Assembly (NCBI GenBank): GCA_016184005.1
Contig: JACPDL010000003.1
Location: 171,632 to 235,631 of the forward strand
Direction of reading: 5' to 3'
DNA length: 64,000 nucleotides
Source: Candidatus Aenigmatarchaeota archaeon
GTDB lineage: Archaea > Aenigmatarchaeota > Aenigmatarchaeia > GW2011-AR5
How positions within the stretch are numbered: position 1 is the stretch's first letter; every line of letters begins with the position of its first letter. The notes under the pieces were generated by a model. It had not been told where the DNA came from. It made no database searches and was given only the letters and a program-made list of their open reading frames with translations. This document shows positions 1 through 64,000 of this stretch, piece by piece. The translations under genes were made by a program, and so were the position numbers.

Positions 1-1
1 A

Positions 2-589
2 TTGCTTAGGAAAGAAGACGCAAAGAAATCAAAAGAATCCTACAGGGCAATAATATTCCAGTCGGCTCTTATTCTTGCCTGCGTAGGCCTCATTGAAGGC
101 GTTGTAGGAACGTTACTTGAATCAAAGATTGATGTTCTCACTACACTGCCCATACTGCTTGTTCTCTTTCCTGTATTCCTCGAGGAAGGCGGAAACATAG
201 GCAACACACTGGCTTCAAGGATATCGACAAAGCTTCATCTCGGTACTCTGGATACAGACCTGCGCATCGGAGGCGAGATAAAGAAGGAGTTCTTCATTTC
301 CTACTTCCTTTCCCTCGTTGTCTTTCCGCTTACAGGACTGCTTGTCTATGTCTTCAGCTTCGCTTTTGGTATACAGCTGATACCGATAGGCGAGCTGGTA
401 GTCATAACATCGATGGCAGGACTGGTGCTCACGACTGTAATAATAATAGCAACATTCCTGATAGCGCTGCTCTCTTACAAATTCGGCTTCGACCCCGATA
501 ACACAACCATACCTGTTGTAACGGCTGTCGCGGACATACTCGGCGTGCTGTCCCTGCTGGTTGTACTGGGAGCATTCCATATACTGTAG
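2..589 (+). CDS. Polytopic membrane protein, 5'-truncated by window edge; possibly MgtE-like divalent cation transporter membrane domain
   Basis: ORF runs from window edge; multiple hydrophobic helices; GNIGNTLASR-type motif; low-confidence family call. Confidence 0.35.
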   Translation: MLRKEDAKKSKESYRAIIFQSALILACVGLIEGVVGTLLESKIDVLTTLPILLVLFPVFLEEGGNIGNTLASRISTKLHLGTLDTDLRIGGEIKKEFFISYFLSLVVFPLTGLLVYVFSFAFGIQLIPIGELVVITSMAGLVLTTVIIIATFLIALLSYKFGFDPDNTTIPVVTAVADILGVLSLLVVLGAFHIL

Positions 590-805
590 TCAGAAATTCT
601 TGCTGATACATGACATAGCTCTTATTACGTCCTTATCTAATGGGCTTTTCATGTGATAAACTAAGAAGTCACCTGTGATTCTAGTATCAGTGAATATTCC
701 GTCATAGCTCCTAGCTAATTTAACAAATGGAACATTCCAACCTTCAAAGACTAGAACGCCATTAACATATACTTGCCTAGGAATATCTAAATCTATCTGA
801 TACAT
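590..805 (-). CDS. Small hypothetical protein (~72 aa from internal Met MYQIDLD...)
   Basis: Track ORF 590..949; its N-terminal part overlaps hairpin-rich repeat sequence at 850-950, so the real start is likely the Met at ~805. Confidence 0.25.
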   Translation of the reverse strand: MYQIDLDIPRQVYVNGVLVFEGWNVPFVKLARSYDGIFTDTRITGDFLVYHMKSPLDKDVIRAMSCISKNF

Positions 806-1070
806 CTCGGCTTTTCCTGGAGACATCCAAATATTGACAAACCAAAACCTTAAAAAAGTAAATGCGCCCGTCGGGAATTTCGTAGCCTTTGCTTGCTTTT
901 TCCGCAAGCGCTTTTGCGTGAGCAAAAGGGCTTTTCGAACCCGAATCATTAGCTGCCTTCATTTTCCGCCGGCGCTTTTCTGAAAAGGGCCGTTGGAAGG
1001 CTAAGGTCCTACCGTTAGACTACAGGCGCGATTTGTATAATCTGATCTGGACGGTTTTAAATCCCTGTTT

Positions 1071-1571
1071 TTGTCTATCTATATAATGACAACGCCTTTA
1101 CAGAGAAGCCAGCAGATAATGAGAGAAAATCTTTACATGGTCATAGCTACCGCAAGCAAGACCGGAATGCCTTGGATTTCACCTGTATATTTTGCATCCG
1201 ACACGAAACTCGATTTCTATTGGTCCTCGTCAAATGATTCGCTGCATTCAAGGCTGATAAAGAAAAACAATAATGTGGCTGTCGTCATCTTCAATTCAGC
1301 AGCAGCTGAAGGAACGGGCAACGCTGTTTACATGACAGGAAAAGCTTCAGAGGTCCGAGGTAAAGAAATTGAACATAGTCTGAATCTTTTGTACGAGAGA
1401 ACAGGCAAAACTAGTAAATACTTCAAGAACATGAAACCTTCTGATTATACAGGAAGCTCACCTGTGCGCATTTACAAATTTGTCCCGTGCAAATTCTGGA
1501 TGCTTGGAGAAACTGTAAGGATAAAAGGAAAGCTGGTGGACAGGAAAAAAGAAATATTGTTTAAGAAATAA
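1071..1571 (+). CDS. Pyridoxamine 5'-phosphate oxidase-like FMN-binding split-barrel protein
   Basis: ASKTGMPWISPVYF...VAVVIF pattern typical of the PNPOx/general stress protein 26 family; ATG at ~1086 is an alternative start. Confidence 0.5.
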   Translation: MSIYIMTTPLQRSQQIMRENLYMVIATASKTGMPWISPVYFASDTKLDFYWSSSNDSLHSRLIKKNNNVAVVIFNSAAAEGTGNAVYMTGKASEVRGKEIEHSLNLLYERTGKTSKYFKNMKPSDYTGSSPVRIYKFVPCKFWMLGETVRIKGKLVDRKKEILFKK

Positions 1572-1773
1572 TTATTTCTTATGCTAGTGTTATTTTGTTT
1601 GATCGTTAAGCTTTTTCTGAAGCGTTTACTATGTTCTTTGCAGCAAGAATAACAGCGACAACTATCAGTATTTTAACTGCTAGCTTGTATTTGGACTTCA
1701 TTTCATATTTCCGATTCTTTTTTCCTTATAGGAAAGAGGGTTAGAAGGGAGAAAAACCTAGGTTTTCTCCCTC

Positions 1774-3288
1774 TTACTTGAAGAACTTTCTGAGTGCGGG
1801 ATGCATGTCTTCTGCGTAGCGCATCGCGATCTGTTCGTACATGTTGTGGATGATCGATACTGTCAGCAGGATGCCTGTTCCGGTGCCTACGGCGCTCGTG
1901 AAATCAGCAATGGCTGCGATAAGGCCGATTATGAGGCCGCTGAGTACTGTAAGTATTGGTATGTATCTGTCAAGCACCTGCCCCACGATGCGCGGGTCGC
2001 GGCGGAAGCCGGGCACTGACATGCCCATGTCATTTATCTGCTCGGCAACGGCACGGGAGTCCATGCCGCTTGTTGACACCCAGAAAATCGAAAATACTAC
2101 AGAACCAACAACGAACGCAGTCAGGTAGACAAGGGCGTTAAGCGACGCTGCCGCTGTAGGCAGCCCGATGGAAAGGTTTGTTACAAGAACTGCAAGAACA
2201 AACCCCACGATAATGGAAGCAAGCAGAACCTTAAGCGCATTCTGGTATTTCAGGTAGAATGCAAGGAAGCCTGCCGCGAACACAACAGCAAGAAGTATCA
2301 TGAAGAAAATCTGCGTCTGCAGGTCACCCGGCGGGTTCAGGAACGAAATAATTCCGCTTACGGGTAAGCCGTTCGTATCTATGCAGCCCAGGAAGCCGCA
2401 ACGCAACCCGCTTTCGGTAACCCTTGAAGAGAGTGTTGCCATGAACTGGAGGTTTGCTATCAGCGCGCCGACAAGTATGACGGGTATGTTGCTTGTGTAC
2501 ATCAGGTTCAGCGGCCATCTTCTGGAATAACCCCTGACCGACGCGAACGCTATTGGTATCTCAACGCGTATTGCCTGGATATACACAACAATGAGAAACA
2601 CGATTATTGTCGCAATGATAGGCAGCAGCGCAATGAAAGCCTGGAAGACCTCGCCCAATGTCATAAATGTGAAAAACTGCAGCAACAAACCGGCAGGAAC
2701 AGTCTGGCCTTCGGGAGTAATCGGGTTGAAAATCCTGACAAATATCTGCTTTGATACGCCGGCTGCTATGAACAGCGATACGCCCGAGCCTATGCCCCAT
2801 TTCGACACTATCTCGTCCATGTAAAGTACAAGCACGCCGCCAAACGCAATCTGTGCTACTAATAAAAGGAACATATCAGGCGACGCAGGCGGCAATGCAC
2901 CAAAAGCTACGAAAGCGTAAGCTTCAAAGATCGAAAAGAATATTGCAAGGAGTTTTTGCGTTCCCTGGAATCTCTTTTTGCCCTCCTTGGATTTTGTGTC
3001 CCATGACAGGATCTTTGAACCAACCAGCAACTGCAATATTATAGACGATGTTACTATCGGGCCTATGCTGAGCGTCATCAAAGTGCCAAGCGATGCGCCC
3101 AGTATGAGCTCAAAGAACTGCAGGCGCGGCAGCGCTCCTGCTGAAAGCCCGTAAAGCGTTATCTGCCCCAGGAGAAGGAATATCAGAAGTACAAGCGCAG
3201 TCCACTTGAGGCGGGTGATGAAATTGAGATGTGTCTTAGGCTCCTCAATTCCGGGCAGGCCTGAAACAAACTTGTCGTAAAAGGACAT
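1774..3288 (-). CDS. secY: Preprotein translocase subunit SecY/Sec61-alpha
   Basis: 504 aa, 10 TM helices, conserved SecY motifs; sits at the distal end of the r-protein cluster as in archaea. Confidence 0.9.
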   Translation of the reverse strand: MSFYDKFVSGLPGIEEPKTHLNFITRLKWTALVLLIFLLLGQITLYGLSAGALPRLQFFELILGASLGTLMTLSIGPIVTSSIILQLLVGSKILSWDTKSKEGKKRFQGTQKLLAIFFSIFEAYAFVAFGALPPASPDMFLLLVAQIAFGGVLVLYMDEIVSKWGIGSGVSLFIAAGVSKQIFVRIFNPITPEGQTVPAGLLLQFFTFMTLGEVFQAFIALLPIIATIIVFLIVVYIQAIRVEIPIAFASVRGYSRRWPLNLMYTSNIPVILVGALIANLQFMATLSSRVTESGLRCGFLGCIDTNGLPVSGIISFLNPPGDLQTQIFFMILLAVVFAAGFLAFYLKYQNALKVLLASIIVGFVLAVLVTNLSIGLPTAAASLNALVYLTAFVVGSVVFSIFWVSTSGMDSRAVAEQINDMGMSVPGFRRDPRIVGQVLDRYIPILTVLSGLIIGLIAAIADFTSAVGTGTGILLTVSIIHNMYEQIAMRYAEDMHPALRKFFK

Positions 3289-3301
3289 TTTGTACCCTCA
3301 T

Positions 3302-3562
3302 CTAACATTTAGGAATAAGAGGTATAACGTAATCAATATCTCTTGTTTGTATTGGTACCACATCTCGCGGTTTTTGATTTTCATCTAAACAATGATAAAA
3401 CTCGACAAATGCTGGAGCCACTTCTACAACTCTTCCTAAATATCCAGCTATAGTCTCAAACTTTCCCTCTTTGTTTCTATGTCTAACTTCTACTAATCCA
3501 GCCGTCTGCACTACTCTTTGAATGTCTCTAAGTCTGCTCAATTCCATATTTACACTGACCAT
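3302..3562 (-). CDS. Hypothetical 86-aa protein inserted between L15 and SecY
   Basis: Intact ORF in the operon orientation, tight spacing; no recognisable family. Confidence 0.35.
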   Translation of the reverse strand: MVSVNMELSRLRDIQRVVQTAGLVEVRHRNKEGKFETIAGYLGRVVEVAPAFVEFYHCLDENQKPRDVVPIQTRDIDYVIPLIPKC

Positions 3563-3564
3563 TT

Positions 3565-3969
3565 CTATTCTACTATGACTCCGCCGGCCTGCTCTATCTT
3601 TTCTTTGGCCTTCTTTGAACAGCTGGGAATTCTCACTTTGACGGCAACGTTGATGGAACCTTTTGAAAGAAGTTTCTGGTAACCCATTGAAGACAGGTCA
3701 ATAACTTCCGCATGTTCCTGCACTGAAAGAATCTTTTCCACGTCACCGACATTGATTATTTTCATGGATTTCTTGTTGTGCCTTACAAAACCTTTGTATC
3801 CGTAGTGCTCCGGCTCGTAGTTTACAATATACGAATACTTGTGCTTGTGCGAGCCGCCGTAACCGCGCCCGCCCTTGCTGCCTTTTCCGCGGTGTTTCTT
3901 CTTCGAGCCCCAGCCGTGGGTATGCGTACCTCTCTGTCTTGTATCCTTTTTCCTGAAGCGTAGTGTCAT
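3565..3969 (-). CDS. rpl15: 50S ribosomal protein L15 (uL15)
   Basis: Gly/Lys/Arg-rich N-terminus (GSKGGRGYGGSHKHK), position before SecY. Confidence 0.8.
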   Translation of the reverse strand: MTLRFRKKDTRQRGTHTHGWGSKKKHRGKGSKGGRGYGGSHKHKYSYIVNYEPEHYGYKGFVRHNKKSMKIINVGDVEKILSVQEHAEVIDLSSMGYQKLLSKGSINVAVKVRIPSCSKKAKEKIEQAGGVIVE

Positions 3970-4337
3970 TCTTTAACCCTCATCTTTGCATATCTCTTCC
4001 ATTCCATGAGCCTCAGGCCGCCGTTATATCGCTCCTCCAGCAGTCTTGCTGTCGCTTCCGGCATCTTCAGGTCCTTCCGGCCCAGGCCGCCCTTTGCGCC
4101 TTTCTTCCTTGCAAACCTGTATACCTCTCTCGGATTCAGGGCAGAAAAATGATGGGTTCTTTCATCAACAAAAGATTCAGTCGGTTTCTTCTCGTATCTC
4201 AGGACGAGTTTCTCATGACCGTTCATGTCAACAAAGACAGTCCTTTTTTCATCTGCTCGTGTTTCCGTGGTGAAATAACCGAGAAAGCCAAAATCACTGG
4301 CAGGCTTCAGGAAAACCTTGTACTCGGGCATTTTCAC
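3966..4337 (-). CDS. Hypothetical 123-aa protein inserted between L30 and L15
   Basis: ORF overlapping neighbours by 4 bp on both sides (translational coupling); no family recognised. Confidence 0.4.
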   Translation of the reverse strand: MKMPEYKVFLKPASDFGFLGYFTTETRADEKRTVFVDMNGHEKLVLRYEKKPTESFVDERTHHFSALNPREVYRFARKKGAKGGLGRKDLKMPEATARLLEERYNGGLRLMEWKRYAKMRVKE

Positions 4338-4669
4338 AGCATCCTCTTTATGAGATCATTTATGTTGTTTCCGCGATAACCGAGATCGCCTTTTGGCCAG
4401 CGTTTCTTCAGTGTCTTGAACCCGCCCCTTGGCGGAGCAAGCCGGTACACGTTGCCTTTACCTTTTTCTTTCAGCATCTCAAGCAGATCCCCGCTTGCTT
4501 CTCCCCACGTAACGTAGTCTTCTGATTTCTTTATCATGCCCACAATTTCCGATGATTTTGGCACGAGTGCGAGCGCGTGTTTCGTATGCAGGCCAAGCAT
4601 GCGCATCGTGCGCTCTACGTCTTCCCTTACGCCAATCCTTCCACGCACGCGCAAAACAGCCAATTCCAT
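4334..4669 (-). CDS. rpl30: 50S ribosomal protein L30 (uL30)
   Basis: LAVLRVRGRIGV...TMRMLGL motif of uL30; follows S5. Confidence 0.8.
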   Translation of the reverse strand: MELAVLRVRGRIGVREDVERTMRMLGLHTKHALALVPKSSEIVGMIKKSEDYVTWGEASGDLLEMLKEKGKGNVYRLAPPRGGFKTLKKRWPKGDLGYRGNNINDLIKRML

Positions 4670-5386
4670 CTATCGCACCTCTTCATTTATTTCTTCAGGC
4701 TCTTCAGCAGCTTCAACGACACGCTTGGCTTCATTCTCGCTGTGAATCTTCATCTTGTTTATCTTCTTGAACGCATCAAAAACTGCAAGAGTATAATTCA
4801 TCCGGGTTCGCGGATCGCCGAAAGTCTTTGACCATATGTCCCTGATGCCAGCAAGACGCATTATCTTCTTGCCTTCATCATAAACTGCAAGGCCTATTCC
4901 TTTTGGCGCAGGCATCAGCGTAACCTTAACGGATCCCGACTTGCCCTGGATCTCTACAGGTATTGAATGCTTTCCGCCGCAGGAGCACTCCCATGAGCCG
5001 CAGCCGCGCTTTACTGGTATGATATTGAGCTTCGCAGCTTCGGATGCTTTCTCTGTTGCAACCCTGTGTTCCTGGGCTTCTGATTTTCCAACGCCAAAAT
5101 ATCCATCTCCGTTGCCAACCACCACCAGGGCTGAAATCTTGAACCGTCTTCCTGACCTGTGCATTCTTGCTGTTCTCCTTGTAGATGTTCTTTTTATGCC
5201 GCCGCCTTTTCCCGGTGTTCCGCCTATGAAAATTATATCGCTTTGCAGGTTTGGCAGCAGCTTGTCAACGATCTGCGGCTCTTTTATCTTCCTGCCGCTT
5301 GCAAAAACCTCGTCAAGCGTGGCTACCTTGCCATCAAGCACCAGTTTTCCAAGCTCTGTTTTGGGTTTCCAGTTTTCAGTTGACAT
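4670..5386 (-). CDS. rps5: 30S ribosomal protein S5 (uS5)
   Basis: dsRBD plus S5 C-terminal domain motifs (GRRFKISALVVVGNGDGYFGVGKSEA). Confidence 0.9.
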   Translation of the reverse strand: MSTENWKPKTELGKLVLDGKVATLDEVFASGRKIKEPQIVDKLLPNLQSDIIFIGGTPGKGGGIKRTSTRRTARMHRSGRRFKISALVVVGNGDGYFGVGKSEAQEHRVATEKASEAAKLNIIPVKRGCGSWECSCGGKHSIPVEIQGKSGSVKVTLMPAPKGIGLAVYDEGKKIMRLAGIRDIWSKTFGDPRTRMNYTLAVFDAFKKINKMKIHSENEAKRVVEAAEEPEEINEEVR

Positions 5387-5390
5387 GAAT

Positions 5391-5966
5391 TCACCTCAAG
5401 ACCTCAGATATCTTTTCTTTTGTCTGATTGAAAATGCCCGGCAGATCTTCCGGATCGCTGCCGGCCTTGATATACGCAGCAAAATGCTTTCTGAATTTGT
5501 CCTGGCTTTCTGATTTCATCTTTTTTGCATATTCGGCAATATGCATGCCTTTCGTCCTGTTGTCATCAGGAAGTATTTCTTCAGCAACATTTATGCCAAC
5601 ACCGGCGTCTTTGCAGCCTTTCACTGCGGCAAATATGCGTGAGCCTTTCACTGCCCTGTTCAATCCAATATCAACGTTACATTCCCTGACGCCAGCTTTG
5701 AGGCAGAGTTTTCCAAAGAGGAAACCAGTCAGGTAAGCTGCCGGGATGTTTCCAAGATGTCCTTTCCAGCCGTATTTCAAAAGCATCTTGGAGAAAACCT
5801 CGACGGATGTCTTGTCGCTTGAACCCATGAACTCGACTGCCTGTATTCTTACACCATTCAGAGACCTTCTGATAACTACCCTGTGCTTGCTTGATTTCAG
5901 CAGGGCTAAACGGTTCTTATAATCCGTTTTCAGTTCTCTCCTGCGTTTTAATGCTAACATAGTCAT
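5391..5966 (-). CDS. rpl18: 50S ribosomal protein L18 (uL18)
   Basis: LKRRRE...RLALLKSSKH N-terminus and order after L19e. Confidence 0.85.
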   Translation of the reverse strand: MTMLALKRRRELKTDYKNRLALLKSSKHRVVIRRSLNGVRIQAVEFMGSSDKTSVEVFSKMLLKYGWKGHLGNIPAAYLTGFLFGKLCLKAGVRECNVDIGLNRAVKGSRIFAAVKGCKDAGVGINVAEEILPDDNRTKGMHIAEYAKKMKSESQDKFRKHFAAYIKAGSDPEDLPGIFNQTKEKISEVLR

Positions 5967-6020
5967 CGTCCCGACTTTTTCTGCAAATCTTTCATCATCA
6001 TTCTATCACAGTTCTTTTTT

Positions 6021-6125
6021 CTTTTGGGGTTTATCTGCAAAAGCCTGAAAGGCTTTTGAGACACCAGAGAAGCTTTGCTTCTCTGAGTGCAAAGACCTTT
6101 TCTTTCCTAAAGAAAAGGTCTTTGT
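6021..6125. repeat. Family-B palindromic repeat element (three consecutive hairpins); copy 1
   Basis: gcaaaagcctgaaaggcttttg, agagaagctttgcttctct and aaagaccttttctttcctaaagaaaaggtcttt hairpins; near-identical inverted copy at 29001-29090. Confidence 0.7.
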
Positions 6126-6433
6126 CACGCAATCTTGCCGTGCTTGTAAGGCCTCGTCTTGTTGTACTCCATCTTCTGAAGCACTTCCTTTTCAATGTCA
6201 ATCCCGAAGCCTTCTGCGAGGTCTATTGTCCTGATTATGATGTCCGCCAGCTCCTCAGCCATCTTTCCTTTCTCCTGTTTCCTGTACGCTTCACAGCACT
6301 CCCCTGCCTCGCTGACTATAAGCATCAGGGCCTCGAGGAAATTCCTGTCGCCGCCCTCCCAGAAACCCTTTTCCCTTGCTGTGCTGTGAATTTCCCTTGC
6401 CATTTCCTTCATGGTTTTTGTATTGTTATTCAT
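6125..6433 (-). CDS. MazG-like nucleoside triphosphate pyrophosphohydrolase, inserted between L19e and L18
   Basis: EALMLIVSEAGE...EELADIIIRTIDLA acidic helix motifs typical of the MazG/NTP-PPase fold. Confidence 0.55.
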   Translation of the reverse strand: MNNNTKTMKEMAREIHSTAREKGFWEGGDRNFLEALMLIVSEAGECCEAYRKQEKGKMAEELADIIIRTIDLAEGFGIDIEKEVLQKMEYNKTRPYKHGKIA

Positions 6434-6436
6434 TTT

Positions 6437-6889
6437 TCACAACTCATTCTTCTTCAGCATGTTGTTTCGTTCAATATAAGTCATAAGGTGCGCACGGCTT
6501 CTGAAGAAACCGCTCTTGGATTTCATGTAAAGTTTCCTGTACGTGATTTTCTCTATCTTTTGCTCGCTGCGAAGCTGCCTAAGCTGGCTTCTTATGGCAC
6601 GTATGGTCCGCATCCAGTGCCGCTTGCTTTCCCCGGCGTGATGGCCTTTCCTTGACCCCGGGCCACGCCTTCGTCCCTTCCTTTTCTGCAGCGCTATCTT
6701 CTTCTTCCTCGCGTTGCTGAGGCCTTGTTTTGGAAGCGCTTCTATCAGGCCGTCTTTGACCAGCCTTCTTACGTCCTGGGCAGTTATTGCCTCCTCTATG
6801 TCATGTATCCTTTCTGGATCAAGCCAGACGCGGGATTTACCGCATTTCAGCAATCTTGCTGCAATAGTTTTCTGCGTTTTCAATGTCAT
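6437..6889 (-). CDS. rpl19e: 50S ribosomal protein L19e
   Basis: LKTQKTIAARLLKCGKSRVWLDP N-terminus characteristic of eL19. Confidence 0.85.
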   Translation of the reverse strand: MTLKTQKTIAARLLKCGKSRVWLDPERIHDIEEAITAQDVRRLVKDGLIEALPKQGLSNARKKKIALQKRKGRRRGPGSRKGHHAGESKRHWMRTIRAIRSQLRQLRSEQKIEKITYRKLYMKSKSGFFRSRAHLMTYIERNNMLKKNEL

Positions 6890-6953
6890 AACAAATCCCT
6901 TTTCTTTAAGAAAGAAAAGGTCTTTGTATGTCCCAAAAGAAACTTACAAAAAC
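6890..6953. repeat. Family-A start-codon-abutting palindromic element, copy upstream of L19e
   Basis: Reverse complement reads ttttgtaagtttcttttgggacatacaaagaccttttctttcttaaagaaaagggatttgtt immediately followed by the ATG of L19e. Confidence 0.7.
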
Positions 6954-7156
6954 CATTTCTTTACTCTTTCTTTTCAATTTCATCTCCACTTAAGTCCAGA
7001 ATTTTGTCTGGGGTTCTTTCTGCCTGCCTAGTACTGACACATAATATTTGTTGAAAGCGATGTCGCACCTGTTGCAATGATATGTTTCCTTCGAGAGCTG
7101 TTTACTGGCGTCTCCGCAAAACGGACATTTCCCATCGCCAAATGCAACAAACATTT

Positions 7157-7558
7157 TCACACCTGTTTTTCTTCCTTCTTTGCAGATTCTGCAATCTTTT
7201 TCAATACATTCTCCCTTCTGAGCAGGCTTTTCACCCGCCTCATGTTCAGGACAGTAAAGCCCCTTTCACTGGCTGCTTTGTATATCTCAACGGCCTTCTT
7301 CGAGCCAACTGAGCCTGAAATAAATATGCCTGAATTCTCCGGAAGACTTCCCAGCTGCGAAGCGGTGCGAATGTTGAAAGCCCTGAAACCTCTGATCATG
7401 TGCATCTTTGTCTTTTCTGTTCCGTAACCGACTGAAGGCTTTTGACCGGAGCCGCCCTTGCCTAGGCGGAGTTTGCTCTGCCTGCCTCTAGGCTTTCGCC
7501 ATTTAATTCCAAGTTTTTTATAACGGAAATAATCCTGTTGCTTGAAATTCTTGCTCAT
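7157..7558 (-). CDS. rpl32e: 50S ribosomal protein L32e
   Basis: KKLGIKWRKPRGRQSKLR signature of eL32. Confidence 0.8.
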   Translation of the reverse strand: MSKNFKQQDYFRYKKLGIKWRKPRGRQSKLRLGKGGSGQKPSVGYGTEKTKMHMIRGFRAFNIRTASQLGSLPENSGIFISGSVGSKKAVEIYKAASERGFTVLNMRRVKSLLRRENVLKKIAESAKKEEKQV

Positions 7559-7938
7559 ACACCAGCACCCTCCAGCAACCTAATAAGTCTTTCTGATCGA
7601 CCTTCAAAATATATCTTATCAAAAAACGCATCAAATCCGGCTGGTTTCCATTTATCTTCTCGGACATAACTCTGACTCATCAGAACCATATAACGCCTTG
7701 GCAGCGATCCTTCTTTTTCAAGTCTTCTAATTTCTGAACCAATTTGCAATCCGGTTTCATCTTTGTGGTCAATGAACCGAAGGTCGCATAAGACTGCATC
7801 AGGATTATCTCTCAAATATGCTGCGATTGCTTGGTCTCTAGTGGTTGCTGTTGTTGTCTCATAGCCGGCCTTCTCCAATGGAACTGTACATCTAACTAAC
7901 CAATGGTCTTTGTCATCAGCTACTAAGACTTTTTTCAT
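7555..7938 (-). CDS. Stand-alone CheY-like response-regulator receiver domain, inserted between L6 and L32e
   Basis: MKKVLVADD start, conserved Asp (LCDLRF), 127 aa, single domain. Confidence 0.6.
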   Translation of the reverse strand: MKKVLVADDKDHWLVRCTVPLEKAGYETTTATTRDQAIAAYLRDNPDAVLCDLRFIDHKDETGLQIGSEIRRLEKEGSLPRRYMVLMSQSYVREDKWKPAGFDAFFDKIYFEGRSERLIRLLEGAGV

Positions 7939-7941
7939 ACC

Positions 7942-8523
7942 TTATCCCTTTATTCTCTCGCCTGTTTCCAGATACTTGCCAGTGAGATAGACCCCATCCT
8001 GGAATATGCGCCTGTCCCGTTTCGTGATCTTGCATGCTTGCTCTATATTTGCAGCGGTCTGGCCAACATCCTCAATGCTCACGCCAACAATTTCAAGCTC
8101 ATCTTTCCCGACACTGACTTCAGCATTACCGATTATTCTTGCGGTTCGCGCGCCTTTCTCGCCTACGAAATTTCTTATCTGCACTTCCCTGTCCTTCACG
8201 CTTATTGTAATCGGGAAGTGCGTATAGAAAACCTTCATTTTATACTTGTAACCGCTTGTCGCGCCGCCGATCATGTTGCGGGCATGTGCGGCTATGGTGC
8301 CGCAAAGGCTTCTTATTTTCTTTTCATTGGAATCCGAGACTATTGATATTTCATTGCCGGATCTTTCAATGGAAATTCTTTTTGAAAATCTTGGATCATT
8401 GAAATCCTTGCTTATCTGGCCCCTTGGTCCTTTCATGATGATTCTCTTGCCGTCTATCTGGACATCCAGGTTATCAGGAACCATTATTCTCTTTTCTATT
8501 TTCTTGTTGTCCATGATCATCAT
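7942..8523 (-). CDS. rpl6: 50S ribosomal protein L6 (uL6)
   Basis: Two uL6 repeats; the track ORF extends to 8655 but overlaps S8, so the start is placed at the internal MIMDNKK. Confidence 0.85.
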   Translation of the reverse strand: MMIMDNKKIEKRIMVPDNLDVQIDGKRIIMKGPRGQISKDFNDPRFSKRISIERSGNEISIVSDSNEKKIRSLCGTIAAHARNMIGGATSGYKYKMKVFYTHFPITISVKDREVQIRNFVGEKGARTARIIGNAEVSVGKDELEIVGVSIEDVGQTAANIEQACKITKRDRRIFQDGVYLTGKYLETGERIKG

Positions 8524-8525
8524 CT

Positions 8526-8912
8526 TCAATATACGTAAGCAAGCAGCCTGCCGCCCAGGCCGGCTTTGACAGCTTCCTTCTGCGTCATTACGCCCTTCGA
8601 TGTCGATATTATCAGAAGCCCGAAGTCCTTTGCCGGAAGATATCTTGTCTCCCATTTCTCGTATTCATTCCTCTTTACAGGCAACCGCGGCTTTACAGCC
8701 CTCGACTTGTTTATTTTGCCAACCAGCTGTATCTCGAGTCTTCCTGATTTTCCGTCATCTATGAACTCGAATTTGCCTATGTAAAGCTCTTTCTGAAGGA
8801 CCTTGAGGACGTCCTTGACCAGGGATGACGCAGGCACTACGCATGCCCTTTTCCCTGTCTTTTCAGCGTTAGATATCACGTGCAAAACGTCAACAAGCAA
8901 GTCATGTCTCAT
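8526..8912 (-). CDS. rps8: 30S ribosomal protein S8 (uS8)
   Basis: MRHDLLVDVLHVISNAEKTGK uS8 N-terminus. Confidence 0.9.
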   Translation of the reverse strand: MRHDLLVDVLHVISNAEKTGKRACVVPASSLVKDVLKVLQKELYIGKFEFIDDGKSGRLEIQLVGKINKSRAVKPRLPVKRNEYEKWETRYLPAKDFGLLIISTSKGVMTQKEAVKAGLGGRLLAYVY

Positions 8913-8917
8913 TCTTT

Positions 8918-9079
8918 CACCCGAATTTCCTGAAGCCCAAATCCTGCGCCACTTCCCTGAAGCAGCGGCGGCAGTACATCAAGCCGTATTTTCTTATTAT
9001 TCCATCCATTGAACCGCATCTGATGCATTTCCTGGAGCCTTTGCCGAATTTCCTTTTAATAATTTTTCTGCGAACCATA
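8918..9079 (-). CDS. rps14: 30S ribosomal protein S14 (uS14, zinc-binding type Z), 53 aa
   Basis: Not in ORF track (short). Minus-strand translation gives [53 protein letters not shown] with C-x2-C...C-x2-C. Coordinates +/-2. Confidence 0.8.
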
Positions 9080-9083
9080 AGTA

Positions 9084-9605
9084 TCATTCTTCAATTTTAA
9101 CATTGAAACGCTCAGCAACAAAGTCCATTGCTTCTTCTTTACTTATCATGTGTGACTTGCCGAGTTTCTTTGGCAATTTCCTTCTTTTTACCCTGTATCC
9201 TGGCCTTTCCAGCGTGACAGCAACATCAAAGCCTACCATCCCGATCTTTGGATCATAGTCAGTTCCGGGAACATCTATGTACTCCTTTATGCCGAAGGAG
9301 AAATTCCCGCTTGAGTCAAAGCTGGTTTTTCGAAGCATGTTCTCTTTAGCTTCAAGAAGCCTCTTGAGCGTATCCTCCGCATCTTTTCTAAGGGTCACTT
9401 TGCATCCGATAGGCTTGTTTTTTGGAACGCCGAAAGTTGAGCGTTTTTTTGAATGTGTTATGACAGCTTTTTTTTCAGTGATCATCTCTAATATGATCTT
9501 GGCGTTTTCAGGGTTCATGGTTGATCCGCATCCGATATTCAGGGTTATTTTTTCTATCCGTATCTTTTTCATGGGATTCATGGGAGTCATTTCAAACACC
9601 AACAT
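9084..9605 (-). CDS. rpl5: 50S ribosomal protein L5 (uL5)
   Basis: [13 protein letters not shown] and C-terminal uL5 motifs. Confidence 0.9.
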
Positions 9606-10281
9606 TTATCACGGGTTTTTCTTTGCCTACGACAAACACAAAATCCCTTGGGAGGCTGACGCTTCTGTTCCCAAGTGCCACGACTGCCTGATTGGGCTTG
9701 GCGCTTCTCGTGACTATTATTTCCTTGATTTTTCCGACGTCGCCGCTGTTGTTGCCGGCTGTTACAAGCACCACGGAATTCTTTTCGAGTTTCAGCACTT
9801 CCTTCACATTCATTTCGGGCAAGCCAATAACAAGAACGTCTCCTGTGGAGCACTTCACGCTTGAAATCATATTTGTCCCGTCGTGCAGGTTAAGCTGCAG
9901 CTTTCCGCCAATCCAGTGCTTGTCCTCCACCCTGCAAAGCCTCACGCCAGTTTCTTTTCCTTCGATCTTCTGCAGGTACAAGCCGTTCTTTGACACAAGC
10001 ATGCGGTATTCCTGGCCGCCGACAGACAGTATATCCATCAGGCCCACGGGGAAATTCTGTCTGGACCTCTTGACGCCGTTGACTTTCACGAATCCACTGA
10101 GCAATATCTCCCTTGCTTCTTTCATGTTATCTGCTACTTTCATGACGTCGCGCAGTATTACGCCCAGCGGCGTGCATTTCTCTTTCGAGTGCGGCCCAGG
10201 GCTTGGGCTTACGCTGTATTTCTTTGTTTTCCTTTCAATCGGCCAGAACTTTGGCGCTGCGTGTCTTTTCAATTTTGACAT
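9592..10281 (-). CDS. rps4e: 30S ribosomal protein S4e
   Basis: LKRHAAPKFWPI N-terminus, S4 and KOW domains; archaeal/eukaryal-specific protein. Confidence 0.9.
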   Translation of the reverse strand: MSKLKRHAAPKFWPIERKTKKYSVSPSPGPHSKEKCTPLGVILRDVMKVADNMKEAREILLSGFVKVNGVKRSRQNFPVGLMDILSVGGQEYRMLVSKNGLYLQKIEGKETGVRLCRVEDKHWIGGKLQLNLHDGTNMISSVKCSTGDVLVIGLPEMNVKEVLKLEKNSVVLVTAGNNSGDVGKIKEIIVTRSAKPNQAVVALGNRSVSLPRDFVFVVGKEKPVINVGV

Positions 10282-10287
10282 ATATCA

Positions 10288-10686
10288 TCACTGTTTGGTT
10301 TCAGGGGTTTTCCTTGAAATTATCTTTTTTCTTTTCTTGTCTTCCAGATTGACTTTGACTATGACGACATTGCTTGGATCTATCGGGACCTGGATGTCCT
10401 GCCCGGAGACCTTTTTCCTTTTGATGCCTTCTATGAGAATCTTCAGGCGCTTCATGTCGACCGCTGAAACTGCGCCGCGCCTTCCGCGGAATTCCCCGCG
10501 CCTGATTTCTACTTCATCGCCTTTTTTCAAGGCCATGGATCTCCTGCCCAGTTCTTTCCTCAAGCCTTTCTGAAGATGAGCGGACAGCATGGAGTGCCTG
10601 ATGTGTGATGGCGCATTATACCTGTATTTCCTCTGCTTTCTTGGCTGCTTGCTCGCCACCCAAAACTTTGAAAACGTTTTTCTCAT
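10288..10686 (-). CDS. rpl24: 50S ribosomal protein L24 (uL24)
   Basis: KOW motif KKGDEVEIRRGEFRGRRGAV. Confidence 0.85.
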   Translation of the reverse strand: MRKTFSKFWVASKQPRKQRKYRYNAPSHIRHSMLSAHLQKGLRKELGRRSMALKKGDEVEIRRGEFRGRRGAVSAVDMKRLKILIEGIKRKKVSGQDIQVPIDPSNVVIVKVNLEDKKRKKIISRKTPETKQ

Positions 10687-10776
10687 TTTTTCACCTGATA
10701 ACCCTTAATACATAACAGAAGCCATATCTTTCACACATATCACCGGCAGCTGCTGATTTGACGCCTGACATAAACA

Positions 10777-11178
10777 TCACAACACTATGCTTGCTATCTT
10801 CCCGATAGCTGAAAACCGTTCTATGACTTCTTTTGCTATCACAGTCCTGATTTCTGTTCCCAGAGGCTCAAATGTCTTTGGATTCACCAGGACACCCGCG
10901 TTGTCAGAGAACTTGACGCGAGTACCGTCGGTGCGCATGTACTCCTTTGCCTGCCTGACAACGACAGCGTGAACAACAGTGCCGCGCACCTTTTCTTTTC
11001 CCTTTTTCACGGAACAAATGACAACATCGCCTATGCCGGCCTTCGGCAATCTCCTCAGCCTTCCCTTGTACGTCTTTACAGATATCACTTCCAGCTCTTT
11101 GGCGCCTGAATTGTCTACACAAACGAGCCGGGTTTTCAGCTGTATGGACTTTGTTATGTTTGCAGACAAGCCTTTCAT
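10777..11178 (-). CDS. rpl14: 50S ribosomal protein L14 (uL14)
   Basis: LVCVDNSGAKELEVISV uL14 signature. Confidence 0.9.
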   Translation of the reverse strand: MKGLSANITKSIQLKTRLVCVDNSGAKELEVISVKTYKGRLRRLPKAGIGDVVICSVKKGKEKVRGTVVHAVVVRQAKEYMRTDGTRVKFSDNAGVLVNPKTFEPLGTEIRTVIAKEVIERFSAIGKIASIVL

Positions 11179-11534
11179 TTTAACGCCTCGGTTATTTTCT
11201 CAATCACGACAAAACGCTTTGATTTTGACAGCGGCCTGCATTCTGCTATCACTACGGTCTCGCCTTCCGCAGCAGCTATGCATGCCGGGTTGAAAGCCGC
11301 AACCCTTGAATGCCTTCTTTCGTATCTTTCGTATTTGGGCGAAAAATGATAATAGTCCCACTCAACGATTGCAGTGTTCAGGGCTTTTGCCGTTGCAACC
11401 CTTCCCCTGAAGAGCCTGCCGCGTATTCCAAGCTTTCCATGCCAGGGGCATTTGCCGTTATCGCATGTTTTTCCCGGAGGCTTTGCTTCAACGCCTATAT
11501 CCCTGTGTTTTACCTGTGTCTTCGTTTTCGCCAC
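11175..11534 (-). CDS. rps17: 30S ribosomal protein S17 (uS17)
   Basis: OB-fold uS17 motifs, 4-bp overlap with L14. Confidence 0.85.
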   Translation of the reverse strand: MAKTKTQVKHRDIGVEAKPPGKTCDNGKCPWHGKLGIRGRLFRGRVATAKALNTAIVEWDYYHFSPKYERYERRHSRVAAFNPACIAAAEGETVVIAECRPLSKSKRFVVIEKITEALK

Positions 11535-11544
11535 ACTATCACCA

Positions 11545-11820
11545 TTACCATTTGCTGAATTTCTTTTTGATGCGGTCTTCAGGCCTCGAGACGATATATT
11601 TTCCTTCTATGTCAACCATGTGCGAATCGAGTTTCAGCCTGAACACGCAACCATCCTTCTGGATGCGTTTTTCTTTTTTGCCTGATTCTATTATCAAAGT
11701 CTTCATCGTTTCGTCAACAATCTTTCCTTTTGTCCCTATCTGGCTTTTGTTTTTTGACGCGACAACTTCGCATTCCATGCCTATGAGTTCATGCCTGAGT
11801 ATATTGTTGGGAATCCTCAT
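11545..11820 (-). CDS. RNase P protein component 1 (Rpp29/Pop4)
   Basis: ELIGMECEVVASKNKSQIGTKGKIVDET pattern and canonical archaeal position between SUI1 and S17. Confidence 0.7.
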   Translation of the reverse strand: MRIPNNILRHELIGMECEVVASKNKSQIGTKGKIVDETMKTLIIESGKKEKRIQKDGCVFRLKLDSHMVDIEGKYIVSRPEDRIKKKFSKW

Positions 11821-11831
11821 ACTTCAGGCAC

Positions 11832-12134
11832 CTAGCTGATCTCAATTATATCTGCCGGGAATCCTTCCTTCACGAGTATCGCCTTTGCTCTTTGCCTGTG
11901 GTCTCCCTGTATCTCGAGCTCGCCGTTTTTATACGTGCCGCCACACGCAAGCCTGGACTTCAAGGTTTTCAAAAGATCCCTGATGTTGATCTTTGACGAA
12001 TCTATTCCGCGTATGACAGTTGTATGCTTGCCGTACCGCTTCTGGACTAGCCTGATTGTTATTCTTTGCGCTTCCTTTGCTATAGTCTCGCATATGCACA
12101 ATTCCTTTGGAAGACCACACTTCTGGCAATTCAC
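11832..12134 (-). CDS. Translation initiation factor SUI1 (aSUI1/eIF1 homolog)
   Basis: Cys-rich N-terminus plus RITIRLVQKRYGKHTTVIRGI...ACGGT SUI1 fold motifs. Confidence 0.8.
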   Translation of the reverse strand: MNCQKCGLPKELCICETIAKEAQRITIRLVQKRYGKHTTVIRGIDSSKINIRDLLKTLKSRLACGGTYKNGELEIQGDHRQRAKAILVKEGFPADIIEIS

Positions 12135-12340
12135 TTCTTCAACACCCCTCCTATTTCAGCCTTTACAGTCAGTATCCTTGCTATTGTTTTTTTTATGTGC
12201 CCGATTCTGCCAGGATTCTTTACAGTCCCTATCTCGCTTGCGGCCAGTTCTTTAGCAAGTTCCAGCCGTAACTCCTGCAGTTTCGTTTCAATATCCTTCT
12301 CGCTCATCTGGCGAATCTTTTTTGTCTTTAGTTCGGCCAT
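12131..12340 (-). CDS. rpl29: 50S ribosomal protein L29 (uL29)
   Basis: ELRQMSEKDIETKLQELRLEL coiled-coil uL29 motif. Confidence 0.8.
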   Translation of the reverse strand: MAELKTKKIRQMSEKDIETKLQELRLELAKELAASEIGTVKNPGRIGHIKKTIARILTVKAEIGGVLKK

Positions 12341-12342
12341 TC

Positions 12343-12975
12343 TTACTCGCCTGCCTTTGCGGCTTCTGGAGCAGCGTCAATGTTCTTTTCTTCAATCTTC
12401 CTCATCGTGATGAGCTCGGGCTGATTTATCATTATTTTCACCGTTATGCCGATGCTTCCGAGCTTGGGCGATGCCACAGCAAAGCCGGTCATAACATCTT
12501 TCAGTGCCGGGTCTCCGGCTTTCTTCAAGTAACCGGCACTGAATCTCTGCGTCCTGCTTCTCTGTCCGGAAACCTTGCCTGAAAATACTATCTCGCAACC
12601 TATGGCACCCGATTCCATTATTCTCTGCAGATACTGGTTTCCCAGCCGCTTGTAGTTCACTCCCGATTCTATTGCGGCTGTAATTGCCTGCGCGACAACT
12701 GCCGGATTCATGTCCGGATCCATTATTTTCTGGACATCTATTTGCGGGTTTTCTATCTTGAACTTCTGTTTGAGCAATTCTGCGGTTTCCCTTATCTTTT
12801 CCCCGCCCGTGCCGATAACCAGTCCCGGCGTTGTCGTATGAATAACAATACGCGTTACTATCGGAGTGTGCTGTATTTCTATCTCGCCGCACTTTGCCTG
12901 AGTAAACTGACTCCTGATAAACTCCTGCAGATTGACCAGCTCCTTCGCTTTCTGTATGAAAATTCTTTCCTTCAT
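12343..12975 (-). CDS. rps3: 30S ribosomal protein S3 (uS3)
   Basis: KH domain plus uS3 C-terminal domain. Confidence 0.9.
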   Translation of the reverse strand: MKERIFIQKAKELVNLQEFIRSQFTQAKCGEIEIQHTPIVTRIVIHTTTPGLVIGTGGEKIRETAELLKQKFKIENPQIDVQKIMDPDMNPAVVAQAITAAIESGVNYKRLGNQYLQRIMESGAIGCEIVFSGKVSGQRSRTQRFSAGYLKKAGDPALKDVMTGFAVASPKLGSIGITVKIMINQPELITMRKIEEKNIDAAPEAAKAGE

Positions 12976-13034
12976 AACAAATCCCTTTTCTTGAAAGAAA
13001 AGGTCTTTGTAAACCCCAAAAGAACTTACAAAAC
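12976..13034. repeat. Family-A start-codon-abutting palindromic element, copy in the L22-S3 intergenic region
   Basis: Reverse complement ...ttttgtaagttcttttggggtttacaaagaccttttctttcaagaaaagggatttgtt-ATG(S3). Confidence 0.7.
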
Positions 13035-13052
13035 CTTTTCTTTAGTTAATTA

Positions 13053-13673
13053 TTATTGATCCTCCTTGGCTTCTTCCTTAGCTGGTTGTTTCTTTGCCGC
13101 AGCCTTTCTTTTGTCGGCGCTTGTCGGGATGTCTTTGCCGACTATCTCCTCGACCTGCTTCTCTAATATCTCTGCCTGGTCCCTGATTCTTTCCGTTTGT
13201 TCCTGCATCTCCCGGATTTCCTTCGGCTTTTCTGTTGTTTCTTCCTTTTTCTCCATCTGCTTCTTTATGGCTTCTTTCTTTACTACGTCGTGCCGCACCT
13301 TTTCCAGCAGCATTATCTCTACGTTCGCTGACTTCATTCTGTATCCGAAGTTCTGCTTCCTTCTCCTTCTTCTCAGGTTTGTTCCCTTGTGGGCCGATGC
13401 ATGGACCATCAGGTGGCCTGCGTCAAGCCCAAGCGCGTCTGCGTTTTTTTCACAGGAGTTAAGCAGCATGAGCATTTCCTTTGCAGTCTTTGTATAGTAT
13501 TTCCCGTCAAGATTCCTGCGCTCTTCTGCAAGATCCTCGAGCAGCCTCTTTGCTCTTGTGAGCGGCTTTTTCTTTATCACCCTGCACAAGAATGCAGCGT
13601 GCTTTGCAGATATCCTGAGGTTTCTGCCGTAAGCCTTCGCGTGTTTCTCTTTTGGAACAAACGTATAATGCAT
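13053..13673 (-). CDS. rpl22: 50S ribosomal protein L22 (uL22) with K/E-rich C-terminal extension
   Basis: HAKAYGRNLRISAKHAAFLCRVIKKK uL22 N-terminus. Confidence 0.8.
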   Translation of the reverse strand: MHYTFVPKEKHAKAYGRNLRISAKHAAFLCRVIKKKPLTRAKRLLEDLAEERRNLDGKYYTKTAKEMLMLLNSCEKNADALGLDAGHLMVHASAHKGTNLRRRRRKQNFGYRMKSANVEIMLLEKVRHDVVKKEAIKKQMEKKEETTEKPKEIREMQEQTERIRDQAEILEKQVEEIVGKDIPTSADKRKAAAKKQPAKEEAKEDQ

Positions 13674-13682
13674 ATGAACACC

Positions 13683-14072
13683 TTATTTCAGCGGAACGAA
13701 CTTGGATGAGCGTGTTGCCCCCAGCCCGGGCGCCGAGTGTTTTACCCTTTTTCTGGTGAGCGCAAATTCACCCGTATAATGGCCGACCATGCTTTCTTCT
13801 ATGATTATCGGTATGAACTCCTTGCCGTTGTAGATGCCGACCTTGGATCCGATCATCTCAGGCAGTATTACCATGTCCCTGACATGCGTGCGGACAAGCT
13901 TGTCTTTCCCTTTTGAGCGCCTTATGTCCTCAAGCAGCTCCTTTTGCTGCTTATTGAGGCCTTTCTTCAGCGAGCGCCTTTGCCTTGAAGGAAGAAGCAT
14001 CGAAAAGTCTTCGAGCGTCATTGCCTGAAGCTCTTCAGCCGCTTTTCCCCTGTATGAAAATTTCTTGGCCAT
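13683..14072 (-). CDS. rps19: 30S ribosomal protein S19 (uS19)
   Basis: VGIYNGKEFIPIIIEESMVGHYTGEFALTRK uS19 signature. Confidence 0.9.
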   Translation of the reverse strand: MAKKFSYRGKAAEELQAMTLEDFSMLLPSRQRRSLKKGLNKQQKELLEDIRRSKGKDKLVRTHVRDMVILPEMIGSKVGIYNGKEFIPIIIEESMVGHYTGEFALTRKRVKHSAPGLGATRSSKFVPLK

Positions 14073-14074
14073 GA

Positions 14075-14638
14075 TTAACTCCTCTGGAAGACTAATACAA
14101 ACTTCATTGCTTCAGGGTGATAGTAAGTTTTTAGTTCTGATGGAATATCCATATGAAATTCTTCTTTAAAATTTAAACCACAATTTCCTGCAAGCTCAAC
14201 AAATGTTTCTGTATCTTCTGGCAGAGAAGCCCAAGAAAATACATAGATGCCACTTGAATTCAGCATATGGGAAAAGCGTGAAAGTCTTCGTCTTACAATG
14301 TCTTTAGCAGGACCTAGCTGATCATGTGCTTCATAATATGGAATTTCACTTTCATCTACAAGGCTTCCAATAGTACAAACCATGTCCATCGCATATGGCG
14401 GCTGGAAATCATCATGTCCTGAAACTGAAAAACTTGCATTTCCAATTCCGTGCCCTTTCTTGTAGCCTTCTGCTTTCGCTATTTGATCTGGAGATATATC
14501 ATAACCATGCACTGTTGAATACGGATTTTGTTTTGCTAGATGTAAAGCTAAAACACCAGAACCGCATCCAGCATCGAGTATTAAATTTCTATTTTTTGCT
14601 AGGTCTCTTACCACTCTTGCTGATGATATTGTTGTCAT
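14075..14638 (-). CDS. Class I SAM-dependent methyltransferase (~188 aa), inserted between L2 and S19
   Basis: ILDAGCGSGVLALHLA glycine-rich motif I. The track ORF extends to 15007 in another frame over L2, so it was trimmed to Met MTTISSARV. Confidence 0.6.
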   Translation of the reverse strand: MTTISSARVVRDLAKNRNLILDAGCGSGVLALHLAKQNPYSTVHGYDISPDQIAKAEGYKKGHGIGNASFSVSGHDDFQPPYAMDMVCTIGSLVDESEIPYYEAHDQLGPAKDIVRRRLSRFSHMLNSSGIYVFSWASLPEDTETFVELAGNCGLNFKEEFHMDIPSELKTYYHPEAMKFVLVFQRS

Positions 14639-14643
14639 AACTA

Positions 14644-15357
14644 TCACTTCTTCCTCCTTCTCTTGCCGACGCGCTTGGGCGAGACAGATCCTACTTTCTT
14701 TCCCGGCGGCATGTCGCGCGAAACGGTCTTGTGCTTCCCCGGTTTTGTCTGGCCGCCGAACGGATGATCGACTGCGTTCTTTGCCACGCCTCTTGTCTTC
14801 GGCCAATACCTGTTGGACGCAGTCATTGCGTAGAACTTGGTTCCGGCTTTCATGAAAGGCTTCTCGATGCGCCCTGATGCCGCAACACTGCCCAAAGCCG
14901 CCTTGCAGCGCGATGAAAGCGTTTTCTTCTCGTTCGACGGTAAAAGCACGACACATCTCCCTGAGTCCTTCGAAAGCACCGTTCCAAACGTCCCGGAAGT
15001 CCTGCATAATTTCCCGCCGTCCCCCGGGTGGAGCTCAATATCATAGACCCTGCTTCCTTCCGGTATCCTGCCCAGTTCAACAATGCTTCCTTCTGTCGGT
15101 TCTTCCAGGCTGATCCGCTGGCCGACAAACATGCCGTCGCATGCCAAATGAAGGAACCTGCTGCCTGAAAATCCAACAACAGCAACGGGAGAAAATCTCC
15201 CCGGCGCATCGACTATGTCCACTACGGTTCCGGATTTTTCGCCGGCGGGAAGATAAGTATAACTAACCTTTCCAAGATACCTGTGGCCAGGTGCACGATA
15301 CCTCGGACTTCCTCTTCCTCTTCTCTGCTGCCTGAGATTTTTACCCATGATTATCAC
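14644..15357 (-). CDS. rpl2: 50S ribosomal protein L2 (uL2)
   Basis: uL2 motifs (GRNxxGRITxRHRGGGHK-like, GxxxAxxxxG) and expected position. Confidence 0.9.
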   Translation of the reverse strand: MIIMGKNLRQQRRGRGSPRYRAPGHRYLGKVSYTYLPAGEKSGTVVDIVDAPGRFSPVAVVGFSGSRFLHLACDGMFVGQRISLEEPTEGSIVELGRIPEGSRVYDIELHPGDGGKLCRTSGTFGTVLSKDSGRCVVLLPSNEKKTLSSRCKAALGSVAASGRIEKPFMKAGTKFYAMTASNRYWPKTRGVAKNAVDHPFGGQTKPGKHKTVSRDMPPGKKVGSVSPKRVGKRRRKK

Positions 15358-15638
15358 CGAACCGACAGTCTTGATTGCCAGTTTAATTCTTTTTCGTATT
15401 TCTCTAGCTGTCCTGCTTTTTTTTCATCCCCATCGAAACTAACCTTCAGTCTCCCTCCAGTTTTAGTGATTGCAGTGGCACCATCGTAGAATGAAGCTCT
15501 ATAGCTTCTGCCACAAAAATCATCCCTAACGTCTGCCGGTATATCTGTGTGTTTCTCGCCATAAATGATTCTCAATACCCTGAGAAAAGCCAAACCAGTA
15601 TGTGGAACATCTATCTCTGTGTGCGTCATGTCAACCAA
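15354..15638 (-). CDS. Hypothetical 94-aa protein (insertion between L23 and L2)
   Basis: Intact ORF in operon orientation, 4-bp overlap with L2 start; no family. Confidence 0.3.
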   Translation of the reverse strand: MVDMTHTEIDVPHTGLAFLRVLRIIYGEKHTDIPADVRDDFCGRSYRASFYDGATAITKTGGRLKVSFDGDEKKAGQLEKYEKELNWQSRLSVR

Positions 15639-15891
15639 CCAATATTTTCCTTAAAGCCTGATACCTCGCTTCTGCCGTCAATCCGTCGTCTATCATGGCT
15701 CCTTGTGCAAGTTCTACATCAACAGGAACACCGAATTCATCAACCAGCATATTTGCCACTGATGGAATCTGTCTTTGCAGCACTTCATCTTTCGGCCTCT
15801 CGTATACAGTTATATGTGGTCTGCCGTCTTCATCCCTTGCAATTCTTACCCTGTCAAGATCCTCTTCAGTGAGATAGTTTGTCTGAATCAT
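15631..15891 (-). CDS. Hypothetical 86-aa protein (insertion between L23 and L2)
   Basis: Intact ORF, 8-bp overlap with downstream ORF; acidic; no family. Confidence 0.3.
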   Translation of the reverse strand: MIQTNYLTEEDLDRVRIARDEDGRPHITVYERPKDEVLQRQIPSVANMLVDEFGVPVDVELAQGAMIDDGLTAEARYQALRKILVG

Positions 15892-15895
15892 TTCA

Positions 15896-16120
15896 TCACT
15901 TTGCCAAGTATTTTTTTAGCAGATCTGCTACCCTATCACTGAAAGCTTCTATTCTGACCTTGTCCCCGTCTTTTTTGGCTGTTGCGCCCGGTATTGCAAC
16001 TGGTTGGCCGCCATCCAGCTGCATCCTGTACCAAGCCCTATCACTATCAAACTCAGAATAGGTAAGACTGAGCAGCCTGTCAACTGTTCTTCTTTCATAC
16101 GGAAGTTCTATTGTTGGCAT
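15896..16120 (-). CDS. Hypothetical 74-aa protein (insertion between L23 and L2)
   Basis: Intact ORF, tight spacing; no family. Confidence 0.3.
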   Translation of the reverse strand: MPTIELPYERRTVDRLLSLTYSEFDSDRAWYRMQLDGGQPVAIPGATAKKDGDKVRIEAFSDRVADLLKKYLAK

Positions 16121-16130
16121 TTCATCACCG

Positions 16131-16574
16131 TCAGATTATTCCCAGCCGGATTGCGATTTCTCCGGCCTGTCCGGGCTCCCTGAATTTCACGAAGGCCTTT
16201 TTCCTGCCAGACTCATCAATCATTGTATTCACGTGCTTCACGCTGCTCTGGAAGGCCTGCTCTATTGCACGTTTGATTTCTTCCTTGTCGCTGCGCCTGT
16301 TAACAATAAACACAAGCTTGTTCTGCGCCTCAATCATCTGCACTGCTTTTTCCGTCATAAGCACAAAACGAAGGGTTCCAAAGGGATCCATCGCACTCTT
16401 TTCTTTCGCGGCCGGCGCGGCGGCGATTTGTTTCTCTTTCTTCGAAGGCTTTGGCTCTGCCTTCTGCTGCTTGGCCGGGGCCTTTGGCTCTTTTCTTTTT
16501 TCTATCTTCTTGAGTATTTCTTCTGCCTCTTTTTTCACGTCTTTTTTTTCAGGCTTCTCTGCTGCAGGCGTCAT
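16131..16574 (-). CDS. rpl23: 50S ribosomal protein L23 (uL23) with Lys/Ala/Pro-rich N-terminal extension
   Basis: C-terminal uL23 core (LRFVLMTEKA...); low-complexity KEPKAPAKQ N-terminus. Confidence 0.8.
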   Translation of the reverse strand: MTPAAEKPEKKDVKKEAEEILKKIEKRKEPKAPAKQQKAEPKPSKKEKQIAAAPAAKEKSAMDPFGTLRFVLMTEKAVQMIEAQNKLVFIVNRRSDKEEIKRAIEQAFQSSVKHVNTMIDESGRKKAFVKFREPGQAGEIAIRLGII

Positions 16575-17365
16575 GCTGTTTCACCATATATCTCGTCAAT
16601 CTTCTGGATAGCGGGCTTTGTTATGATCATCAGGCGGCCTGCATGGGTTCCGGGAGCCAGCGCTTCTACCGTCATGGAGCCTGCAGTTGAAACGTCCACG
16701 CCTGTTATGTTTCTCGCAGCCCTGGAAAGGCTGCATTCCTTGGAAACGATTACCAGGGGCCCTTTCTTCTTCCTGTACTGCCTGCCGCGCATTTTGCCTT
16801 TGCCTGCACGGACTTTTTTCACTGCGCACCTTTCGAGTTCGTTCGGTATGAGCTTTGCAAGTATTTTCAGCACGTCTTTTGTCTTCCCTATGTCTTCCAT
16901 GCCGCCGGTAAAAATTATCGGCGATATCTGCGTTTTGTGTCCCCTTCCCGTCACAATATCAAGGCTTGCAGCAGCCGCCAGCGCTGACCTGATAGCAAGC
17001 GACCTTTCCTTGTTGTTGACCTTCTCAAGCCATATCTTTTCAGCCTTCGGCGGGTGCGCCTGCCTGCCTTTGACCGCTTGCGGCGCAAAGCGCGCAGTAA
17101 AATGAAGGCTGCCCACTTTGCCGTGTATGCGGGGCATTCTGGACATCTCCTTGTTCATCATGGCCCATCTGTACTTTCTTTTTCCGTGATAATGGGCGCT
17201 GGTACGCTTTCCAGAAAGCGGATCCGCGCCATAAGGCTGCCTTTTTGCGCTGCGTTCAGATAATACTGCACGTTTAATCACGTCAGGCCTGTACGGGGTG
17301 CTGAATAAAGGCGGCAGCTGTATATCCTCAACTTCATTGCACTCGGAATCATAAACTTTTGTCAT
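16571..17365 (-). CDS. rpl4: 50S ribosomal protein L4 (uL4)
   Basis: uL4 fold motifs; 4-bp overlap with L23. Confidence 0.9.
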   Translation of the reverse strand: MTKVYDSECNEVEDIQLPPLFSTPYRPDVIKRAVLSERSAKRQPYGADPLSGKRTSAHYHGKRKYRWAMMNKEMSRMPRIHGKVGSLHFTARFAPQAVKGRQAHPPKAEKIWLEKVNNKERSLAIRSALAAAASLDIVTGRGHKTQISPIIFTGGMEDIGKTKDVLKILAKLIPNELERCAVKKVRAGKGKMRGRQYRKKKGPLVIVSKECSLSRAARNITGVDVSTAGSMTVEALAPGTHAGRLMIITKPAIQKIDEIYGETA

Positions 17366-17367
17366 AA

Positions 17368-17748
17368 CTATCTGACCGCTTTTCTGCTGCCTTTATTGCC
17401 CTTTCTTCTTGGTATCTTGGGAGAAGCTTCGCTTCTCCGAGATTCCAAAAAGCTGCGCTTTTTGAGAATGTTGAATTCTGTCATCATCATGCCTCTTATA
17501 AAATTTGGATCAAAAGAAATTATATCAGCAAACTTATCTGCTATTTTATCTGCACTCAAATTCATCAGCCAATACTGCGTTGCCAAATATTCTGGCAAAG
17601 ATTGTGCAAGCCCATCATCCCTGACTTGCATTTCTAATGCGGCATATGTGCCTATATATCTCGATCTCTTAATTCCAGGATCATCTAGCGTTCTTGTTCC
17701 AACTATTATTTCCTCGAAATCTATGGCGCCTGTTGTCTGGTATGTCAT
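17368..17748 (-). CDS. Hypothetical 126-aa protein between L3 and L4; its 3' end overlaps a MITE-like repeat
   Basis: Intact ORF in operon orientation; C-terminal codons run into repeat copy M3 (17416-17468). Confidence 0.35.
   Translation of the reverse strand: MTYQTTGAIDFEEIIVGTRTLDDPGIKRSRYIGTYAALEMQVRDDGLAQSLPEYLATQYWLMNLSADKIADKFADIISFDPNFIRGMMMTEFNILKKRSFLESRRSEASPKIPRRKGNKGSRKAVR
17416..17468. repeat. Family-M MITE-like element, truncated copy (hairpins 1 and 4 only)
   Basis: cttgggagaagcttcgcttctccgagat tccaaaaagctgcgctttttgagaa matches the ends of the copies at 36970-37076 and 20469-20575. Confidence 0.7.
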
Positions 17749-17750
17749 AA

Positions 17751-18719
17751 TTATTTCCCCTGCTTGCTTTCAACAGAAACATAACGTATGTCAGCAGGCA
17801 CAACCTTCTGCGTGCGCACTGATTTCCTGATTCTTACAAGCCTTTTCCTCGGCCCGGGAACGCTGCCTTCAATGAGCAGGAAAGTCTTCAGGTCCCCGTA
17901 GCCGACGAAACCGCCTGCAGGAGTCACTTTCTTGCTGTCATCGCCGATCATCAGGACCCTCTTGCTGAATTCGGTGCGCGTGAAGAATCCGTATTGCCCT
18001 GCGGCCGGCACGCGCCAGTCGACTTTCCTCGGGACAGTAGAGCCTATGCTGCCGACGTGGCGGTGCATCTGCTTGTCTTTCCTGAACTGTATCCTTATTC
18101 CGAAACGCTTTACAGGACCGGTGAAACCGCTGCCCTTTGTCACAGCACTTGCATCAATATACTCGCCAATTCTGAAGACATCAACGGCCTTGATCTCCTT
18201 CCCAAGCACGCTGCTGGCATATTCGAGCTTCTTGTTCAAGTCGCCGCCAACGGCAATCTCGAAGATTTCCGGCTTGAACTTCCTCATCCCGCTCTTCAAA
18301 GGCTGCGTGCAGACAACCAGCCGCACATCATCCACGCCGCTTGTATCGCAGTCCTTGCTGCCCGGATTCGCGGCTCCAGTCTTGCGCTTGATGTCTATCT
18401 CCTTCGGGACCTTTGCCCATTTTTCACCGGCTGTTGAAAGGCCTGAAGGCGTCTTTTTGTAGTAGCGCACAGCCGCAACAAAAAGCGCGGGCGCGTCAAG
18501 TATTGTCACGGGAGAAAATATTATTTTGCCGTATGCAGGGGATTTAGGATTGTTGTCTATGTGCTGCACGTGCGTCATCCCTGCCTTCCAGCCTGCAAAA
18601 CCAAGCGGCTTTGCGTCATTTGATGGCTGCCAATGGGATACCCTTGGGTAAATACGCTTTGCCCTTTTTCTGGGCCAGAACTGTAGCGATCCGTGTCTTG
18701 GTCTTGTTCTCTTCGGCAT
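17751..18719 (-). CDS. rpl3: 50S ribosomal protein L3 (uL3)
   Basis: uL3 motifs (FxxGxxVDVxGxxKGKGFxG); first gene of the cluster. Confidence 0.9.
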   Translation of the reverse strand: MPKRTRPRHGSLQFWPRKRAKRIYPRVSHWQPSNDAKPLGFAGWKAGMTHVQHIDNNPKSPAYGKIIFSPVTILDAPALFVAAVRYYKKTPSGLSTAGEKWAKVPKEIDIKRKTGAANPGSKDCDTSGVDDVRLVVCTQPLKSGMRKFKPEIFEIAVGGDLNKKLEYASSVLGKEIKAVDVFRIGEYIDASAVTKGSGFTGPVKRFGIRIQFRKDKQMHRHVGSIGSTVPRKVDWRVPAAGQYGFFTRTEFSKRVLMIGDDSKKVTPAGGFVGYGDLKTFLLIEGSVPGPRKRLVRIRKSVRTQKVVPADIRYVSVESKQGK

Positions 18720-18864
18720 TCATACCACTTATCCAATTCTTAGTCTAAGCACTAGAGCCTATCCACACGTAGAAAACGTCAACCAGACTGCCTGGTCATG
18801 AGAGCAATAGATAAAATGACGAAATAAGTATTTAAGCGTTGATTTAAACCCAGTAGTTCCGAGA

Positions 18865-19347
18865 TTATCTGTGATCATCAAGACTTTTCATTAAATCTCT
18901 TACATCGGGAGGGTTTTGCATGTATGATTTTAAGTCCGGCGCTTTTCTTCTCGCTTCCTCTTCCCTGCCAAGAACTATCAGCGTATCCGCGCAGCATATT
19001 TGCCTTTGTTCTCTTTGGTAAATGCCGTCGCTAAACACCCAGGAATTGACTTCAGGGTTCCCCGGCCACGGGTTGGTTCCAAAATAACCAAAGACTTCAG
19101 CTATCTGTTTCCCATCGTTGCCCCACAAAGCCATTATCAAGAAATCATCCGGTTCAAATAACTCGGTGTATTGTTCAAAAATCTTTCCAATAAAATCAGG
19201 CTTATTTAGGTCTATATAAGTCTGTGGAAGGTTGACGGAGCTGTCGTAGGCGTCTGTGAAAAGAGTTTCATGGACATAAACCCTTGTTGGCTTCACTGCA
19301 TGCTGCATCGAAAATCTTCTTGAGAAAGGCATAGTAGTCACATTCAA
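18865..19347 (-). CDS. Hypothetical protein, member of a tandem paralog pair (shared PWPGNPEV-SWVF-DGIYQR-QR...LIVLGREEEAR...NPPDVRDLM core)
   Basis: ~50% identity over the C-terminal 110 aa with ORF 19611..20081. Confidence 0.45.
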   Translation of the reverse strand: MNVTTMPFSRRFSMQHAVKPTRVYVHETLFTDAYDSSVNLPQTYIDLNKPDFIGKIFEQYTELFEPDDFLIMALWGNDGKQIAEVFGYFGTNPWPGNPEVNSWVFSDGIYQREQRQICCADTLIVLGREEEARRKAPDLKSYMQNPPDVRDLMKSLDDHR

Positions 19348-19363
19348 AATTTTTCGGCCATGA

Positions 19364-19597
19364 TTAATCTATGTATGGAAATCTTCTCGGTTTTTGAAAA
19401 GAATCAAAATCTTGCCTGACTCTTTCTACCGCTAAGTAGATTGGTGTATTTGTTTTATAATCAACACCAATTGGGTAGCCTATTCTTCTTTGAAGTTTTT
19501 CTGCACCATCTCTTAGAGACATAACTAATAGTTCTGACTCATACTCTGAAGTTGGTGGTCCTGACAAAGGCGGCGCGCAAAATACTCTGGATGTCAT
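19364..19597 (-). CDS. Small hypothetical protein between the paralogs
   Basis: 77-aa ORF, same strand. Confidence 0.3.
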   Translation of the reverse strand: MTSRVFCAPPLSGPPTSEYESELLVMSLRDGAEKLQRRIGYPIGVDYKTNTPIYLAVERVRQDFDSFQKPRRFPYID

Positions 19598-19610
19598 ACA
19601 TTATTCACCA

Positions 19611-20081
19611 TTAACTTCTCATTAAATCTCTTACATCTGGAGGATTATCCATGTAGTGTTGTAAATTTGGTGATTTTATTCTTGCTTCTTCTTCTCGCCC
19701 AAGGACAATCAATGTTTCTCCGCAAGCTATAGGTCTTTGTCTTCTTTGATAAATTCCGTCCCTAAAGACCCAAGAACGCACTTCAGGATTTCCAGGCCAT
19801 GGATCAGTTCCAGAATAACCAAAAACTTCAGTAATTATATCTCCATCGTCACCCCACAAAGCAGCGATCAAAAAATCTGTAAGTTTGAAGATTTTTCTAT
19901 CCGTTGCAAAAATGTCCAAAACGTGACTTAAGCCACTATCACTATGATAGTGAATTAGAGTCTCCTTTTTCGGTAGGCGACCGAAGGCGTCAACATAGCC
20001 AGCTTCATGAAAATAAACCCTTAACGGTTGTCTCACATGCGTTGAAACCCTGTCTAGGAACGGCATAGTATTCAAACTCAC
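19611..20081 (-). CDS. Hypothetical protein, paralog of 18865..19347
   Basis: Shared conserved core; abuts the start of the PKD-repeat protein gene. Confidence 0.45.
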   Translation of the reverse strand: MSLNTMPFLDRVSTHVRQPLRVYFHEAGYVDAFGRLPKKETLIHYHSDSGLSHVLDIFATDRKIFKLTDFLIAALWGDDGDIITEVFGYSGTDPWPGNPEVRSWVFRDGIYQRRQRPIACGETLIVLGREEEARIKSPNLQHYMDNPPDVRDLMRS

Positions 20082-22141
20082 TAAACATCTTCGTAAACAA
20101 TCTCGATGCCGACCTTGCCGGAGACTGTCGTGTCAGAAGCTGCCGAGAATTCTATCGTGTTCAGCTGCCTGAAGTATTCCTTTGGTATGGCTTCGCCTAT
20201 GATCTTGTTGTCGTTCAATATTACAGCAGCGCCGCGGGGCAGCACAGTGATCCTCGCGGACTTGAAGCCCTGCAGCTCGTTGTCCAGCGTGAAATCAAAC
20301 CTGTCCTGCGTGGCTTTCTCCACGTCAGCGATAACAGAAGCCCTGATCTCGTAAACAGCCGGCGTCCAGAATATGAATCCAGACGATGTGGCCCTGATCT
20401 TGAGCAGGCCCTCCGCATCTGCATTAACCGGTATTATTAATCTGCCTTTTTCATACCTGGCGGCAAAATTCTCAAAAAGCGCAGCTTTTTGGAATTCTCG
20501 AAATCCAAAGGATTTCGGAATCTCGGAGAGACGGAGTTTCTCCGAAGATCTCGGAGAAGCTTCGCTTCTCCCAAGATTAGCAGTCTTCAATGCTGCATTG
20601 TCAGGCACAGGCTCAGGTTTTCCCCTGAATAATTCCTCATCATCAAGCGTAACGACAAGCTCCCCGAGCCTGTTTGTTTCCTTGACTTCTATAACAACCT
20701 CCTTGACAAAGGATTTCGGCACGTCAAGCCTTATCTCATTGCTGCCGAACAAGAGGCCGTTGAACAGCCTTTTAGCCGACACGAATGAATCCTCTTCCTT
20801 GAAATTGGCGATGTCTATGCCGAACTCCAGAAGCCTTTTCTTCTCGCCCGGTGTCTTTCCGTCTTCATCAACAATCCCAAGGGCACCAACCGTTATTGTG
20901 ACACTGGAAGGCGCCAGATCAATCAGCCCTTCAGCATCACGCGCATTGAGGGTGGCTATGTATCTGCCATCCCTCTGGTAAATATGGGTAAGTGTCTGTA
21001 TTGATTCTACTGTCGGCAGGGATTGTGCCTGGCCGTCACCAAAATCCAATACGCACGAGACAAGCCGCCTCTGCAGGTCCCTGCAGCGTGCGGCAAATGT
21101 TACCTGCAGCGGAGCAGGGCCGCTTGTCGGCGTTGCCTGCAAGTCCGTAGTAGGCGCATTGCCTATATCCGATTCAACCACGATTGTGACTTCAGCAGGC
21201 GTAGCGTCTATTCTGCCCCTCTCATCAGAGGCCCGGACCTTTGCTATCCTTCGCAGGTCGCTAACCTCCGGGTTGACGTAAACATGGCTGATCTGCTGCG
21301 GCGTTTCTATATTGAGCAGGTTTTGCTGCTCCCCGTCGCCGAATTCTATGACGCATGAGCTGATATCGAAGTTAGCAGAAAAACACAGGACATCAAAGTT
21401 TACCAGTAAAGGCGATTTTCCTCTCACCGGGAAGGCGCTGATGAAAGTCTCAGGCTTGTCGCTAAAGCCGGGCAATACCTGTATCATGATTCCGGCGGGC
21501 GTCTGGTCCCCTGCGCCGGAGTCGTCTCTCGCGCTAAGTATAGCCGGGCGGAAAATGATTCTTTCCCTTTCGTTCTCGTAAGTATGAAGAACAGTCTGCG
21601 GCGTTTCAGCGTTTGTAAGCGCCTGCTTAGCCCCGTCGCCGAAATCCAGTTCGCATGAAGAAATCAACCCATCGTCGTCCTTGCATGTCGCTATGAATGT
21701 GACTTCCAATGGCGATTCGCCTGTCGTCGGAAATGCCTGCAAAAATGTCTGGGGCTCAATGTTTGGCCTCACAACGCTGATTGTTATCAAAGAGGGCGTC
21801 TGGTCGCTGTTGCCGAAGCTGTCTGTTGCTGTAAGCGTGACAACAAAGTTGCCTGTCGTGGAATAGGTGTGGGTTATTGTCTGAGGCAGCTGTATCCTCT
21901 GGAGAATCTGGTTCGTGCCGTCGCCGAAGCTGATTATGCACGAAGCGATCTCAATGTCGTCCTTGCACAATGCCGTAAATATGACTGTCATCGGCGCGTT
22001 GCCAGAAATCTGCGATGCCGTCAATGTAGTTTCAGGAGACGTCGCATCCTGTATTGAAATAAGAACAATCTGGGCGCTAACAGTGCTGACTAGAATCATG
22101 AGCGCCATCAACGCCGATAAAAGTCCTGTTACTCTTGCCAA
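20081..22141 (-). CDS. Secreted surface protein with four PKD-like repeats and a C-terminal domain containing an in-frame MITE-like insertion
   Basis: N-terminal signal peptide MARVTGLLSALMALMILVSTVSAQ; four ~95-aa repeats each with an FGDG motif; segment LGRSEASPRSSEKLRLSEIPKSFGFREFQKAALFE is encoded by repeat copy M2. Confidence 0.6.
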   Translation of the reverse strand: MARVTGLLSALMALMILVSTVSAQIVLISIQDATSPETTLTASQISGNAPMTVIFTALCKDDIEIASCIISFGDGTNQILQRIQLPQTITHTYSTTGNFVVTLTATDSFGNSDQTPSLITISVVRPNIEPQTFLQAFPTTGESPLEVTFIATCKDDDGLISSCELDFGDGAKQALTNAETPQTVLHTYENERERIIFRPAILSARDDSGAGDQTPAGIMIQVLPGFSDKPETFISAFPVRGKSPLLVNFDVLCFSANFDISSCVIEFGDGEQQNLLNIETPQQISHVYVNPEVSDLRRIAKVRASDERGRIDATPAEVTIVVESDIGNAPTTDLQATPTSGPAPLQVTFAARCRDLQRRLVSCVLDFGDGQAQSLPTVESIQTLTHIYQRDGRYIATLNARDAEGLIDLAPSSVTITVGALGIVDEDGKTPGEKKRLLEFGIDIANFKEEDSFVSAKRLFNGLLFGSNEIRLDVPKSFVKEVVIEVKETNRLGELVVTLDDEELFRGKPEPVPDNAALKTANLGRSEASPRSSEKLRLSEIPKSFGFREFQKAALFENFAARYEKGRLIIPVNADAEGLLKIRATSSGFIFWTPAVYEIRASVIADVEKATQDRFDFTLDNELQGFKSARITVLPRGAAVILNDNKIIGEAIPKEYFRQLNTIEFSAASDTTVSGKVGIEIVYEDV
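20469..20575. repeat. Family-M MITE-like element (four consecutive hairpins), full copy lying in frame inside a CDS
   Basis: ~95% identical to the reverse complement of 36970-37076. Confidence 0.75.
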
Positions 22142-22223
22142 GTAAATACACCTTTATCATCTTACAGGGAAAAAGAATTAAAAGCTGAACCAGTAATGCC
22201 CCTGTAATTCAAATGTAATGATA

Positions 22224-23855
22224 CTACTTCACTTCTATTCCAAAGTCACGAAGCATTCTATCATGTAGCGGGAGAAGTTTTCCGTCGCCATGTAAACCCA
22301 TACATAATAGTAATCCCACTTCCTCAGGATCGTCAGTAGCCGGTTGAAATTCCCAGCCATGTTTCGTTGATAGCCGAGCCAAGTCAGATGAACTCTCTCT
22401 TTCTATTTCTACAAGGCCGAGCTTTGCATTTTTAGGCAGCGCAAGGTTTCTTGATTTAGTCTTTTCTCTTCTCCCCGTTATGATGATCTCTGGTTTCTCC
22501 GGTGGCTTGTATAAACTTGCATATTCTTTCAAAGTACGAGAAGGATCAGCTGCAAAACGTTCTTTAAAGAAATCAAACATGTAGAAAGTAATATGTTCCC
22601 ATAGATAAGGTAAATCTTCCTTATATTTCCTCTTTGGCGAAAATCCATGCGATTTAAGGAATTTCAAGCCTCTTAAATGTAAGCTTGCGATATCGAGATC
22701 CTTCATAAACTGTTCGCCAAATTGCATTTCCATTAATGAATAAAGTATTGAAAGCCTTGTATCATGACCAAAACTTTCCATTTTTTGATCGGCTGATCCT
22801 GGCACGGCCTTATATGCAGCTTCAAGAAATTTTATTTCCTCTTCAACTAGAAGCCTTGCCTGTTGTTCATTTACAGGCGAATGTCCATAAGTTAAAGGCG
22901 GTTTAAGATCTTCTAGAAGCTGAACCGCTAATTTCACGTCAGCCAAACGTTTAGCCGTATTAAACATGTCGTATAAACCGTACATTCCTGAAAGTTCTGT
23001 GACTCTTGTCCAGGCATTTACATCTGTTAATGATTTACCCAGTACGTTTTCATATACTTCTACGCTAGTGTATGGTATTATATAGGAAATTTCAGGTTCA
23101 TTTCCAAATGATTTTGCGACAACAGAATCTATTATCCCATCCAACCCGCCTTTAGGTTGAAGCAATTTTTTGAAACTCCAAGCTAGAAGTCTGTGACCAG
23201 TTCTTTGGTAGTGTTCTACAAATCTTTCTGCATCTGCTTTACTAAGCCTAACTCTAGCATGAGTTGGTTTCAAAGCTTCTGAGATTGTCCTGTATCTTTC
23301 AAAATAGTAACCAGCGAGAGAAAGACTCCAACCGCTTCTTTGGAACTTTGCATCTGCATGATGTTCCTGTCCATCTATTTCTCTTCCCGCCTCAGTTCCT
23401 TTTCTATATTTTTTTGACTCAGTTCTTGGTTTTATTTCTGGATTGAAAGTATTGGCTCTTATCCTTACAACACCAGATCCCAATCCGTTAAGACTTCTCT
23501 CGCCTTTTATACCATCCGTATCCCAATAAACCTGAAAAGTCACTTGTCCGGGAGGTTTAGTTTGATTTAGATAATCAAATGTTCCTTTTAGAAGGGCATG
23601 AGGATCCTCTACTTTTCTGACTGCTTCGACTGTCATATTGTAGGCTGCAATATCTCTTTCATGATCAGATCTTCGAGTATCATATGTAATATCCAATTCT
23701 CTCAAATAAATGTCGCTTGCAGGATGCAGTCTAGTTGAAAATTCTTTTTCCATTTCCCTAATAGTGTTCCAACGATCGCCGTTACTATGTCTAAGCAACA
23801 CCGGATCAGAATCTATTCTAGCCATAATTTCTTGTCGAAGATGCGAAATTCCCAT
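22224..23855 (-). CDS. Hypothetical 543-aa protein
   Basis: Long intact ORF with protein-like composition; no family recognised. Confidence 0.5.
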   Translation of the reverse strand: MGISHLRQEIMARIDSDPVLLRHSNGDRWNTIREMEKEFSTRLHPASDIYLRELDITYDTRRSDHERDIAAYNMTVEAVRKVEDPHALLKGTFDYLNQTKPPGQVTFQVYWDTDGIKGERSLNGLGSGVVRIRANTFNPEIKPRTESKKYRKGTEAGREIDGQEHHADAKFQRSGWSLSLAGYYFERYRTISEALKPTHARVRLSKADAERFVEHYQRTGHRLLAWSFKKLLQPKGGLDGIIDSVVAKSFGNEPEISYIIPYTSVEVYENVLGKSLTDVNAWTRVTELSGMYGLYDMFNTAKRLADVKLAVQLLEDLKPPLTYGHSPVNEQQARLLVEEEIKFLEAAYKAVPGSADQKMESFGHDTRLSILYSLMEMQFGEQFMKDLDIASLHLRGLKFLKSHGFSPKRKYKEDLPYLWEHITFYMFDFFKERFAADPSRTLKEYASLYKPPEKPEIIITGRREKTKSRNLALPKNAKLGLVEIERESSSDLARLSTKHGWEFQPATDDPEEVGLLLCMGLHGDGKLLPLHDRMLRDFGIEVK

Positions 23856-23906
23856 ATACAGCCTAATGAGTAAAGACTTAAAAAGCTGTCATGAAAATGA
23901 TGTTTC

Positions 23907-24098
23907 ATGGAATGCCCTGTTTGCGAATCGCGTTTGAAGCACGAGAAGATAGAGGAAGTCTGGGTTGACATATGCCAAGAACACGGCGTGTGGCTTGACA
24001 AAGGCGAGCTTGACAGGATAATGGAATCATCCAAATACAGGGGCCAATCAGAGGGCCTTGTGCGCGGCTTGTGGTCCCACACCCACTCGCAGTTCTGA
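23907..24098 (+). CDS. Small zinc-ribbon protein (zf-TFIIB-like: CPVC...CQEHGVWLDKGELD)
   Basis: C-P-x-C ... C-x2-H-G-x-W-L-D-x-G-E-L pattern typical of the TFIIB-type zinc-ribbon family. Confidence 0.5.
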   Translation: MECPVCESRLKHEKIEEVWVDICQEHGVWLDKGELDRIMESSKYRGQSEGLVRGLWSHTHSQF

Positions 24099-24144
24099 GT
24101 CAGGCGCTGGATTTTTTTATTAATTAGACTTAACACAATAGTGT

Positions 24145-25848
24145 ATGGCTAAATGGCTGAATAGAAAACTACTATTTGCCCTAACTATTGTTGTTTTGCT
24201 TATTTCTGTAGTTCTTGTTATTTCTTCGCAAAATGAAACAGAACTTCCTGCAGAAAAAGCTTATGTGACCGTCAAAGCGGACAAAACAGTAAAGTCACTG
24301 AATAAACAAATTTTCGGAACTGCGATGCCTGGTGAAGGAAGAGGAAATCGCAGCGCATTCACGGACGCACCACTCAAAGAATACATGAATGAATTGCAGA
24401 ACGGGTTCATGACATTACAAGGCACATCAGCAGGCTTTCCTTTCTACCCGGAAATGACAGGTGAACATTCCAAACGCATGACAATAGCGCAGATACTTGA
24501 CAGAATGAAATTCAGGGATGATCCTGACGGGGCTGTGATTTATGAAACAGTCAAAGATGAACCGGCACTGAACAAACCAATGGACCATAACTATGATGAT
24601 ATTCTTCAGTATCTAGAGTCACTCAAAGCCAAACCAAAAATTGCTATCCGAGTTCCTACATACTTCACCGGCCTTGGAGATTCTATTGTAGCGAAGATGA
24701 AGCTCAAATTAGATCCCAAAACTGGCTCGGATCTTGTTCACTATCTCAACGATCCGCCTGTCACTGAGCTGGGAAGACTGCGAGCGCGAAATGGCCACCC
24801 AGAGCCTTACAACGTAAAGTATTTTGTGCTCGGCAACGAGATGTGGAACAACTATGTAATTTATGGCCTAAGTTTAGAAGACATGGCTGCACAACATATC
24901 GCTTTCGCAACCGCCATGAAAGCTGCAGACCCTACGGTTAAGATTGGATTCAGCTTTGCAGATGATGGATATCCCCATGAATTCTTCAAGCCTGAATTCC
25001 TGCAAAGGGTTGAAAAACAGCTTGATTTCAACGATCGCATGCTCTCACTGATAAACGGATATTTCGATTTCGGGACATATCATGTATATTCTGACGGCTG
25101 GATTGCTACAGAAGGTAAAGAAGTATTAGATTTGGGTCCTCAGGATTGGAAGTTCTTGATGGGCCAGGCATATATGAAGGAGAAATACGGGAGCTATCAA
25201 AGGCACAGAGAAATAGTTCAAAGGTATAATCCGAGTGCTGAGGTAATAAACGACGAATACAGCGGCCCGCTTGCCGATCTTGGTGGGGCATTATTTGCAG
25301 CTGATCATGTAATGTATCTGATCAGAACAAACTATGACAGCTATGCAGGCTATTGGGACAGCGGATTATTCGAGCCACTCTCATTTTTTGGCATGATCCA
25401 TATTCCGGACGAGAAGTCGCCTGATTACTTTAAGCGGCCTGCTTTTTACGCGCTTAAAATGTTCAATTATTATACTGGAGATTTTATAGTTGAATCTATT
25501 GTAAAATCTCCAACATACCATATTGATCAATTTGCATCCCAAAATCTTATTTGGCCTGCAGAAGATGTGCCAAGCGTTGCTGTAATGGCAACAAAGAAAG
25601 ACAACAAGCTTTACATAATGCTGCTCAACAGGGAGACGAATCGCGACATGGAAGTAGAAATCACGCTGGAAAGCTTTGTTCCTAAAGGAAGTGCAAAAAT
25701 CTATACACTAACTGGACAAAATATGAACTCAAACAATGAAAATAATCATAACAATGTTGTAATTCAAGAATCCTCAATTCAAACTTCCACTCTAGTCAAA
25801 ATACTCCTGAAAAAGCATTCGCTTGTCGCTATAGTGCTAGAGCAGTAA
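24145..25848 (+). CDS. Membrane-anchored putative glycoside hydrolase (TIM-barrel, clan GH-A-like)
   Basis: N-terminal TM anchor; VLGNEMWN (G-N-E acid/base-type motif). Family not resolved. Confidence 0.45.
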   Translation: MAKWLNRKLLFALTIVVLLISVVLVISSQNETELPAEKAYVTVKADKTVKSLNKQIFGTAMPGEGRGNRSAFTDAPLKEYMNELQNGFMTLQGTSAGFPFYPEMTGEHSKRMTIAQILDRMKFRDDPDGAVIYETVKDEPALNKPMDHNYDDILQYLESLKAKPKIAIRVPTYFTGLGDSIVAKMKLKLDPKTGSDLVHYLNDPPVTELGRLRARNGHPEPYNVKYFVLGNEMWNNYVIYGLSLEDMAAQHIAFATAMKAADPTVKIGFSFADDGYPHEFFKPEFLQRVEKQLDFNDRMLSLINGYFDFGTYHVYSDGWIATEGKEVLDLGPQDWKFLMGQAYMKEKYGSYQRHREIVQRYNPSAEVINDEYSGPLADLGGALFAADHVMYLIRTNYDSYAGYWDSGLFEPLSFFGMIHIPDEKSPDYFKRPAFYALKMFNYYTGDFIVESIVKSPTYHIDQFASQNLIWPAEDVPSVAVMATKKDNKLYIMLLNRETNRDMEVEITLESFVPKGSAKIYTLTGQNMNSNNENNHNNVVIQESSIQTSTLVKILLKKHSLVAIVLEQ

Positions 25849-25879
25849 TCATGGGCTGATCAGATTTGGACTTAATGCT

Positions 25880-25991
25880 TGCTCATTCGGGTGCTCCAAC
25901 CAGGCTAAGCTACCAGCCCGGGCAGACCGAAGTTTCGAAGAAACTTCAATCTCCTATGGGCTGGATCAGATTTGAACTGATGGCCTCCCGA
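25880..25991 (-). tRNA. Candidate circularly permuted tRNA gene: 3' half (25957-25991) encoded upstream of 5' half (25880-25919), separated by a 37-nt hairpin spacer
   Basis: Minus-strand 5' half GGGCTGG-TA-GCTTAGCCTGGTTGGAGC-A-CCCGA-ATGAGCA; 3' half TCGGG-AGGCC-ATCAGTTCAAATCTGAT-CCAGCCC-A. Perfect 7-bp acceptor and 5-bp anticodon stems, canonical D- and T-arms, 75 nt in total. Anticodon GAG or GAU depending on the junction. Confidence 0.45.
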
Positions 25992-26043
25992 TTATCAGTT
26001 TCACCAACAAGCAAGTATTTCTAATAATCATATGCGCAGAGCA

Positions 26044-26051
26044 TTTATAGG
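26044..26051 (-). promoter_or_regulatory. TATA-like box (minus strand CTATAAAT) ~50 nt upstream of the permuted tRNA 3' half
   Basis: AT-rich octamer resembling the archaeal TATA consensus; overlaps the 3' end of the NAD kinase gene. Confidence 0.3.
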
Positions 26052-26061
26052 CTAAATATCT

Positions 26062-26922
26062 TTATCGCAAGAATTCGTTCCTGTATTTTTCGTAAAAGTT
26101 CTTATGAACGAGATGCACGACCTTGAGCGGCGGGCCTTTCTCTATAATGAATTTTGTGTTCTCCCTGACATAATCGCCCCCGTGGCCGTCTATTATGAGG
26201 GCGCACTCGCCTTCACGAACAAGCACTTCTATCTTCTTGCTTGAAGGCACAACCTTCGGCTTGATTCTCGAGAAGAAAGGGTTCAGGGCCACTATGCTCA
26301 TGGCATCTATATCGGGATCAATTACAGGACCGCCTACCGACGCATTGTAAGCTGTGGAGCCTGTAGGCGTGGAAACCAGCAACCCGTCGCCTGAAAAGTC
26401 CATTATTGTGCCGTCTATATTAAATTCCATTTTCAGTATTTTTGACGGCCTCTTCCTCCCGAAAACTATCTCGTTAAAAGCAGGGGGATAAGGCTTGTGC
26501 AGTATTTTGTGGAAGATGCTTCTGGTTTCTTTGTAGCACTGCAGCCGCATCTTCTCGACTATCTGATAATCTCCCCTGAGCAGGCGCTGCAGGTTTTCTG
26601 TCAGTTCTTTGAAAGTGCAGGTGCAGAGGAACCCATGGCCTTCTATCTTGACCGGCAGAATAGGCAGGTGTGTCTGGTGCGCTGTCCAGAGCAATGTGCC
26701 GTCCCCGCCAACAGTTATTACAAGGTCACCGTCAAATCTTCTTACGGACAAGCCGCGCTGCCTCAAGCGAAGAGCAGTTGACCTGTCAAAATGTATTGAC
26801 TGCACGTGCGGCTTCAGCATTCTTTCCAGCTTTCTGGCCATGCGTATGCCGGCCTTGTTCTGCTTCGCAATTATCAGCACGTCATTCAATGCCGGCTTTG
26901 CCTTCCTCTTTTTTTTAGCCAT
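26062..26922 (-). CDS. nadK: NAD kinase
   Basis: GGDGT motif (VITVGGDGTLLWTA) and NAD-kinase C-terminal domain. Confidence 0.8.
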   Translation of the reverse strand: MAKKKRKAKPALNDVLIIAKQNKAGIRMARKLERMLKPHVQSIHFDRSTALRLRQRGLSVRRFDGDLVITVGGDGTLLWTAHQTHLPILPVKIEGHGFLCTCTFKELTENLQRLLRGDYQIVEKMRLQCYKETRSIFHKILHKPYPPAFNEIVFGRKRPSKILKMEFNIDGTIMDFSGDGLLVSTPTGSTAYNASVGGPVIDPDIDAMSIVALNPFFSRIKPKVVPSSKKIEVLVREGECALIIDGHGGDYVRENTKFIIEKGPPLKVVHLVHKNFYEKYRNEFLR

Positions 26923-26971
26923 GTAAGGGCTAATGTCTGCTGGAAGCTTTTAATAGAAATTTGCAAACAAA

Positions 26972-28174
26972 TCAGGCGAGAGACCGGCACTTTCCAGGAC
27001 CTCGGTAAGGTATTTCATGGGCCGCATAAAATTCTTCTGATGTCTTGTAGCCAAGCGACTTGATTCTGGAATATATGCAAGGACGGGTTATACCGAGTTT
27101 TACTGCAGCGGCAGTCATATTTCCATCAGCCGCTTTAAGCGCCTCAGCCACTGCTTTCTCCGGTCGTTTGGTTCGGGATCTTTCTATCCCATAGGCTCTG
27201 CGAAAGTCTTCAGGAGACGGATAACCTAATTTCGTGATATTATATCTCAGTTGCCTGTCGCTTAACCGGAGGTCGCGTGCGGCGGCAGTCATGTTTCCTC
27301 TGCTTGCTCTAAGCGCCTCAGCTATAAGCTGTCCGCTGAATGCCCGCATCGCGGATGCGTAATCGCCGGGTTGCGCGTACACGGCTCCCGGCTGTTCTTC
27401 GCTTTTCTGTGATTTGCCCGTTTTTCCGCGCAGTATGCTGGGACAGATTTCATCGCCTTCGGACATCACGAAACCGTACAGCAGGATATTGCCGAGTTCC
27501 CTCACGTTTCCCGGAAAATCGTATTCCAGCAGCGCAGACACCGCTTCCGGCGTTAATGTTTTTCTGGCGCTGTTTTGCCTGCACAGCCGGTCCATATAAA
27601 ACCGCGCAATCGGTTCTATATCTTCCCTGCGCTCGCGGAGGGGCGGCATGCAGATCTCCAGGGCGCACAGCCTCTGGTAAAGTTCCTGCCTGAATCCGCC
27701 TTTGTCAGAAAGGTCCCTGCTGGTGGCGGATATTATCCTCACATCGGTATCAGACTGCTTGGTGCCGCCGACAGGTATGAATTCGCCGGTTTCGAGCGCC
27801 CTGAGAAATTTCGGCTGCACATCCATCGGAAGCTCGCCTATTTCATCAAGAAAGAGGGTGCCGCCGTCTGCGCTTTTTAGAACACCCGTGTTGCGGCGAT
27901 ACGCCCCCGTGAACGAGCCCTTTTCATGCCCGAAAAGAATTGACTCTGCAAGTTCGCGCGGTATGCTTGCGCAATCCAGCGGATAGAATAAGGCGGAACT
28001 GCGCCCTGAATTGCGGTGAAGCTGGCGTGCCACAAGCTCTTTTCCGGTCCCTGTTTCGCCTGTTATGAGGACAGGATAATCATAAGCCGCAAACTTCTTT
28101 ATTTTCTGCCGCACGCCTTCTATTTGTACGGACGTTCCTACTATTTCGCATTGTGGATTAAGGCCGCGCATCAT
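26972..28174 (-). CDS. Sigma-54-interaction-domain AAA+ transcriptional activator (bacterial enhancer-binding-protein type), no receiver domain, two tandem Fis-type HTH at the C-terminus
   Basis: Walker A GETGTGKE, ESILFGHEKGSFTGA (GAFTGA-type loop), Walker B GGTLFLDEIGEL, duplicated HTH (NMTAAARDLRLSDRQLRYNITKLGY / NMTAAAVKLGITRPCIYSRIKSLGY). Confidence 0.8.
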   Translation of the reverse strand: MMRGLNPQCEIVGTSVQIEGVRQKIKKFAAYDYPVLITGETGTGKELVARQLHRNSGRSSALFYPLDCASIPRELAESILFGHEKGSFTGAYRRNTGVLKSADGGTLFLDEIGELPMDVQPKFLRALETGEFIPVGGTKQSDTDVRIISATSRDLSDKGGFRQELYQRLCALEICMPPLRERREDIEPIARFYMDRLCRQNSARKTLTPEAVSALLEYDFPGNVRELGNILLYGFVMSEGDEICPSILRGKTGKSQKSEEQPGAVYAQPGDYASAMRAFSGQLIAEALRASRGNMTAAARDLRLSDRQLRYNITKLGYPSPEDFRRAYGIERSRTKRPEKAVAEALKAADGNMTAAAVKLGITRPCIYSRIKSLGYKTSEEFYAAHEIPYRGPGKCRSLA

Positions 28175-28244
28175 TTGAATCGGTTTGTATTGACTATCCG
28201 TTCACCCTTATAAGAATGCCGGCGTTTCTTGCGCGCCGCTAACC

Positions 28245-28928
28245 TTAAGAGGATGCAGATTGCAGCTGACGGTTCAGTTTCTTCAACAAGGAACCAAGTT
28301 TTGTAATGTCGGGAATTACATAGTCCGCTTTCATTTTTTCCGCCGTTTTCCTGTCCAGCACGCCCGTGAGGACCACAACAGCTTTTATCCCCGCCCTTTT
28401 TGCAGCAAGCACGTCGTTAGGCGCGTCGCAGACATAAACTGCTTCCCTTTTCTTCACTTTCAGTTTTTTCATCGCCTTCAGCAGTATTTCCGGATGCGGT
28501 TTCCCGTGCCTTACATCGTTGGCGCTCAGGGTTACAGGAAAGTATCTTTTCACGCCTGTGTGCTTCATCACCTTCAGCAACGATGGCTTTATTGCGCCAC
28601 TGGCCACAGAGACCTTGTACATTTTCTTGAGGTTTACAATGGCCTGTTTCGCGCCCTTTACAGGCTTCACCTTCTTGACGTAACTGTCGCTCGTCATTAT
28701 TCTTGTGTACTCTTTCATTATTCTTTCCACATGGCTGCGATGAAGCATTTCTTGGAGTATCTGCTTGGGCGGCTCGCCAAAATGAGGGAACAGGTCCTTC
28801 ACGGATTTCTTTATGCCGTTGTCAGCAAGCAGCTTCTCAAGCACGTAAGCCCCGGGAAAATTAGACTTGACAATAACACCGTCGAAATCAAATATTATGG
28901 CTTTGATCATTCTCAGCACCTGTATCAC
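28245..28928 (-). CDS. HAD-superfamily hydrolase (beta-phosphoglucomutase-like subfamily IA)
   Basis: IIFDFDGVIV motif I, plus K and DD motifs. Confidence 0.75.
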   Translation of the reverse strand: MIQVLRMIKAIIFDFDGVIVKSNFPGAYVLEKLLADNGIKKSVKDLFPHFGEPPKQILQEMLHRSHVERIMKEYTRIMTSDSYVKKVKPVKGAKQAIVNLKKMYKVSVASGAIKPSLLKVMKHTGVKRYFPVTLSANDVRHGKPHPEILLKAMKKLKVKKREAVYVCDAPNDVLAAKRAGIKAVVVLTGVLDRKTAEKMKADYVIPDITKLGSLLKKLNRQLQSASS

Positions 28929-29000
28929 TCAATCTATAAATCCTGCTTAATAAAGTTTCTGCACAAATTCATCAGAAAGGGCCGATAGATCAATACAGAT

Positions 29001-29090
29001 CCCTTCTTTGTAAAGAAGGTCTTTGTGCACCGAAAGCAAAGCTTTCTGGCATCTCAAAAGCCTTTCAGGCTTTTGCAGACAAACCCCAAG
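29001..29090. repeat. Family-B palindromic repeat element, inverted copy 2
   Basis: Reverse complement ttggggtttgtctgcaaaagcctgaaaggcttttgagatgccagaaagctttgc... matches 6021-6125. Confidence 0.7.
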
Positions 29091-29154
29091 AAACAGAGGA
29101 CTTCGCAAATATTAAGGGATTGTGAGAATGGAAGATCGCTTGCATGGCAAGAGG

Positions 29155-29241
29155 AGAAACTACGTATCTCCCTCTACCCTCTCCCTTCTGAAGGAAACGA
29201 GGTTAGAAGGAGAGAAACCATGGGTTTCTTCTCCTCTTATG
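29155..29241. repeat. Family-D structured repeat (gaggagaaactacgtatctccctctaccctctccctt...) flanked by a 7-bp direct repeat caagagg
   Basis: Shares ~38 bp with the inverted copy at 32999-33036; internal hairpins; 7-bp flank duplication at 29148-29154 and 29242-29248. Confidence 0.5.
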
Positions 29242-29276
29242 CAAGAGGCTTCGGGTTCGAGTCCCGATCGGTCCAT

Positions 29277-29327
29277 CATCCAATCCCTTTCTTAAAAAGA
29301 AAGGTCTTGGAGAACCCCAAAGAATAA
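29277..29327. repeat. Family-C repeat atccaatccctttcttaaaaagaaaggtcttggagaaccccaaagaataa, copy 1
   Basis: Near-identical copy at 36851-36900. Confidence 0.7.
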
Positions 29328-29397
29328 TAGTCTGCAAAGCAGCCTATTAGGAGAGAAGGATGATATCTGAAAAGAGCGTCGGTTCTCGACTTATCAT

Positions 29398-29508
29398 GGG
29401 CTCGTGGTCTAGTGGAATGACGCGACGTTCGCAAAGAGGAGAAATATGTATCTCTCTCAAAAATATTGAAATACGTCGAGGCCGGGGGTTCGAATCCCCC
29501 CGAGTCCA
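29398..29508 (+). tRNA. tRNA-Ala (anticodon CGC) with a ~39-nt intron at/near position 37/38
   Basis: Acceptor GGGCTCG/CGAGTCC with G3:U70 Ala identity pair; anticodon stem CGACG/CGTCG; loop TTCGCAA; T-arm GGGGGTTCGAATCCCCC; discriminator A; CCA not encoded. Confidence 0.8.
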
Positions 29509-29577
29509 TCAGTTTTTGGGGTTATAGGTATCTGTTAGTTTTTGAACGCTTTTGAAGATTAAAGTTATAAGATTTTT

Positions 29578-29931
29578 ATGGTGGATAAAGCAGAATCATA
29601 TTTTCATTTGGCACAATTGCTCGCAACTATAGCTGGATTCTTTATCTTAGGTGCTACAATTTTTTATGCATCATCAGGGCAACTTTTAGCTTCAAGCATG
29701 CAAACTAGCAATGATGTCACAAAATCTCTATTATCAATAAATCTCAGTAATGTTGACCAATCCATTCTGAGTATAGTTGAATCCGACATAAAAGTGGCAA
29801 ATGCAGCAAAGGAAGGAAGTATCAAGAAAGAAGAGATTGGTATGAGGTTACTTATTTTTGGTGTAATTTTTATTATAGCATCCTTAGTAGTTTGGTGTTA
29901 TGGAGATTCGAAATGTAAACATATAACTTAG
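29578..29931 (+). CDS. Small membrane protein (2 predicted TM helices), first gene of the AT-rich island
   Basis: 117 aa, two hydrophobic helices; very AT-rich codons. Confidence 0.4.
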   Translation: MVDKAESYFHLAQLLATIAGFFILGATIFYASSGQLLASSMQTSNDVTKSLLSINLSNVDQSILSIVESDIKVANAAKEGSIKKEEIGMRLLIFGVIFIIASLVVWCYGDSKCKHIT

Positions 29932-30011
29932 AGGTCTTGGGTTAATATTCAACACTATAAAGAGACTCTCAATTTTTGAACGCTTAAATTTATACTGGAG
30001 ACTACACATTC

Positions 30012-30596
30012 ATGTTCAATCTAACGCTAGATACATCTTGTTTTTCTCTAAGAAAAGAGGAAAATTCTTTGTTGAACGAGCTTTTAGAATTACAAGCAGA
30101 TTCAAAAATATTGTTGTACTACGCACCACGAACTTTACAAGAACTTATGATGTCCATTGCAAAGAAAAAAGAATTACCGAAAGTAATTGAAATGAAGATA
30201 AAATATAGGTTTCGAGATGTGTTCAGAGATTATTTAGAAAATATGGACGAGATTGACCCAGAACTCGAATGGGAAGACGAGTTCCACGAAATAGGACTAT
30301 TTGTTACAAGAGTATGTCTCGAAATTACTGACAAAAACGTAATAGAAAAGTTAGAAGTGTCAGAAGAAAACTTACGTAGATATTTGGATAGCCAGAAGAA
30401 CCATAACAGTCATACAGATATTGATATATTCACATTTCATGTTATGAACAAAGGTAATATATTCCTGACTAAAGATGTACCGTTGTTTGTAAGTAATCAA
30501 AAAACAAGAGAAACACTGGAAAATAAATATAACACAAAAATTAGACTCCTAAATAAAGATTTTATTGAAGAATTAAAAAATATGATAGAGGCTTGA
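30012..30596 (+). CDS. Hypothetical protein, possibly a PIN-like nuclease
   Basis: N-terminal LTLDTSCF (PIN motif-I-like Asp), downstream acidic residues, C-terminal IFLTKDVPLF (PIN motif-IV-like T-x-D). Weak assignment. Confidence 0.35.
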   Translation: MFNLTLDTSCFSLRKEENSLLNELLELQADSKILLYYAPRTLQELMMSIAKKKELPKVIEMKIKYRFRDVFRDYLENMDEIDPELEWEDEFHEIGLFVTRVCLEITDKNVIEKLEVSEENLRRYLDSQKNHNSHTDIDIFTFHVMNKGNIFLTKDVPLFVSNQKTRETLENKYNTKIRLLNKDFIEELKNMIEA

Positions 30597-31777
30597 TGCT
30601 TATGGAGTCTATGAATTATAAAAGTCCAATTAAGGTCAGAAATATAGAAATAGTAAATCAGTTAAAAGAGTTCTATTCTCTCTCTTCAAATATTGATTTA
30701 CCAAAAGACATAGAAACTCAAGTAATTGACATTGCCGTCAAGAAGATTGATCAAGATAAAAAAGTTGTAGAAAAAAGATTATTGGGATTAAATAAAGAAG
30801 ATGAATTTGTACTGACTTCTCTTCTGTTAGGAAATGCCCTTCAAGTTACAAGGCTTTCACAACAAAAGATTACACAAGATTTAGATTATCAAATACCAGA
30901 TTTTTTAGTATGCACTAGGGTTCCAAAAATTGTAGATAAAGATGGGGATAAAATAAACAGGTTTTTTGTAGAAGTCAAAAAATTATCAGAGAATGAAAGT
31001 GATTTTAAAATAACGCAGGATTATTTTAATAAACTTAAGAAATATTGCAAAACTTACTCTTTGCCACTTTACTTTGCAATTAAGTTAGAGCTTGGAGGTG
31101 TTGGTTTTTCTCAATGGGCTTTAATTTTCTCTGATACCGTAGAAAACTCTGGACAAATTAAAAAGCTAAAAATAAGAAAAGATAGCAAAGAAGAAGATTG
31201 TTATTTATTTACATTGAAAGACTTATTATCGAAAGACTTCTCAGGTTTATGGATGGACAATCATCTATTATTTTTGTCGGAGGGTTCGGTCTATAGAAAG
31301 GTTTATGATATTAATAAAGAATCCCCAATTCATATTACATCTGAAACAGGCGAAGATTTGGGAGGACTTGTAGAAGTAGAATTAAAAAACGGTAGTATTT
31401 CTGAAAAAGTAACGTTCGAAAAAGATAAACATGATGTCAGAGATATAATTTTCTATAATATTGCAATGAGAATAGCCAGAGGTAAAGAAACAATACAGAC
31501 TACAAATACGACAACTGAGAAAATTATAGAAGCTGATAAAAACTATTCAATCCCGCTTTATCATTTAGTTTTAGAAATTTACCTTCACTTACGTTCAAGA
31601 TTTGGAGAAAGCTGGAAGGAACCCAGATCAGATATAAGTTTTTACTTATCCCACTTAACAGACTTTGATTATAAAATATCTTATTTTATAAGAGATATAA
31701 TAATTAATTTACACAAGAATAATATAATTAAATTAATTAGAATGGTACCAGATTTTTTAATGGAAAATGATGACTAA
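30593..31777 (+). CDS. Hypothetical protein with a PD-(D/E)xK nuclease-like core
   Basis: IPDFLVCTRVPKIVDKDGDKINRFFVEVKK = PD ... E-V-K spacing typical of the restriction-endonuclease-like fold; start overlaps the upstream stop (ATGA). Confidence 0.45.
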   Translation: MMLMESMNYKSPIKVRNIEIVNQLKEFYSLSSNIDLPKDIETQVIDIAVKKIDQDKKVVEKRLLGLNKEDEFVLTSLLLGNALQVTRLSQQKITQDLDYQIPDFLVCTRVPKIVDKDGDKINRFFVEVKKLSENESDFKITQDYFNKLKKYCKTYSLPLYFAIKLELGGVGFSQWALIFSDTVENSGQIKKLKIRKDSKEEDCYLFTLKDLLSKDFSGLWMDNHLLFLSEGSVYRKVYDINKESPIHITSETGEDLGGLVEVELKNGSISEKVTFEKDKHDVRDIIFYNIAMRIARGKETIQTTNTTTEKIIEADKNYSIPLYHLVLEIYLHLRSRFGESWKEPRSDISFYLSHLTDFDYKISYFIRDIIINLHKNNIIKLIRMVPDFLMENDD

Positions 31778-31989
31778 TTTAATTTCTCCTTAACTTTCCC
31801 ATAAACCTTGAATGGCTTGTCAGACCTAGCATGTTTTCTCAAATAATGCAAAGAACTCTTGTTTATGCCAATTTTCTTTGCTTCTGACTGGGATAAGCTT
31901 AATATTTTTTGCCTCAACTTAAAGTCATCCTCTCTTTTCAATACTAGTGAAGGCTCTGAAAAGTCGATGCTAGGCTTCTTACCTATCAA
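31774..31989 (-). CDS. Small hypothetical ORF (71 aa) at the distal edge of the island
   Basis: Intact ORF; no family recognised. Confidence 0.2.
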   Translation of the reverse strand: MIGKKPSIDFSEPSLVLKREDDFKLRQKILSLSQSEAKKIGINKSSLHYLRKHARSDKPFKVYGKVKEKLN

Positions 31990-32135
31990 GTAATGAGCCA
32001 GTTCTTGAGCTTTAAATAAAGTGATTTTCAGTTTTCAAATCCTTATGTCCTCGAGTCCATTGAACCTCAGGTATAAGCCACGATGCTATCCAAATCTTTA
32101 ATAGTATTCTTCACTATTAATTATAGGCGAATTGT

Positions 32136-32336
32136 ATGAACGGAACATTCGAGAAAGAAGTCATGAGAGAATTGAAGTCGTTAAAGGGCGAGATTGATTA
32201 CATAAAGGAATTTCTTGAGGATACACACCTTACCCCTGTTGAGAAGAGATTTGTTGATTCTAAAATCAAAAAGATAAAATCGGGCGATACATCGGACTTT
32301 ATCCCTTGGAAAAAAGCCAAGAAAAAGCTGGGCTAA
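32136..32336 (+). CDS. Putative antitoxin partner of the RelE/ParE-like toxin
   Basis: 66-aa ORF immediately upstream of the toxin gene. Confidence 0.4.
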   Translation: MNGTFEKEVMRELKSLKGEIDYIKEFLEDTHLTPVEKRFVDSKIKKIKSGDTSDFIPWKKAKKKLG

Positions 32337-32341
32337 TTCTT

Positions 32342-32602
32342 ATGTTCAGTGCGCTTATCGAAGGTCAGGCATTGAAGTTCTTGGAGAAACTAAAAGACGC
32401 ACAATTGAAGAAAAGACTTATGAATAAGATAGACGAACTTGAACAAGACCCTTTTCCAAGAAACTGCAAGACGATTGAAGGATACGATCAGAAAGTTTTT
32501 CGGGTAAGGGTGGGCGGATATAGAATTCTTTATTATGTGGTTTTCGAGACCAGTATAGTCTATGTCTTTATCATTGACAAAAGAGGCGTAGTTTACGGCT
32601 AG
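32342..32602 (+). CDS. Type II toxin, RelE/ParE family
   Basis: FSALIEGQALKFLEKL...KRLMNKIDELEQDPFPRN...FRVRVGGYRILYYV...VYVFIIDKRG matches the RelE/ParE fold consensus. Track ORF starts at 32306; Met at 32342 preferred. Confidence 0.7.
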   Translation: MFSALIEGQALKFLEKLKDAQLKKRLMNKIDELEQDPFPRNCKTIEGYDQKVFRVRVGGYRILYYVVFETSIVYVFIIDKRGVVYG

Positions 32603-32647
32603 TCTGGGAACTTAACCGTTGGGTCTGTATACCTCCGTGTCCAGTGA

Positions 32648-32950
32648 TTAAAAACTGAACCTGTTCCTGTATTCCCTTCTTCCGTTTTTCCTTGCAGCTT
32701 CAGATTTCGACATTATCTTTTCTTTGACGGCTTCGGGGCTTGTTTTCATTCTATGCGCGACCGCCGCCACAACCCTTTCGCTCCTGCACCAGTATGATAC
32801 AGCACGACTAGGAACTTCATAGGCCAGTCCGATTTGCAAGTGGGTCCTTTTAGGACAAGTAACATACTCAATCACGGCTTCGACTCTGGTTTTCATGGGG
32901 TAGGCTTGCATCCCAGGAATTTCGATAGAAAACCTTATATTCGTTCCCAT
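32648..32950 (-). CDS. Hypothetical 100-aa protein
   Basis: Intact ORF; no confident family. Confidence 0.3.
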   Translation of the reverse strand: MGTNIRFSIEIPGMQAYPMKTRVEAVIEYVTCPKRTHLQIGLAYEVPSRAVSYWCRSERVVAAVAHRMKTSPEAVKEKIMSKSEAARKNGRREYRNRFSF

Positions 32951-32998
32951 TTTCAGCCGCGATGCCGATAGGCGGTAATCTTCTATGAAAAAATATTA

Positions 32999-33036
32999 AA
33001 GGGAGAGGGTAGAAGGAGATACGCAGTTTCTCCTCT
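32999..33036. repeat. Family-D repeat, inverted partial copy
   Basis: Reverse complement gaggagaaactgcgtatctccttctaccctctccctt matches 29150-29187. Confidence 0.5.
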
Positions 33037-33072
33037 TTTAAGCTTGTCTGCGACTCATAAGGCTGTGATTCC

Positions 33073-34371
33073 ATGTCAGCCAAGCCGAAGCCGATAACAG
33101 CAGTTGTGCCTCTGGGTGGGAGCGGCACGAGGCTGTACCCTCTCACGCTTGATACCCCGAAGCATCTTATACCTATTGCAAACAGGACGCTTCTTTACGC
33201 GGCCGCCGGAGAGTGGGCAAGGCAGGGGGTCGGGGATTTCATTCTCGGCGCTACCGGTTACAGCAACAGGGTCGCGTCGTACAGGTTTTTCGGCCACGGC
33301 GGCAGATTCAAGGCCGACCTGCCGGGCAACACAAGGGTTTATTATGCCAACTATGACGACAGGGAATTCAGCAGGAAAGGCAGCGGAGACGTCCTTTGCT
33401 GGATCCTGAGGCAATACAAAAGCATTATTGATGATAATGATGTCTTGCTGATAAACGGGGATAATCTGTCAAACGTGGATCTTGCAGAATTTTACGGGAT
33501 GCATAAAGACAGGAAAGCCCTGCTTACAATCGCTGTAAAGGGCTTTGAGCACGAGGATCCGGGGCTTCAGGGATTCGGCACCGTGACATTCGACCCCGTC
33601 ACCGCGAGGGTCAGCAAATTCCTGGAGAAATCGCCAAAACCTGAATCAAGGTATGCAAATACGGCGATCTGCCTTTTTTCCCCGGAAATATACAAGATTG
33701 CCGGTTCAGCAAGCATGAAAAAATTGCTGAACGAGCTTGATGAAGAAGGGACGCCGCTGGATGTAGGCGGCGGCCTGATACCGTTTCTGGTCAGGGAGGG
33801 GCACGGCATTTTTGCTTATCCCATAACAAGCGAGTGGAGCGATGTAGGAACGCCGGGCAGCTACAGGGCTGCAACCAGGGATGTCCTTCACGGCCAGTAT
33901 GAATTCAGGTTTGGGGACTACCAGCGCAGGGGAAATCACCTGATACATGAGGATACAATCAGGCTGCTGGGTGAGGGCATGGAGCGCATCAAGCTGGACG
34001 GCAGATGCATTGTAGGCGCGGGCGCAATCATACAGGAAGGCGCCGAAATAGAAAATTCCGTGATAGGCGACAATTCTTACATAGGAAGAGATGCCGAGAT
34101 AAGGGGCGTAACAACGCTGCTGCCTTTCGCGCAGGTTGAAAAGAACTGCGTGCTTACGGACTGCATCGTAGGCCACAACACGGTTATCGGGAAAGGATCC
34201 GTCATATCCTCCGGCTCGGTGATTGGTGATGACCTGCACATACCGGAGGGCACAACGGTCGGCATAGGCCAGAGGGTTGCGCATGCAAGGCACGCAGACG
34301 CCGTCAAAAAGGCGAAATACCATATAAAAGGGGAAATAAAGGGCGCAAGCGCCATTGTTTTTACGGAGTAG
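33073..34371 (+). CDS. Sugar-phosphate nucleotidyltransferase with C-terminal left-handed beta-helix domain
   Basis: N-terminal AVVPLGGSGTRLYPLT nucleotidyltransferase motif; hexapeptide repeats at the C-terminus. Confidence 0.75.
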   Translation: MSAKPKPITAVVPLGGSGTRLYPLTLDTPKHLIPIANRTLLYAAAGEWARQGVGDFILGATGYSNRVASYRFFGHGGRFKADLPGNTRVYYANYDDREFSRKGSGDVLCWILRQYKSIIDDNDVLLINGDNLSNVDLAEFYGMHKDRKALLTIAVKGFEHEDPGLQGFGTVTFDPVTARVSKFLEKSPKPESRYANTAICLFSPEIYKIAGSASMKKLLNELDEEGTPLDVGGGLIPFLVREGHGIFAYPITSEWSDVGTPGSYRAATRDVLHGQYEFRFGDYQRRGNHLIHEDTIRLLGEGMERIKLDGRCIVGAGAIIQEGAEIENSVIGDNSYIGRDAEIRGVTTLLPFAQVEKNCVLTDCIVGHNTVIGKGSVISSGSVIGDDLHIPEGTTVGIGQRVAHARHADAVKKAKYHIKGEIKGASAIVFTE

Positions 34372-34405
34372 CTTTGCCGCGCTTCTGCTGGCAACAAAAA
34401 GAATT

Positions 34406-36286
34406 TCATTCCCATTCTGTCGTGGCCGCGGGCTTTGTGGAAACGTCCCTGAAGACAGCTTTCACGTCTTTCAAATATGGACTATTGAGTATTTTTCTTG
34501 CCGTCTCGTCAAAAACCTGCTCGGGGGCCTCGTCAGGAACCCTCAAAGGTCTGACGCTTCTGAAGTCTTGCGTATGAACGTCTCTCATCGCAATTCCGAC
34601 GCCGTCAAAAAGCGGGAAGGCTATTACAGGCAGCTGGGCCGGTTTCACTCCGTACTCGTCGAACGTCTTTTCGGCTATTTCTGTCGCTTCCTGTACCAGC
34701 CTGATGTTCCGCTTGTTTATTTCAAGGCCGCCTTCAATGCCAAGATTTTCGTATTCGCCGAAACCGTCTCTTGCCCATTCCCTGTGAAGAAATATTGTCC
34801 TGTTTATCGGCAGCTCTTCTGCCAGTTCTTTCTGCGCTCTGGCAGCTGACCCCCAGTCCCTGTCGCCTACAATAAGTGCCAGATGCTCAAAGCTTCTTCC
34901 GTCCCCTTTCAAACCCACGGTCTTTATCGGCAATGCATAGCCTTCAAACCCATGGCGCCTTGCTATGTAATAGACCCTCTTGTCTGTTTCATCGTCAACC
35001 GGATATGTGCCCGAGACAATCCTCAGCGACAGCCCGGGCCCAGGAAAAGGTTTTCTATGGGCAACATAATCAGGAATTCCCAGTTTCTCTGCAAGTTTCC
35101 TGGCCTGGTCCTTGCTGAGATATCTCAGCGGCTCTACAGTATGCAGCCTGTGTTTTTTGTCTACATTATGATGCGTTTTTATTGTGGCTACCGTGCCTTT
35201 GTCGCCGCTTGTTTTTCTTGAAGCTTCTTTCCCGCTTTCCCTCCTGTCCGTTGCAAGAGTCCCGTCTACGAATACAACATCGCTTTCTGCCAGCCCGAAT
35301 GAATCCAAGACATCATCTGTTGTCCTGTTATAGACTTCTCTGAAAGCCTTCCTTTTGTCCTCCGGATCCGCGAGGCCCCGAAAAGCAGCGATCGTCTGGT
35401 CGCCATAATCCAGCACCGTTATTTTTTTGCCTGATATTTCTTCGAGATATTTCTTTACAGTTCCGGCTTCATCCTTTCTTTGAACGCCCATATCGAGGTG
35501 GATACCTATAACGTCTACTCCGGCCATTATTGCAAGCATGTACGCTACTGTTGAATCCACGCCGCCGCTCAGGTATACAAGGGCTTTTCTTTTTCCCACA
35601 TTATCCTTTATCTCATCCACTGCCCGCTTAGCGTATCTTTCTACATCGCTGCGTACAATTCCATATTTTTCTGCAGATTGCCTTAGCGTCCGCCAAGCTT
35701 CTGACAGCCAACTTGATAGCCATCTTCTTCGTGTCGTGGTTCCGCACATTATTTCAGCGAAATTCCTCAGCATCTGCGTTCCATACGCGGTATGCGCCAG
35801 CTCGGGGTGAAACTGGACGCCTATCTTGTTCCCGTGCGCCATGGCCGCTACCAGGTATTTGTCTGAATATGCAATAACATCAAAATCACCGGGCTCCGAG
35901 ACAGCGTCTCCATGGTTGTTCCAGACTATGGACTCCCTGGGAACATGCTCGAAAAGCGGATGGTCTTTCACGATTGCTATCCTGGATTCTCCGTATTCCC
36001 TTCCTGTCGTGATTGCCGCCCCGAAATGCTGGCCCATAAGCTGGCTGCCGTAGCAGATGAGAAGAGCGGGCGTTTCAGACTCAAATATTCCGGGGTCGTA
36101 CGGATACCTGTCCCTGTCGCAGACGCTTTTGGGGCCGCCGGAAACAATGAATCCGTCAAAGGCCCGCAACGCTTCCGCTTTTGTGTCGCTGGACAGATAA
36201 GCCGCCTTGTGCCCGAGAAATTCAAGCCTGTTGCCTATCAGGTCCGTATGCTGCCCGCCGAATTCAAGTATGCAGAAAACGCCCAT
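34406..36286 (-). CDS. guaA: GMP synthase (glutamine-hydrolysing), fused GATase plus ATP-pyrophosphatase
   Basis: Class I GATase (Cys-His), PP-loop SGGVDS, GMP-synthase C-terminal domain. Confidence 0.85.
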   Translation of the reverse strand: MGVFCILEFGGQHTDLIGNRLEFLGHKAAYLSSDTKAEALRAFDGFIVSGGPKSVCDRDRYPYDPGIFESETPALLICYGSQLMGQHFGAAITTGREYGESRIAIVKDHPLFEHVPRESIVWNNHGDAVSEPGDFDVIAYSDKYLVAAMAHGNKIGVQFHPELAHTAYGTQMLRNFAEIMCGTTTRRRWLSSWLSEAWRTLRQSAEKYGIVRSDVERYAKRAVDEIKDNVGKRKALVYLSGGVDSTVAYMLAIMAGVDVIGIHLDMGVQRKDEAGTVKKYLEEISGKKITVLDYGDQTIAAFRGLADPEDKRKAFREVYNRTTDDVLDSFGLAESDVVFVDGTLATDRRESGKEASRKTSGDKGTVATIKTHHNVDKKHRLHTVEPLRYLSKDQARKLAEKLGIPDYVAHRKPFPGPGLSLRIVSGTYPVDDETDKRVYYIARRHGFEGYALPIKTVGLKGDGRSFEHLALIVGDRDWGSAARAQKELAEELPINRTIFLHREWARDGFGEYENLGIEGGLEINKRNIRLVQEATEIAEKTFDEYGVKPAQLPVIAFPLFDGVGIAMRDVHTQDFRSVRPLRVPDEAPEQVFDETARKILNSPYLKDVKAVFRDVSTKPAATTEWE

Positions 36287-36287
36287 C

Positions 36288-36824
36288 TTATTCCTGTTCT
36301 TTCAGTCTTTTTATGATTAAATTTACTATCATTCCGGGCTTTTTCTTCGCGGTGTCTACAACAATGTCAGCTTCGTTTTTCTGGTCAAAATAGTCGAAAC
36401 CGTATATGCGAAGCCAATTGCTCCTTTCCAATCTTTCTTTTTTAACCAGCTTTTTTGCAGCTACTGTAGTTGGAATGTTATCTCTTTTTGCATAGCGTTG
36501 TGCCCTGACATTTCTAGGTGCTTTGAGCCATACAGACAAGTCATCAAATCCTTTGAGCATTCTTACAGCTAGCTTGCCATCAATTACAATATTTCCTTTT
36601 TTTGCATAAGTTTTTGCCAGTTCATCAGAATTTATGTGGAATTTTTTCAGGCCTTTTATTTTCCACATGGCTATGCTCTTGTCGGTTTCTTTTGCTTTGG
36701 CACCGGCATGGCTTTTGTTGTAGTCGCCAACGGAAAAATGCTTCAATCTCAGCTTCTTGGCAAGCAGCTTCGCTGTGGTTGAGGAGCCGCAGCCGGGCTG
36801 CCCGGAAATAACTATTACTGCCAT
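36288..36824 (-). CDS. cmk: Cytidylate kinase (archaeal type)
   Basis: P-loop VIVISGQPGCGSST, ~178 aa, archaeal CMP-kinase-like. Confidence 0.65.
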   Translation of the reverse strand: MAVIVISGQPGCGSSTTAKLLAKKLRLKHFSVGDYNKSHAGAKAKETDKSIAMWKIKGLKKFHINSDELAKTYAKKGNIVIDGKLAVRMLKGFDDLSVWLKAPRNVRAQRYAKRDNIPTTVAAKKLVKKERLERSNWLRIYGFDYFDQKNEADIVVDTAKKKPGMIVNLIIKRLKEQE

Positions 36825-36850
36825 CTGCTAATCTTTGTTTCTCAGCTTAA

Positions 36851-36900
36851 AATCCAATCCCTTTCTTAAAAGAAAGGTCTTGGAGAACCCCAAAGAATAA
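36851..36900. repeat. Family-C repeat, copy 2
   Basis: aatccaatccctttcttaaaagaaaggtcttggagaaccccaaagaataa. Confidence 0.7.
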
Positions 36901-36969
36901 ATATGGCTGCTTTGTGTCTTGCTATCGGAACTACAAACCAAAGGCTTTCTGCTTGGAGAACCCCAAAGT

Positions 36970-37076
36970 CTTGGGAGAAGCGAAGCTTCTCCGAGATCTT
37001 CAGAGAAACCTCGTTTCTCTGAGATTCCGAAATCCTATGGATTTCGAGAATTCCAAAAAGCTGCGCTTTTTGAGAA
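36970..37076. repeat. Family-M MITE-like element, full copy: four consecutive perfect hairpins
   Basis: gagaagc-gaa-gcttctc; cagagaaac-ctc-gtttctctg; cgaaatcc-tat-ggatttcg; caaaaagc-tgc-gctttttg. Flanked by the 19-bp direct repeat aataaatatggctgctttg (36896-36914 and 37077-37095). Confidence 0.75.
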
Positions 37077-37083
37077 AATAAAT

Positions 37084-38256
37084 ATGGCTGCTTTGCAGCC
37101 TATTAAATCTTCGGTTAGAACGATAGTTATGCTTGAAAAATACAAGGAAATGCTGGAGGACAGGACGGCGATGGGCGGGCTCGCGACATTCGTGCCGAAC
37201 AAGAAGCTTCCAGTATATAACTGGCTGTATTTTAAGGAGGGCTTCTCGAAAGAACTGGTTAATTTTCTGGCAGAACAATTCAGGCTGCAGCCCGGCATGA
37301 CTGTTCTGGATCCTTTTTGCGGCTCGGGCACGACACTGGTTGCGTGCAGAGAGCTCGGCGTCGACAGCATAGGCTTTGACGTCCTGCCGCTGTCTGTTTT
37401 TGCCGCGCACGTGAAGACAAGAGGCTACGATACTGCAAAACTGAAAGAAGCGTCCGCACAGCTGTTTTCCCAGAGGTTCATGAAAATAAAAGAAGAATTT
37501 CCGCCTATAATGAAAAAAGCATTCTCAAAATACGCCCTTGAAGACATATCTTTCTTTCGCAGAAACATCGCGCAGATAGAAGACGGCACCATGAGGAATT
37601 TCTTTTTGCTGGCCCTGATAAGCGCTGCCATAAGGGTCAGCTACGCCTGGAAAGACGGTGCGGTGATAAAAATAAGGAAATCCCACAGGCCGCCTTTACG
37701 ATTCATGCTGAAAAGAACGATACAAAGAATGGTAAAAGACGCGGGTAAAATGAAAGGCCGGGCACAATGCACTGTTCAGCAGCGCGATGCAAGGACAATG
37801 AAGCTTGATGATGAAACCATAGATGCAATCATAACCTCCCCGCCTTACCTCAACCAGATAGATTACACAAAGGTCTACGAGATCGAGAACCTTTTCATCA
37901 GGGGCTTATATGAAAAACCGCCAATGAGGTCTTACATAGGGCTTGAAAGCGACACAGAGTTCCTGCCTGAACTGGATCTGCCAAAAGCAGCCAACGCCTA
38001 TTTCCATGATATACATGAAGTCCTGGAAGAAATGCACCGTGTGTGCAAACCGGGAGCACCGGTCGCTGTTGTCGTCGGCAACGCCTATTTTCCAGGCAGG
38101 ATAGTAGACAGCGACCTGATTATATGCCATCTGGCCGATTCAGCAGGATTTAAGATTGACAGAATATCTGTATTGAACGCGCGCTATGCACTGGAAGACC
38201 GCACAACAAAGAAAGGCGTGCTCCGGGAAAGCATGATAATAATGCACAAATCATAA
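37084..38256 (+). CDS. DNA methyltransferase (N6-adenine/N4-cytosine type, SPPY motif), apparently solitary
   Basis: Motif I LDPFCGSGTT and motif IV ITSPPY. Track ORF begins at 36919 by reading through the repeat; start placed at the ATG inside the duplicated 19-mer. Confidence 0.65.
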   Translation: MAALQPIKSSVRTIVMLEKYKEMLEDRTAMGGLATFVPNKKLPVYNWLYFKEGFSKELVNFLAEQFRLQPGMTVLDPFCGSGTTLVACRELGVDSIGFDVLPLSVFAAHVKTRGYDTAKLKEASAQLFSQRFMKIKEEFPPIMKKAFSKYALEDISFFRRNIAQIEDGTMRNFFLLALISAAIRVSYAWKDGAVIKIRKSHRPPLRFMLKRTIQRMVKDAGKMKGRAQCTVQQRDARTMKLDDETIDAIITSPPYLNQIDYTKVYEIENLFIRGLYEKPPMRSYIGLESDTEFLPELDLPKAANAYFHDIHEVLEEMHRVCKPGAPVAVVVGNAYFPGRIVDSDLIICHLADSAGFKIDRISVLNARYALEDRTTKKGVLRESMIIMHKS

Positions 38257-38381
38257 AAAATAAATTGTAAGTTTAAAAATTCAACGCTTAATCAAGGAAT
38301 GGTTAAAAATGAACTATAGCAAAGAACTGTCTTTGAATATATTTCTTTGGGACATCTGCAGGAATTCTCAATTCCTGCGAT

Positions 38382-38445
38382 GCAAGAGAAGCCTTGCTTC
38401 TCTTCGCATACAAAGACCTTTCTTTGCTAAAGAAAGGGATTTGTT
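38382..38445. repeat. Family-A start-codon-abutting palindromic element
   Basis: gcaagagaagccttgcttctcttcgcatacaaagacctttctttgctaaagaaagggatttgtt-ATG. Confidence 0.7.
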
Positions 38446-39273
38446 ATGAATAGAATAGTTTTTGTCGGGACGGGCGGCGGACGCCATGCTGTTTCTTCGC
38501 AGGTGCGGAAAACAGGCGGAATATTTGTAGAGCTTGACGGCCTGAAATTCATCATAGACCCGGGTCCCGGATCTCTGGTTTTTTCAAGATTCCTGGGATT
38601 AGAGCCTGAAAAATGGGACGGCATGCTCCTTTCACATTATCACATCGACCAATCAAGCGACGCAAACGCGCTGATAGACGGAATGAAGGACCCCGCACCC
38701 GTAGGTGAAGAGGCTGCAAAAGAAATATTCCTGATTGCAGAAGAACACTGCGTCAACATGAAAAAAGACCATGACGAATATCCAAGAATAAGCAAATTCC
38801 ATCAAAGGCTGGTCAAGAACCTGCATGCAGCGAAGCCTGGGCAGGATATTTCCCTGGGAAAAATAAAGGTAAAAACAACCGGAACGGAACACGGCGTGCC
38901 GAACGTGGGCTTTGTGATTTCAGGATCGCTAAGAATAGGCTATCCTTCTGACGGGATATATTATTCAGGGCAGGAAAAAAAATTTGATAACTGCGACATA
39001 CTAATCTTGAATGTCCCTATCCCTAAAGGCGGCGAATCGAAGCACAAGGTTTACATGAGCGTGGACGACGCAATAAAGCTTGTGAAAAGCATAAACAGCA
39101 AGCCCAGAATTGTAATTCTGACTCATTTCACCCCGTGGATGCTGCGCTCTAACCTGTTCAAGCAGGCAAAAATAATGCAGGATGCAACCGGCGTCAAAAC
39201 GATCTTTGCGCAAGACTTCATGGAAATGGACATGAAAAACTTCCAGACAAAAGTATTGCAATTGAAACTCTAA
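38446..39273 (+). CDS. Metallo-beta-lactamase-fold hydrolase
   Basis: LLSHYHIDQSSD (HxHxD-type motif) plus downstream His/Asp ligands. Confidence 0.65.
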   Translation: MNRIVFVGTGGGRHAVSSQVRKTGGIFVELDGLKFIIDPGPGSLVFSRFLGLEPEKWDGMLLSHYHIDQSSDANALIDGMKDPAPVGEEAAKEIFLIAEEHCVNMKKDHDEYPRISKFHQRLVKNLHAAKPGQDISLGKIKVKTTGTEHGVPNVGFVISGSLRIGYPSDGIYYSGQEKKFDNCDILILNVPIPKGGESKHKVYMSVDDAIKLVKSINSKPRIVILTHFTPWMLRSNLFKQAKIMQDATGVKTIFAQDFMEMDMKNFQTKVLQLKL

Positions 39274-39375
39274 AGCTTAGGTATTGCGAACAAAAATAAG
39301 TTGTTCAATGGGCTTGGCTATAAAGCCTGTGAGAGAGCTTGTTAATAATTAAAATGCATTACCTAAGAGAATACT

Positions 39376-41760
39376 ATGCTCGAGCCGAAACTGAAGGAAA
39401 AATCCTGGAAGAAGGAATTCGAACAAGGAATATGCGAGAAGTGGAAAAAAGATGAAGCATACGCTTTTGTTGATGATGATAAAAAACTGTTCAGCATAGA
39501 CACGCCGCCGCCGTACGTCAACACTCCTATACATATCGGGCATGCGACCACATATTCTTTGATGGACATGTTTGCCCGCTTCAGACGGATGAAAGGCTTC
39601 AAGGTTTTATTTCCTCTGGGGCTGGACAGGAACGGCCTGCCTATCGAGATGGCTGCAGAGAAGAAATTTAACGTATCGCTGAAAGATGTTTCACGGGAAC
39701 GCTTCATCGATCTCTGCAAGCAGATTCTTGAGGAATCCAGCACAGCTACTATGGACTCCTTCTTGCGCCTTGGGATAAGCTTCAACTCCTGGGAAACAGG
39801 AGGCAAGACAGGCGACGTTTATCTTACCGATTCGGATGAGTACAGGGCTCTTACACAAGCAACTTTCATAGACATGTGGCAAAAAGGCCTGATATACGAA
39901 GACGAAAGGGTGAATAATTATTGTCCTGGCTGCAAAACAACCATAGCAGATGCAGAAATAGAGTATGCAGACCTCCCATCGTCTTTAGTTTCCATCAATT
40001 TCAGGGTAAAACATTCACACGAGAGCATAGTCATTGCGACTACCAGACCTGAACTTGTTTGCAGCTGCAGCATGATAATATTCCACCCGGACGATGAACG
40101 ATACAAGCATCTTGAAAGCAAGACAGCAGTCACACCATTGTACGGGAAAGAAGTTCCTATAAGATCACATCCTTATGCTGATCCAGCAAAAGGAACAGGC
40201 CTGATGATGATGTGCTCTTTCGGCGACCAGGCAGACATAAGATTTTTCCGCGAGCAGAAAATGCAACCAGTCATTTCCATTAACCAGGACGGCAGGATGA
40301 ACAGGAGCGCGGGCTTTCTCGAAGGGCTTCTGGTGAAAGAAGCCAGGGATAAGATGAAGGAGAAGCTAAAGGAAAAGGGCTTTGTTGTTGATGAGAAGAA
40401 GCTGATACACAGAACACCAATATGTGAAAGGAGCAAGCACCCGATAGAATTCATACACATGAAAGAGTTCTACTTGAAACAGCTGGATTTTATTGGCAAC
40501 ATAAGAGACATTTCAAAGGAGATAAATTTCTTCTCCTCCCATAGCAGGCAAATACTCCTTGACTGGCTAGACTCTGTGACCCTGGACTGGGCTGTCTCAC
40601 GCAGGCGCTACTATGCAACTGAAATTCCCTTATGGTACTGCAATTCGTGCAAGGAGACGATAGTCCCGCAGAAAGGAAACTATTATAAACCATGGAAGGA
40701 AAAGCCGCCGGTTGAAAAATGCAAATGCGGCTCTTCTGATTTTCGCGGAGAAGACCGAGTGCTCGACACGTGGTTCGACTCCTCAATATCGCCGCTGTAC
40801 ATAATGAAATACGGCACAAAATTTTTCGAAAACAACACTCCCTGCTCCTTGAGACCGCAAGGAAAAGAAATAATCAGAACATGGCTTTATTACACACTGC
40901 TTAGATGCTATCTGCTGAAAGGAAGCAACATTTTCAAGGATGTCTGGATAAATTACCATATTCTTGACGACAAGGGCAAGAAGATGAGCAAAAGTTTAGG
41001 AAATGTCATCGATCCGCATAAAATACTTGAACGCTATGGTGCTGAGCCTTTCCGTTTGTGGTGCGCTGTCGAAGGCAATCTTGCAGATTCTGACTTGAAA
41101 TGCTCGTTCGAGCGCATAGAAGGCGCTGCAAAGACGATAACCAAACTGTGGAATGTCGCGCGCTTCATCTCAATGTTTGAGATGCCAGATCTGGGGCTGC
41201 AGGATGTCATTTGTGAGACCGACAAAGCAATAATAAACGAGCTGGCAGAAATAACCGACCTTGCAGACGACTATTACATGAAATATGATTTCCATTCGCC
41301 TGCGGCAAGAATAAAGAACTTCCTGTGGGAAGCCTTTGCTTCGCACTACATGGAAATCGTCAAACCCAGGACATACAACCAGGACAAGGAATTCACAAAA
41401 GAAGAACAGCTTTCTGCGCTGTTCACATTGCATTATTGCCTGAAGACGCTGCTGAAATTACTGGCTCCGATAATCCCAATGGCAACATACAGGATATACA
41501 GCGACCTCTACGGAGGCGATATCCATGCAGAAGAATTTCCGAAAGCCGGCAAGAAGTTTCTTGCGTCTTTCACGATCTCAGACTTGTCCGAGCTGAACGG
41601 CATGATATGGAAAGCCAAGAAAGACAAGCAACTATCATTGAAATCGCCAATCAAGTCACTGACTGTCTCAAAGAAATTCTTCCAGGCAGAAAAAGACATG
41701 ATAGCTGCGCATAATACGGAAAAAATAGAGTACGGCGACAGGACCGAAGTAGAGCTCTAG
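39376..41760 (+). CDS. valS: Class I aminoacyl-tRNA synthetase, most likely valyl-tRNA synthetase
   Basis: HIGH (PIHIGHA) and KMSKS (KMSKSLGN) motifs; FARFRRMKGFKVLFPLGLDRNGLPIE resembles ValRS; 794 aa. Confidence 0.65.
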   Translation: MLEPKLKEKSWKKEFEQGICEKWKKDEAYAFVDDDKKLFSIDTPPPYVNTPIHIGHATTYSLMDMFARFRRMKGFKVLFPLGLDRNGLPIEMAAEKKFNVSLKDVSRERFIDLCKQILEESSTATMDSFLRLGISFNSWETGGKTGDVYLTDSDEYRALTQATFIDMWQKGLIYEDERVNNYCPGCKTTIADAEIEYADLPSSLVSINFRVKHSHESIVIATTRPELVCSCSMIIFHPDDERYKHLESKTAVTPLYGKEVPIRSHPYADPAKGTGLMMMCSFGDQADIRFFREQKMQPVISINQDGRMNRSAGFLEGLLVKEARDKMKEKLKEKGFVVDEKKLIHRTPICERSKHPIEFIHMKEFYLKQLDFIGNIRDISKEINFFSSHSRQILLDWLDSVTLDWAVSRRRYYATEIPLWYCNSCKETIVPQKGNYYKPWKEKPPVEKCKCGSSDFRGEDRVLDTWFDSSISPLYIMKYGTKFFENNTPCSLRPQGKEIIRTWLYYTLLRCYLLKGSNIFKDVWINYHILDDKGKKMSKSLGNVIDPHKILERYGAEPFRLWCAVEGNLADSDLKCSFERIEGAAKTITKLWNVARFISMFEMPDLGLQDVICETDKAIINELAEITDLADDYYMKYDFHSPAARIKNFLWEAFASHYMEIVKPRTYNQDKEFTKEEQLSALFTLHYCLKTLLKLLAPIIPMATYRIYSDLYGGDIHAEEFPKAGKKFLASFTISDLSELNGMIWKAKKDKQLSLKSPIKSLTVSKKFFQAEKDMIAAHNTEKIEYGDRTEVEL

Positions 41761-41779
41761 CAGAACCTGAGGCGATGAA

Positions 41780-42556
41780 ATGATACAACTTCATGGCATT
41801 AAAACAGGGAAACAGACAGAAAATTTCCGCCTTGTGGAATGCATACTCTCTTCGCTGAAAAAGAATAAAACAAGACTTGAAAACAATGACGTGCTTGCCA
41901 TATCCTCTAAATTTGTAGCGCTTGCTGAAGGCAGGATCGTGAAGCTAAGCGGCATAAAGGCCGGCAGGAAAGCAAAAGAAATTTCCAGGAAACTGGGAAT
42001 GAAGCCGGAAATGGCACAGCTTGTTCTGGACGAGGCAGAAAAGATATTTTCCGGGGTAGAGAACTTCCTTCTCGCAATAAAAGACGGCATGATAGCGCCT
42101 AACGCGGGCATAGACAGGTCAAATATCTATCCCGGCTATGCGATCCTTTACCCTGAAAATTCATTCAAAGCAGCTGAAAACATCAGGAAGGAAATCCGCA
42201 GGAAGACTGGAAAAAATATAGGCGTAGTCATTACTGACAGCAGGCTGATGCCGACAAGGATAGGAACAACGGGAATAGCAATTGCTGTTTCCGGGCTCGA
42301 ACCTGTCCAGAACTGCATAGGAAAGAAAGACCTTTTCGGCAATATACTTAAGTATACAAAACGCGCGCTTGCGGACGACATGGCATCTGCCGCGCAGATG
42401 CTGATGGGCGAGACGAATGAAGCAGTGCCGATTGTTTTGCTGAGAGCTAAAGACCCGCCATGGAAGTATACCAATAGAAAGATCAAAAAAACCGAGATGG
42501 CAATAGACTGGAGAAAAGATATCTACATCTGCGGTCTCCAGAGTACAGATATATAG
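41780..42556 (+). CDS. CofE-like protein (F420-0:gamma-glutamyl ligase family fold)
   Basis: VLAISSKFVALAEGRIV resembles the conserved SxKxVSKAEGR motif of the CofE/FbiB N-terminal domain. Confidence 0.5.
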   Translation: MIQLHGIKTGKQTENFRLVECILSSLKKNKTRLENNDVLAISSKFVALAEGRIVKLSGIKAGRKAKEISRKLGMKPEMAQLVLDEAEKIFSGVENFLLAIKDGMIAPNAGIDRSNIYPGYAILYPENSFKAAENIRKEIRRKTGKNIGVVITDSRLMPTRIGTTGIAIAVSGLEPVQNCIGKKDLFGNILKYTKRALADDMASAAQMLMGETNEAVPIVLLRAKDPPWKYTNRKIKKTEMAIDWRKDIYICGLQSTDI

Positions 42557-42599
42557 TAATTTAGTTTTATTATATACAAAATAGTTGTTGTGAGGCTCT

Positions 42600-45227
42600 A
42601 TGGAAACGGAAGAGAAGATAAAATCAAAATTCAGGCTGAAGAAGCTTGTGAACATGCTGCAGGCGATCAAAGGCAGGCATACAGAGCTTGTAACGGTCTA
42701 TGTGCCCGTGAACTACTTGCTCAGCGAGATTATCAGCCAGCTCCGGACAGAACAAAGCACCGCGGAGAACATAAAATCAAAACCAGTAAGGAAGAACGTG
42801 ACAACGGCACTGGAGAAGATAATCAGGCACCTGCAGCTCTACAAACACACGCCGCAGAACGGCATTGCGCTTTTCTGCGGCAACGTGAGCGATAAAGAAG
42901 GCGCGACGAATATAGAGATCTGGGCAGTAGAGCCGCCCGAAGAGATAAAGGTCAAGATGTACTGGTGCGACCAGAGGTTCGTAATGGATCCCCTGCTCGA
43001 CATGGTAGAAGAGAAAGAGATATACGGTGTCATCTGCCTTGACAAGAGCGAAGCAGACATCGCTTTGCTGAAAGGCAAGAAGCTTGAACTGCTTTACCGC
43101 AAGGAATCCATAGTCCCTGGTAAAACGCGCGCCGGGGGACAATGCCTGGCACCGGATACCCTCATACAGATGGGTGATGGAACTTTATTGGAAATATGTA
43201 AAGTCAGCAATCCCCATATAGTCAAATCTGTAAATTTCCCAGAAACAACCCTGAGCAACAGGCCGGTAATAAACAAATGGGAAACAAAAAAGAATACAAA
43301 ATACATAATAACAACCAAATGTCCTGCCACACAAATCGAATCTTCAAAAGATCACCTATTCTTCAGGTGGGGAAACAGTATAGAAGAGATTCCGGCAGAA
43401 AAGCTGAAGAATGGCGACTTTCTATTGCTGCCTGAAAAAATAGATGTAGAAGGCGAAATACAAAGTTTGAATAGCTCAGGCTTTTACAATTCATACAGGA
43501 TAAGTGAAAAAGGAAGAGAATATATTAAAAACAGAAGAATTTCATTAAAATTATTGCAGAAAGAATTGGCCAAAAAATCAGGTGTAACACAGACAGCAAT
43601 ATCAGTGATAGAGCTTGGAAAAAGGGATATAAAAATTGGATTTCTGAAAGTCTTGTGCAAACATCTTGGTACAGAAACAGGCTCTTTCATACGCCAGTTC
43701 TGCGTGCCAGTCAAAGATCTTAAACTGCCTGAAGTTCTGAACGAAAATCTGGCAAGTTTTCTAGGCTACTTTGCCGGAGACGGCTCTATAGAGAATGAAA
43801 GATTGTCGCTATTTGATGCTGACAAGCAGACGATTGAATATTACAACAACTTGGCAGAAATCACATTCAACTGCAACTCGAAAATCACGCATAGAGAAAA
43901 CAAGGGACATTATGTTGCCAGAATATATGGCAAACCTATTGTAAAACTGATAAAAAATGAATTTCCGGAACTAAAATACGCACTGGATACTGAAATGCCG
44001 GCTAAAATACTCAAATCACCTGATAGCGTACTTGCTGCATTCTTGAGGGGGTTTTTTGATGCCGAAGGCTACGTAAACAGGGAAAGGGGGATAGGTCTGG
44101 GGATAAATAACAAAAAAATGGCCAGGCAAACGCAGCTGGCTTTGCTCAGATTCGGGATATTAGCATCGCTTGCAGAATACGACAACAGGAGAAATCCTCA
44201 CAGCAAAAAACACAGGTTTACGGTAGGAATAACAGAAAGAACGTCACTAGAAATATTTCTGAACTCAATAGGATTTAATGCGGCTTATAAAAACAAAAAG
44301 CTGGCAGAAGTCATCCAAAATAAGTCAGTAACAAGCTATACAAGACAAATATTTCTGACGGGAGAAAATATAAGAAAAATACTTGAGTCAGAAGGCTACA
44401 AGGTGTCGGACTTTCCAAAAGTTACCAATTTCTTCAGAAATGAAAGGCTGATGAGTAAAGACGTATTCAGAAATTCCATAATAAATGAGGTTAGAAACAA
44501 CGAAAGCCTGAGGAAAAAACTCGAAATAGTATTAAATTATAACCTAGTACCTGCAAAAATAAGCTCCATAAAGAAAATAGAAGAGGAAAACAGGTTCGTT
44601 GATATAGAAGTTAAGAATTCCAATTTCATTGCAAACGGTATTGTAGTCCACAATAGTTCAGCACGTTTCTCACGCGTGCGCGAGGGCATGCTCAACGACT
44701 GGCTGAAAGAAGTGGGCGAAGCCGCGAACAAGATCTTTGAGGAGCACAAAGAGGTCAAGGGCATACTTCTGGGAGGGCCTGGACCAATAAAGGAATTCTT
44801 TCTGAAGGAAGAGTACGTTCATGCAGACGTGAGGAGCAAAATACTTGGAACTGTTGATACGGGCTATACAGGAGAACATGGACTTGAAGAAACACTGATA
44901 CGGGGGGAAGATTTGATAAAAGAACTGGCAGTCACGAAAGAAAAGAATCTTCTGCAGAAATTTCTCACAGAGCTTCAGAAACCGCATGGAATTGCAGTTT
45001 ACGGCGCCAAGGAAGTGATACGCGTGCTTGAGCTGGGCGCGGCAGAAACTATAATCATAAGCGAGAGCATCAGCGAAAAAATAGAAGGGGAAGACGCCAT
45101 AGAATATTTCGAGGAGAAAGCGCAAAACTACGGCACCGCGCTTATTGTTGTTTCATCAGACACGCGCGAAGGCCAGCAGTTTAAAGCCCTAGGCGGCATC
45201 GGGGCGCTGTTGAGGTATCATGTGTAG
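42600..45227 (+). CDS. prf1: Peptide chain release factor aRF1, interrupted by a 504-aa intein
   Basis: NIKS motif, GGQ motif, aRF1 domain 3 after the intein; exteins total 371 aa. Confidence 0.8.
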   Translation: METEEKIKSKFRLKKLVNMLQAIKGRHTELVTVYVPVNYLLSEIISQLRTEQSTAENIKSKPVRKNVTTALEKIIRHLQLYKHTPQNGIALFCGNVSDKEGATNIEIWAVEPPEEIKVKMYWCDQRFVMDPLLDMVEEKEIYGVICLDKSEADIALLKGKKLELLYRKESIVPGKTRAGGQCLAPDTLIQMGDGTLLEICKVSNPHIVKSVNFPETTLSNRPVINKWETKKNTKYIITTKCPATQIESSKDHLFFRWGNSIEEIPAEKLKNGDFLLLPEKIDVEGEIQSLNSSGFYNSYRISEKGREYIKNRRISLKLLQKELAKKSGVTQTAISVIELGKRDIKIGFLKVLCKHLGTETGSFIRQFCVPVKDLKLPEVLNENLASFLGYFAGDGSIENERLSLFDADKQTIEYYNNLAEITFNCNSKITHRENKGHYVARIYGKPIVKLIKNEFPELKYALDTEMPAKILKSPDSVLAAFLRGFFDAEGYVNRERGIGLGINNKKMARQTQLALLRFGILASLAEYDNRRNPHSKKHRFTVGITERTSLEIFLNSIGFNAAYKNKKLAEVIQNKSVTSYTRQIFLTGENIRKILESEGYKVSDFPKVTNFFRNERLMSKDVFRNSIINEVRNNESLRKKLEIVLNYNLVPAKISSIKKIEEENRFVDIEVKNSNFIANGIVVHNSSARFSRVREGMLNDWLKEVGEAANKIFEEHKEVKGILLGGPGPIKEFFLKEEYVHADVRSKILGTVDTGYTGEHGLEETLIRGEDLIKELAVTKEKNLLQKFLTELQKPHGIAVYGAKEVIRVLELGAAETIIISESISEKIEGEDAIEYFEEKAQNYGTALIVVSSDTREGQQFKALGGIGALLRYHV
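43143..44654 (+). mobile_element. Intein with LAGLIDADG homing-endonuclease domain inserted between Q and S of ...RAGGQ|SSARF...
   Basis: Begins with Cys (CLAPDT), ends with HN followed by Ser; LAGLIDADG blocks LGYFAGDGSI and LRGFFDAEGYV; embedded HTH. Confidence 0.75.
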
Positions 45228-45247
45228 AACAATGATAAACTAGCTTC

Positions 45248-46267
45248 TCATCGCCGCATATGTCTACTCGCCCAGCCCTGTTCCAGTTCTCTAAAAACCT
45301 CTTCCGCGACTTCTCTGCTGTAGCCTGCTACAAATCCAAGCGGCTTGTTTGCAGGGCTGAAATGATAAGGCTGCATTCTGTCTGTTTTTCTTACATCAAA
45401 ATCAGCATCAATTCCCATCTCTCTGAGTTTCTTTCCGACTTCATACATGAGCATGTGGCCACCAGCCCTCTCGACAAGAAGCTTGCCTGCCGCCCAGTCC
45501 CATACGCGATGCTCTGGCTGGTAAAAGACATGAGAGTCACCGGTTGACACAAGCGCAAGCCCTAAAGCACATGAGCCGTATGTGTTGCTTGCCCAGTTTT
45601 TACCAGCATATGATCTCATAAATTCTGAAGGGGCCAGGAAAGGTGTGTCAACTCCATAATGAGCAAAGAATCTTTTCCTGGCGTCAGGGGCAACAGCAAC
45701 CCTTGCTTGTTCCATTCCGTTGTTCGTTATCATGTAAGCAGGCGTGTCTTCAGCGGCCATGACCAGAAGGCCCGATCCGGTTTCGCGAAAATTACATCTT
45801 GGACCATAAACAGCAGCGGCAGTTGCCTGCATCTTATTCCAGACGCCAACAGAATTACTCCACTGGCCGGTTTTCATCGCGTATTGTGCAGTACCGTCCA
45901 AAGAATCTGATATAACGACTTTTCCTTTAGGTATAACCTCGAGATAGTCTGCTTCCGAAATTATTCTATCAGCAAACTTTTGGAATCTTTCCTTTTCTTT
46001 GTCTGCTTCCTCACCAATATGCCGGACTCCAGGCAGATATTTTTCTGCTTCGTTAAATATAATTTCTTGTGAAAGCTCATCAGCTTCCGTAATAGCTGCG
46101 TGATAACTTACATGCTGGTCAGGCTTTTCTATTACTTCCTGCGAGAAATCGCGCTTTGCTATCCTTTCACCGGCTTCGTAAGCCGACATGGCAGCAGTCA
46201 TCAGGTCGTCTTCATGGCGGCTTCCAAGGCTTCTGATATGATCTTCAATATATCTTTTTGTAATCAT
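45248..46267 (-). CDS. Inositol-monophosphatase-family phosphatase (IMPase/FBPase fold) with N-terminal extension
   Basis: Metal-binding GEE, DSLDGT (DPxDGT-like) and WDWAAG (WDxAAG) motifs. Confidence 0.6.
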   Translation of the reverse strand: MITKRYIEDHIRSLGSRHEDDLMTAAMSAYEAGERIAKRDFSQEVIEKPDQHVSYHAAITEADELSQEIIFNEAEKYLPGVRHIGEEADKEKERFQKFADRIISEADYLEVIPKGKVVISDSLDGTAQYAMKTGQWSNSVGVWNKMQATAAAVYGPRCNFRETGSGLLVMAAEDTPAYMITNNGMEQARVAVAPDARKRFFAHYGVDTPFLAPSEFMRSYAGKNWASNTYGSCALGLALVSTGDSHVFYQPEHRVWDWAAGKLLVERAGGHMLMYEVGKKLREMGIDADFDVRKTDRMQPYHFSPANKPLGFVAGYSREVAEEVFRELEQGWASRHMRR

Positions 46268-47274
46268 TTACTTCCGCCTTTCAGTTTTTCCAGCTGTTTC
46301 CTTTCCTCTTCAATCTCGTGGTCGAGCCATCTGCCCTTCCAGTTGCCGGCAGCGCCATAGCTGGAAAGAGCCCTTCTCAGGCCGTCATCCGGCTTGAAAA
46401 TATAAGGCGCTTCGGGTTCGCCTGTCTGGAGTTCCGGCCTTCTTGTAGACCTGTTAAGGCGATAAACCACGGGATTCCTCATGACATCCCCGGATCTCAT
46501 TGTTGCAAGCCGGGACGGCAACAATTCAAACACCTCCCTGTTGAGGTGCACCAAACCGTCTTTACCCATGAATGTTTCGCCGTCCGTGGCGCATACGTTT
46601 TCCGGATCAACATATTTCCAGTATCTTGCATTCGCTATCGCAAGGTTTTTTTCCTGTTCCCATGAAAGATAGATAAGTCCGTGAAATGTGCTTATGACAC
46701 TGCCGCCTTCGCGAATTTCAAGCACGTCAGGCCCTCCCCAATAGTCAACTTCTGTCTCTGCGACTGGGGCATCTATTTCAAGTTCCCTCAGTTTAGCCAG
46801 CGTAACGGCCTTGCCAACCTCATCATTCGGGACATAAACCCAGGGGTTCCTGTCGCGCGTCCAGAGGATGCTTTCTTCGGCGCCTTCTTTTCGCTGGAGC
46901 ATCCTGATGTCCCTGAAATGTTCTTTTGTAGAAGGAAACCCGGAAGGTATCCCGTGGTACCACGGATGAACCTTCGCGCCGCCGTCTCTCCTGTGGGAAA
47001 ATATTTTTCCGTTCCGGAGATAGTCCACGATTGCCCCTGAAGCGGGTCTCAAGGGGAATTCACAAGTCCCTATTTCCGCGTAGCCTCCAGACCGCAGCCG
47101 CTGGAGCGCATTTATCCCGAATTCCACAACAGCTGCATCGCTAAGATCGCGCCCGGTCATGTATTCCCTGTCTTTTTCAGGCCGATAAAAAAGCGTGACT
47201 TTGATCCCGGATTTTTCGCGCACAGCGTATGCCTGCGGTATCTTGAACTTGAATATTTCCGGCATAAAAACCAA
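46264..47274 (-). CDS. Hypothetical 336-aa protein, 4-bp overlap with the downstream IMPase-like gene
   Basis: Intact ORF; no family recognised. Confidence 0.4.
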   Translation of the reverse strand: MVFMPEIFKFKIPQAYAVREKSGIKVTLFYRPEKDREYMTGRDLSDAAVVEFGINALQRLRSGGYAEIGTCEFPLRPASGAIVDYLRNGKIFSHRRDGGAKVHPWYHGIPSGFPSTKEHFRDIRMLQRKEGAEESILWTRDRNPWVYVPNDEVGKAVTLAKLRELEIDAPVAETEVDYWGGPDVLEIREGGSVISTFHGLIYLSWEQEKNLAIANARYWKYVDPENVCATDGETFMGKDGLVHLNREVFELLPSRLATMRSGDVMRNPVVYRLNRSTRRPELQTGEPEAPYIFKPDDGLRRALSSYGAAGNWKGRWLDHEIEEERKQLEKLKGGSK

Positions 47275-47376
47275 AGGCTACTATCAAGGCAAACTTCTTA
47301 ACGTTATTTTTTACATTACAAAAGAATTACGCAGAAACCGCATTTTCCATTCTTTTATATTTTTCTGTGTTTTGAT

Positions 47377-47775
47377 TTGTTTATGGCATTAATAGTGAAT
47401 CCCTGCGAAGTTTGCATGGCATACAAAGCCAGGCTTGATGAATCTAGAAGGAGATACTTGGAAGGAGACAGCGATGCAGTGTCGGGGCTGCTGACAGTAG
47501 CGGATAATATGCTGCGTGAACCGTTGAATCCTGAGATCGCTGGTTTGCTGAAGAAATATCCGGGAGCATGCGCTACAGAAAGAACCCCTTGCATATATAG
47601 AGAAGCAGACAGGGAGTATTTGTCGAGGCTTAAAGGATCTGCAGAGGCTGTATACGATCATCCGCACACCCGCCATGCCAGGAAAGAAGACAGAGATGCA
47701 GCTGTCAAAGATGTTGTGAAAATTGTGAAAAAGTTCAGGGATATGTTCCCAGGCTTATCGCAGAATGATCCTTAA
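47377..47775 (+). CDS. Hypothetical 132-aa protein
   Basis: ORF preceded by an AT-rich TATA-like stretch (ttttatattttt). Confidence 0.3.
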   Translation: MFMALIVNPCEVCMAYKARLDESRRRYLEGDSDAVSGLLTVADNMLREPLNPEIAGLLKKYPGACATERTPCIYREADREYLSRLKGSAEAVYDHPHTRHARKEDRDAAVKDVVKIVKKFRDMFPGLSQNDP

Positions 47776-48575
47776 TCAATTCTAAAAATCCTCTTCGCGT
47801 TTTCTTCCGTTATGTTCAGAACTTCATCCATTGACAACTGCTTTATTTCCGCGATGAGCTGCGCAGACTGGCGGATCTTCCATGGCCTGTTCTTGAGCTC
47901 AGGAACAGCTTGACGCACTCCGTGCGTCGGTTCGTCTGGGTCAAGCCACGGCGAGTCTGTCTCGAGCAGCATGCTGCCAAGGTCGCATATGCCTGCCAGC
48001 CTTTGGTGCTTTCTGCTCCTGCAAATGATAGTCGCAAAAGAGATGTAGTAGCCGTTCTCAATGGCATATTTCATCTCATCCTCGCTGCCGGAGAAGCAGT
48101 GCATGACAACGTCTTTTGCATCCTCGTCAGTCAGAATCTTAAGTGTGTCATGAATGGCTGTTTTCTGCTTGTCGCCGTTGCGCGAATGTATCTCCAGCGG
48201 CAGTCCCAGCTCCTTTGCGAGTCCGATCATCTGGATGAATATTTCTTTTGACCTTTCCTGCTCATCACTTTTTGTTATCCAGCTGTAGTCAAGCCCGACT
48301 TCGCCTATGGCGCAGACGTCTTTCCTGCTATGCCTGATTAATTCCATGTAACTGGCTATTTCCCTGCCTGAATATTTCATGCAGTACTCCGGGTGAAGGC
48401 CCAGTGAAACAAAAACAAAATCCGGGAACTTGCTTCTCAGTTCCAATGCCTGTTCAGCATGGCTGATTTCAGCTGTTACTGTCACAACGGCTGATAATTT
48501 CTGCATAGCTTCTCTTACAACACTTTCAGGGTTTTCCATATGTGTAATGTGACAATGAACGTCTATGCCTGGCAT
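47772..48575 (-). CDS. tatD: TatD-family metal-dependent DNase/hydrolase
   Basis: GIDVHCH start and TatD metal-ligand motifs. Confidence 0.8.
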   Translation of the reverse strand: MPGIDVHCHITHMENPESVVREAMQKLSAVVTVTAEISHAEQALELRSKFPDFVFVSLGLHPEYCMKYSGREIASYMELIRHSRKDVCAIGEVGLDYSWITKSDEQERSKEIFIQMIGLAKELGLPLEIHSRNGDKQKTAIHDTLKILTDEDAKDVVMHCFSGSEDEMKYAIENGYYISFATIICRSRKHQRLAGICDLGSMLLETDSPWLDPDEPTHGVRQAVPELKNRPWKIRQSAQLIAEIKQLSMDEVLNITEENAKRIFRID

Positions 48576-48587
48576 AATATCACAAAA

Positions 48588-48992
48588 TTACAATTCAGCA
48601 AGAAATTGTTTTGCAGTTACTATTTTTATGCCCCTGAATCTTTTCAGATTCAATAAATGCTGATCTCCGGAAACAATATAATCAACGCTTCCAGCTACAG
48701 CGCATTCCAAAATCATGTTATCATCTGGATCGTCTTTAACAGCATCAATCTTTTCTACAGGCTTGACAAACGTTGCCACCTCTAAAATCAGCGCCTTGAA
48801 TCTATCTTTTTGCTCTTCTGTAAATTCTAATTTCGCGTAATCCAGCACTTCTGACAGTTCGCTAAACTGCTCATCAGAAATAACCATCTCAACTTCTCCA
48901 GAGATTATTTTACTGAACGCCTTATGCGGAGGGCCTTTCCAACCCAGTGAAGAAACAAGAATATTTGTGTCTAGCGTCGCTTTCTTGCCCAT
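48588..48992 (-). CDS. PIN-domain protein (VapC-like toxin candidate)
   Basis: LDTNILVSS N-terminal Asp; conserved acidic residues; 134 aa. Confidence 0.6.
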   Translation of the reverse strand: MGKKATLDTNILVSSLGWKGPPHKAFSKIISGEVEMVISDEQFSELSEVLDYAKLEFTEEQKDRFKALILEVATFVKPVEKIDAVKDDPDDNMILECAVAGSVDYIVSGDQHLLNLKRFRGIKIVTAKQFLAEL

Positions 48993-49234
48993 TTGATGGC
49001 CTCTTCAGCGTCTTTTCGTTTTACCTTTCTTTCCTTAAACTGCTTAGCTATCTCTCTGGATAAAGACTCAAACTCTGCTTTTACGTGTGGTATGTTTACT
49101 CTTTTGAAGAGAACGCCGCTTTTCACCTCGAAAGCAACAAACCTGTCGCTTGAGCTGAATCTCTGTCTTTCTCTTATTTCCTTTGGGACAACAAGCTGCC
49201 CTTTCTCAGACATTTTTACAAGCTCTTCCATCAT
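48971..49234 (-). CDS. AbrB/SpoVT/MazE-fold antitoxin candidate, overlaps the PIN gene
   Basis: KGQLVVPKEIRE swapped-hairpin motif; basic C-terminus; overlaps the toxin start. Confidence 0.55.
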   Translation of the reverse strand: MMEELVKMSEKGQLVVPKEIRERQRFSSSDRFVAFEVKSGVLFKRVNIPHVKAEFESLSREIAKQFKERKVKRKDAEEAIKWARKRR

Positions 49235-49271
49235 ATCACCCTTAGTAGTTGAACTGTTAAACTATTTAACT

Positions 49272-49913
49272 CTATCCTTTATGGCCATATTTGCCTATGA
49301 GCGGAACAAAGACGTAGTAGCCAAGGAACGTTTTCGTGAATTCCTTAGCGCTGACTTTCTCAATCAAAAACAGCTCATCCTTTATTGGTATAACAAGCTT
49401 TCCTCCAACCTTGAGCTGTTTTGCAAGCGGCTGCGGCATCTTGGACGCGCTTGCAGTCACAATAATCCTGTCGTAAGGCGCTATCTTCTCATACCCTTGC
49501 GAGCCGTCGCAATTAACAGCAACTATATTCGCGAAGCCGCACATGCCAAGGGTTCTTTTTGCAATCTCGTGAAGCGCCTTGATCCTTTCAGTTGTAATGA
49601 CGCTGCCTTTCCTGCCGACAAGAACAGAAAGTATGGCAGCCTGATAGCCGGAACCTGTCCCGACTTCCAGCACTTTCTGGCCTAACCTTACATCAAGCGC
49701 TTCTGTCATTGCGGCAACAGTAAGCGGCTGTGATATTGTTTGCCCCTCCATGATAGGCAAAGCGTCGTTTGCGTATGCATAATCCCTGTGACCAGGCAGC
49801 ACAAACTCTTCTCTAGGCACTTTCCGGAACGCATTTATCACAGCTTCAGTTTTGAGATAGCCCAGATCAATTAGTTCATTGATAAGCCGCTCCTTCTGCG
49901 CTTTCAGGTCCAT
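49272..49913 (-). CDS. pcm: Protein-L-isoaspartate O-methyltransferase
   Basis: VLEVGTGSGYQAAIL SAM motif and PCMT family pattern. Confidence 0.85.
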   Translation of the reverse strand: MDLKAQKERLINELIDLGYLKTEAVINAFRKVPREEFVLPGHRDYAYANDALPIMEGQTISQPLTVAAMTEALDVRLGQKVLEVGTGSGYQAAILSVLVGRKGSVITTERIKALHEIAKRTLGMCGFANIVAVNCDGSQGYEKIAPYDRIIVTASASKMPQPLAKQLKVGGKLVIPIKDELFLIEKVSAKEFTKTFLGYYVFVPLIGKYGHKG

Positions 49914-49978
49914 GCGAAAATTATGGATGCGCTTCTTAAAAGAGATTTGTTTAAGAAGTTTGTGCTTAGGATTTATTT

Positions 49979-50371
49979 ATGGCGGATGAAAATTTTGTAT
50001 TCAGGGGACATTTTCCAGTGTCTTTTAGGGATGGGAAGGCGAGGTTACCAAAAAAGTGGCTCCAAGCTTTTCCTGAAGGAAAAGCGTACGCCCTCATTAC
50101 TTCCATTGGAGAAGACGGAGCAGAGTATTTAGATATCTATCCTCAAAGAAATCCGGATGCAAAGGTAGAATTGCCTGTTCGTAACCATGTTTTGCACATA
50201 GACCAAGAAGCCAGAAGATCTTTGGGAATTGCTTATATTGATGGGAGCCTTACTGCTGTCGGAATGATTGATCATGCCGAATTTTGGGATACTGGGCGCC
50301 TGAAAGCTTATATGAAAAGTGCACCTTTTCCTTATGAGCTATGGGAAAGATTTCATCCTGAAACTAGTTAA
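49979..50371 (+). CDS. MraZ-like / AbrB-fold protein with two D-x3-R repeats
   Basis: SFRDGKARLP and HIDQEARRSLGI resemble the duplicated MraZ motif. Confidence 0.4.
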   Translation: MADENFVFRGHFPVSFRDGKARLPKKWLQAFPEGKAYALITSIGEDGAEYLDIYPQRNPDAKVELPVRNHVLHIDQEARRSLGIAYIDGSLTAVGMIDHAEFWDTGRLKAYMKSAPFPYELWERFHPETS

Positions 50372-50421
50372 AAGTTAATTTATTTCTTGCAATTGCTGTC
50401 CAGAAAGTGATTGTCCCTGAA

Positions 50422-50625
50422 TTAGCCCAGCTTCTTGTCGATGTCCGTCAGGATGGATGAAACATCTTCAATGTTCTGCGAGATGTTTGTTACGGCCTCT
50501 CCGACCTGCTGCTCATTCTTTATTGAGGTCTTTGACTGCTCGACGCATCCGCTGGCAAACACCATGGAAAAAAGAAGCAACGCTATCACTATCAGGCAGA
50601 TATTTTTTTTATTTTCATTCGTCAT
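50422..50625 (-). CDS. Small secreted/lipoprotein-like protein
   Basis: Signal-like N-terminus followed by Cys (MVFASGC). Confidence 0.35.
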   Translation of the reverse strand: MTNENKKNICLIVIALLLFSMVFASGCVEQSKTSIKNEQQVGEAVTNISQNIEDVSSILTDIDKKLG

Positions 50626-50629
50626 ATTC

Positions 50630-53404
50630 TCATCCTCTCAGGCAGTCTGCGCATTCGCTGCACTCTCCGGGATCGCAGACGCCGTTGTTCAGACACCCTG
50701 AGCATGCTTGTTGCGTGGCTGGCTGCGATAATGGCACGCGTTGCACGGCTGCTATGGGCTGCCGCGGCGCAATGCCTGCCGGCACGCTTGCAGCACTGCC
50801 TTGGCAGTCCTGCGGGCACGCATCAGGGTTGCGCTGCTCAAAATCATCGCAAATCCTGTCGCCGCACGGCTGCGTGGCTGATTGTGATCGTGGTCCTTCA
50901 AACCCCTCCACGGTCTCCCGTGGCGGCCCCTGAAATCCTCCGAATCCGGGCTGCTCGCCTCTTGCAAGCTGTTCAAGGCCCTGCTTCGCTTCAGGCGGGA
51001 GATAAGGGCCGAGTTCCTCCAGACATTCTTTTGCTTCTTCCGGCCCGCGGCCGCAGTAGTCGCGGCACTCGTCGCCGCTGCATTTTCCCGGGACACCCGG
51101 CGGGCCTTGTCCACCGGACCCGCCGAATTTCTTCATAAGCTCAACCATCGAGCCTTCGCAGTAAGGGAATATGTCTTCCTCAGGGTTTCTCACGCCCAAT
51201 GTATATTTTTCTATCTTGCATGTCATGTCGTAGGGCGGGCTGATTCCCGGCAATGTTCCTGCTGGCGGGCCCTCGCCTTCCGGCAGCACCACGTACATGA
51301 TGCACGCATTTCCCGAAAGTCCCTGCACCTCAACCTTTGGCCCTTTGCTGCCTTCGGGGTAAAATATCAGTTTCTTGCATAACCTGAATCCCCTGTCAAA
51401 GCAGGAACCGTCAGAGCCGCAGTTGGTGTCATCAGTCGCTTTCACCGCCTCGAACCTGTCGCCGCTTTTTGTGGCGCGCGATTCCTTGATGTTCTTCACA
51501 TCGTCGCTGGAGCTGAGCATGAGATACAGGATATCCTTCATCATGACGTCCTTGATATATTTCACGTCACGCTTCACTTCTATCAGGTCGTCTTCCATGA
51601 CATCGCCTCTCTGGACGGCATCACGCAGTTTTTCCTTTATTTCGTCGACCTTGTCCTTCGCCGCATCAAACATGTCGGAGACCCGCCTGTAGCGCCCTTC
51701 GTCCGGTGAGCCCGTTGATGCATAATAGCCTGCTATATCGTCTGTTTTTTTTGCAAGCTTGTCCAGCTCAATCTTCAGCTCCTCCATCCTAAACGCCATT
51801 GAAAGGAGCTCCGAAGGTTCAGGTATCCTTTCTATCGGGTCCACATCCGCTTCATGCGAATCCCCCTGAACAATACATTGGGACAGCGTGATGCATCCCT
51901 GGTTATCCCTTCTTACAACCAGTTCGCCGCCCTGATTCCCGCATTTCTGGTAAGCCTCCGGAGGCACATCGCGCGGACACTGTGAAGGCTCTCCGCATTT
52001 GATTAGAGGACAGCCGTTCTCGTCAAAACCATTAACGACGTTCAAACCCTGCCGCCTGCAGACATCTTCCTTTCCCTGCCTTTCCTCGAACGGCAGCGGT
52101 TCGCATCCGAGCTTCTGTGATTTCTGGGAGCATTTGGAAACCTTGCAGCCGCCCTGGACAGAAATCGCAAAATGAAGCCCCAGTTTCTCGCAGCTTTGCC
52201 TTGTCGCTTCGCGCTGTTCGTTTGTCTCAGCGGGGCATTTCTTTTCCTCCTGGAGCGGATTGAAAACAGGCACAACCGACGATGAAACGCCGCCGAACGT
52301 GCAGTCAGGGAATTCACACCCGTCAGGAGACTTCCTTAAAGAGAATATACCTTTGTTTTGCTCGCACCTGTTTTTGACATCTTCAATATCCGGAGTCGGC
52401 GGGCAGGCAGATCTTGATTCACATACAACACCGACAAAGCCCTTTTCCTTATCCACCACCTGTCTGCAGCCCTGCGGTATGCTTTCTATGGGACACGTTT
52501 CGCAGAAGCAGCTGCCATCCTCATTCTGCCTGCACATGACGCGGGAGCCGTCTGCGCATGTCCGGGTTACAGGGCATGCCTCCCTTGCGCTTATGCAGTC
52601 CCGCCTGCAGAAATTTTCTTCACCCGACTCGCAGATATTGTTCCCACAAGCAGCGCTGCGGTCAGGGCATCTGTCAACCCTGTGCCAGCCGGGCGGCAAA
52701 CAAGAATCAGGGAATTCTTTGCAGTTTCCTGCTGCATCCGTTCCTCGTGTCAATCCAGGAATACAAACAGTTCCTCCACCTCCGCCGCCTTCACCGCCGG
52801 AGGGCTCGCACCTGTAGTCTGTGATGCAGCCTTTGCTGTCGTAATTGGGCTTCGGATAAGCATCAGCGGGGCAAGAAGGTTTTGCAGGCGGTGTGGGGCA
52901 TGCTGTGATAGACGGCGGTATGCATTCGTATCCTGTTACGCAACCGTTAGCATCATATTTTTCTTTGGCTGTTCCATCATGGCAATAATCAGCAGAAGGC
53001 GGAGAAATAGGCGGGCATGTTATTGTCACGTTCGCAGCTGGCGGCGCGTCGTGTCCTGCACAGGAAGGCGTGCATGTTGAGCATGTCCCGCCAGAGCATG
53101 TGTTCGAACAGGAAGCAACATAGCTGTCAGGGCATGTAGCCGTTTTCGGGCTGCACGTTATTCCGGTACACGGGTCTGGCGGCGCCTCATGACCGCTGCA
53201 CGAAGGCACACATGCAGAGCATACGCCGCCGGAACAGGTATTCGTGCAGGAAGCAACATAGCTGTCAGGGCACGTGGTTGTTGCCGGATCGCATGTCACG
53301 CCTGCGCATAAATCAGTTGTAACATTTTCTTGTGCAAAAACGAGCATTCCAGAAAAGAGCAAAGAAAATGCTATGGCAATTACAATAAGCCTACACCAAT
53401 GCAT
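50630..53404 (-). CDS. Large secreted cysteine-rich surface protein with tandem Cys-pattern repeats
   Basis: Signal peptide; duplicated ~45-aa module ...CPDSYVASC(T/S)NTCSGG(V/T)CS...; >80 Cys; Gly-rich linker. Confidence 0.6.
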   Translation of the reverse strand: MHWCRLIVIAIAFSLLFSGMLVFAQENVTTDLCAGVTCDPATTTCPDSYVASCTNTCSGGVCSACVPSCSGHEAPPDPCTGITCSPKTATCPDSYVASCSNTCSGGTCSTCTPSCAGHDAPPAANVTITCPPISPPSADYCHDGTAKEKYDANGCVTGYECIPPSITACPTPPAKPSCPADAYPKPNYDSKGCITDYRCEPSGGEGGGGGGTVCIPGLTRGTDAAGNCKEFPDSCLPPGWHRVDRCPDRSAACGNNICESGEENFCRRDCISAREACPVTRTCADGSRVMCRQNEDGSCFCETCPIESIPQGCRQVVDKEKGFVGVVCESRSACPPTPDIEDVKNRCEQNKGIFSLRKSPDGCEFPDCTFGGVSSSVVPVFNPLQEEKKCPAETNEQREATRQSCEKLGLHFAISVQGGCKVSKCSQKSQKLGCEPLPFEERQGKEDVCRRQGLNVVNGFDENGCPLIKCGEPSQCPRDVPPEAYQKCGNQGGELVVRRDNQGCITLSQCIVQGDSHEADVDPIERIPEPSELLSMAFRMEELKIELDKLAKKTDDIAGYYASTGSPDEGRYRRVSDMFDAAKDKVDEIKEKLRDAVQRGDVMEDDLIEVKRDVKYIKDVMMKDILYLMLSSSDDVKNIKESRATKSGDRFEAVKATDDTNCGSDGSCFDRGFRLCKKLIFYPEGSKGPKVEVQGLSGNACIMYVVLPEGEGPPAGTLPGISPPYDMTCKIEKYTLGVRNPEEDIFPYCEGSMVELMKKFGGSGGQGPPGVPGKCSGDECRDYCGRGPEEAKECLEELGPYLPPEAKQGLEQLARGEQPGFGGFQGPPRETVEGFEGPRSQSATQPCGDRICDDFEQRNPDACPQDCQGSAASVPAGIAPRQPIAAVQRVPLSQPATQQACSGCLNNGVCDPGECSECADCLRG

Positions 53405-53440
53405 ACTACAACATGGTCCGGGCCACTATATAAAAATACC

Positions 53441-53950
53441 TCATCCTTGGCGAGGTTGCGGCTTTTTGAGCAAGTTCATGTCGTCTTCTTCTATTTTCCC
53501 TTGCATTTCAATAATATCCCTGACTAATCTGGCCCTCAGTTCTTTGTCACTCATTGAAAATATCTTCGCAGCAGCCAGTGCTGCATTTTCTGGATCCTGA
53601 ACATACATAGGTGCTGACATGCTTGGCGTATAAACTGTTGACAGTACAGGCAATCCAGCAAATTTGTCGCTGTAAGGAGGACATGCTATAACTGGATTAA
53701 CGGTATTAGCAGCTACCGTTCCAGACAAACCATCGCTTCTGCCGGCTATAGTGATGTAAACTACAGAAAGGCCGGTTCTTGCATCAGTTTCTGCAATCAT
53801 TTGAGCTAAATAGCTGGGATGTTTATGGGCAGAAGCCACCCGCGGTTCAAAAGGCAGGCCATATCTGTCAAGTGCAGCATAAAGTTTCTTGTTGTGCTCA
53901 GTGTTGTGATCGCTTCTGGAGCCCATTATAACAGGAACAAGTTTTGTCAT
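53441..53950 (-). CDS. purE: N5-carboxyaminoimidazole ribonucleotide mutase (PurE)
   Basis: VPVIMGSRSD...ASAHKHP...ITIAG motifs. Confidence 0.85.
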   Translation of the reverse strand: MTKLVPVIMGSRSDHNTEHNKKLYAALDRYGLPFEPRVASAHKHPSYLAQMIAETDARTGLSVVYITIAGRSDGLSGTVAANTVNPVIACPPYSDKFAGLPVLSTVYTPSMSAPMYVQDPENAALAAAKIFSMSDKELRARLVRDIIEMQGKIEEDDMNLLKKPQPRQG

Positions 53951-53967
53951 CCCACATCCAACCTCTT

Positions 53968-54954
53968 TTACTTAAGGAAACCGGTCTTTGCGAGATTTCC
54001 AGCAATCCTTTCATTTGTTGGCGGATCTGCTGCAGGCAAAGGTTTTCCTGTTACCATCTCATAGCTTCCCACAGCCCTGTTTGAAGCGCCAGCGATTACT
54101 TCATCGGGTATTGCCGGCATTTTGCCTTCGCCCCTGAAACCATTTTCCGACAGCCATGTTCTTACATATTCCTTGTCAACCCAAGCTTCAGCCCATGCCT
54201 TTGGCGGAGCATTCGCTTCCATCAGGCGCCCATAATCAGCAAATCTCAGAAATCTTGATGAATCATGCGTCCACGCTTCATCAATCAGCCCAATATATCC
54301 GTCCCCGCCCCTTCTGCCGTACTCAAACTTGGTGTCAACAAGTAATCCGCCGTGCCGTCTTGTTTCAAGATCGCCTGCGGCATATAAATCAAGTGTATAC
54401 TGTCTGATTTTTCCTGCTTCGGCTTCAGATCCTACGAGATCAGCAAAATCTTGCCACGTGTTCAAATCAACATCATGACCCGCATCAGCTTTAGTACTAG
54501 GAGTAAATAATGGACTGTCAAATCCTTGACCATGTATCAATCCTTCACGAAGCTTTGTTCCGAAAAATTCTCTTCTGCCTTTTTCATACTGTCTCCACGC
54601 AGAACCAACCAAATATCCTCTTGCTATAGCCTCGACTTTTACGGGCGTATAGGCTTCAGCAACAGTCACGTTCGGGTCAGGGACTGAAATAAAATGATTT
54701 GGAACAATTCCTTTCGTTTTCTCGAAACCAAAAGCGGAAGCCCGGTTAAGCGCGCATCCTTTGTACGGCACGCCCTGCTCAGAGACAACATCAAACGCAG
54801 ATATTCTGTCTGTTGTAACAAGATAAACGTATCTCCCATCTGCATATACGTCTCTTACTTTGCCGCGTTTTACAAGCCTTAATGGCAGAGGTAAATCAGA
54901 TTCTTTTAAAATCTGAAGGGATGAAACCATCCCGGGCGTGACCGTCATTTTCAT
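53968..54954 (-). CDS. purC: SAICAR synthetase (PurC), long form
   Basis: RGKVRDVY...LVTTDRISAFD motifs. Confidence 0.8.
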   Translation of the reverse strand: MKMTVTPGMVSSLQILKESDLPLPLRLVKRGKVRDVYADGRYVYLVTTDRISAFDVVSEQGVPYKGCALNRASAFGFEKTKGIVPNHFISVPDPNVTVAEAYTPVKVEAIARGYLVGSAWRQYEKGRREFFGTKLREGLIHGQGFDSPLFTPSTKADAGHDVDLNTWQDFADLVGSEAEAGKIRQYTLDLYAAGDLETRRHGGLLVDTKFEYGRRGGDGYIGLIDEAWTHDSSRFLRFADYGRLMEANAPPKAWAEAWVDKEYVRTWLSENGFRGEGKMPAIPDEVIAGASNRAVGSYEMVTGKPLPAADPPTNERIAGNLAKTGFLK

Positions 54955-55032
54955 CTTATTATCTGTGCGCCTAAATCTTATAAATGCAAGCGCTGTTGTA
55001 ATCGTAATTTCCCTGTAATTGTTTCAGAAGTT

Positions 55033-55581
55033 TCACATGTACCTGTACTGGATGTAACGTCTTGCAACACCATAGAGCTTGCGCTTGACAAGAACATATC
55101 CAACAATCTCTTTCATGTTTTCTGCTGAAACATACTCATTTTTGTATTTCTTGCCGATTATTGAAAGAATATCCTGCATTGCCTTTTGCAGCTTCAACCC
55201 GTCCTGCGTTCCAGCCAATTTGAATGTCTTCTGCACTGATTTGAAAAGTTTTTCCGGCGAGAATTTCTCTTTTCTGCCGTCTCTTTTTATGACGCCTTTG
55301 ATCCTGACAGGCTTTGCGTGCAGCCACACAAGCTCGTAATAATCGCAGACCCTGTGGTGATTATCCTTTCTGAGTGCATAGCAGACAGTTTTTCTTATGT
55401 CTTCTGTGTCAACGAGTTTTTTCTTTTTCAATCTATTCATTACATCACCGGCAATCCTTTCTTCAAGGGCGATGTCCGATATTCCTGCCATGTGCATTGC
55501 ATGATGTATCGAATGAAGCAGCTTGTGCCTGCTGAATTTCTCTCTCTTGCCGCTGCGCTTTTTCACTTTTTCCGCCATCAT
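55033..55581 (-). CDS. Tandem ATP-cone domain protein
   Basis: Two repeats of V(K/I)KRxG(K/R)xEKFSxxKL. Confidence 0.6.
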   Translation of the reverse strand: MMAEKVKKRSGKREKFSRHKLLHSIHHAMHMAGISDIALEERIAGDVMNRLKKKKLVDTEDIRKTVCYALRKDNHHRVCDYYELVWLHAKPVRIKGVIKRDGRKEKFSPEKLFKSVQKTFKLAGTQDGLKLQKAMQDILSIIGKKYKNEYVSAENMKEIVGYVLVKRKLYGVARRYIQYRYM

Positions 55582-55586
55582 CTCAC

Positions 55587-57479
55587 CTAAGTCTTTCTCT
55601 TTTTGTGGTTAGTATGCTTGTGCTTTTGACCAAGCGTCTTGATAATGTACATTATCCCTATAGCAAGGATGCTTGCTACTACAAGCGGAATAAGCGCCCA
55701 TTCAAGCACCGTCGTGATTATCCAAGCGCTTATGCCAAGGAGCATGAGGCCGACTGCAAGCCTCATCTTGCCTTTGTGTTCGCGTCTCCAGCCTTCCATC
55801 TTTTTGTAACCTATGCCTTTGTATGCCATATAAATTATTACTATCAGGGGCAATACGAAAACCAAGTTGTAGAGCAGCAACAATAGAAGTGCATTATAGA
55901 ATTGTACACCTGACTGCGACATCAGCGTTATTATGGCAAGATATGGGGCGCCTGTGCATGGCAGTTCTATAAGGGTGACTATTGAACCAAACAAGAATGC
56001 GCTAAACAGGCTTGTATGGGATTTCTTTGCGCTGCTCTCGACAACGCCGACAAACCTTTTTGGGATTGCCAAGCTGAAACCCCGGCCGTACCAGAAATAA
56101 TCTTTTATCTCCAGGAAAGCTGCAAACAACACGAAAAATCCAATGATAACATAAAAGAGCTGGCTTAGCAATTGTATATCACGCACGGCGTTGAATACAG
56201 AAAGCAGCGTGACCCCGCCAACGAGGTATGTGGCATAGACTCCAAGTGTGTAGACAGAACCATTAACCAGAACAGCTCTTTTCTTTCTTGTTTTGAGAAG
56301 CACTGTGATCAAAAGCAGAAGTACGCCTATCACGCAGGGATTTATTGAGTCGATAAGTGCAAAGCCTACAATTATTGGAAGCGTGAGTTCCGGCGTGAGC
56401 TCTGCCGTAGCAGATTGTTTTTCAGGAGCCGTTTGAGGTGCAGCTTTTTCATCAAATATTATTGTTATTACGTCCCCGTCTTTCCATATGTAATCACGGA
56501 AATTTCCTGCAGGCTTCCCAAGTTCGTCCCTGTTCCAGTTCCTGCTCACGTACATCTTGACGCTGCCAGGCTGGCCGTTGCATGAATCACCTGCTTGCTT
56601 GTCAAGTATTCTACTGGAATCAAAATTTACTTCCATATTGTCAAAGAATGCTCCCAGCGTCAGCGGTGTTGTATCAAATATTTCTTTTGTTACCGGGTCA
56701 TATCTCAATCTTTCGTGGAAATGGATAAGGTTCTTTTCTTCATGCGTATGCGGCCCGTCTAACGGGCCTTCTTCTACAGGAAATCTGTAGCTTTCATCCC
56801 CGCAGACATCTATGTTCACCTCTGTGTGTATGTGGGCGCTCCAGTAGCATTCATCGGGTGTAATGCAGACCGTGACGCCTCTTTCCGCAGCGCCGCTTGT
56901 ATAAACAAAATACAGAGAATAAGAGATTGCAACAGCTGCGATCAAAACAGCAGCTACAATAAATGCTTTCTTTATTTTCTTTGTGTGATAAGCATAGTAT
57001 GCTGCAAGTATTACAGCCAGAATCGCAACAAGCTGGAAGTATTGTTCAACTTCAGGCGAAGATCCTTCCACGCTAACATCGAACGTCTGCCTTATTTCCC
57101 GGCCATCGCGGTTAAACTCAACATGGATTTCGTTCATGCCGGAGTACTTGAAAGCGTGCTTGATGAAATAATGCCCCGCGGTGCGTTCCTTGGCTTCTAT
57201 GCGCTCCGAGTATCCTTTATCATGCTTGTCTACGACAAAATAAACAGAAATCCCTGTAACAGCAGTATTGTTTTCCTGTATCTCTGCCTCTATAGCACTA
57301 GCATCTCCTTGGAATGCCTGAAGCGGCGTCAAATCAATATCGAATCCATCAGAACTTATTTCTCCTTCGTGCGCTATTGCAACCGGGAGCAGTAACAGGA
57401 TTATGAACAAGAGACTTGTTTTTCCCATGAAAGTTACCTGATTATCTATCTTAAAACCCGCTATAAATATGTTTTTCAC
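55587..57479 (-). CDS. DsbD/CcdA-like thiol:disulfide transporter membrane domain with a large N-terminal extracytoplasmic domain
   Basis: TM segments with conserved Cys (IDSINPCVIG and ELPCTGAPYL); N-terminal signal and ~300-aa soluble domain. Confidence 0.5.
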   Translation of the reverse strand: MKNIFIAGFKIDNQVTFMGKTSLLFIILLLLPVAIAHEGEISSDGFDIDLTPLQAFQGDASAIEAEIQENNTAVTGISVYFVVDKHDKGYSERIEAKERTAGHYFIKHAFKYSGMNEIHVEFNRDGREIRQTFDVSVEGSSPEVEQYFQLVAILAVILAAYYAYHTKKIKKAFIVAAVLIAAVAISYSLYFVYTSGAAERGVTVCITPDECYWSAHIHTEVNIDVCGDESYRFPVEEGPLDGPHTHEEKNLIHFHERLRYDPVTKEIFDTTPLTLGAFFDNMEVNFDSSRILDKQAGDSCNGQPGSVKMYVSRNWNRDELGKPAGNFRDYIWKDGDVITIIFDEKAAPQTAPEKQSATAELTPELTLPIIVGFALIDSINPCVIGVLLLLITVLLKTRKKRAVLVNGSVYTLGVYATYLVGGVTLLSVFNAVRDIQLLSQLFYVIIGFFVLFAAFLEIKDYFWYGRGFSLAIPKRFVGVVESSAKKSHTSLFSAFLFGSIVTLIELPCTGAPYLAIITLMSQSGVQFYNALLLLLLYNLVFVLPLIVIIYMAYKGIGYKKMEGWRREHKGKMRLAVGLMLLGISAWIITTVLEWALIPLVVASILAIGIMYIIKTLGQKHKHTNHKKRKT

Positions 57480-57506
57480 AGGAATCCTTGCACAAATGGC
57501 TTTGAA

Positions 57507-59282
57507 TCACTTGAACAAGCCTGCTAGCCATCCAAGAATGCCCGCAAAGAAATCAACAATCGCATCAAGAAAGCCTTTTTTCCCGGCCTGTTGCACATCT
57601 ATATATGTTGTGTAGCTCGCAGCAGAGTCAGACAATACGAGCACCACGACGCTTCTTTTGCCTGTCTCTGCAGACAGGTTAAATCTTAATGCCCTGGTCT
57701 CACCGGGCTGAAAAGCAACACTTTGCTCCGATTTATCGTCGAGTTCGGCGCTTACCGCTGCCTGCTTGATTTTATTTTCAAGGTTTCTCACTGTAACGTT
57801 TACGATAAACGTACTGCCCATAGAGACGCCCTCTGGCAGGGCTACTGAGATATCGAATTCTTTCTTCTCAATCACCGACACGCTTTTCTGAGCCAATGCT
57901 CCATTTGAGTAAAGGTAGAATTTGTACACGCCCGGCTTGGCCAGGGAAAGCTGCCATGTCTTATCGTTGTGCCTGGTCAGGTTCGGCGAATAGAAAATGA
58001 AGTCATTGCCGGATTCCGCAGACAACGTGAACATTTCGTTCAATGACACGACATCAGGGCCTGATATCGAAACACCTGAAGGGCTCGACTGGCCTTTTAT
58101 TCGTACTACAGACCGGCTGCTTGCGCCTAACTGGTCAAAAACAGTCATTGGGCACGAATAAATGAAATGATCGTCAAGTTCATGCGGCGGGAAAAACCAG
58201 TAAATATCTTCAGCACCGCACTGCCACAGCTGCCTTTTGCTGTCGTAAACATTGACAAGGGACTTGTTATCGCTTCCTGCGCACGAGAGAGCCTCTATTT
58301 CTGTTATGGTGCAGCTCTGGGTGCCAACAGACGCCCTGATGAAACCTGACTCGTCAAGAGTCACGCCAGGCGTTTCCATGGATATTGTTGTTATATTTCC
58401 CAGCCTGTAATCGATTATTTCCACGTTGTCTTCATTTCTTTGCCATGATACAGATCCCGGGCCAAAATAAGTCAGCAGTTCTGTCTGGTTTGCGTCTATT
58501 CCATTGGCAGTTTTTATGTGGGTCGCGTCTACATAGCCGCCCTGAAGCCATGTGGGATCGAAAGGTATCCATGTGCCATCAGCAGCAAGCACTTCCACCC
58601 ATGTGTGGCCGATAAGCTTGTTCTGGACGCTGGAATAAGCATAGCCCACAATATACCTGTTAGGGATGCCTGATATCTTCAGCAAAGATGAAAGCAGGTT
58701 TGCATATTCTACACATACTCCCCTGCGGTTTGCAAGCACCCAGTCGCTTGGTTTCAATTGCCCGGCCAGATCAAGGTCGTAATCCACGTAATTGTTCACA
58801 AAAATAGTGAGCTCAGCGGCCTTTCTCAATGAATTCTCATATGGAAAAGCAATCTTTCGCATATCATCAGTGAATATAATTTGCTTGTTTTCCTTCAGAT
58901 ATTCAGGATTGCTTGACAGTTTTTTTTCAGATGCAACACCCTTTGCATTGCTGACAACGGTTGTTTCAACAATGTAATCCGCCTTTCCTGAAGGGTTTGT
59001 CCATTCCAGGCTAATCTGGTCATTGCCAGATTTATCCTTAACGGCCTTCCATGAGAATCCGTTTGCGCTTGAGGCAACGTTCCTTGATTCCACTCCTTCC
59101 TGGGGCGTGGACAGTATAACAGATGCAGATTTTACAGCACCTGAAGCCGAGATGTAGCCTGACTGGATTATCTTTACCTTCATGTAGCCTATCTGCTTCG
59201 GGTTAATATCCAGCCGACTGTCTTGTGCAAAAACCGGCACGCAAAGAAGCAAAATCAAAGCAACGAAAATCAATTTTTTCAT
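57507..59282 (-). CDS. Secreted transglutaminase-like cysteine protease superfamily protein with C-terminal TM anchor
   Basis: Signal peptide; core GVCVEYANLL...GHTWVEV...D (Cys-His-Asp triad pattern). Confidence 0.65.
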   Translation of the reverse strand: MKKLIFVALILLLCVPVFAQDSRLDINPKQIGYMKVKIIQSGYISASGAVKSASVILSTPQEGVESRNVASSANGFSWKAVKDKSGNDQISLEWTNPSGKADYIVETTVVSNAKGVASEKKLSSNPEYLKENKQIIFTDDMRKIAFPYENSLRKAAELTIFVNNYVDYDLDLAGQLKPSDWVLANRRGVCVEYANLLSSLLKISGIPNRYIVGYAYSSVQNKLIGHTWVEVLAADGTWIPFDPTWLQGGYVDATHIKTANGIDANQTELLTYFGPGSVSWQRNEDNVEIIDYRLGNITTISMETPGVTLDESGFIRASVGTQSCTITEIEALSCAGSDNKSLVNVYDSKRQLWQCGAEDIYWFFPPHELDDHFIYSCPMTVFDQLGASSRSVVRIKGQSSPSGVSISGPDVVSLNEMFTLSAESGNDFIFYSPNLTRHNDKTWQLSLAKPGVYKFYLYSNGALAQKSVSVIEKKEFDISVALPEGVSMGSTFIVNVTVRNLENKIKQAAVSAELDDKSEQSVAFQPGETRALRFNLSAETGKRSVVVLVLSDSAASYTTYIDVQQAGKKGFLDAIVDFFAGILGWLAGLFK

Positions 59283-59360
59283 CTTATTCTATTTATGAGT
59301 TATATAAATAAAACACTGACTGAATAAAACTTATAAGGTTTCAAATGTTTATGGCTCTCG

Positions 59361-60227
59361 ATGCCAAGGATATTTGATGGAACAAGGCCTGCGAATGTTG
59401 TTGTCTTTTTCTCAGGCGGAGCAAGCTCAATGAGAGCGATGTTAGAAGATGAAAATCACGGCAGAACTTACACTGTAGTAGGAGCTTACACAGACAAAGA
59501 ACATGCAGAAGGCAGAAAACTTTGTGATGATGCTGGAATACCCCACGTTTATCGCGGCAGAAAAAAATTCTATGCAGAACGCGGGCTAGATCCTAAGCAA
59601 TGGGATTCCAGAAGGCGTTTCTACGATTATCTTTGCGGTGAACTTGCACAATTCAAGCCTGATATTATCTGCCTTTCAGGCTACATGCATATAGTTACAG
59701 ACCCGTTGCTGAATGAATATAGGCATAGTGTTCTCAATGTCCATCCTTCTGACCTGACAATACTAACAGGCGAACACCGTGAAAGAGTGAATGCCGCCTG
59801 CATGGATCAGGAAACTGCAGCAAGGCTCGCATGCGTCTATGGTGTCAAAAGAAAATTTACAGGAGCAAACGCTGTATATGATGCAGTGAACGCGGGAGAA
59901 CCTGAGACCAGGTCGACTGTACATATAGTTACTGAGGAACCTGACGGCGGCCCTATAGTCACACAATCAAGAGCTTTCAGGATACGGCCGAGCTGGAAAA
60001 CGCCGCTTATCGACCAGGAACAAGTCCAGAAATACGCAAATGGGTTGCAAAAACAGATGAAAGCAGGAGGAGACGGACCTGCTTATCTCAAAGCTTTGGA
60101 TCTTGTAGCAACAGGCAGGCTGTCTGTGATCGATACTTTTACGTTTATTGCTCACGAAGAGCTGAAAGTCAGAAAACTTTTAGATGGTGAAAAGGAGCTT
60201 CCTTATTCCGGCCTGAGACTAAGCTAA
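59361..60227 (+). CDS. Formyltransferase-family protein (PurN/Fmt catalytic core)
   Basis: SVLNVHPSDL (N-x-H) and VHIVTEEPDGGPIV (Asp) motifs typical of N10-formyl-THF-dependent formyltransferases; near purE/purC. Confidence 0.55.
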   Translation: MPRIFDGTRPANVVVFFSGGASSMRAMLEDENHGRTYTVVGAYTDKEHAEGRKLCDDAGIPHVYRGRKKFYAERGLDPKQWDSRRRFYDYLCGELAQFKPDIICLSGYMHIVTDPLLNEYRHSVLNVHPSDLTILTGEHRERVNAACMDQETAARLACVYGVKRKFTGANAVYDAVNAGEPETRSTVHIVTEEPDGGPIVTQSRAFRIRPSWKTPLIDQEQVQKYANGLQKQMKAGGDGPAYLKALDLVATGRLSVIDTFTFIAHEELKVRKLLDGEKELPYSGLRLS

Positions 60228-60279
60228 TCAATTCTCGCTTCTTTTAAAAAACTTCCCTCTATACTATGCAAAGTTCAAT

Positions 60280-60351
60280 GAAAAAGAAAGGTCTTTGTCA
60301 GTTTCTTTGGGGTTTACAAAGACCTTTCTTTTGTAAAGAAAGGGATTTGTT
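60280..60351. repeat. Family-A start-codon-abutting palindromic element
   Basis: aaagaaaggtctttgt-cagtttctttggggttt-acaaagacctttctttt-gtaaagaaagggatttgtt-ATG(RFC). Confidence 0.7.
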
Positions 60352-61302
60352 ATGGAAGAGATATGGACAGAAAAGTACAGGCCCAGATACCTCAAGGATC
60401 TTGCTGGCCAGCAGCATGTTGTGAAGCGGCTGGAGTCCTTTGTGAAGAACAAATCACTGCCTCACTGCCTCTTTGCCGGGCCCGCAGGCGTTGGAAAAAC
60501 CACTTGTGCATTATGCATTGCGCAGGAGTTCTTTGGCAATTCATGGAAGAGCAATTTTCTCGAGCTTAATGCATCAGATGAGCGCGGAATAGACACAATC
60601 AGAGTCAAGGTGAAGGATTTCGCAAGAACAATGCCAATAGGCGGCTCCTTCAAGATAATTTACCTGGACGAAGCAGATTCCCTGACAAAGGATGCCCAGC
60701 ATGCGCTGCGCAGGACCATGGAAAGTTATGCGGCCACGTGCAGGTTCATACTCGCCTGCAATTACAGCAGCAAAATAATACCGCCGATCCAAAGCAGGAC
60801 GGTTATTTTTCGCTTCCATCCTCTTGGCAAAGAGGACATGGAAAACTGCCTGAAAAAAATAGCAAAAGAAGAAAAGCTGAAAGCAGACGATGGCTCTTAC
60901 AAAGCTATACTGCATGTAGCTGAAGGCGACATGAGGAAGGCAATTAATATACTGCAGACATCCGCAGCACTGGACGGAAAGATAACGGAGAAGGAAGTCT
61001 TTGCAGCAACAAGCCATGCAGATCCGGAAAGGGTAAAGAGGATGCTTTCCCTTGCAATTGAAGGCAAATTCAAGGAAGCCAGAAAAGAGCTTACGTCACT
61101 GCTCTTCGAGGAAAGCCTTGCGGGCGAGGACGTGATCAAGGAGATATATTCACAAACAGTCAAGCTCGATATCGATGACAAGAAAAAACTCCAGCTTATT
61201 GAAAAGATCGGCGAATATGAATTTCGCCTGACAGAAGGCAGCAATGCCCAGATCCAGCTTGAGGCGCTGCTCGCGCAGATGGCGCTAGCGGGGAAGAACT
61301 AG
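60352..61302 (+). CDS. rfcS: Replication factor C small subunit
   Basis: Walker A GPAGVGKTT, DEAD box DEADSLT, SRC motif, clamp-loader C-terminal domain; no intein. Confidence 0.9.
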   Translation: MEEIWTEKYRPRYLKDLAGQQHVVKRLESFVKNKSLPHCLFAGPAGVGKTTCALCIAQEFFGNSWKSNFLELNASDERGIDTIRVKVKDFARTMPIGGSFKIIYLDEADSLTKDAQHALRRTMESYAATCRFILACNYSSKIIPPIQSRTVIFRFHPLGKEDMENCLKKIAKEEKLKADDGSYKAILHVAEGDMRKAINILQTSAALDGKITEKEVFAATSHADPERVKRMLSLAIEGKFKEARKELTSLLFEESLAGEDVIKEIYSQTVKLDIDDKKKLQLIEKIGEYEFRLTEGSNAQIQLEALLAQMALAGKN

Positions 61303-61376
61303 TTCTTAATCAGTATTTTAATATTTTAATTAGAAGGGAGGGTTAATAAGGAAGGGAAACTAGTTTCCCACCTTAT

Positions 61377-61561
61377 GCCGAGGTAGTTCAGCGGTAGAAC
61401 GCCACGCTCATAAAGGCTTTTCTTTTAAAAAAGAAAACCCTGGAAAAGAAACAGAAATAAAAATTGGAAAGAAAACTTTCAAGAATTATGAGCTTTGAGA
61501 TGCTTTGCATCAGTGATAATGAGAAACGTGGAGGTCGTGAGTTCGAACCTCATCCTCGGCA
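61377..61561 (+). tRNA. tRNA-Met (anticodon CAT, elongator-type) with a ~113-nt intron (61414-61526)
   Basis: Acceptor GCCGAGG/CCTCGGC; D-arm GTTC-AGCGGTA-GAAC; anticodon stem CCACG/CGTGG; loop CTCATAA; T-arm GTGAG-TTCGAAC-CTCAT; discriminator A. Confidence 0.7.
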
Positions 61562-61635
61562 TTCTGATTGATAGAATTATCAGACAATCCTGCCGGACGC
61601 AGGATTGCCTTGATTATAAAAAGACATTAAAAAAC

Positions 61636-61845
61636 TTACTTTTCCGCCCCGACTACAATCTTCTCTTTTTCCAAAGGCACAGTTTTCTGGAGTTTTGTAG
61701 GCAGCACCCAATACATGCGCGAGAAGTCATAAATGAGGTTCTCGCCGTCAGTTGTTACTTCGCACATATCGAGAATTATTATCTTCATTCCAATGTCTAG
61801 CACTTCTTTCTCGAAGACCTTTTTCTTTATCTTCAGCATTCGCAT
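61636..61845 (-). CDS. Small hypothetical protein (69 aa)
   Basis: Intact ORF downstream of FtsZ direction; no family. Confidence 0.3.
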   Translation of the reverse strand: MRMLKIKKKVFEKEVLDIGMKIIILDMCEVTTDGENLIYDFSRMYWVLPTKLQKTVPLEKEKIVVGAEK

Positions 61846-61880
61846 CTTTCAGCACCTTTCAGGATCTTTCAGGAGGTATC

Positions 61881-62135
61881 GGAACCTTGGTTCTGATTAT
61901 TAAAGGAAATTGGCGGACGCGTAATACAGGCGAGAATCGCCTGTGGCCAAACTTGTTGACCTTCGTGAAACACAAAATTTGGACGTTGACGCTTTTCTCC
62001 TGTGCATCTTTTCGTCGTGCATTTGTGTTTTTCACCCGTCCGCCAATCCATTTTGGAACACAAATAAAAAATTCGTGCCCATGTGAAGCCCGAGTTCGCT
62101 GGCGATCACTATAAAGAGGAAGAAACCAAGGTTTC
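61881..62135. ncRNA. Candidate ~255-nt structured non-coding RNA (identity unknown; SRP RNA is one possibility)
   Basis: Nested long-range complementarity: ggaaccttggttc (61881-93) with gaaaccaaggtttc (62122-35); ttggcggacg (61910-19) with cgtccgccaa (62037-46). Internal hairpin acaggcga-gaat-cgcctgt. Overlapping ORFs have non-protein-like (Arg-rich) composition. Confidence 0.3.
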
Positions 62136-62262
62136 TTCCCTCTACCCTTCTTCCTTCCCAGTGGATCTGCTTTTTTTCTGCCTGATGATGTTACCCTTTC
62201 CGTTAAGAAAGGGGAATTGATGATATGATGACAATAAATGAGGGAGTTTCCTCCCAAATTTC

Positions 62263-63291
62263 CTAAACAATGATCTCTATTCCAAGATCGTCTTTCTTGC
62301 TCTTTGGCACAGCGTAGTGTGGTACTGTTTTCCCAAGGATGTATGGCGATTTTACACCAGTTATGATGGTTATCACCTGTATCTTTCCTGAGAACTCAGG
62401 CACAACCCTTGCGCCCCACATGACGAGCGCCTCAGGGTCCATATGCTGTGATACCGCTTCCCCTATTGTGTTAATTTCTTCCAGCTTCATGTCTTCGCCG
62501 CCGATGATCTGTATCATGGCGCCTGTTGCACCGGAGTAATCAACGTCCAACAGCGGATGGTTCAGGGCTTTCTGAACAGCCTCCTTTGCACGGTACTGTG
62601 AGTCGCTCTCACCTACGCCTATCGTAGCAACGCCGCCGGATCGCATTATCGTTCTCACGTCTGCGTAATCCAGGTTTACCAGCGATGGCTGTGATATGGT
62701 TTCGGTTATGCCCTTAATCATCGTCGCAATCAAGCCGTCTGAGACGCCAAAGGCCTCTTTTAGTGGCCTGTTGCCAGCAAGTTCTACGAGCTTCTGGTTC
62801 TCTATTACGATAACCGTGTCGCAGACCTCACGAAGCTTTGCAAGGCCTTCTTCAGCCTTGATTATCCTTGCGCCTTCTATCTTGAACGGAAGCGTCACTG
62901 CAGCTATTACAATGGCTCCCATTTCCTTAGCAAGGTAAGCAACCACAGGCGCAGCGCCTGTGCCTGTACCGCCGCCGAGACCGCACGTAATGAACAACAG
63001 ATCGACTCCCTGAAGAACCTGTCTGATGTCATTCTTGCTCTCCTCCGCAGCTTTCTTGCCAACGTCCGGATAGCCGCCCGCGCCAAGACCGCGCGTGAGT
63101 TCTCTGCCGAGAAGAATCTGCTTGCCGGCTTTTGTCACCGAAAGGTGCTTTGCATCCGTGTTTGCAGCAACCGTAGCTGCACCGGTAATTCCCATTTCTG
63201 TGAGGCGATTAACAGTATTGCAGCCGCCTCCGCCGCAGCCCATCACTACAATGTGGGCCTGTTCCACCTGAAAGTTGTCTAAATCCTGCAT
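62263..63291 (-). CDS. ftsZ: Cell division GTPase FtsZ
   Basis: Tubulin signature GGGTGTG and FtsZ N/C domains; GGAGGG Shine-Dalgarno-like motif 8 nt upstream of the ATG. Confidence 0.9.
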   Translation of the reverse strand: MQDLDNFQVEQAHIVVMGCGGGGCNTVNRLTEMGITGAATVAANTDAKHLSVTKAGKQILLGRELTRGLGAGGYPDVGKKAAEESKNDIRQVLQGVDLLFITCGLGGGTGTGAAPVVAYLAKEMGAIVIAAVTLPFKIEGARIIKAEEGLAKLREVCDTVIVIENQKLVELAGNRPLKEAFGVSDGLIATMIKGITETISQPSLVNLDYADVRTIMRSGGVATIGVGESDSQYRAKEAVQKALNHPLLDVDYSGATGAMIQIIGGEDMKLEEINTIGEAVSQHMDPEALVMWGARVVPEFSGKIQVITIITGVKSPYILGKTVPHYAVPKSKKDDLGIEIIV

Positions 63292-64000
63292 TTATTATCC
63301 CTCCAAATTTTTTTCGCGAAATTTTGTTGCGCATTATTTTCTTCGTTTTTTACAATCTATACGATGCCCAATAGAAAACCTTAATATAGAGGTTCCCTAT
63401 ACAACATCTACTTCAGAAAAAGACCAACCAACTGAGTGTAACTCCGAGTTCGTGAAGAACTCGGTGCTTTACTCTTTTTACAGTCCCTTAAATACTTTTT
63501 TATAAGCGGGTATATGTGTTCAAAAAATTACACGACAACCCACATTTCTCAAAAAACAACAGCTGGTTGTGTTCCGCCATCAAAAGGATACAACTTATAT
63601 GGAACCTGTGGGTATTTTTGGCTTACACCGGGGGTTTCAGTCGCTATTTTCCTTCCCAAGAACCACATCCACAACTTCACGATACTTCTTGCTGTTGTGT
63701 TTTTTCATCTTTCTTGCTCGGGAGATTTTATCCGCAACATTGCTTAAAACTGCTGTCTTTTCTGCAAAGGATTTCTTCAAAATCCTTTGAGAAATCCAAA
63801 TCAAGCTTTGCTTGATTTAGGATTAGACAGCAGATACAAGGAAGAACAGAGTTCTTCCTGTACAGGTGAAACTTGTTTCACCATGTATTACATAAACAAT
63901 GTTGGGATGACATGCTCTCAGAAACCCACGACTTTTCTGCAAAGGACTTCAGAAAAGTCCTTTTGCATAGAAAATCTGTAGGATTTTCTAATGAATTTAG

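Follow-up and report, generated by a model that had tools for sequence, protein, structure and literature searches.

PspF of Escherichia coli and HrpR/HrpS are enhancer-binding proteins (EBPs) in which an AAA+ core with the catalytic motifs and a GAFTGA-type loop is followed directly by a Fis-type helix-turn-helix (HTH), without any N-terminal regulatory domain. Sensor-less EBPs of this type are constitutively active unless they are checked in trans. Sigma54, which is contacted by the GAFTGA-type loop, requires the bacterial core polymerase, and to our knowledge archaea possess neither sigma factors nor this polymerase. Precedents for sigma54-independent regulation exist within the EBP family (TyrR, Rhodobacter capsulatus NtrC, VpsR and DhaR); in these proteins the GAFTGA motif is typically lost or degraded. 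VpsR has been described as lacking the residues that sigma54 activation requires (PMC6158489).

A survey published in 2025 detected EBPs in none of 380 archaeal proteomes and reported that EBPs and sigma54 always occur together across 1,628 bacterial genomes; sigma factors are not known from archaea (PMC12316311). This ATPase has therefore been regarded as inseparable from sigma54, the one substrate known for it. NtrC-type response regulators were described in two crenarchaeal bins and one Thorarchaeota bin (Galperin et al., 2018, PMC5847659); these are likewise bacterial EBP-type proteins in archaeal bins, have the REC-AAA-HTH architecture and were not followed up. Unlike these cases, the Aenigmarchaeota family described here has no receiver, carries tandem HTH modules and is syntenic across lineages. 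Our literature search found no paper linking Aenigmarchaeota with sigma-54, and in a broader search for DPANN and EBPs none of the top-ranked results mentioned DPANN.

Domain architecture of the protein

The gene analyzed here is located in a stretch of 64,000 nucleotides (the window) from a Candidatus Aenigmarchaeota archaeon. The features of the locus are as follows:

28245..28928, (-) strand: HAD-family hydrolase, upstream syntenic neighbour (Pfam; gene order kept in L001-L009 and L011)
28208..28213, (-) strand: TATA-like box TTATAA within ATTCTTATAAGGG, approximately 36 nt upstream of the EBP ATG (conservation)
26972..28174, (-) strand: EBP gene, 400 amino acids (open reading frame, Pfam, NCBIfam, PDB sequence search, AF2, Foldseek)
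27653..28144, (-) strand: sigma-54 interaction (AAA+) domain, residues 11-174 (PF00158, E=1.4e-58)
28037..28060, (-) strand: Walker A GETGTGKE, residues 39-46 (sequence, motif scan; invariant in the clade)
27902..27919, (-) strand: L1 loop GSFTGA, a GAFTGA-type sigma54-contact motif, residues 86-91 (sequence, motif scan)
27839..27856, (-) strand: Walker B LFLDEI, residues 107-112 (sequence, motif scan)
27392..27637, (-) strand: AAA+ lid (AAA_lid_14), residues 180-261, including sensor II (PF25601, E=9e-19)
27194..27361, (-) strand: HTH module 1, residues 272-327, Fis-type HTH_8 with an extra tail helix (...KLGYPSPEDFRRAYGI) (HTH_8 at 277-315; AF2)
27020..27160, (-) strand: HTH module 2, residues 339-385, duplicate of module 1 (...SLGYKTSEEFYAAHEIPY) (second HTH_8 stretch; AF2)
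26062..26922, (-) strand: NAD kinase, downstream syntenic neighbour with its own conserved TATA-like box, TTCTATTAAAAGC (Pfam)

The encoded protein consists of an AAA+ core, a lid and two Fis-type HTH modules and has no N-terminal regulatory domain. The reading frame starts with ATG, and a stop codon upstream excludes an N-terminal extension; since the AAA+ domain already begins at residue 11, REC, GAF, PAS and V4R domains are absent. This short N-terminus is conserved throughout the family. In the NCBIfam comparison the protein aligned with NtrC, NorR, RtcR, NifA and PspF solely over their central and C-terminal parts, while the N-terminal sensor or receiver parts of these proteins gave no alignment. 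The Sigma54_activat profile of Pfam (PF00158) is aligned over 167 of its 168 positions with 198 bits, and the scores of other AAA+ profiles are far weaker (AAA_5 34 bits, Mg_chelatase 17 bits). Among proteins of solved structure, Aquifex aeolicus NtrC1 and NtrC4 (1NY5, 1NY6, 3M0E, 3DZD; E=3e-64 by sequence, 46-48% identity) most closely resemble the AAA+ core in sequence and fold; they differ by an N-terminal receiver, a coiled-coil linker, a single HTH and sigma54 as target; VpsR is also found among the PDB sequence matches. The AF2 model (pLDDT 89) agrees with this assignment: Foldseek superimposes its core on NtrC1 (approximately 46% identical) with a TM score of 0.90-0.94 and an rmsd of 1.5 Å, the rmsd for NtrC1 and NtrC4 taken together is 1.5-2.0 Å, and the FleQ and ZraR cores give TM scores in the same range. 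Pfam scores, the PDB sequence search and Foldseek exclude the AAA+ clades outside the EBPs (McrB, MoxR, Lon, Mg-chelatase).

At the sequence level the catalytic equipment appears complete. Besides Walker A and Walker B, the motif scan detected an arginine finger (FRQELYQRL, residues 161-169) and sensor II (FPGNVREL, residues 220-227), and the L1 loop is encoded by the codons ggc tcg ttc acg ggg gcg. GSFTGA makes up 71 of the approximately 260 L1 motifs among the bacterial homologues compared and is an ordinary variant of the GAFTGA loop. All members of the archaeal clade keep G-x-F-T-G-A (GAFTGA in P0006), and the catalytic motifs and the L1 loop are invariant across the clade. With Walker A and B, arginine finger, sensor II and GSFTGA all present, the protein would be equipped to form an ATP-hydrolysing ring.

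At the C-terminus, HTH_8 matches two separate stretches (E=2.5e-14, Pfam), and the AF2 model contains two separate four-helix modules, with helices at residues 272-290, 295-301, 306-315 and 321-327 in module 1 and at residues 339-348, 353-360, 364-373 and 379-385 in module 2. The DNA carries direct repeats at 27104-27148 and 27278-27322 that are 90-94% identical and spaced by 174 nt; the two modules were created by an internal duplication of 174 nt (58 codons). Each module has an additional tail helix with the pattern GY-x-S/T-x-x-x-F. Two tandem HTH modules, each with such a tail helix, distinguish the archaeal protein from PspF and HrpR/HrpS, as does its host, an archaeon in which sigma54 is not expected. 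A PspA- or HrpV-like partner was not found near the gene. Taken together, the architecture given by the first-pass annotation (a full sigma54-interaction domain with GSFTGA, no N-terminal sensor or receiver, two tandem Fis-like HTH domains) was confirmed; the McrB/MoxR-type clade which it had named as the assignment that would overturn its reading was not recovered with Pfam, NCBIfam, the PDB search or Foldseek.

Archaeal residence and bacterial origin

A bacterial-type regulator on a contig assigned to an archaeon might be contaminating DNA on a chimeric or bacterial contig, and NtrC-type proteins of unfinished archaeal genomes have been regarded with caution (PMC5847659). The proteins of the window were deposited under Candidatus Aenigmarchaeota archaeon (MBI2232739.1 and others) and are all encoded on one contig of 548,858 bp. 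Archaeal genes flank the EBP gene on both sides of this contig; within the window they include L32e, S4e, L18/L5e, SecY, aRF1, RFC and two intron-bearing tRNAs. A putative permuted tRNA-Ile was also noted. The order HAD hydrolase, EBP, NAD kinase was found on at least nine independently assembled contigs from at least eight samples that had been processed with different pipelines (Logan, ENA and NCBI assemblies), with EBP identities of 100, 90, 81, 75 and 54%. The GC3 value of the EBP gene follows that of its neighbours in three lineages differing in GC (0.54, 0.63 and 0.30), and its codon usage lies inside the native range. Because identical gene order recurs in independent assemblies, the contig is neither chimeric nor bacterial, and the recurrent synteny together with the comparison of GC and codon usage with the neighbours, a check proposed by the first-pass annotation, leaves a practically negligible probability for an artefact. 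The EBP gene is a resident of a true archaeal chromosome (Ca. Aenigmarchaeota, DPANN).

The gene probably has its own archaeal TATA-type promoter, as predicted from the TATA-like box, which is conserved in the window, in L004, in L007 and in the divergent L009. Inspection of the surroundings of the locus for operator-like repeats and conserved non-coding motifs yielded only the TATA-like boxes, the HTH duplication and tRNA-related repeats; neither a candidate operator nor a conserved partner gene nor a regulon came to light around the EBP locus.

With very few exceptions the 8000 homologues scored are bacterial-type NtrC-family proteins, so that a horizontal origin from Bacteria is the only sensible reading. 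The best bacterial homologues, at approximately 44% identity, belong to many phyla and point to no specific donor. The neighbour-joining sister P0011 is surrounded by bacterial genes (MlaA, ResB, Tat) and is likewise only 44% identical. A recent transfer from a recognisable donor is excluded by these top matches, and identities of this level indicate that the transfer would be old. For Aenigmarchaeota, published ancient imports from Bacteria lie at about 42% identity (PMC8407114), and the value observed here matches this pattern. Pfam, NCBIfam and the set of homologues thus agree with the earlier proposal of a horizontally acquired, bacterial-type EBP of the sigma54-activator clade.

Family, constraint and allele exchange

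The EBP belongs to a small, fast-evolving and patchily distributed Aenigmarchaeota family, which had been missed in the first-pass annotation. Exhaustive HMMER searches detected relatives that lack a sensor and share the HTH-plus-tail module, which is present in tandem in P0236, P0240 and P0243 and as a single copy in P0227, P0241, P0242 and P0247. P0240 is encoded next to a SUF operon, and the SufB of this operon shares 84-88% identity with named proteins from Aenigmarchaeota; P0236 has the same synteny. A second Aenigmarchaeota locus beside the SUF operon thus carries sensor-less relatives, and their presence is patchy: L019 is a SUF-GDH locus without an EBP. For P0241 and P0242 (L014, L016, L017) and for the tandem-AAA+ protein P0007 (L010), NCBIfam matches of the neighbouring genes were not diagnostic, and the only hints of an archaeal host are a promoter box at approximately -30 and ribosome-binding sites of the GGTGAT type. 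Searching the genome contigs with the EBP gave no match and with the NAD kinase one useful locus, L011; the C-terminal 137 amino acids gave no match in a word-indexed search. Metagenome contigs were scanned with the clade alignment using generic motifs (TGETGTGK and LFLDE[IV]GE), which returned only ordinary bacterial REC-AAA-HTH proteins; five matches with a long C-terminal alignment were inspected, and all were standard NtrC types.

Selection acts differently on the parts of the protein. The dN/dS values are 0.05-0.27 for the AAA+ core, 0.12-0.52 for the lid and 0.3-0.86 for the HTH modules; comparison of close pairs gives values above 1 for the linker. Selection is purifying in the AAA+ core and relaxed in the HTH modules. 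In L011 the EBP is reduced to a frameshifted remnant from which the ATPase core is deleted; together with the empty SUF locus L019 this shows that the gene is dispensable in some lineages. The import might accordingly be a functionless passenger on its way out, decaying slowly while hitch-hiking between two housekeeping genes. Patchy presence, the remnant, the relaxed linker and HTH modules and the fact that the cognate sigma54 is not expected would all fit such a passenger. However, apart from the L011 remnant the reading frames are intact across dS of at least 1.5, the core is constrained, and the catalytic motifs and the L1 loop are invariant; a neutral sequence would have been lost over this distance. 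Since the promoter box is also conserved and members of this diversified family are present at two or more loci within the phylum, we regard a mere passenger as unlikely.

Constraint is weakest in the DNA-binding modules of the EBP, an unexpected pattern for a regulator whose targets are fixed.

Comparison of the window with L009 showed DNA identities of 79-90% for the HAD gene and 86-95% for the NAD kinase gene versus 47-71% for the EBP gene; with L008 the flanks are 59-76% identical and the AAA+ core of the EBP 83-90%. The locus is thus mosaic, and alleles have been swapped between Aenigmarchaeota lineages. Just beyond the HAD gene lies an integration hot spot with a tRNA and a low-GC island; in L007 the hot spot also has an integrase. 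These data raise the possibility of an accessory regulator related to conflicts or mobile elements, that is, an EBP cassette which moves between lineages under diversifying selection and serves in the control of viruses or mobile elements or in the symbiont-host relationship. Insertion between unrelated housekeeping genes at different loci, patchy presence and fast-evolving DNA-recognition modules point in the same direction, and the best PADLOC match is to the CRISPR-ancillary CARF-AAA-HTH models (RtcR_PspF2; PDLC01995) with 315 bits. This alignment covers profile positions 168-479 of 481; because it begins only at position 168, the match is limited to the shared AAA-HTH part, and unlike the RtcR-like CARF-AAA-HTH proteins the EBP has no CARF domain. 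CRISPR or RNA-repair genes were not found near the EBP gene, and neither an effector nor an integrase nor terminal repeats flank the gene itself. Viral contigs contained no EBP relatives and plasmids no close ones (all below 60% identity). A role in conflicts or mobility is therefore conceivable but improbable.

Sigma54 and the possible role of the protein

Sigma54 domains were not detected in the approximately 50 open reading frames scanned in the 64-kb window. A search of the window for the promoter consensus TGGCAC-N5-TTGCW with up to two mismatches, a type of search suggested in the first-pass annotation, gave 37 matches compared to 39.5 ± 6.4 expected, none of them with zero mismatches. 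At the EBP locus the intergenic DNA contains no match, and the sole match of the region (28017-28032) lies inside the EBP coding sequence. The window thus offers no backing for the unusual transcription machinery that had been considered as one explanation of the gene. An orphan CheY-like receiver encoded at 7555..7938 had also been pointed out. The open reading frame, located between L32e and L6, is real, although its Response_reg score is marginal (30.5 bits at a cut-off of 30.2). It is compositionally foreign (GC3 0.31 versus approximately 0.5 in the ribosomal neighbours) and lies 19 kb away from the EBP gene, and no evidence was found for a link between the two. Among archaeal response regulators, stand-alone receivers are the most common type (PMC5847659).

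Were the EBP a classical sigma54-dependent activator, sigma54 would have to be supplied by the archaeon or by a bacterial partner whose cytoplasm is contacted. The retained GAFTGA-type loop and the constant co-occurrence of EBPs and sigma54 in bacterial genomes would be in line with this; however, archaea lack sigma factors and the bacterial core polymerase on which sigma54 depends, the window contains no sigma54 domain and its promoter matches are at chance level. In addition, the EBP has no secretion signal and the known hosts of DPANN are archaea. Bacterial hosts for Aenigmarchaeota have moreover been argued against (PMC8407114), and we consider classical activation highly improbable.

The explanation that we favour, with modest confidence, is that of an old bacterial import which is now a domesticated accessory EBP, a DNA-tethered ATPase ring working without sigma54. 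An ancestor within Candidatus Aenigmarchaeota would have acquired the gene from Bacteria long ago, and it would now be transcribed from its own archaeal TATA-type promoter. Since archaea have neither sigma54 nor the bacterial core polymerase, the protein most likely acts independently of sigma54. It may assemble constitutively into an ATPase ring that is tethered at specific DNA sites by the tandem HTH modules, and this ring could regulate transcription by simple occupancy or looping, or its L1 pore loops could remodel another DNA-bound protein. Its activity would be set by the expression level or by a trans-acting partner, comparable to PspF and PspA, and not by a built-in sensor. The conflict-related role discussed above overlaps with this explanation and differs from it mainly in the biological role.

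Unlike TyrR, R. capsulatus NtrC, VpsR and DhaR, the archaeal family retains both the GAFTGA-type loop and the ATPase motifs. As the loop is typically lost in sigma54-independent bacterial EBPs and kept here, plain occupancy fails to explain it. The protein might be a true archaeal enhancer-type activator, in which the HTH-tethered ring uses its L1 loops and ATP to remodel TFB, TFE, TBP or RNA polymerase or to strip off a repressor or chromatin protein. We consider this quite unlikely; if true, this would be the first case of a GAFTGA-bearing EBP with a task independent of sigma54, and promoter activation in Archaea would gain its first ATP-driven step.

Should rpoN be present or the protein inert, the finding would shrink to an ordinary curiosity of horizontal transfer. 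Should the absence of rpoN be confirmed, the family would be a natural experiment on other targets of the EBP ring and its L1 loops. The tandem HTH arrangement is a new architecture for the EBP family. Within an archaeal phylum that is expected to have no sigma54, purifying selection has kept a complete EBP core, which has diversified and been exchanged between lineages, and the locus would represent a clear example, backed by synteny, of DPANN archaea with reduced genomes domesticating a regulator from Bacteria.

Domain architecture of the enhancer-binding protein

The gene encoding the bacterial-type sigma54 enhancer-binding protein (EBP) lies between the genes for a HAD hydrolase and an NAD kinase (NADK):

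26972..28174, minus strand: EBP, 400 aa
28245..28928, minus strand: HAD hydrolase, upstream neighbour
26062..26922, minus strand: NAD kinase, downstream neighbour

Pfam detected a Sigma54_activat domain at residues 11-174 (E=1.4e-58), AAA_lid_14 at residues 180-261 and two stretches matching the Fis-type HTH_8. The EBP motif set is complete (Walker A GETGTGKE, Walker B LFLDEI, Arg finger FRQELYQRL, sensor II FPGNVREL), confirming the sigma54-interaction domain described in the first-pass annotation. Its L1 loop reads GSFTGA, as do 71 of the approximately 260 L1 motifs of homologues examined, and by this sequence comparison GSFTGA is an ordinary bacterial variant. An in-frame stop precedes the start codon with no other ATG between them; therefore, a hidden N-terminal domain is impossible. 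NCBIfam models of NtrC, NorR, RtcR, NifA and PspF align with their central and C-terminal parts only, in agreement with the reported lack of an N-terminal sensor or receiver.

Among solved proteins, Aquifex NtrC4 and NtrC1 come nearest (E about 1e-62 to 1e-64), and an AF2 model (pLDDT 89) matches the cores of NtrC1, FleQ and ZraR with TM 0.90-0.94. The C-terminus is predicted to form two separate four-helix modules, which together with the two HTH_8 matches supports the tandem Fis-like HTH domains noted previously. Module 2 is an internal duplication of 58 codons, as shown by direct DNA repeats (27104-27148 and 27278-27322) that match at 90-94% and have a spacing of 174 nt. Like PspF and HrpRS the protein lacks a sensor; unlike them it carries tailed HTH modules in tandem and resides in an archaeal host. 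By sequence and fold it belongs to the EBP family and has all the structural features examined; those found lacking or left open are solely the sigma54-linked ones.

Archaeal residence and probable bacterial origin

The window encodes L32e, S4e, L18/L5e, SecY, an intein-bearing aRF1, RFC and FtsZ. Exact look-up identified the EBP as MBI2232739.1 (annotated by NCBI as 'sigma 54-interacting transcriptional regulator') of a Candidatus Aenigmarchaeota archaeon, encoded on a 548,858-bp contig, and window proteins were assigned likewise. The order HAD-EBP-NADK is repeated in contigs assembled independently (Logan, ENA, NCBI submitters), with EBP identities of 100, 90, 81, 75 and 54%. A chimeric contig is therefore excluded, the archaeal context assumed initially stands, and the idea that the gene is an artefact is hardly credible.

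The comparison with neighbouring genes proposed in the first-pass annotation showed that GC3 of the EBP gene tracks its neighbours across three lineages of differing base composition (0.54 vs 0.58-0.60, 0.63 vs 0.74-0.80 and 0.30 vs 0.45-0.50), and codon usage is inside the range of native genes. Overall GC is higher (0.53), and codon positions one and two account for the excess. About 36 nt 5' of the start codon is a TATA-like box, ATTCTTATAA, whose conservation extends to the most divergent allele; comparable boxes precede HAD and NADK.

Of the 8000 homologues scored, no more than six or seven group closely with the EBP, and the next best are bacterial NtrC-type regulators from many phyla with ~44% identity. 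In a neighbour-joining tree of the AAA+ domain (no support values) the archaeal group is monophyletic, and its nearest branch is a homologue, P0011, with bacterial gene context (MlaA, ResB, Tat). This pattern fits an old bacterium-to-archaeon transfer, one of the origins considered at the outset. Ancient imports at about 42% identity are known for the Aenigmarchaeota phylum (PMC8407114).

Two further genes of the window are located inside the archaeal ribosomal-protein operon: a CheY-like receiver (7555-7938; marginal, Response_reg 30.5 bits vs cut-off 30.2) and a SAM-methyltransferase (14075-15007). Their GC3 is foreign (0.31 and 0.35, vs about 0.5-0.6 in ribosomal genes), so both are probably later insertions. 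The orphan receiver is thus located where it had been reported, and we found no evidence tying it to the EBP. The aRF1 gene (42600-45227, eRF1 domains 1-3) is interrupted by an intein with LAGLIDADG homing-endonuclease and HTH_3 domains and is labelled by NCBI merely as 'helix-turn-helix domain-containing protein'.

Variation at the locus and its surroundings

Pairwise Nei-Gojobori estimates of dN/dS differ along the protein.

Pairwise dN/dS of the EBP regions and neighbouring genes
EBP AAA+ core: 0.05-0.27
EBP lid: 0.12-0.52
EBP HTH modules: 0.3-0.86
NAD kinase: about 0.09
HAD: about 0.14

The values for core and HTH modules therefore indicate that the ATPase is maintained and the DNA-binding end relaxed or diversifying. 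DNA identity to the window is 79-90% for HAD, 86-95% for NADK and 47-71% for the EBP in contig L009, and 59-76%, 70-76% and 83-90% (AAA+ core) in contig L008, where dS is 0.66 for the EBP and 1.7 for NADK. The locus is mosaic: EBP alleles have passed from one lineage to another while their site stayed the same. A cassette related to conflict or mobile elements and under diversifying selection, an account that overlaps with that of a domesticated regulator, is unlikely.

At the same site the GTDB representative L011 (uncultured archaeon, CAYJVV010000007.1, 5312-5968) has only a remnant, in which a deletion accompanied by a frameshift has removed the entire ATPase core (residues about 30-196). 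A 34-aa peptide is left, along with a 191-codon frame (lid and two HTH) that is open. At the DNA level the N-terminal 30 codons nearly match L009, differing at 4 of 87 nt (flanking-gene dS about 1.5), and the open frame has a dN/dS of about 0.29 against the homologue P0006. Two readings fit the remnant: a recent pseudogene, or an HTH-only derivative produced by truncation. That the EBP in general is a decaying passenger seems improbable.

Between NADK and a glycoside-hydrolase gene lies an apparent circularly permuted tRNA-Ile(GAU) (25887-25998, minus strand), whose 3' part (25998-25957, from the anticodon loop to the acceptor end) lies upstream of its 5' part (25919-25887). It was called neither by ARAGORN nor by Rfam at gathering threshold; when the two parts are joined in silico, ARAGORN yields a perfect 75-nt cloverleaf, and pairing between leader and trailer is possible (-16.7 kcal/mol). 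L004 and L009 share this arrangement; in L007 this tRNA is not permuted and contains a long D-loop intron (Rfam 60 bits). A degenerate second copy of the T-arm and 3' end (25858-25887 vs 25964-25993, 73%) adjoins a 567-aa arabinofuranosidase-like gene (24145-25848) absent at this position in L004, and resembles the att-type duplication that an insertion leaves behind. Two tRNAs (29398-29508, 111 nt; 61377-61561, 185 nt) were found by Rfam and missed by ARAGORN because of introns; a third tRNA-like 3' end, GGGTTCGAGTCCCGATCGGTCCATCA (29245-29278), was called by neither. Beside tRNA 29398-29508, a low-GC island (30012-31777; GC 0.29-0.31, GC3 0.23-0.29) contains two ORFs (194 and 394 aa) without Pfam or PADLOC match. 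L007 encodes a tyrosine integrase upstream of HAD, on the same side, and this region is probably an integration hot spot.

The wider family and a proposed function without sigma54

An exhaustive search with a clade profile covered 1.84 billion representatives, and among the best 150 matches listed seven sensor-less relatives were identified. They have in common a short N-terminus and an HTH module ending 'GY-x-S/T-x-x-x-F-x-x-H-G-I', in tandem in P0236, P0240 and P0243 and single in P0227, P0241, P0242 and P0247. The second modules share an '...IPY' ending, and the duplication is thus older than the divergence of the tandem members. P0240 (L018, 137-1549) is convergent with the end of a SUF Fe-S operon (PadR-SufC-SufB-SufD-SufS-NifU) beside glutamate dehydrogenase (GDH); the operon's SufB is 84-88% identical to named Candidatus Aenigmarchaeota proteins. 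P0236 has the same surroundings, and the syntenic region (14500-16300) of the Aenigmarchaeota MAG L019 (GCA_018304605.1) contains no EBP. In this phylum the family therefore has two or more loci, and its presence is patchy. A small Acetyltransf_CG gene of 66-88 aa invariably comes after the single-HTH P0241/P0242 (L014, L016, L017; L014 from Hainich groundwater, 0.1-um filter fraction); A/T-rich boxes ~30 nt before start codons and GGTGAT-type ribosome-binding sites of neighbouring genes suggest, and do not prove, archaeal origin.

The top scorers against the profile were many proteins of 560-1030 aa (P0007, L010 434-2401; P0213-P0235) that join EBP-type AAA+ modules, two or three in tandem, in a single chain. 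Of these, P0007 and P0216 finish with the 'GY-x-S/T' tailed HTH of the archaeal family. Also on L010 (GC 0.34) are genes for a beta-CASP nuclease and for a member of the inositol-phosphatase family. A metagenome scan returned generic bacterial EBPs only, the C-terminal region alone gave zero matches, and viral and plasmid collections contained no close relatives.

None of the ~50 window ORFs has a sigma54 domain, and the sigma54 promoter consensus occurs at chance level (37 matches vs 39.5 expected). The unusual transcription machinery offered as an alternative in the first-pass annotation is not borne out by these data, which also make a classical sigma54-dependent activator very improbable. 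We infer that rpoN is absent from the genome, the direct search having covered the window ORFs. Sigma factors are not known in archaea. According to a 2025 survey (PMC12316311), EBPs and sigma54 strictly co-occur in Bacteria, and the 380 archaeal proteomes examined contained no EBP. NtrC-type response regulators were reported from three unfinished archaeal genomes in 2018 (PMC5847659); the literature searched held no prior description of a receiver-less Aenigmarchaeota EBP family.

Around the EBP locus neither an operator-like motif nor a conserved partner gene was found. That the EBP activates archaeal transcription in an ATP-driven, enhancer-type manner is quite doubtful; we lean somewhat towards a domesticated accessory regulator working without sigma54. 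Such a protein would assemble constitutively into a sensor-less AAA+ ring, tethered to DNA via its tandem HTH modules and operating without sigma54. Sigma54-independent bacterial relatives usually lose the GAFTGA-type loop, whereas it is kept here, which suggests that the loop may still engage some partner.

Follow-up and report, generated by a model that had tools for sequence, protein, structure and literature searches.

Archaeal elements integrate most commonly at tRNA genes (PMC4158269), and intact elements are bordered by perfect repeats of 15–55 nt (She et al. 2004 via PMC4158269; PMC2718499). The locus considered in this study lies in a 64-kb stretch of DNA from a Candidatus Aenigmarchaeota (DPANN), which was analysed as a whole and is referred to as the window. 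The best explanation for its features is decayed mobile DNA, site-specifically integrated at the 3′-end of a tRNA-Ala(CGC) gene, a reading to which we assign a probability of about 0.6.

The tRNA-Ala gene, already recognised in a preliminary description of this DNA, scores 51.6 bits with the Rfam tRNA model (RF00005) and is located at 29398..29508 on the plus strand; the anticodon loop UUCGCAA corresponds to Ala(CGC), the G3:U70 pair is present, and the 3′-end of the gene forms the left junction of the foreign DNA (attL side). The gene contains an intron of ~39 nt, at about 29435-29473, which had previously gone unmentioned; ARAGORN reported zero tRNAs in the 64-kb window, a false negative that is due to the presence of the intron. 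A diverged tRNA-Ala paralogue is found upstream of the real gene.

The AT-rich character of the DNA next to the tRNA, formerly judged by eye, can now be expressed in numbers. The region 29512-32060 has a GC content of 30.7%, compared to 45.5% for the window, and it is the lowest-GC 2.55-kb stretch in the 64 kb, about 4 SD under the mean; the low-GC segment is also the strongest outlier of the window in tetranucleotide composition (z about 5), and GC3 ranges from 0.22 to 0.29 in its three core genes versus 0.53-0.62 in host genes. Change-points were placed at 29510, 31785 and about 32600-32725, with GC passing from 0.49 to 0.30, then to 0.38 and finally to 0.51; the first of them compares with a tRNA 3′-end at 29508. 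On the right side, the single edge originally placed at ~32.1 kb is replaced by two steps, those at about 31785 and about 32600-32725. These data support the view that DNA of foreign origin lies here against the tRNA-Ala 3′-end.

The 9-mer CGAGTCCAT, which had been proposed as a pair of att sites, is indeed found at 29501 and at 32052, with no further copies in the window, but the significance attached to it was too optimistic: at least two copies occurred in 7 of 100 whole-window shuffles, so that the bare 9-mer is not beyond chance, and in 95% of shuffles the 3.5-kb island matched the 71-nt tRNA 3′ region over 9 nt or more. The proposal is rescued by a longer, degenerate direct repeat of the tRNA-Ala 3′-end, DR1 (32034..32060, plus strand), which includes the second 9-mer copy and matches at 19/21 positions with one 6-nt indel (TTCAAATCC[ttatgt]CCTCGAGTCCAT versus TTCGAATCC-CCCCGAGTCCAT); its gapped local alignment score of 12 was equalled in 0.5-1.2% of shuffles (P about 0.005-0.012). 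A second degenerate direct repeat of the same end, DR2 (32621..32643, plus strand), is ungapped, matches at 17/23 positions and ends with GTCCA; it scores 11, and a second-best match of at least 11 was observed in none of 400 shuffles and none of 16 control chunks. DR1 and DR2 are co-linear, both end at the tRNA terminus and are jointly unexpected, while DR2 coincides with the return to host composition at the change-point of about 32600-32725. The agreement of the two repeats with the three-step GC profile suggests the presence of two tandem integrase-less remnants, designated A and B. Some features fit less well with integration: the sharpest right-hand GC break, at about 31785, is 250 bp to the left of DR1, which in turn requires the 6-nt indel, and the identity of DR2 is just 17/23.

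Neither an integrase nor a fragment of one was detected among the seven ORFs located from 29.5 to 33 kb by searches of Pfam, NCBIfam and PHROGs, in accordance with the preliminary description, and foreign DNA at a tRNA 3′-end without an integrase is consistent with its interpretation of the locus as a decayed integrated element; taken by itself, the missing integrase speaks against integration. A split SSV-type integrase was considered and rejected, as no integrase-like open frame runs across DR1, DR2 or the tRNA end. Also rejected, both as element termini and as split-tRNA pairing arms, was a 39-nt, 95% inverted repeat (29149-29187 / 32999-33037), which was not accepted as an island boundary because similar intergenic repeat families abound in the host genome and because its left copy sits within the diverged tRNA-Ala paralogue. 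Also on the side against integration, a comparator genome with an empty site was not found: among the GTDB representative genomes there is no relative of the flanking NTP-transferase, and the Logan contigs with an identical flanking gene all contain the insert or break inside it; exact-protein look-ups led to nothing but identical Logan contigs, which break off at a host repeat of 47 nt.

Absence of an integrase would also be expected if no site-specific integration had occurred, and the segment were instead the product of another kind of horizontal transfer or a fast-evolving variable region, whose tRNA proximity and repeats are coincidental. The lack of significance of the bare 9-mer agrees with this explanation, as do the short intergenic repeats of the host genome, which are abundant and could mislead, and the fact that tRNAs lie close to the gene 2 homologue in 4 of about 13 loci, a frequency not clearly above that expected in small genomes. 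The explanation is nevertheless unlikely, given a GC change-point on the exact tRNA 3′-end and two co-linear copies of this end at compositional steps. Further evidence against it comes from another lineage, where the closest homologue of gene 1 (68% identical, locus L002) is separated by 4 nt from a preceding repeat of the tRNA-Ala(CGC) 3′-end, which matches at 27/29 positions; this repeat scores 25, compared to a shuffle maximum of 16, and the complete tRNA-Ala(CGC) whose 3′-end it repeats is located 484 bp upstream.

Remnant A (29510..32033, GC about 30%), as delimited by composition between the tRNA 3′-end and DR1, contains the 2-TM gene, gene 1, gene 2 and ORF71. The first of these (29578..29931, plus strand) codes for a 117-aa protein in which hydropathy analysis identifies two hydrophobic transmembrane-type segments, as anticipated, and which has no significant match in Pfam, NCBIfam, PADLOC or PHROG. 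A 13-nt motif, TTTTTGAACGCTT, occurs twice in all 64 kb, at 29539..29551 and at 29973..29985, both on the plus strand and with identical start-codon spacing: the copies start 39 nt upstream of the ATG of the 2-TM gene and of gene 1, respectively, and the second one is followed by a TATA-like AAATTTATA. From its position, the motif is a putative shared promoter-proximal or operator element. ORF71, a small convergent ORF on the minus strand (31774..31989), has a helix-turn-helix-looking stretch and an intermediate GC3 (0.43), without family matches in Pfam, NCBIfam or PHROGs; its reading frame closes at 32035-32037, on the edge of DR1.

Gene 1 (HYU56_02390; 30012..30596, plus strand) codes for a 194-aa protein, a probable PIN-like nuclease of the VapC fold, in which strand 2 is followed by a helical insert of ~70 aa. 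The PIN-like motifs noticed at first inspection are present and conserved, the residues being D7, E44, D136 and T153-x-D155; among the 13 family sequences, E44 and D136 are found in all, D155 in 12 and D7 in 12, with E in the remaining one. PIN-like proteins have been defined by at least four conserved acidic residues, located after S1, in the helix after S2, at the N-terminus of H4 and after S4 (PMC5499597), and the acidic positions of gene 1 fit this pattern relative to its predicted secondary structure. The predicted model has no clear third core strand, and Foldseek gave no significant match in the PDB; alignment of the family with Shigella VapC by hhalign was not significant (E 0.16). The protein itself has no match in Pfam, with all curated PIN models remaining under threshold, and single members of the family match PIN_12 (E 0.035) and PIN_3 (E 0.06).

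VapC-type PINs are preceded by a VapB-type antitoxin gene, which gene 1 lacks; in its place there is the 2-TM gene (117 aa), preceded by a promoter-like motif of its own, and at the loci of gene 1 homologues the upstream partners are unrelated or absent. The family resembles instead the DUF4935-type PINs, which are monocistronic, although gene 1, at 194 aa, is devoid of the DUF4935 C-terminal region (DUF4935/PIN_12, PMC5499597). The most likely identity of the gene 1 product is that of a PIN-like metal-dependent nuclease that acts as a solitary protein and contains a long helical insert, in the style of DUF4935/PIN_12 and not of a VapBC toxin. The family is rare (13 clusters), and at loci L007 and L033/L034 an rve DDE transposase gene directly precedes the homologue.

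Gene 2 (HYU56_02395; 30602..31777, plus strand) encodes 391 aa from the ATG at 30602, the start called by NCBI. Alternative starts are a TTG at 30593, with a 4-nt overlap, and an ATG at 30596, overlapping the TGA stop of gene 1 by 1 nt; depending on the choice, the spacing between the two genes is -4, -1 or +5 nt, and they are tightly coupled in each case. An ATGA overlap had been assigned to 30593-30596, but the sequence at 30593-30598 is TTGATG, and only the coupling stands. The protein comprises an N-terminal helical region, an Hjc-type PD-(D/E)xK core (about residues 60-185) and a C-terminal region that is beta-rich plus helical; the core has the alpha-beta-beta-beta-alpha-beta arrangement of the restriction-endonuclease-like fold. 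The catalytic residues are E66, D100, E124 and K126: across 14 homologues E66, P99, D100, V125 and K126 are invariant, while E124 is kept in 13 and replaced by D in one, which bears out the PD...ExK signature reported before. Gene 2 is a PD-(D/E)xK nuclease of the Hjc-like branch and looks like an active Mg-dependent DNA endonuclease.

Compared to Hjc (PF01870; PDB 2wcw, 1gef, 1hh1), with which it shares 14% sequence identity, gene 2 shows marked differences. Hjc is a single domain of ~120-140 aa and a core repair gene, whereas gene 2 is three times that size, multidomain, and has a patchy, island-associated distribution; Hjc lacks both the N-terminal helical region and the roughly 200-aa C-terminal beta/alpha region. 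The window protein has no match with the Hjc profiles PF01870 and NF040854, and distant gene 2 relatives stay under the cutoffs, with 16-19 bits where 21.1 are required and 16-25 bits where 70 are required. The Hjc-core family to which gene 2 belongs has members of ~370-390 aa, in about 16 close and about 270 distant clusters. One homologue is found beside TIR, UDG and tyrosine integrase genes (L004), that of Methanobacterium paludis stands alone among cellular genes, and no recurrent neighbour emerged at the homologue loci. It is conceivable that gene 2 was the element's own resolvase for Holliday junctions or replication intermediates, on the model of some archaeal viruses and plasmids, and was kept by chance with gene 1 as an unrelated passenger; this is distinctly unlikely, considering that neither IMG/VR viral contigs nor PHROGs contain the family, that homologues such as that of M. 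paludis occur alone among cellular genes, and that the protein exceeds Hjc threefold, with extra domains.

A further question is whether the two nucleases act together, as proposed in the preliminary description, which regarded them as a candidate module. Gene 1 and gene 2 could work jointly as a novel module of two nucleases, serving in defence or as a toxin, in which, for example, one protein senses or processes RNA and the other cuts DNA, or one restrains the other: they are translationally coupled or adjacent, equal in their extreme composition, placed behind one promoter-like motif, and both have kept their catalytic residues, while homologues of each are found near defence or mobile-type genes (TIR, Mrr, UvrD-PDDEXK, R-M). 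However, HMM scans of six-frame ORFs over more than 30 loci revealed no other co-occurrence of the two families; these comprise about 6 loci of gene 1 and, for gene 2, at least 10 independent ones in which the upstream DNA is long enough, and this lack of conserved neighbourhood is the outcome that the preliminary description itself had set against its proposal. None of the seven ORFs matches a defence model of PADLOC-DB 2.0 at E<=0.1; gene 1 and gene 2 have no match in PHROGs, their families are both absent from IMG/VR viral contigs, and PDB sequence-profile searches gave no match. Adding the lack of a recurrent partner for gene 2 homologues and the affinity of the gene 1 family with monocistronic DUF4935-type PINs, a module is improbable. 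Since the pair is not conserved elsewhere, the two genes appear to be ordinary leftover mobile-element cargo and not a new two-gene defence system.

The tight coupling in one operon may nonetheless mean that, in this lineage, gene 1 and gene 2 are functional partners. On a more speculative level, there is a slim chance that their operon, possibly with the 2-TM protein, represents a newly assembled, lineage-specific DPANN system for nuclease-based defence or abortive infection, or else that gene 2 founds a stand-alone class of Hjc-derived endonucleases, of the homing type or for modification-dependent restriction, with the C-terminal domain recognising the target. As for a possible role in defence, addiction or maintenance of the element, our best guess is that gene 1 and gene 2 would be stand-alone selfish or defensive nucleases, retained as individually selectable genes.

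Remnant B (32061-32620, about 38% GC) carries a RelE/ParE toxin-antitoxin pair, which is distinct from the two nuclease genes and lies outside the region covered by the preliminary description, where it was not mentioned. The 98-aa toxin (32306..32602, plus strand) matches Pfam ParE_toxin (PF05016) with 30.5 bits versus a 23-bit cutoff, and also the PHROG RelE-like toxin (5.5e-13). A 66-aa ORF (32136..32336, plus strand) overlaps the start of the toxin gene and, by this arrangement, is the putative antitoxin; it has no Pfam match. An upstream small ORF overlapping the 98-aa toxin is shared with RelE/ParE type II pairs, from which the locus differs in that the putative antitoxin does not belong to a recognised family.

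Under the integration reading, mobile DNA would have entered the 3′-end of the intron-containing tRNA-Ala(CGC) of this Candidatus Aenigmarchaeota, probably in two tandem events, and the integrase and replication genes would later have been lost. Remnant A would keep two transcription units with the common 13-nt motif, namely the 2-TM gene and the bicistronic gene 1-gene 2 operon, and Remnant B would retain the RelE/ParE pair. Gene 1 and gene 2 would be independent cargo, joined by chance in one operon; in other archaea each of their families travels on its own, in variable or mobile regions. No new kind of system is revealed by the locus, which instead illustrates, on a small scale and cleanly, the way in which tiny-genome DPANN archaea gain and keep nuclease and toxin genes by tRNA-targeted integration. 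In addition, it flags two uncharacterised archaeal families, the Hjc-core one of gene 2 and the PIN-like one of gene 1, the latter being carried along with tRNA att sites and with transposases of the rve type; both are missing from Pfam, NCBIfam, PADLOC and PHROGs, which makes them reasonable biochemical targets.

With respect to archaeal tRNA-integrated elements and remnants (She et al. 2004 via PMC4158269; PMC2718499), the locus differs in having neither a whole nor a split integrase, in its total size of only about 3.1 kb, and in its repeats, which are short and degenerate (19/21 plus an indel, and 17/23) when compared to those of intact elements. It shares with them a foreign composition whose onset falls precisely on the tRNA 3′-end, the direct repetition of the 3′ segment of the tRNA, an arrangement of two tandem blocks, and a cargo of ORFan and nuclease or toxin-antitoxin genes.

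The tRNA gene at 29398-29508 is tRNA-Ala(CGC), recognized by Rfam with 51.6 bits and showing the anticodon loop UUCGCAA, G3:U70 and an intron of ~39 nt. Rfam finds two tRNAs in the window, each with an intron, that of the second (61377-61561) being unusually long (~115 nt); an ARAGORN scan of the window returned none, because both genes contain introns. Directly 3′ of tRNA-Ala the composition drops, as the preliminary description had stated: 29512-32060 has 30.7% GC vs. 45.5% for the window, and it is both the lowest-GC 2.55-kb stretch in the 64 kb and the largest tetranucleotide outlier of the window (z ~5). Likelihood change-point analysis places the left break at 29510, the 3′ end of the tRNA, while on the right side a 30%-GC core extends to ~31785, i.e., the stop of gene 2, and is followed by a 38%-GC shoulder to ~32600-32725; thus, of the AT-rich segment formerly drawn from the tRNA end to ~32.1 kb, the left edge is retained, whereas the right edge is two-stepped. 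Codon usage shows the same contrast: GC3 is 0.25 for the 2-TM gene, 0.29 for gene 1 and 0.22 for gene 2; ORF71 and both toxin-antitoxin genes are intermediate (0.42-0.48), and host genes have values of 0.53-0.62.

The bare 9-mer proposed as attL/attR does not convince, since two copies occur in 7% of whole-window shuffles, and 95% of shuffles have some stretch of 9 nt or more shared by the tRNA 3′ region and the island. The repeat at 32052-32060 survives as part of a gapped extension, DR1 (32034-32060), in which TTCAAATCC[ttatgt]CCTCGAGTCCAT aligns with the tRNA sequence TTCGAATCC-CCCCGAGTCCAT (19/21, score 12, P ~0.005-0.012). A second, ungapped copy, DR2 (32621-32643, GGGTCTGTATACCTCCGTGTCCA), matches at 17/23 positions; each copy runs co-linearly with the tRNA and stops at its 3′ terminus, and no second-best score reached 11 in 400 shuffles or in 16 control chunks of the window. 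DR2 lies at the return to host composition, and DR1 between the 30% block (plus ORF71) and the 38% block. The latter, not mentioned in the preliminary description, is an intermediate-GC block of its own between the att-like repeats, containing at 32136-32602 a RelE/ParE toxin (Pfam 30.5 bits vs. a 23-bit cutoff) and an overlapping 66-aa upstream ORF. Neither an integrase nor a split-integrase fragment was found among the island ORFs. The foreign composition starting at the tRNA 3′ end, the repeats of that end and the missing integrase are consistent with a decayed integrated element, and the foreign origin of the segment and its tRNA placement are clear; archaeal elements usually integrate at tRNA genes (PMC4158269). 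In the simplest history, integration at tRNA-Ala would have occurred twice, in tandem, and the recombinase and most other genes would have been lost afterwards.

The host DNA around the island has repeats of its own. Upstream of the genuine gene, at 29113-29278, lies a diverged tRNA-Ala paralogue with GGC at the anticodon position, alignable to tRNA-Ala in the 5′ half, intron start, T-arm and acceptor 3′ strand, for which Rfam gives no call. Its long structured insert includes a 39-nt element (29149-29187), with an inverted, 95%-identical copy at 32999-33037, just upstream of the minus-strand ORF 32648-32950; a tRNA-intron-derived repeat spread or a pseudo-tRNA may be involved. Several short intergenic hairpin repeat families are also present (29286-29327 = 36859-36900; 12985-13026; 29001-29042; 20469-20576 / 36969-37076), the largest being a 108-nt inverted pair of 94% identity, and Logan contigs of the same organism end at 29295 and 36897 because of a 47-nt repeat copy pair. 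In addition, 26972-28174 (minus strand) codes for an AAA+ protein of bacterial type that has a sigma-54 interaction domain (Pfam 1.4e-58) and Fis-type HTH domains, on this archaeal DPANN contig. Archaea are not known to possess sigma-54, so that the regulator was probably acquired horizontally or repurposed.

Within the island, the small 2-TM protein (29578-29931) indeed has two clear hydrophobic segments by hydropathy. Genes 1 (30012-30596) and 2 (30602-31777) are 100% identical to the hypothetical proteins HYU56_02390 and HYU56_02395 of a Candidatus Aenigmarchaeota MAG (549-kb contig). Their “ATGA overlap” at 30593-30596 actually reads T-TGA-TG; the coupling is nonetheless tight for every candidate start of gene 2 (TTG 30593, ATG 30596, ATG 30602) relative to the gene 1 stop. 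The motif TTTTTGAACGCTT has only two copies in 64 kb, each beginning exactly 39 nt ahead of a start codon, of the 2-TM gene and of gene 1; this arrangement points to a pair of transcription units of one element that would be co-regulated and probably leaderless. The motif is the only hint of a shared past for the three low-GC genes, which does not by itself imply a shared function.

The gene 1 family is rare (13 clusters) and conserves D7, E44, D136 and D155, plus T8, S9, H143 and T153. The four acidic residues correspond to the PIN-like positions of the published classification, namely an Asp behind S1, a Glu within the helix that follows S2 (VapC type), and acidic residues at the H4 N-terminus and after S4 (PMC5499597). 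Foldseek gave no significant match, Pfam none with the window protein, though individual members weakly match PIN_12 and PIN_3, and hhalign of the family against verified Shigella VapC was not significant (E 0.16), covering only the “D..ILA.H...FVTKD” region with the Asp one residue out of register. The product is quite probably a PIN-like nuclease, as assigned earlier, which would be metal-dependent and act alone.

The PD...ExK signature noted in gene 2 is sound: E66, P99, D100, E124, V125 and K126 are common to 14 homologues of 28-36% identity (E124 replaced by D in one), and the AlphaFold2 model gives a confident fold (pLDDT 84.8, pTM 0.83). Profile signals are faint (TnsA_N, E 0.013; NOV_C in 10/14 members; Hjc, sub-threshold, in distant relatives). 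An exhaustive HMM search collected ~16 full-length clusters and ~270 overall, most of 320-370 aa, with the N-terminal helical and nuclease region in common. In two loci (L024 109-1203, L025 561-1601) several in-frame stop codons interrupt the single reading frame of the homologue, so that either the gene is a pseudogene or its organism has reassigned a stop codon.

The coupled pair had been proposed as a defence or toxin module. Gene 2 loci from Methanobacterium paludis, a Methanobacterium MAG, Micrarchaeota and Nanoarchaeota MAGs and ~12 metagenome contigs were compared, with seven further contigs for gene 1. A scan of all six-frame ORFs in each locus with HMMs for the two families found no co-occurrence outside the source genome, and all-against-all BLAST no recurrent neighbour of any kind beside gene 2 homologues. 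In these loci the families are never neighbours, the outcome that the preliminary description had itself set against the proposal. PADLOC, as defence-system check, matched no island ORF, in PHROGs the ParE toxin alone gave a convincing match, and neither family is present in IMG/VR. A partnership is lacking in the loci compared, and it is unlikely that the genes function as a module, as their tight coupling might suggest. Similarly improbable is that a nuclease defence operon was newly assembled in DPANN archaea, or that stand-alone endonucleases derived from Hjc form a new class.

The contexts of the homologues show mobility instead. One gene 2 homologue adjoins TIR, UDG and a tyrosine integrase, and several lie 0.3-1.3 kb from tRNA genes. 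In two lineages (L007 993-3222; L033 1282-2075 and L034 1-791) a gene 1 homologue comes directly after an rve DDE transposase gene and shares ~1-4 nt with its 3′ end, and that of L007 is fused C-terminally to a GNAT acetyltransferase domain; others have a UvrD-PDDEXK helicase-nuclease and an Mrr-like gene as neighbours, or belong to an R-M-like cluster. Genes 1 and 2 most likely do not form one machine but are selfish or defensive cargo, each selectable individually, and we give a probability of about 60% to the overall picture of integrated-element remnants with independent nuclease cargo.

Locus L002 is the most telling parallel. Its complete tRNA-Ala(CGC) (3654-3726), lacking an intron unlike that of the window, is separated by 484 bp of inserted DNA, in which an ORF fragment with HExxH lies, from a repeat that matches the tRNA 3′ end at 27/29 positions (score 25, against at most 16 in shuffles). 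A 68%-identical gene 1 homologue (34% GC vs. 53% in the next flank) begins 4 nt past the repeat, so that the same cargo gene occupies an att-type tRNA-Ala(CGC) repeat in a different host; the layout (3654-4817) parallels the tandem remnants of the window. For gene 1 a good analogue is PIN_12/DUF4935, which is reported to carry a long helical insert after S2, to map to 1y82 and 3tnd, and to be usually monocistronic (PMC5499597). The gene 2 product is a PD-(D/E)xK nuclease of the Hjc type, yet no Hjc orthologue, being three times larger, with ~200 C-terminal residues of no assigned fold; it would be a metal-dependent endonuclease cutting DNA, probably acting as a dimer in the manner of Hjc and choosing its target through the extra domains. 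Both products represent uncharacterised families of known superfamilies, in an island of a well-known type.

Follow-up and report, generated by a model that had tools for sequence, protein, structure and literature searches.

The stretch of DNA analysed here (64,000 nucleotides of a Candidatus Aenigmatarchaeota archaeon, hereafter the window) carries a DNA methyltransferase gene that is separated from a divergent cytidylate-kinase-like gene by a spacer containing several small repeats. The features of this locus, together with a second copy of one insert elsewhere in the window, are as follows.

36288 to 36824, minus strand: divergent cytidylate-kinase-like gene (178 aa, Pfam PF13189), whose ATG marks the left end of the spacer; found in synteny at every orthologous locus.
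36853 to 36878, plus strand: hairpin A (TCCAATCCCTTTCTT-AAAA-GAAAGGT..), which forms the 5' module of insert E; from the inverted-repeat scan and allele comparison.
36879 to 36914, plus strand: copy 1 of block R, intact at 36 nt, holding the first copy of a 19-mer and an out-of-frame ATG (36903).
36903 to 37022, plus strand: 39-codon ORF from ATG 36903, in another frame than the methyltransferase gene, with its TGA stop inside the hairpin element.
36915 to 36951, plus strand: 37-nt spacer separating the R copies, unrelated to the spacer of allele L021 and to the 37 nt before R copy 1.
36952 to 36968, plus strand: 5' part of R copy 2 (17 nt), from the repeat scan and L021 alignment.
36969 to 37076, plus strand: 108-bp hairpin element, missing in L021 and in every other allele; assigned by fold, family copies and unit spacing.
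37077 to 37095, plus strand: 3' part of R copy 2, which is the second 19-mer, holding ATG 37084, brought by insert E.
37096 to 37104, plus strand: 3' tail of insert E, CAGCCTATT, which with the end of R completes hairpin B (GGCTGC-TTT-GCAGCC).
37101 to 37108, plus strand: TATTAAAT, probably the TATA box used by the methyltransferase gene, at −28 to −21 from ATG 37129.
37129 to 38256, plus strand: DNA methyltransferase gene, coding for 375 aa when read from the conserved start (Pfam PF01555, PADLOC, homologue N-termini).
29279 to 29344, plus strand: another copy of insert E, in which R is single and diverged and the hairpin B loop is flipped; just 5' of a tRNA gene at 29398.

A previous reading of this DNA from its letters alone (the sequence-only reading) had recognized an SPPY-motif DNA methyltransferase, and the domain searches agreed. 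The protein matched PF01555 with 61.7 bits against a Pfam gathering score of 26.7 and PADLOC MTase_II at 2.2e-60, and it contains LDPFCGSGTT as motif I and TSPPY as motif IV; FCG.G and TSPPY were invariant among the aligned homologues. Domain, motif I (FxGxG) and motif IV ((S/D/N)PP(Y/F)) together are those of the type II-like N4/N6 DNA methyltransferases of PF01555. The suspected absence of a nearby cognate restriction gene was also borne out, as domain and PADLOC scans of the neighbouring genes revealed no such endonuclease gene adjacent to the methyltransferase gene. The neighbours encode GMP synthase, the kinase, an MBL-fold protein, a class I tRNA synthetase and an F420 ligase-like protein, and the synteny with these housekeeping genes is conserved among the orthologous loci.

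Three models of the methyltransferase can be drawn, with 445 aa from the longest ORF, 390 aa from ATG 37084 and 375 aa from ATG 37129. As had been noticed earlier, the longest ORF (TTG 36919 to 38256) runs through the hairpin element and places 55 codons ahead of ATG 37084. None of the 120 homologues listed covers this 55-aa stretch and the homologues start at about 37129, which ruled out a real N-terminal domain; together with the empty sites in sister genomes described below, this upheld the idea that the extra sequence is inserted DNA. The 55 extra residues are most likely an artefact of ORF calling through the open frame of the hairpin element. ATG 37084 had been proposed as the likely true start, but 18 of the 19 aligned homologues have their N-terminus at the MLEKY position (ATG 37129) or within a few residues of it, and the 375-aa reading is 100% identical to MBI2232751.1, this genome's own protein at NCBI, which has the same start. 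Translation thus probably begins at ATG 37129, in line with all relatives. Furthermore, the first 19-mer does not create the upstream in-frame ATG that had been ascribed to it. ATG 36903 and ATG 37084 are 181 nt apart and are therefore out of frame, and a TAA stop in the methyltransferase frame is located at 36898-36900, inside the first 19-mer.

The 19-mer AATAAATATGGCTGCTTTG was confirmed to occur exactly twice (36896-36914 and 37077-37095; 0 expected by chance). However, the duplication is not limited to 19 bp. The adjoining 17-mer CTTGGAGAACCCCAAAG is duplicated as well (36879-36895 and 36952-36968), so that the repeated block R is 36 nt long. R copy 1 is contiguous (36879-36914), and R copy 2 (36952-36968 plus 37077-37095) is split by the 108-bp element. 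The loop of hairpin A, CTTAAAAG, is similar to the TATA-like box of this genome. Global alignments of the window spacer with the L021 spacer at the same position and with the 37 nt before R copy 1 gave negative scores, and no second copy of the window spacer was found by local blast in 279 kb of related DNA.

The window was compared with eight orthologous loci of related Aenigmatarchaeota. The window allele itself is supported by one assembly only. Three alleles (L034, L023, and L024) were empty, which supplied the empty sites in related strains that had been suggested as a check. Insert E alone, of ca. 70 nt with R once, was present in five alleles (L026, L027, L032, L033, and L035). In the allele of a sister strain, L021, E was found with a 35-nt R duplicated around a different 37-nt spacer, without the hairpin element. 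The 5' module of E was present in L021 and the five alleles with E alone, and absent from the three empty alleles. Only the window allele combined E, the R duplication and the 108-bp element; the hairpin element was missing from the methyltransferase locus in eight of the nine alleles. In the window, it was inserted in the second R copy between AAAG and AATAAAT, without duplication of the target. The boundaries of the R-spacer-R structures in the window and L021 agreed to ±1 nt, and the R copies were identical within an allele and differed between alleles (CCCC vs CCT). A tandem duplication with later divergence was excluded as the source of R-spacer-R, given R copies with 100% identity and a spacer that does not resemble the 37 nt preceding R copy 1. 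The sequence-only reading had interpreted the 19-mer pair as a target duplication around one insertion of ca. 160 bp, and the allele series rejects such a model. Judged from the allele comparison, the 19-mer represents one half of a 36-nt repeat that is older than the hairpin element and is not a footprint of the latter: R is duplicated in L021, which lacks the element, and occurs once in five alleles.

The hairpin element consists of four tandem stem-loops (units of 28, 28, 26, and 26 nt, with stems of 8-10 bp and loops of 3 nt), and its DNA fold had a z of −7.76. Its termini are TCTTGGGAG... and ...TTTTTGAGAA. The presence of a full repeat-family element at this site, as previously described, proved to be real, and the window contains three copies of the family, including the following two.

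17415 to 17468, plus strand: short form of the element (units 1 and 4, 54 nt), inserted in frame and antisense as 18 codons close to the 3' end of an ORF.
20469 to 20576, minus strand: second full copy, on the opposite strand and 94% identical to the element at 36969-37076; a precise in-frame 36-codon insertion in the gene for a 686-aa PKD-domain surface protein.

More than 20 copies with 90-98% identity were found in the sister MAG JAGVVX01, and further copies in more distant MAGs. The copies show compensatory changes in the stems, and the loops are often flipped. The element occurs in forms of 54 nt (units 1 and 4) and 108 nt, both multiples of three, and is open in half of its six reading frames; it can therefore sit within genes without breaking them. 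A scan of 36800-37150 for inverted repeats detected only the four internal hairpins, and the ends of the element did not pair with each other. No target-site duplication of fixed length was seen at the three sites compared with empty alleles, where the junction repeats were 0, 2 (AT), and 3 (TTG) nt; one of the three, the PKD junction, fits fixed element ends only if the register is shifted by 2 nt or a single substitution is assumed. L020 was considered against the window as a fourth junction, but the region is rearranged and lacks a clean pair. A conserved target beside one end, as in IS200/IS605-like elements, was rejected, the 4-nt flanks being different at every site read. A known RNA family was ruled out by Rfam scans, which gave no match for the element at gathering or permissive thresholds. 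The earlier description as MITE-like stands insofar as the element is small, multi-copy, non-autonomous and strain-variable, but terminal inverted repeats and target duplications are absent, and the term therefore fits only loosely.

The 36-aa peptide of the element matched only 4 lineage-specific proteins among 1.84 billion representative proteins, a number that undercounts the carriers because they cluster with insert-free relatives. A concatenated three-frame peptide query likewise gives an undercount, since known carriers were missed and no more than 9 short ORFs were retrieved. Within the explanation that we favour, which as a whole appears likely, the element, which is multi-copy and restricted to this lineage, would be a non-autonomous selfish repeat.

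Copies inside genes were examined in four cases. The orthologue of the PKD protein (P0121/L028) lacks exactly those 36 residues, with both sides highly conserved and 95% identity overall. The 54-nt copy lies in an ORF that separates the genes for L3 and L4 (17368 to 17748, minus strand), and L028:3672-3998 codes for the same ORF minus the 18 residues. At the sequence level, comparison with the insert-free orthologue proves that the PKD and L3-L4 insertions are precise and in frame. In the AlkD-like P0123, an in-frame copy splits the PF08713 match, and in a PolX-like gene an in-frame copy splits the HHH_8 domain match; these interrupted Pfam matches show that both copies are, as predicted coding sequence, in frame. 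A single-sequence AlphaFold model of P0123 had a mean pLDDT of 53.5, a confidence too low for judging whether the insert is tolerated.

On the basis of the alleles, we consider it likely that the kinase-methyltransferase spacer is a hotspot that received three nested small repeat insertions; this judgement covers the full explanation, including the promoter and the start codon. The allele comparison showed that the ancestral spacer is 51 nt. In the empty alleles, the A-run TTAAAAAA is located ca. 26 nt from both divergent start codons and may be one TATA box shared by two leaderless divergent genes. As the alleles show, the first step was the insertion of E (ca. 70 nt; hairpin A, block R, and hairpin B) into this A-run. 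It added the in-frame ATG 37084 and left an A/T box, TATTAAAT, at the normal distance from ATG 37129; TATTAAAT occupies the position of TTAAAAAA in the empty alleles, and similar A/T boxes are found ca. 23-31 nt upstream of many window genes. In the second step, R (35/36 nt) was duplicated around an unrelated 37-nt sequence, differently in the two strains, as their alleles show. The third step, which the alleles show in the window lineage only, was the entry of the 108-bp four-hairpin element into the second R copy without duplication of the target. The element would then lie ca. 25 nt upstream of the methyltransferase core promoter, and its effect would at most be upstream regulation or loss of the alternative start carried by E. 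Several features, namely the lack of terminal inverted repeats and of target duplications, the junction microhomology of 0-3 nt and loops that are often flipped, suggest that the element is copied by a route that depends on hairpins or single strands or is mediated by repair, presumably not by classical cut-and-paste transposition.

The second step has another possible reading, in which R-spacer-R would be the product of staggered integration of the CRISPR type (Cas1-Cas2-like) at a site that is not a CRISPR locus, or else E would be a mobile mini-array whose spacers turn over. A foreign fragment of ca. 37 bp would have entered, and a target of ca. 36 bp would have been duplicated, independently in two strains. 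The constant geometry of the structure (repeat of 35/36 nt, insert of 37 nt, boundaries equal to ±1 nt), the two spacers unrelated to one another and to the flanks, the repeats identical within and different between alleles, the existence of single-repeat alleles and the exclusion of tandem duplication with divergence are in line with such an event. R-spacer-R thus has identical repeats of 24-40 nt with a unique spacer of similar length (36/37 nt in the window, 35/37 nt in L021). In addition, a passage of PMC6698737 citing Nivala 2018 states that off-target Cas1-Cas2 integration can seed new loci. Against this, an array has three or more repeats, and the nine alleles contain at most two repeats and one spacer. 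R is unlike any curated CRISPR repeat family, and the typical 3' handle is absent. CRISPR-Cas is uncommon among DPANN archaea, and none of the 43 window ORFs encodes a Cas protein, the window covering 64 kb of a contig that is at least 549 kb long. Neither a CRISPR array nor the R-spacer-R geometry was found elsewhere in 279 kb of related DNA; L003, with a spacing of 72 nt, was rejected as the same geometry, being a plain tandem duplication. The viral and phage collections yielded no protospacer, with exact 24-25-mers of the spacers absent from IMG/VR and no blastn match in GenBank phages. This reading is regarded as unlikely. Its more specific form is slightly less likely still; here E would be a tiny mobile leader with a single repeat, to which a Cas1-Cas2-like integrase (its own, that of the host or that of a virus) repeatedly adds fragments of ca. 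37 bp, duplicating the 36-bp repeat. A C/D-box sRNA reading of the L021 spacer was dropped, as only a partial C/D' match could be seen by eye and the window spacer lacks it.

With regard to the third step, the four-hairpin array could be a functional cis element (acting as a transcription insulator or terminator, as an array of protein-binding sites, or as a small RNA) that regulates the methyltransferase gene and is not selfish. The highly stable hairpins with their compensatory changes and the location of several copies at gene ends or just 5' of starts (L011 and the methyltransferase gene) are compatible with a function. However, copies lie within the coding regions of unrelated genes in both orientations, the same sites are empty in sister strains of 91-97% identity, and Rfam and the eight element-free methyltransferase alleles speak against it too, making this reading improbable. 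An artefact of metagenome assembly, either a repeat-induced loop or a strain chimera, would agree with the single assembly for the window allele and with the Logan contig L022, which breaks within R. It is very hard to reconcile with the same geometry and different spacers in two independent assemblies, with clean junctions and flanks collinear for kilobases, and with other insertions of the element that are in frame in otherwise intact genes. Scarcely credible is a single MITE-like insertion of ca. 160 bp with a 19-bp target duplication and a new in-frame ATG, N-terminus or start choice: the exact 19-mer on both sides of the element and the long ORF crossing it suit this model, but the frames, the 36-nt block with its split second copy and the family's other insertions, which give no target duplication, do not, and the alleles L021, L026, and L034 already refute it.

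The three nested insertions have several implications. Gene callers are misled by hairpin elements, the 445-aa methyltransferase probably being an artefact and the 390-aa model beginning at an ATG supplied by an insert; small ORFs spanning the element were found in protein databases. The element would add peptides of 18 or 36 residues to repair proteins, surface proteins and proteins of the ribosomal operon. The alleles, with their four states at a putative shared bidirectional promoter, provide a natural experiment on the tolerance of archaeal promoters to insertions. If R-spacer-R is made by an integrase, it would bear on the origin of CRISPR arrays.

Among known repeat systems, MITEs share with the element a small size, a non-coding origin, multiple copies and a presence that varies by strain; unlike MITEs, it has neither terminal inverted repeats nor a target-site duplication, and MITE finders based on terminal inverted repeats would therefore probably miss it. 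DPANN genomes are rich in MITEs (PMC11602168). Like the BOX elements of Streptococcus pneumoniae, the element has fixed end modules (units 1 and 4) and internal modules that vary in number (units 2 and 3), but sequence, host and module size differ, and BOX elements are mainly intergenic. It resembles REP/BIME and REPINs in its clustered short imperfect palindromes, many copies and lack of target-site duplication. REPs, which in bacteria are tied to RAYT transposases, are extragenic by definition, whereas several copies here are inside intact genes. Only the R-spacer-R structure is comparable to off-target Cas1-Cas2 integration or a mini-CRISPR, with a duplicated target of ca. 36 nt and a strain-specific, unrelated insert of ca. 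37 nt; unlike mini-CRISPR arrays, it has two repeats only, a repeat that is not CRISPR-like, no protospacers and no cas genes in the window.

Rickettsia palindromic elements are multi-copy hairpin repeats of ca. 100-150 bp, located in intergenic regions or in frame in housekeeping genes, where they add a conserved peptide and leave the host ORF intact (PMC10969869). Similarly, the present element is palindromic and hairpin-forming, with four stem-loops, and has in-frame copies in unrelated open ORFs (PKD, L3-L4, AlkD-like, and PolX-like). It differs in its host, a DPANN archaeon of the Aenigmatarchaeota, in being four short tandem stem-loops and not one long palindrome, and in its modular 54/108-nt size series; the peptide search among the 1.84 billion representative proteins revealed no sequence relation. 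It is a clear-cut counterpart of the Rickettsia elements in archaea, for which several genes provide filled and empty alleles, and it suggests that in-frame selfish hairpin DNA extends beyond obligate intracellular bacteria to another symbiotic lineage with reduced genomes.

The tRNAs, which probably contain introns, and the protein matches assign the window to Candidatus Aenigmatarchaeota, a DPANN archaeon. The 375-amino-acid reading from ATG 37129 showed 100% identity to the NCBI protein MBI2232751.1, encoded on a 549-kb MAG contig. Its matches to Pfam PF01555 and PADLOC MTase_II (2.2e-60) and its invariant FCGxG and TSPPY motifs identify it as a DNA methyltransferase of the N4/N6 type. As the sequence-only reading described, the longest ORF continues through a 108-bp hairpin element (36969–37076); it extends from TTG 36919 to 38256 and places 55 codons ahead of ATG 37084. 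More than 4,000 homologues were found; among the 120 matches listed, lengths were mostly 355–400 aa, and none covered the 55-residue extension. Of the 19 aligned homologues, 18 begin at the MLEKY position (ATG 37129 of the window) or only a few residues away from it, the exception being the closest strain, whose start was called 15 codons earlier. We infer that the protein begins at 37129 and that the 55-residue extension is an artefact. Synteny around the gene is conserved, with GMP synthase and kinase genes on one side and, on the other, genes for an MBL-fold protein and a class I tRNA synthetase. This neighborhood contains no restriction gene; therefore, the description of the gene as an orphan methyltransferase holds.

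The window does contain exactly two copies of the 19-mer AATAAATATGGCTGCTTTG, at 36896–36914 and 37077–37095 (0 expected by chance). The pair had been taken as a 19-bp insertion footprint that created an upstream in-frame ATG. However, ATG 36903 and ATG 37084 are 181 nt apart and are therefore out of frame. The 39-codon ORF that begins at ATG 36903 ends at a TGA within the hairpin element, and in the frame of the methyltransferase a TAA stop (36898–36900) falls within the first 19-mer. The duplication is also larger than 19 nt, since the 17-mer CTTGGAGAACCCCAAAG is doubled as well (36879–36895 and 36952–36968). The duplicated block, R, is therefore 36 nt long:

36879–36914: first copy of R, intact, 36 nt
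36952–36968 and 37077–37095: second copy of R, split into 17 and 19 nt by the 108-bp element

Comparison of the window with nine related contigs (L numbers) across the spacer between the kinase and methyltransferase genes, delimited by fixed anchor sequences, revealed four allele states:

State 0 (L034, L023, L024): 80–81 nt between anchors, a 51-nt intergenic spacer, CAGCTTAAAAAATCTTCGG
State 1 (L026, L027, L032, L033, L035): 151 nt between anchors, with an insert of ~70 nt, E, inside an A-run
State 2 (L021, protein 97% identical): 223 nt, two R (35 nt) with 37 nt between them
State 3 (window): 334 nt, two R (36 nt) with a different 37 nt between them, plus the 108-bp element

E consists of hairpin A (CCCTTTCTT-AAA-GAAAGG), one R, and a tail, CAGCCTATT, which completes hairpin B (GGCTGC-TTT-GCAGCC). 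In the window, the 108-bp element sits within the second R, between AAAG and AATAAAT. This series indicates that R was duplicated before the hairpin element arrived. The two 19-mers are thus one half of an older repeat, and the element produced no target duplication. Thus, the earlier interpretation as inserted DNA rather than a domain was borne out, whereas the 19-bp footprint and the in-frame ATG were not. The 5' end of the methyltransferase gene is clearly an insertion hotspot.

L024 also carries another hairpin-containing insertion of ~90 nt just after the start codon (L024:2915–3000; GCA_964373755, CAYJVV010000007). It has its own hairpin, GTTCACATTCC...GGAATGTGAC, directly after ATGCTTGAAA of the methyltransferase orthologue, and the gene call there is displaced to a downstream TTG. 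A second E copy (29279–29344) adjoins a tRNA gene in the window, and the sequence before it (..GGGTTCGAGTCCCGATCGGTCCATCA) looks like another tRNA 3' end.

In two strains, duplicated R copies enclose an insert of 37 nt that is unrelated to them, and the boundaries agree to within 1 nt. The 37-nt spacers of the window and L021 are unrelated, whichever orientation is compared, and the R repeats are identical within each allele and different between alleles (CCCC vs CCT). Repeat-spacer-repeat geometry is that made by CRISPR-type integration, and a passage in PMC6698737, citing Nivala 2018, gives off-target Cas1-Cas2 integration as known to seed new loci. On the other hand, no Cas protein was found within the window, 279 kb of related DNA yielded no arrays, viral and phage collections gave no protospacers for the spacers, and R is unlike curated CRISPR repeats; a Cas1-Cas2-like integration at this non-CRISPR site is considered unlikely. 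Simple tandem duplication does not account for the geometry and the identical R repeats. Elsewhere, an intergenic region of L003 (7684–7940) contains a 72-nt tandem duplication; a more diverged copy of the unit, lying upstream, is disrupted by a two-hairpin sister-family element (GCAGAAAGC-AAA-GCTTTCTGAGA / CCAGAAACC-TAA-TGGTTTCTGAG).

Many genes in the window have a YTTTTAAG- or TTATAAG-like box ~23–31 nt before the ATG, consistent with TATA boxes of archaea and leaderless mRNAs. The 51-nt spacer of the empty allele has its box, TTAAAAAA, in the center, ~26 nt from both divergent ATGs, and this position suggests one shared bidirectional TATA. E was inserted into this putative shared box. The kinase side keeps TTTTAAG after the insertion, and TATTAAAT is found at −28 to −21 from ATG 37129 on the methyltransferase side in every E-bearing allele. 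Since boxes are kept on both sides, all the inserted DNA lies upstream of a preserved predicted core promoter. Judged from the sequence, the hairpin element would most likely affect the methyltransferase little, at most separating the gene from any upstream promoter or ATG contributed by E.

The window contains other features:

29149–29187 and 32999–33037: inverted repeat pair, 39 nt, 95% complementary, bracketing 3.8 kb
29398–29508 and 61377–61561: tRNA genes of 111 and 185 nt, vs 76 nt
6891–6930, 12968–13026, 38409–38448 and 60315–60354: near-identical palindrome ACAAAGACCTTTCTTT-NNN-AAAGAAAGGGATTTGTT, immediately preceding the ATG in four unrelated genes
26972–28174, minus strand: sigma-54-interaction-domain AAA+ protein with HTH_8 (PADLOC RtcR/PspF-like models, 2e-94)

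The bracketed 3.8 kb includes a very AT-rich part (30000–32000; GC 0.30 vs ~0.45 elsewhere), whose ORFs 30012–30596 and 30593–31777 have no Pfam match and adjoin tRNA genes; this stretch may be an integrated foreign element. The long tRNA genes, found by Rfam while ARAGORN found none, probably contain introns. The palindrome, which is related to hairpin A of E, may serve the four genes as a common promoter or operator module. The sigma-54-interaction-domain protein is unusual in an archaeal genome. A related JGI contig carries ~3.3 kb (L026:768–4135) that is absent from the window at ~42560–42590.

The assignment of 36969–37076 to a repeat family was confirmed by a 94% identical copy on the opposite strand (20469–20576) and a shorter copy (17415–17468). 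The element is composed of four tandem stem-loops of 28, 28, 26 and 26 nt with 8–10 bp stems and 3-nt loops, and its single-stranded DNA fold was −31.4 kcal/mol vs −12.7 for shuffled sequences (z = −7.76). Two main forms occur, units 1+4 (54 nt) and units 1+2+3+4 (108 nt); full copies are 90–98% identical, with compensatory double changes in the stems. A pattern scan located the element on 18 contigs of the sister MAG JAGVVX01, which is 93–97% identical to the window where they overlap, and two more distant MAGs carry it as well. Rfam contains no matching family. Three of the six frames are open. Among 1.84 billion representative proteins, only 4 contain the encoded peptide; the family is therefore young and narrow. 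The short database proteins P0124–P0132 (85–161 aa) are mostly translations across element copies in three frames and are probably spurious gene calls. The 3-nt loops are often reverse-complemented among copies (GAA/TTC, GGA/TCC; L003, L006, L009, L010, L015–L017, L029 and window 17420), and hairpin B of the two E copies has the same flip (TTT/AAA). These flips suggest inversion or template switching at palindromes.

The copy at 20469–20576 lies inside the gene of a PKD-domain protein of 686 aa. In the orthologue, P0121, precisely the 36 residues encoded by the copy are missing; the remainder is 95% identical, and the frame continues for 128 conserved residues. Similarly, a 54-nt copy adds 18 residues, in antisense, to an ORF between the L3 and L4 ribosomal protein genes, and the same ORF in the sister genome L028 is without them. 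Elsewhere in the lineage, the same peptide splits the PF08713 domain of an AlkD-like protein and the HHH_8 domain of a PolX-like protein, and it also occurs in an unannotated 291-aa protein. Another copy is located directly upstream of a cobalamin adenosyltransferase gene, as at the methyltransferase, and the remaining copies are mostly intergenic or at gene ends. The L3 and L4 genes are normally adjacent; the intervening ORF (17368–17748, minus strand; L028:3672–3998; 108/126 aa) has no Pfam match and is ~98% conserved between the two strains.

Microhomology at the element junctions was 0, 2 and 3 nt; the junctions share no fixed target, and terminal inverted repeats are absent. The element thus departs from MITEs, to which it had been likened, in lacking both these repeats and a target duplication. 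A high density of MITEs is reported for DPANN genomes, with most archaeal MITEs being intergenic (PMC11602168). In behavior, the closest analogy is with Rickettsia palindromic elements, which are found inserted into unrelated genes without loss of frame (PMC10969869) but have no sequence relation to the hairpin element. A limited literature search, which does not prove absence, found no report of such an in-frame family in archaea. In architecture, the element is nearest to the modular palindrome clusters of REP/BIME or BOX.
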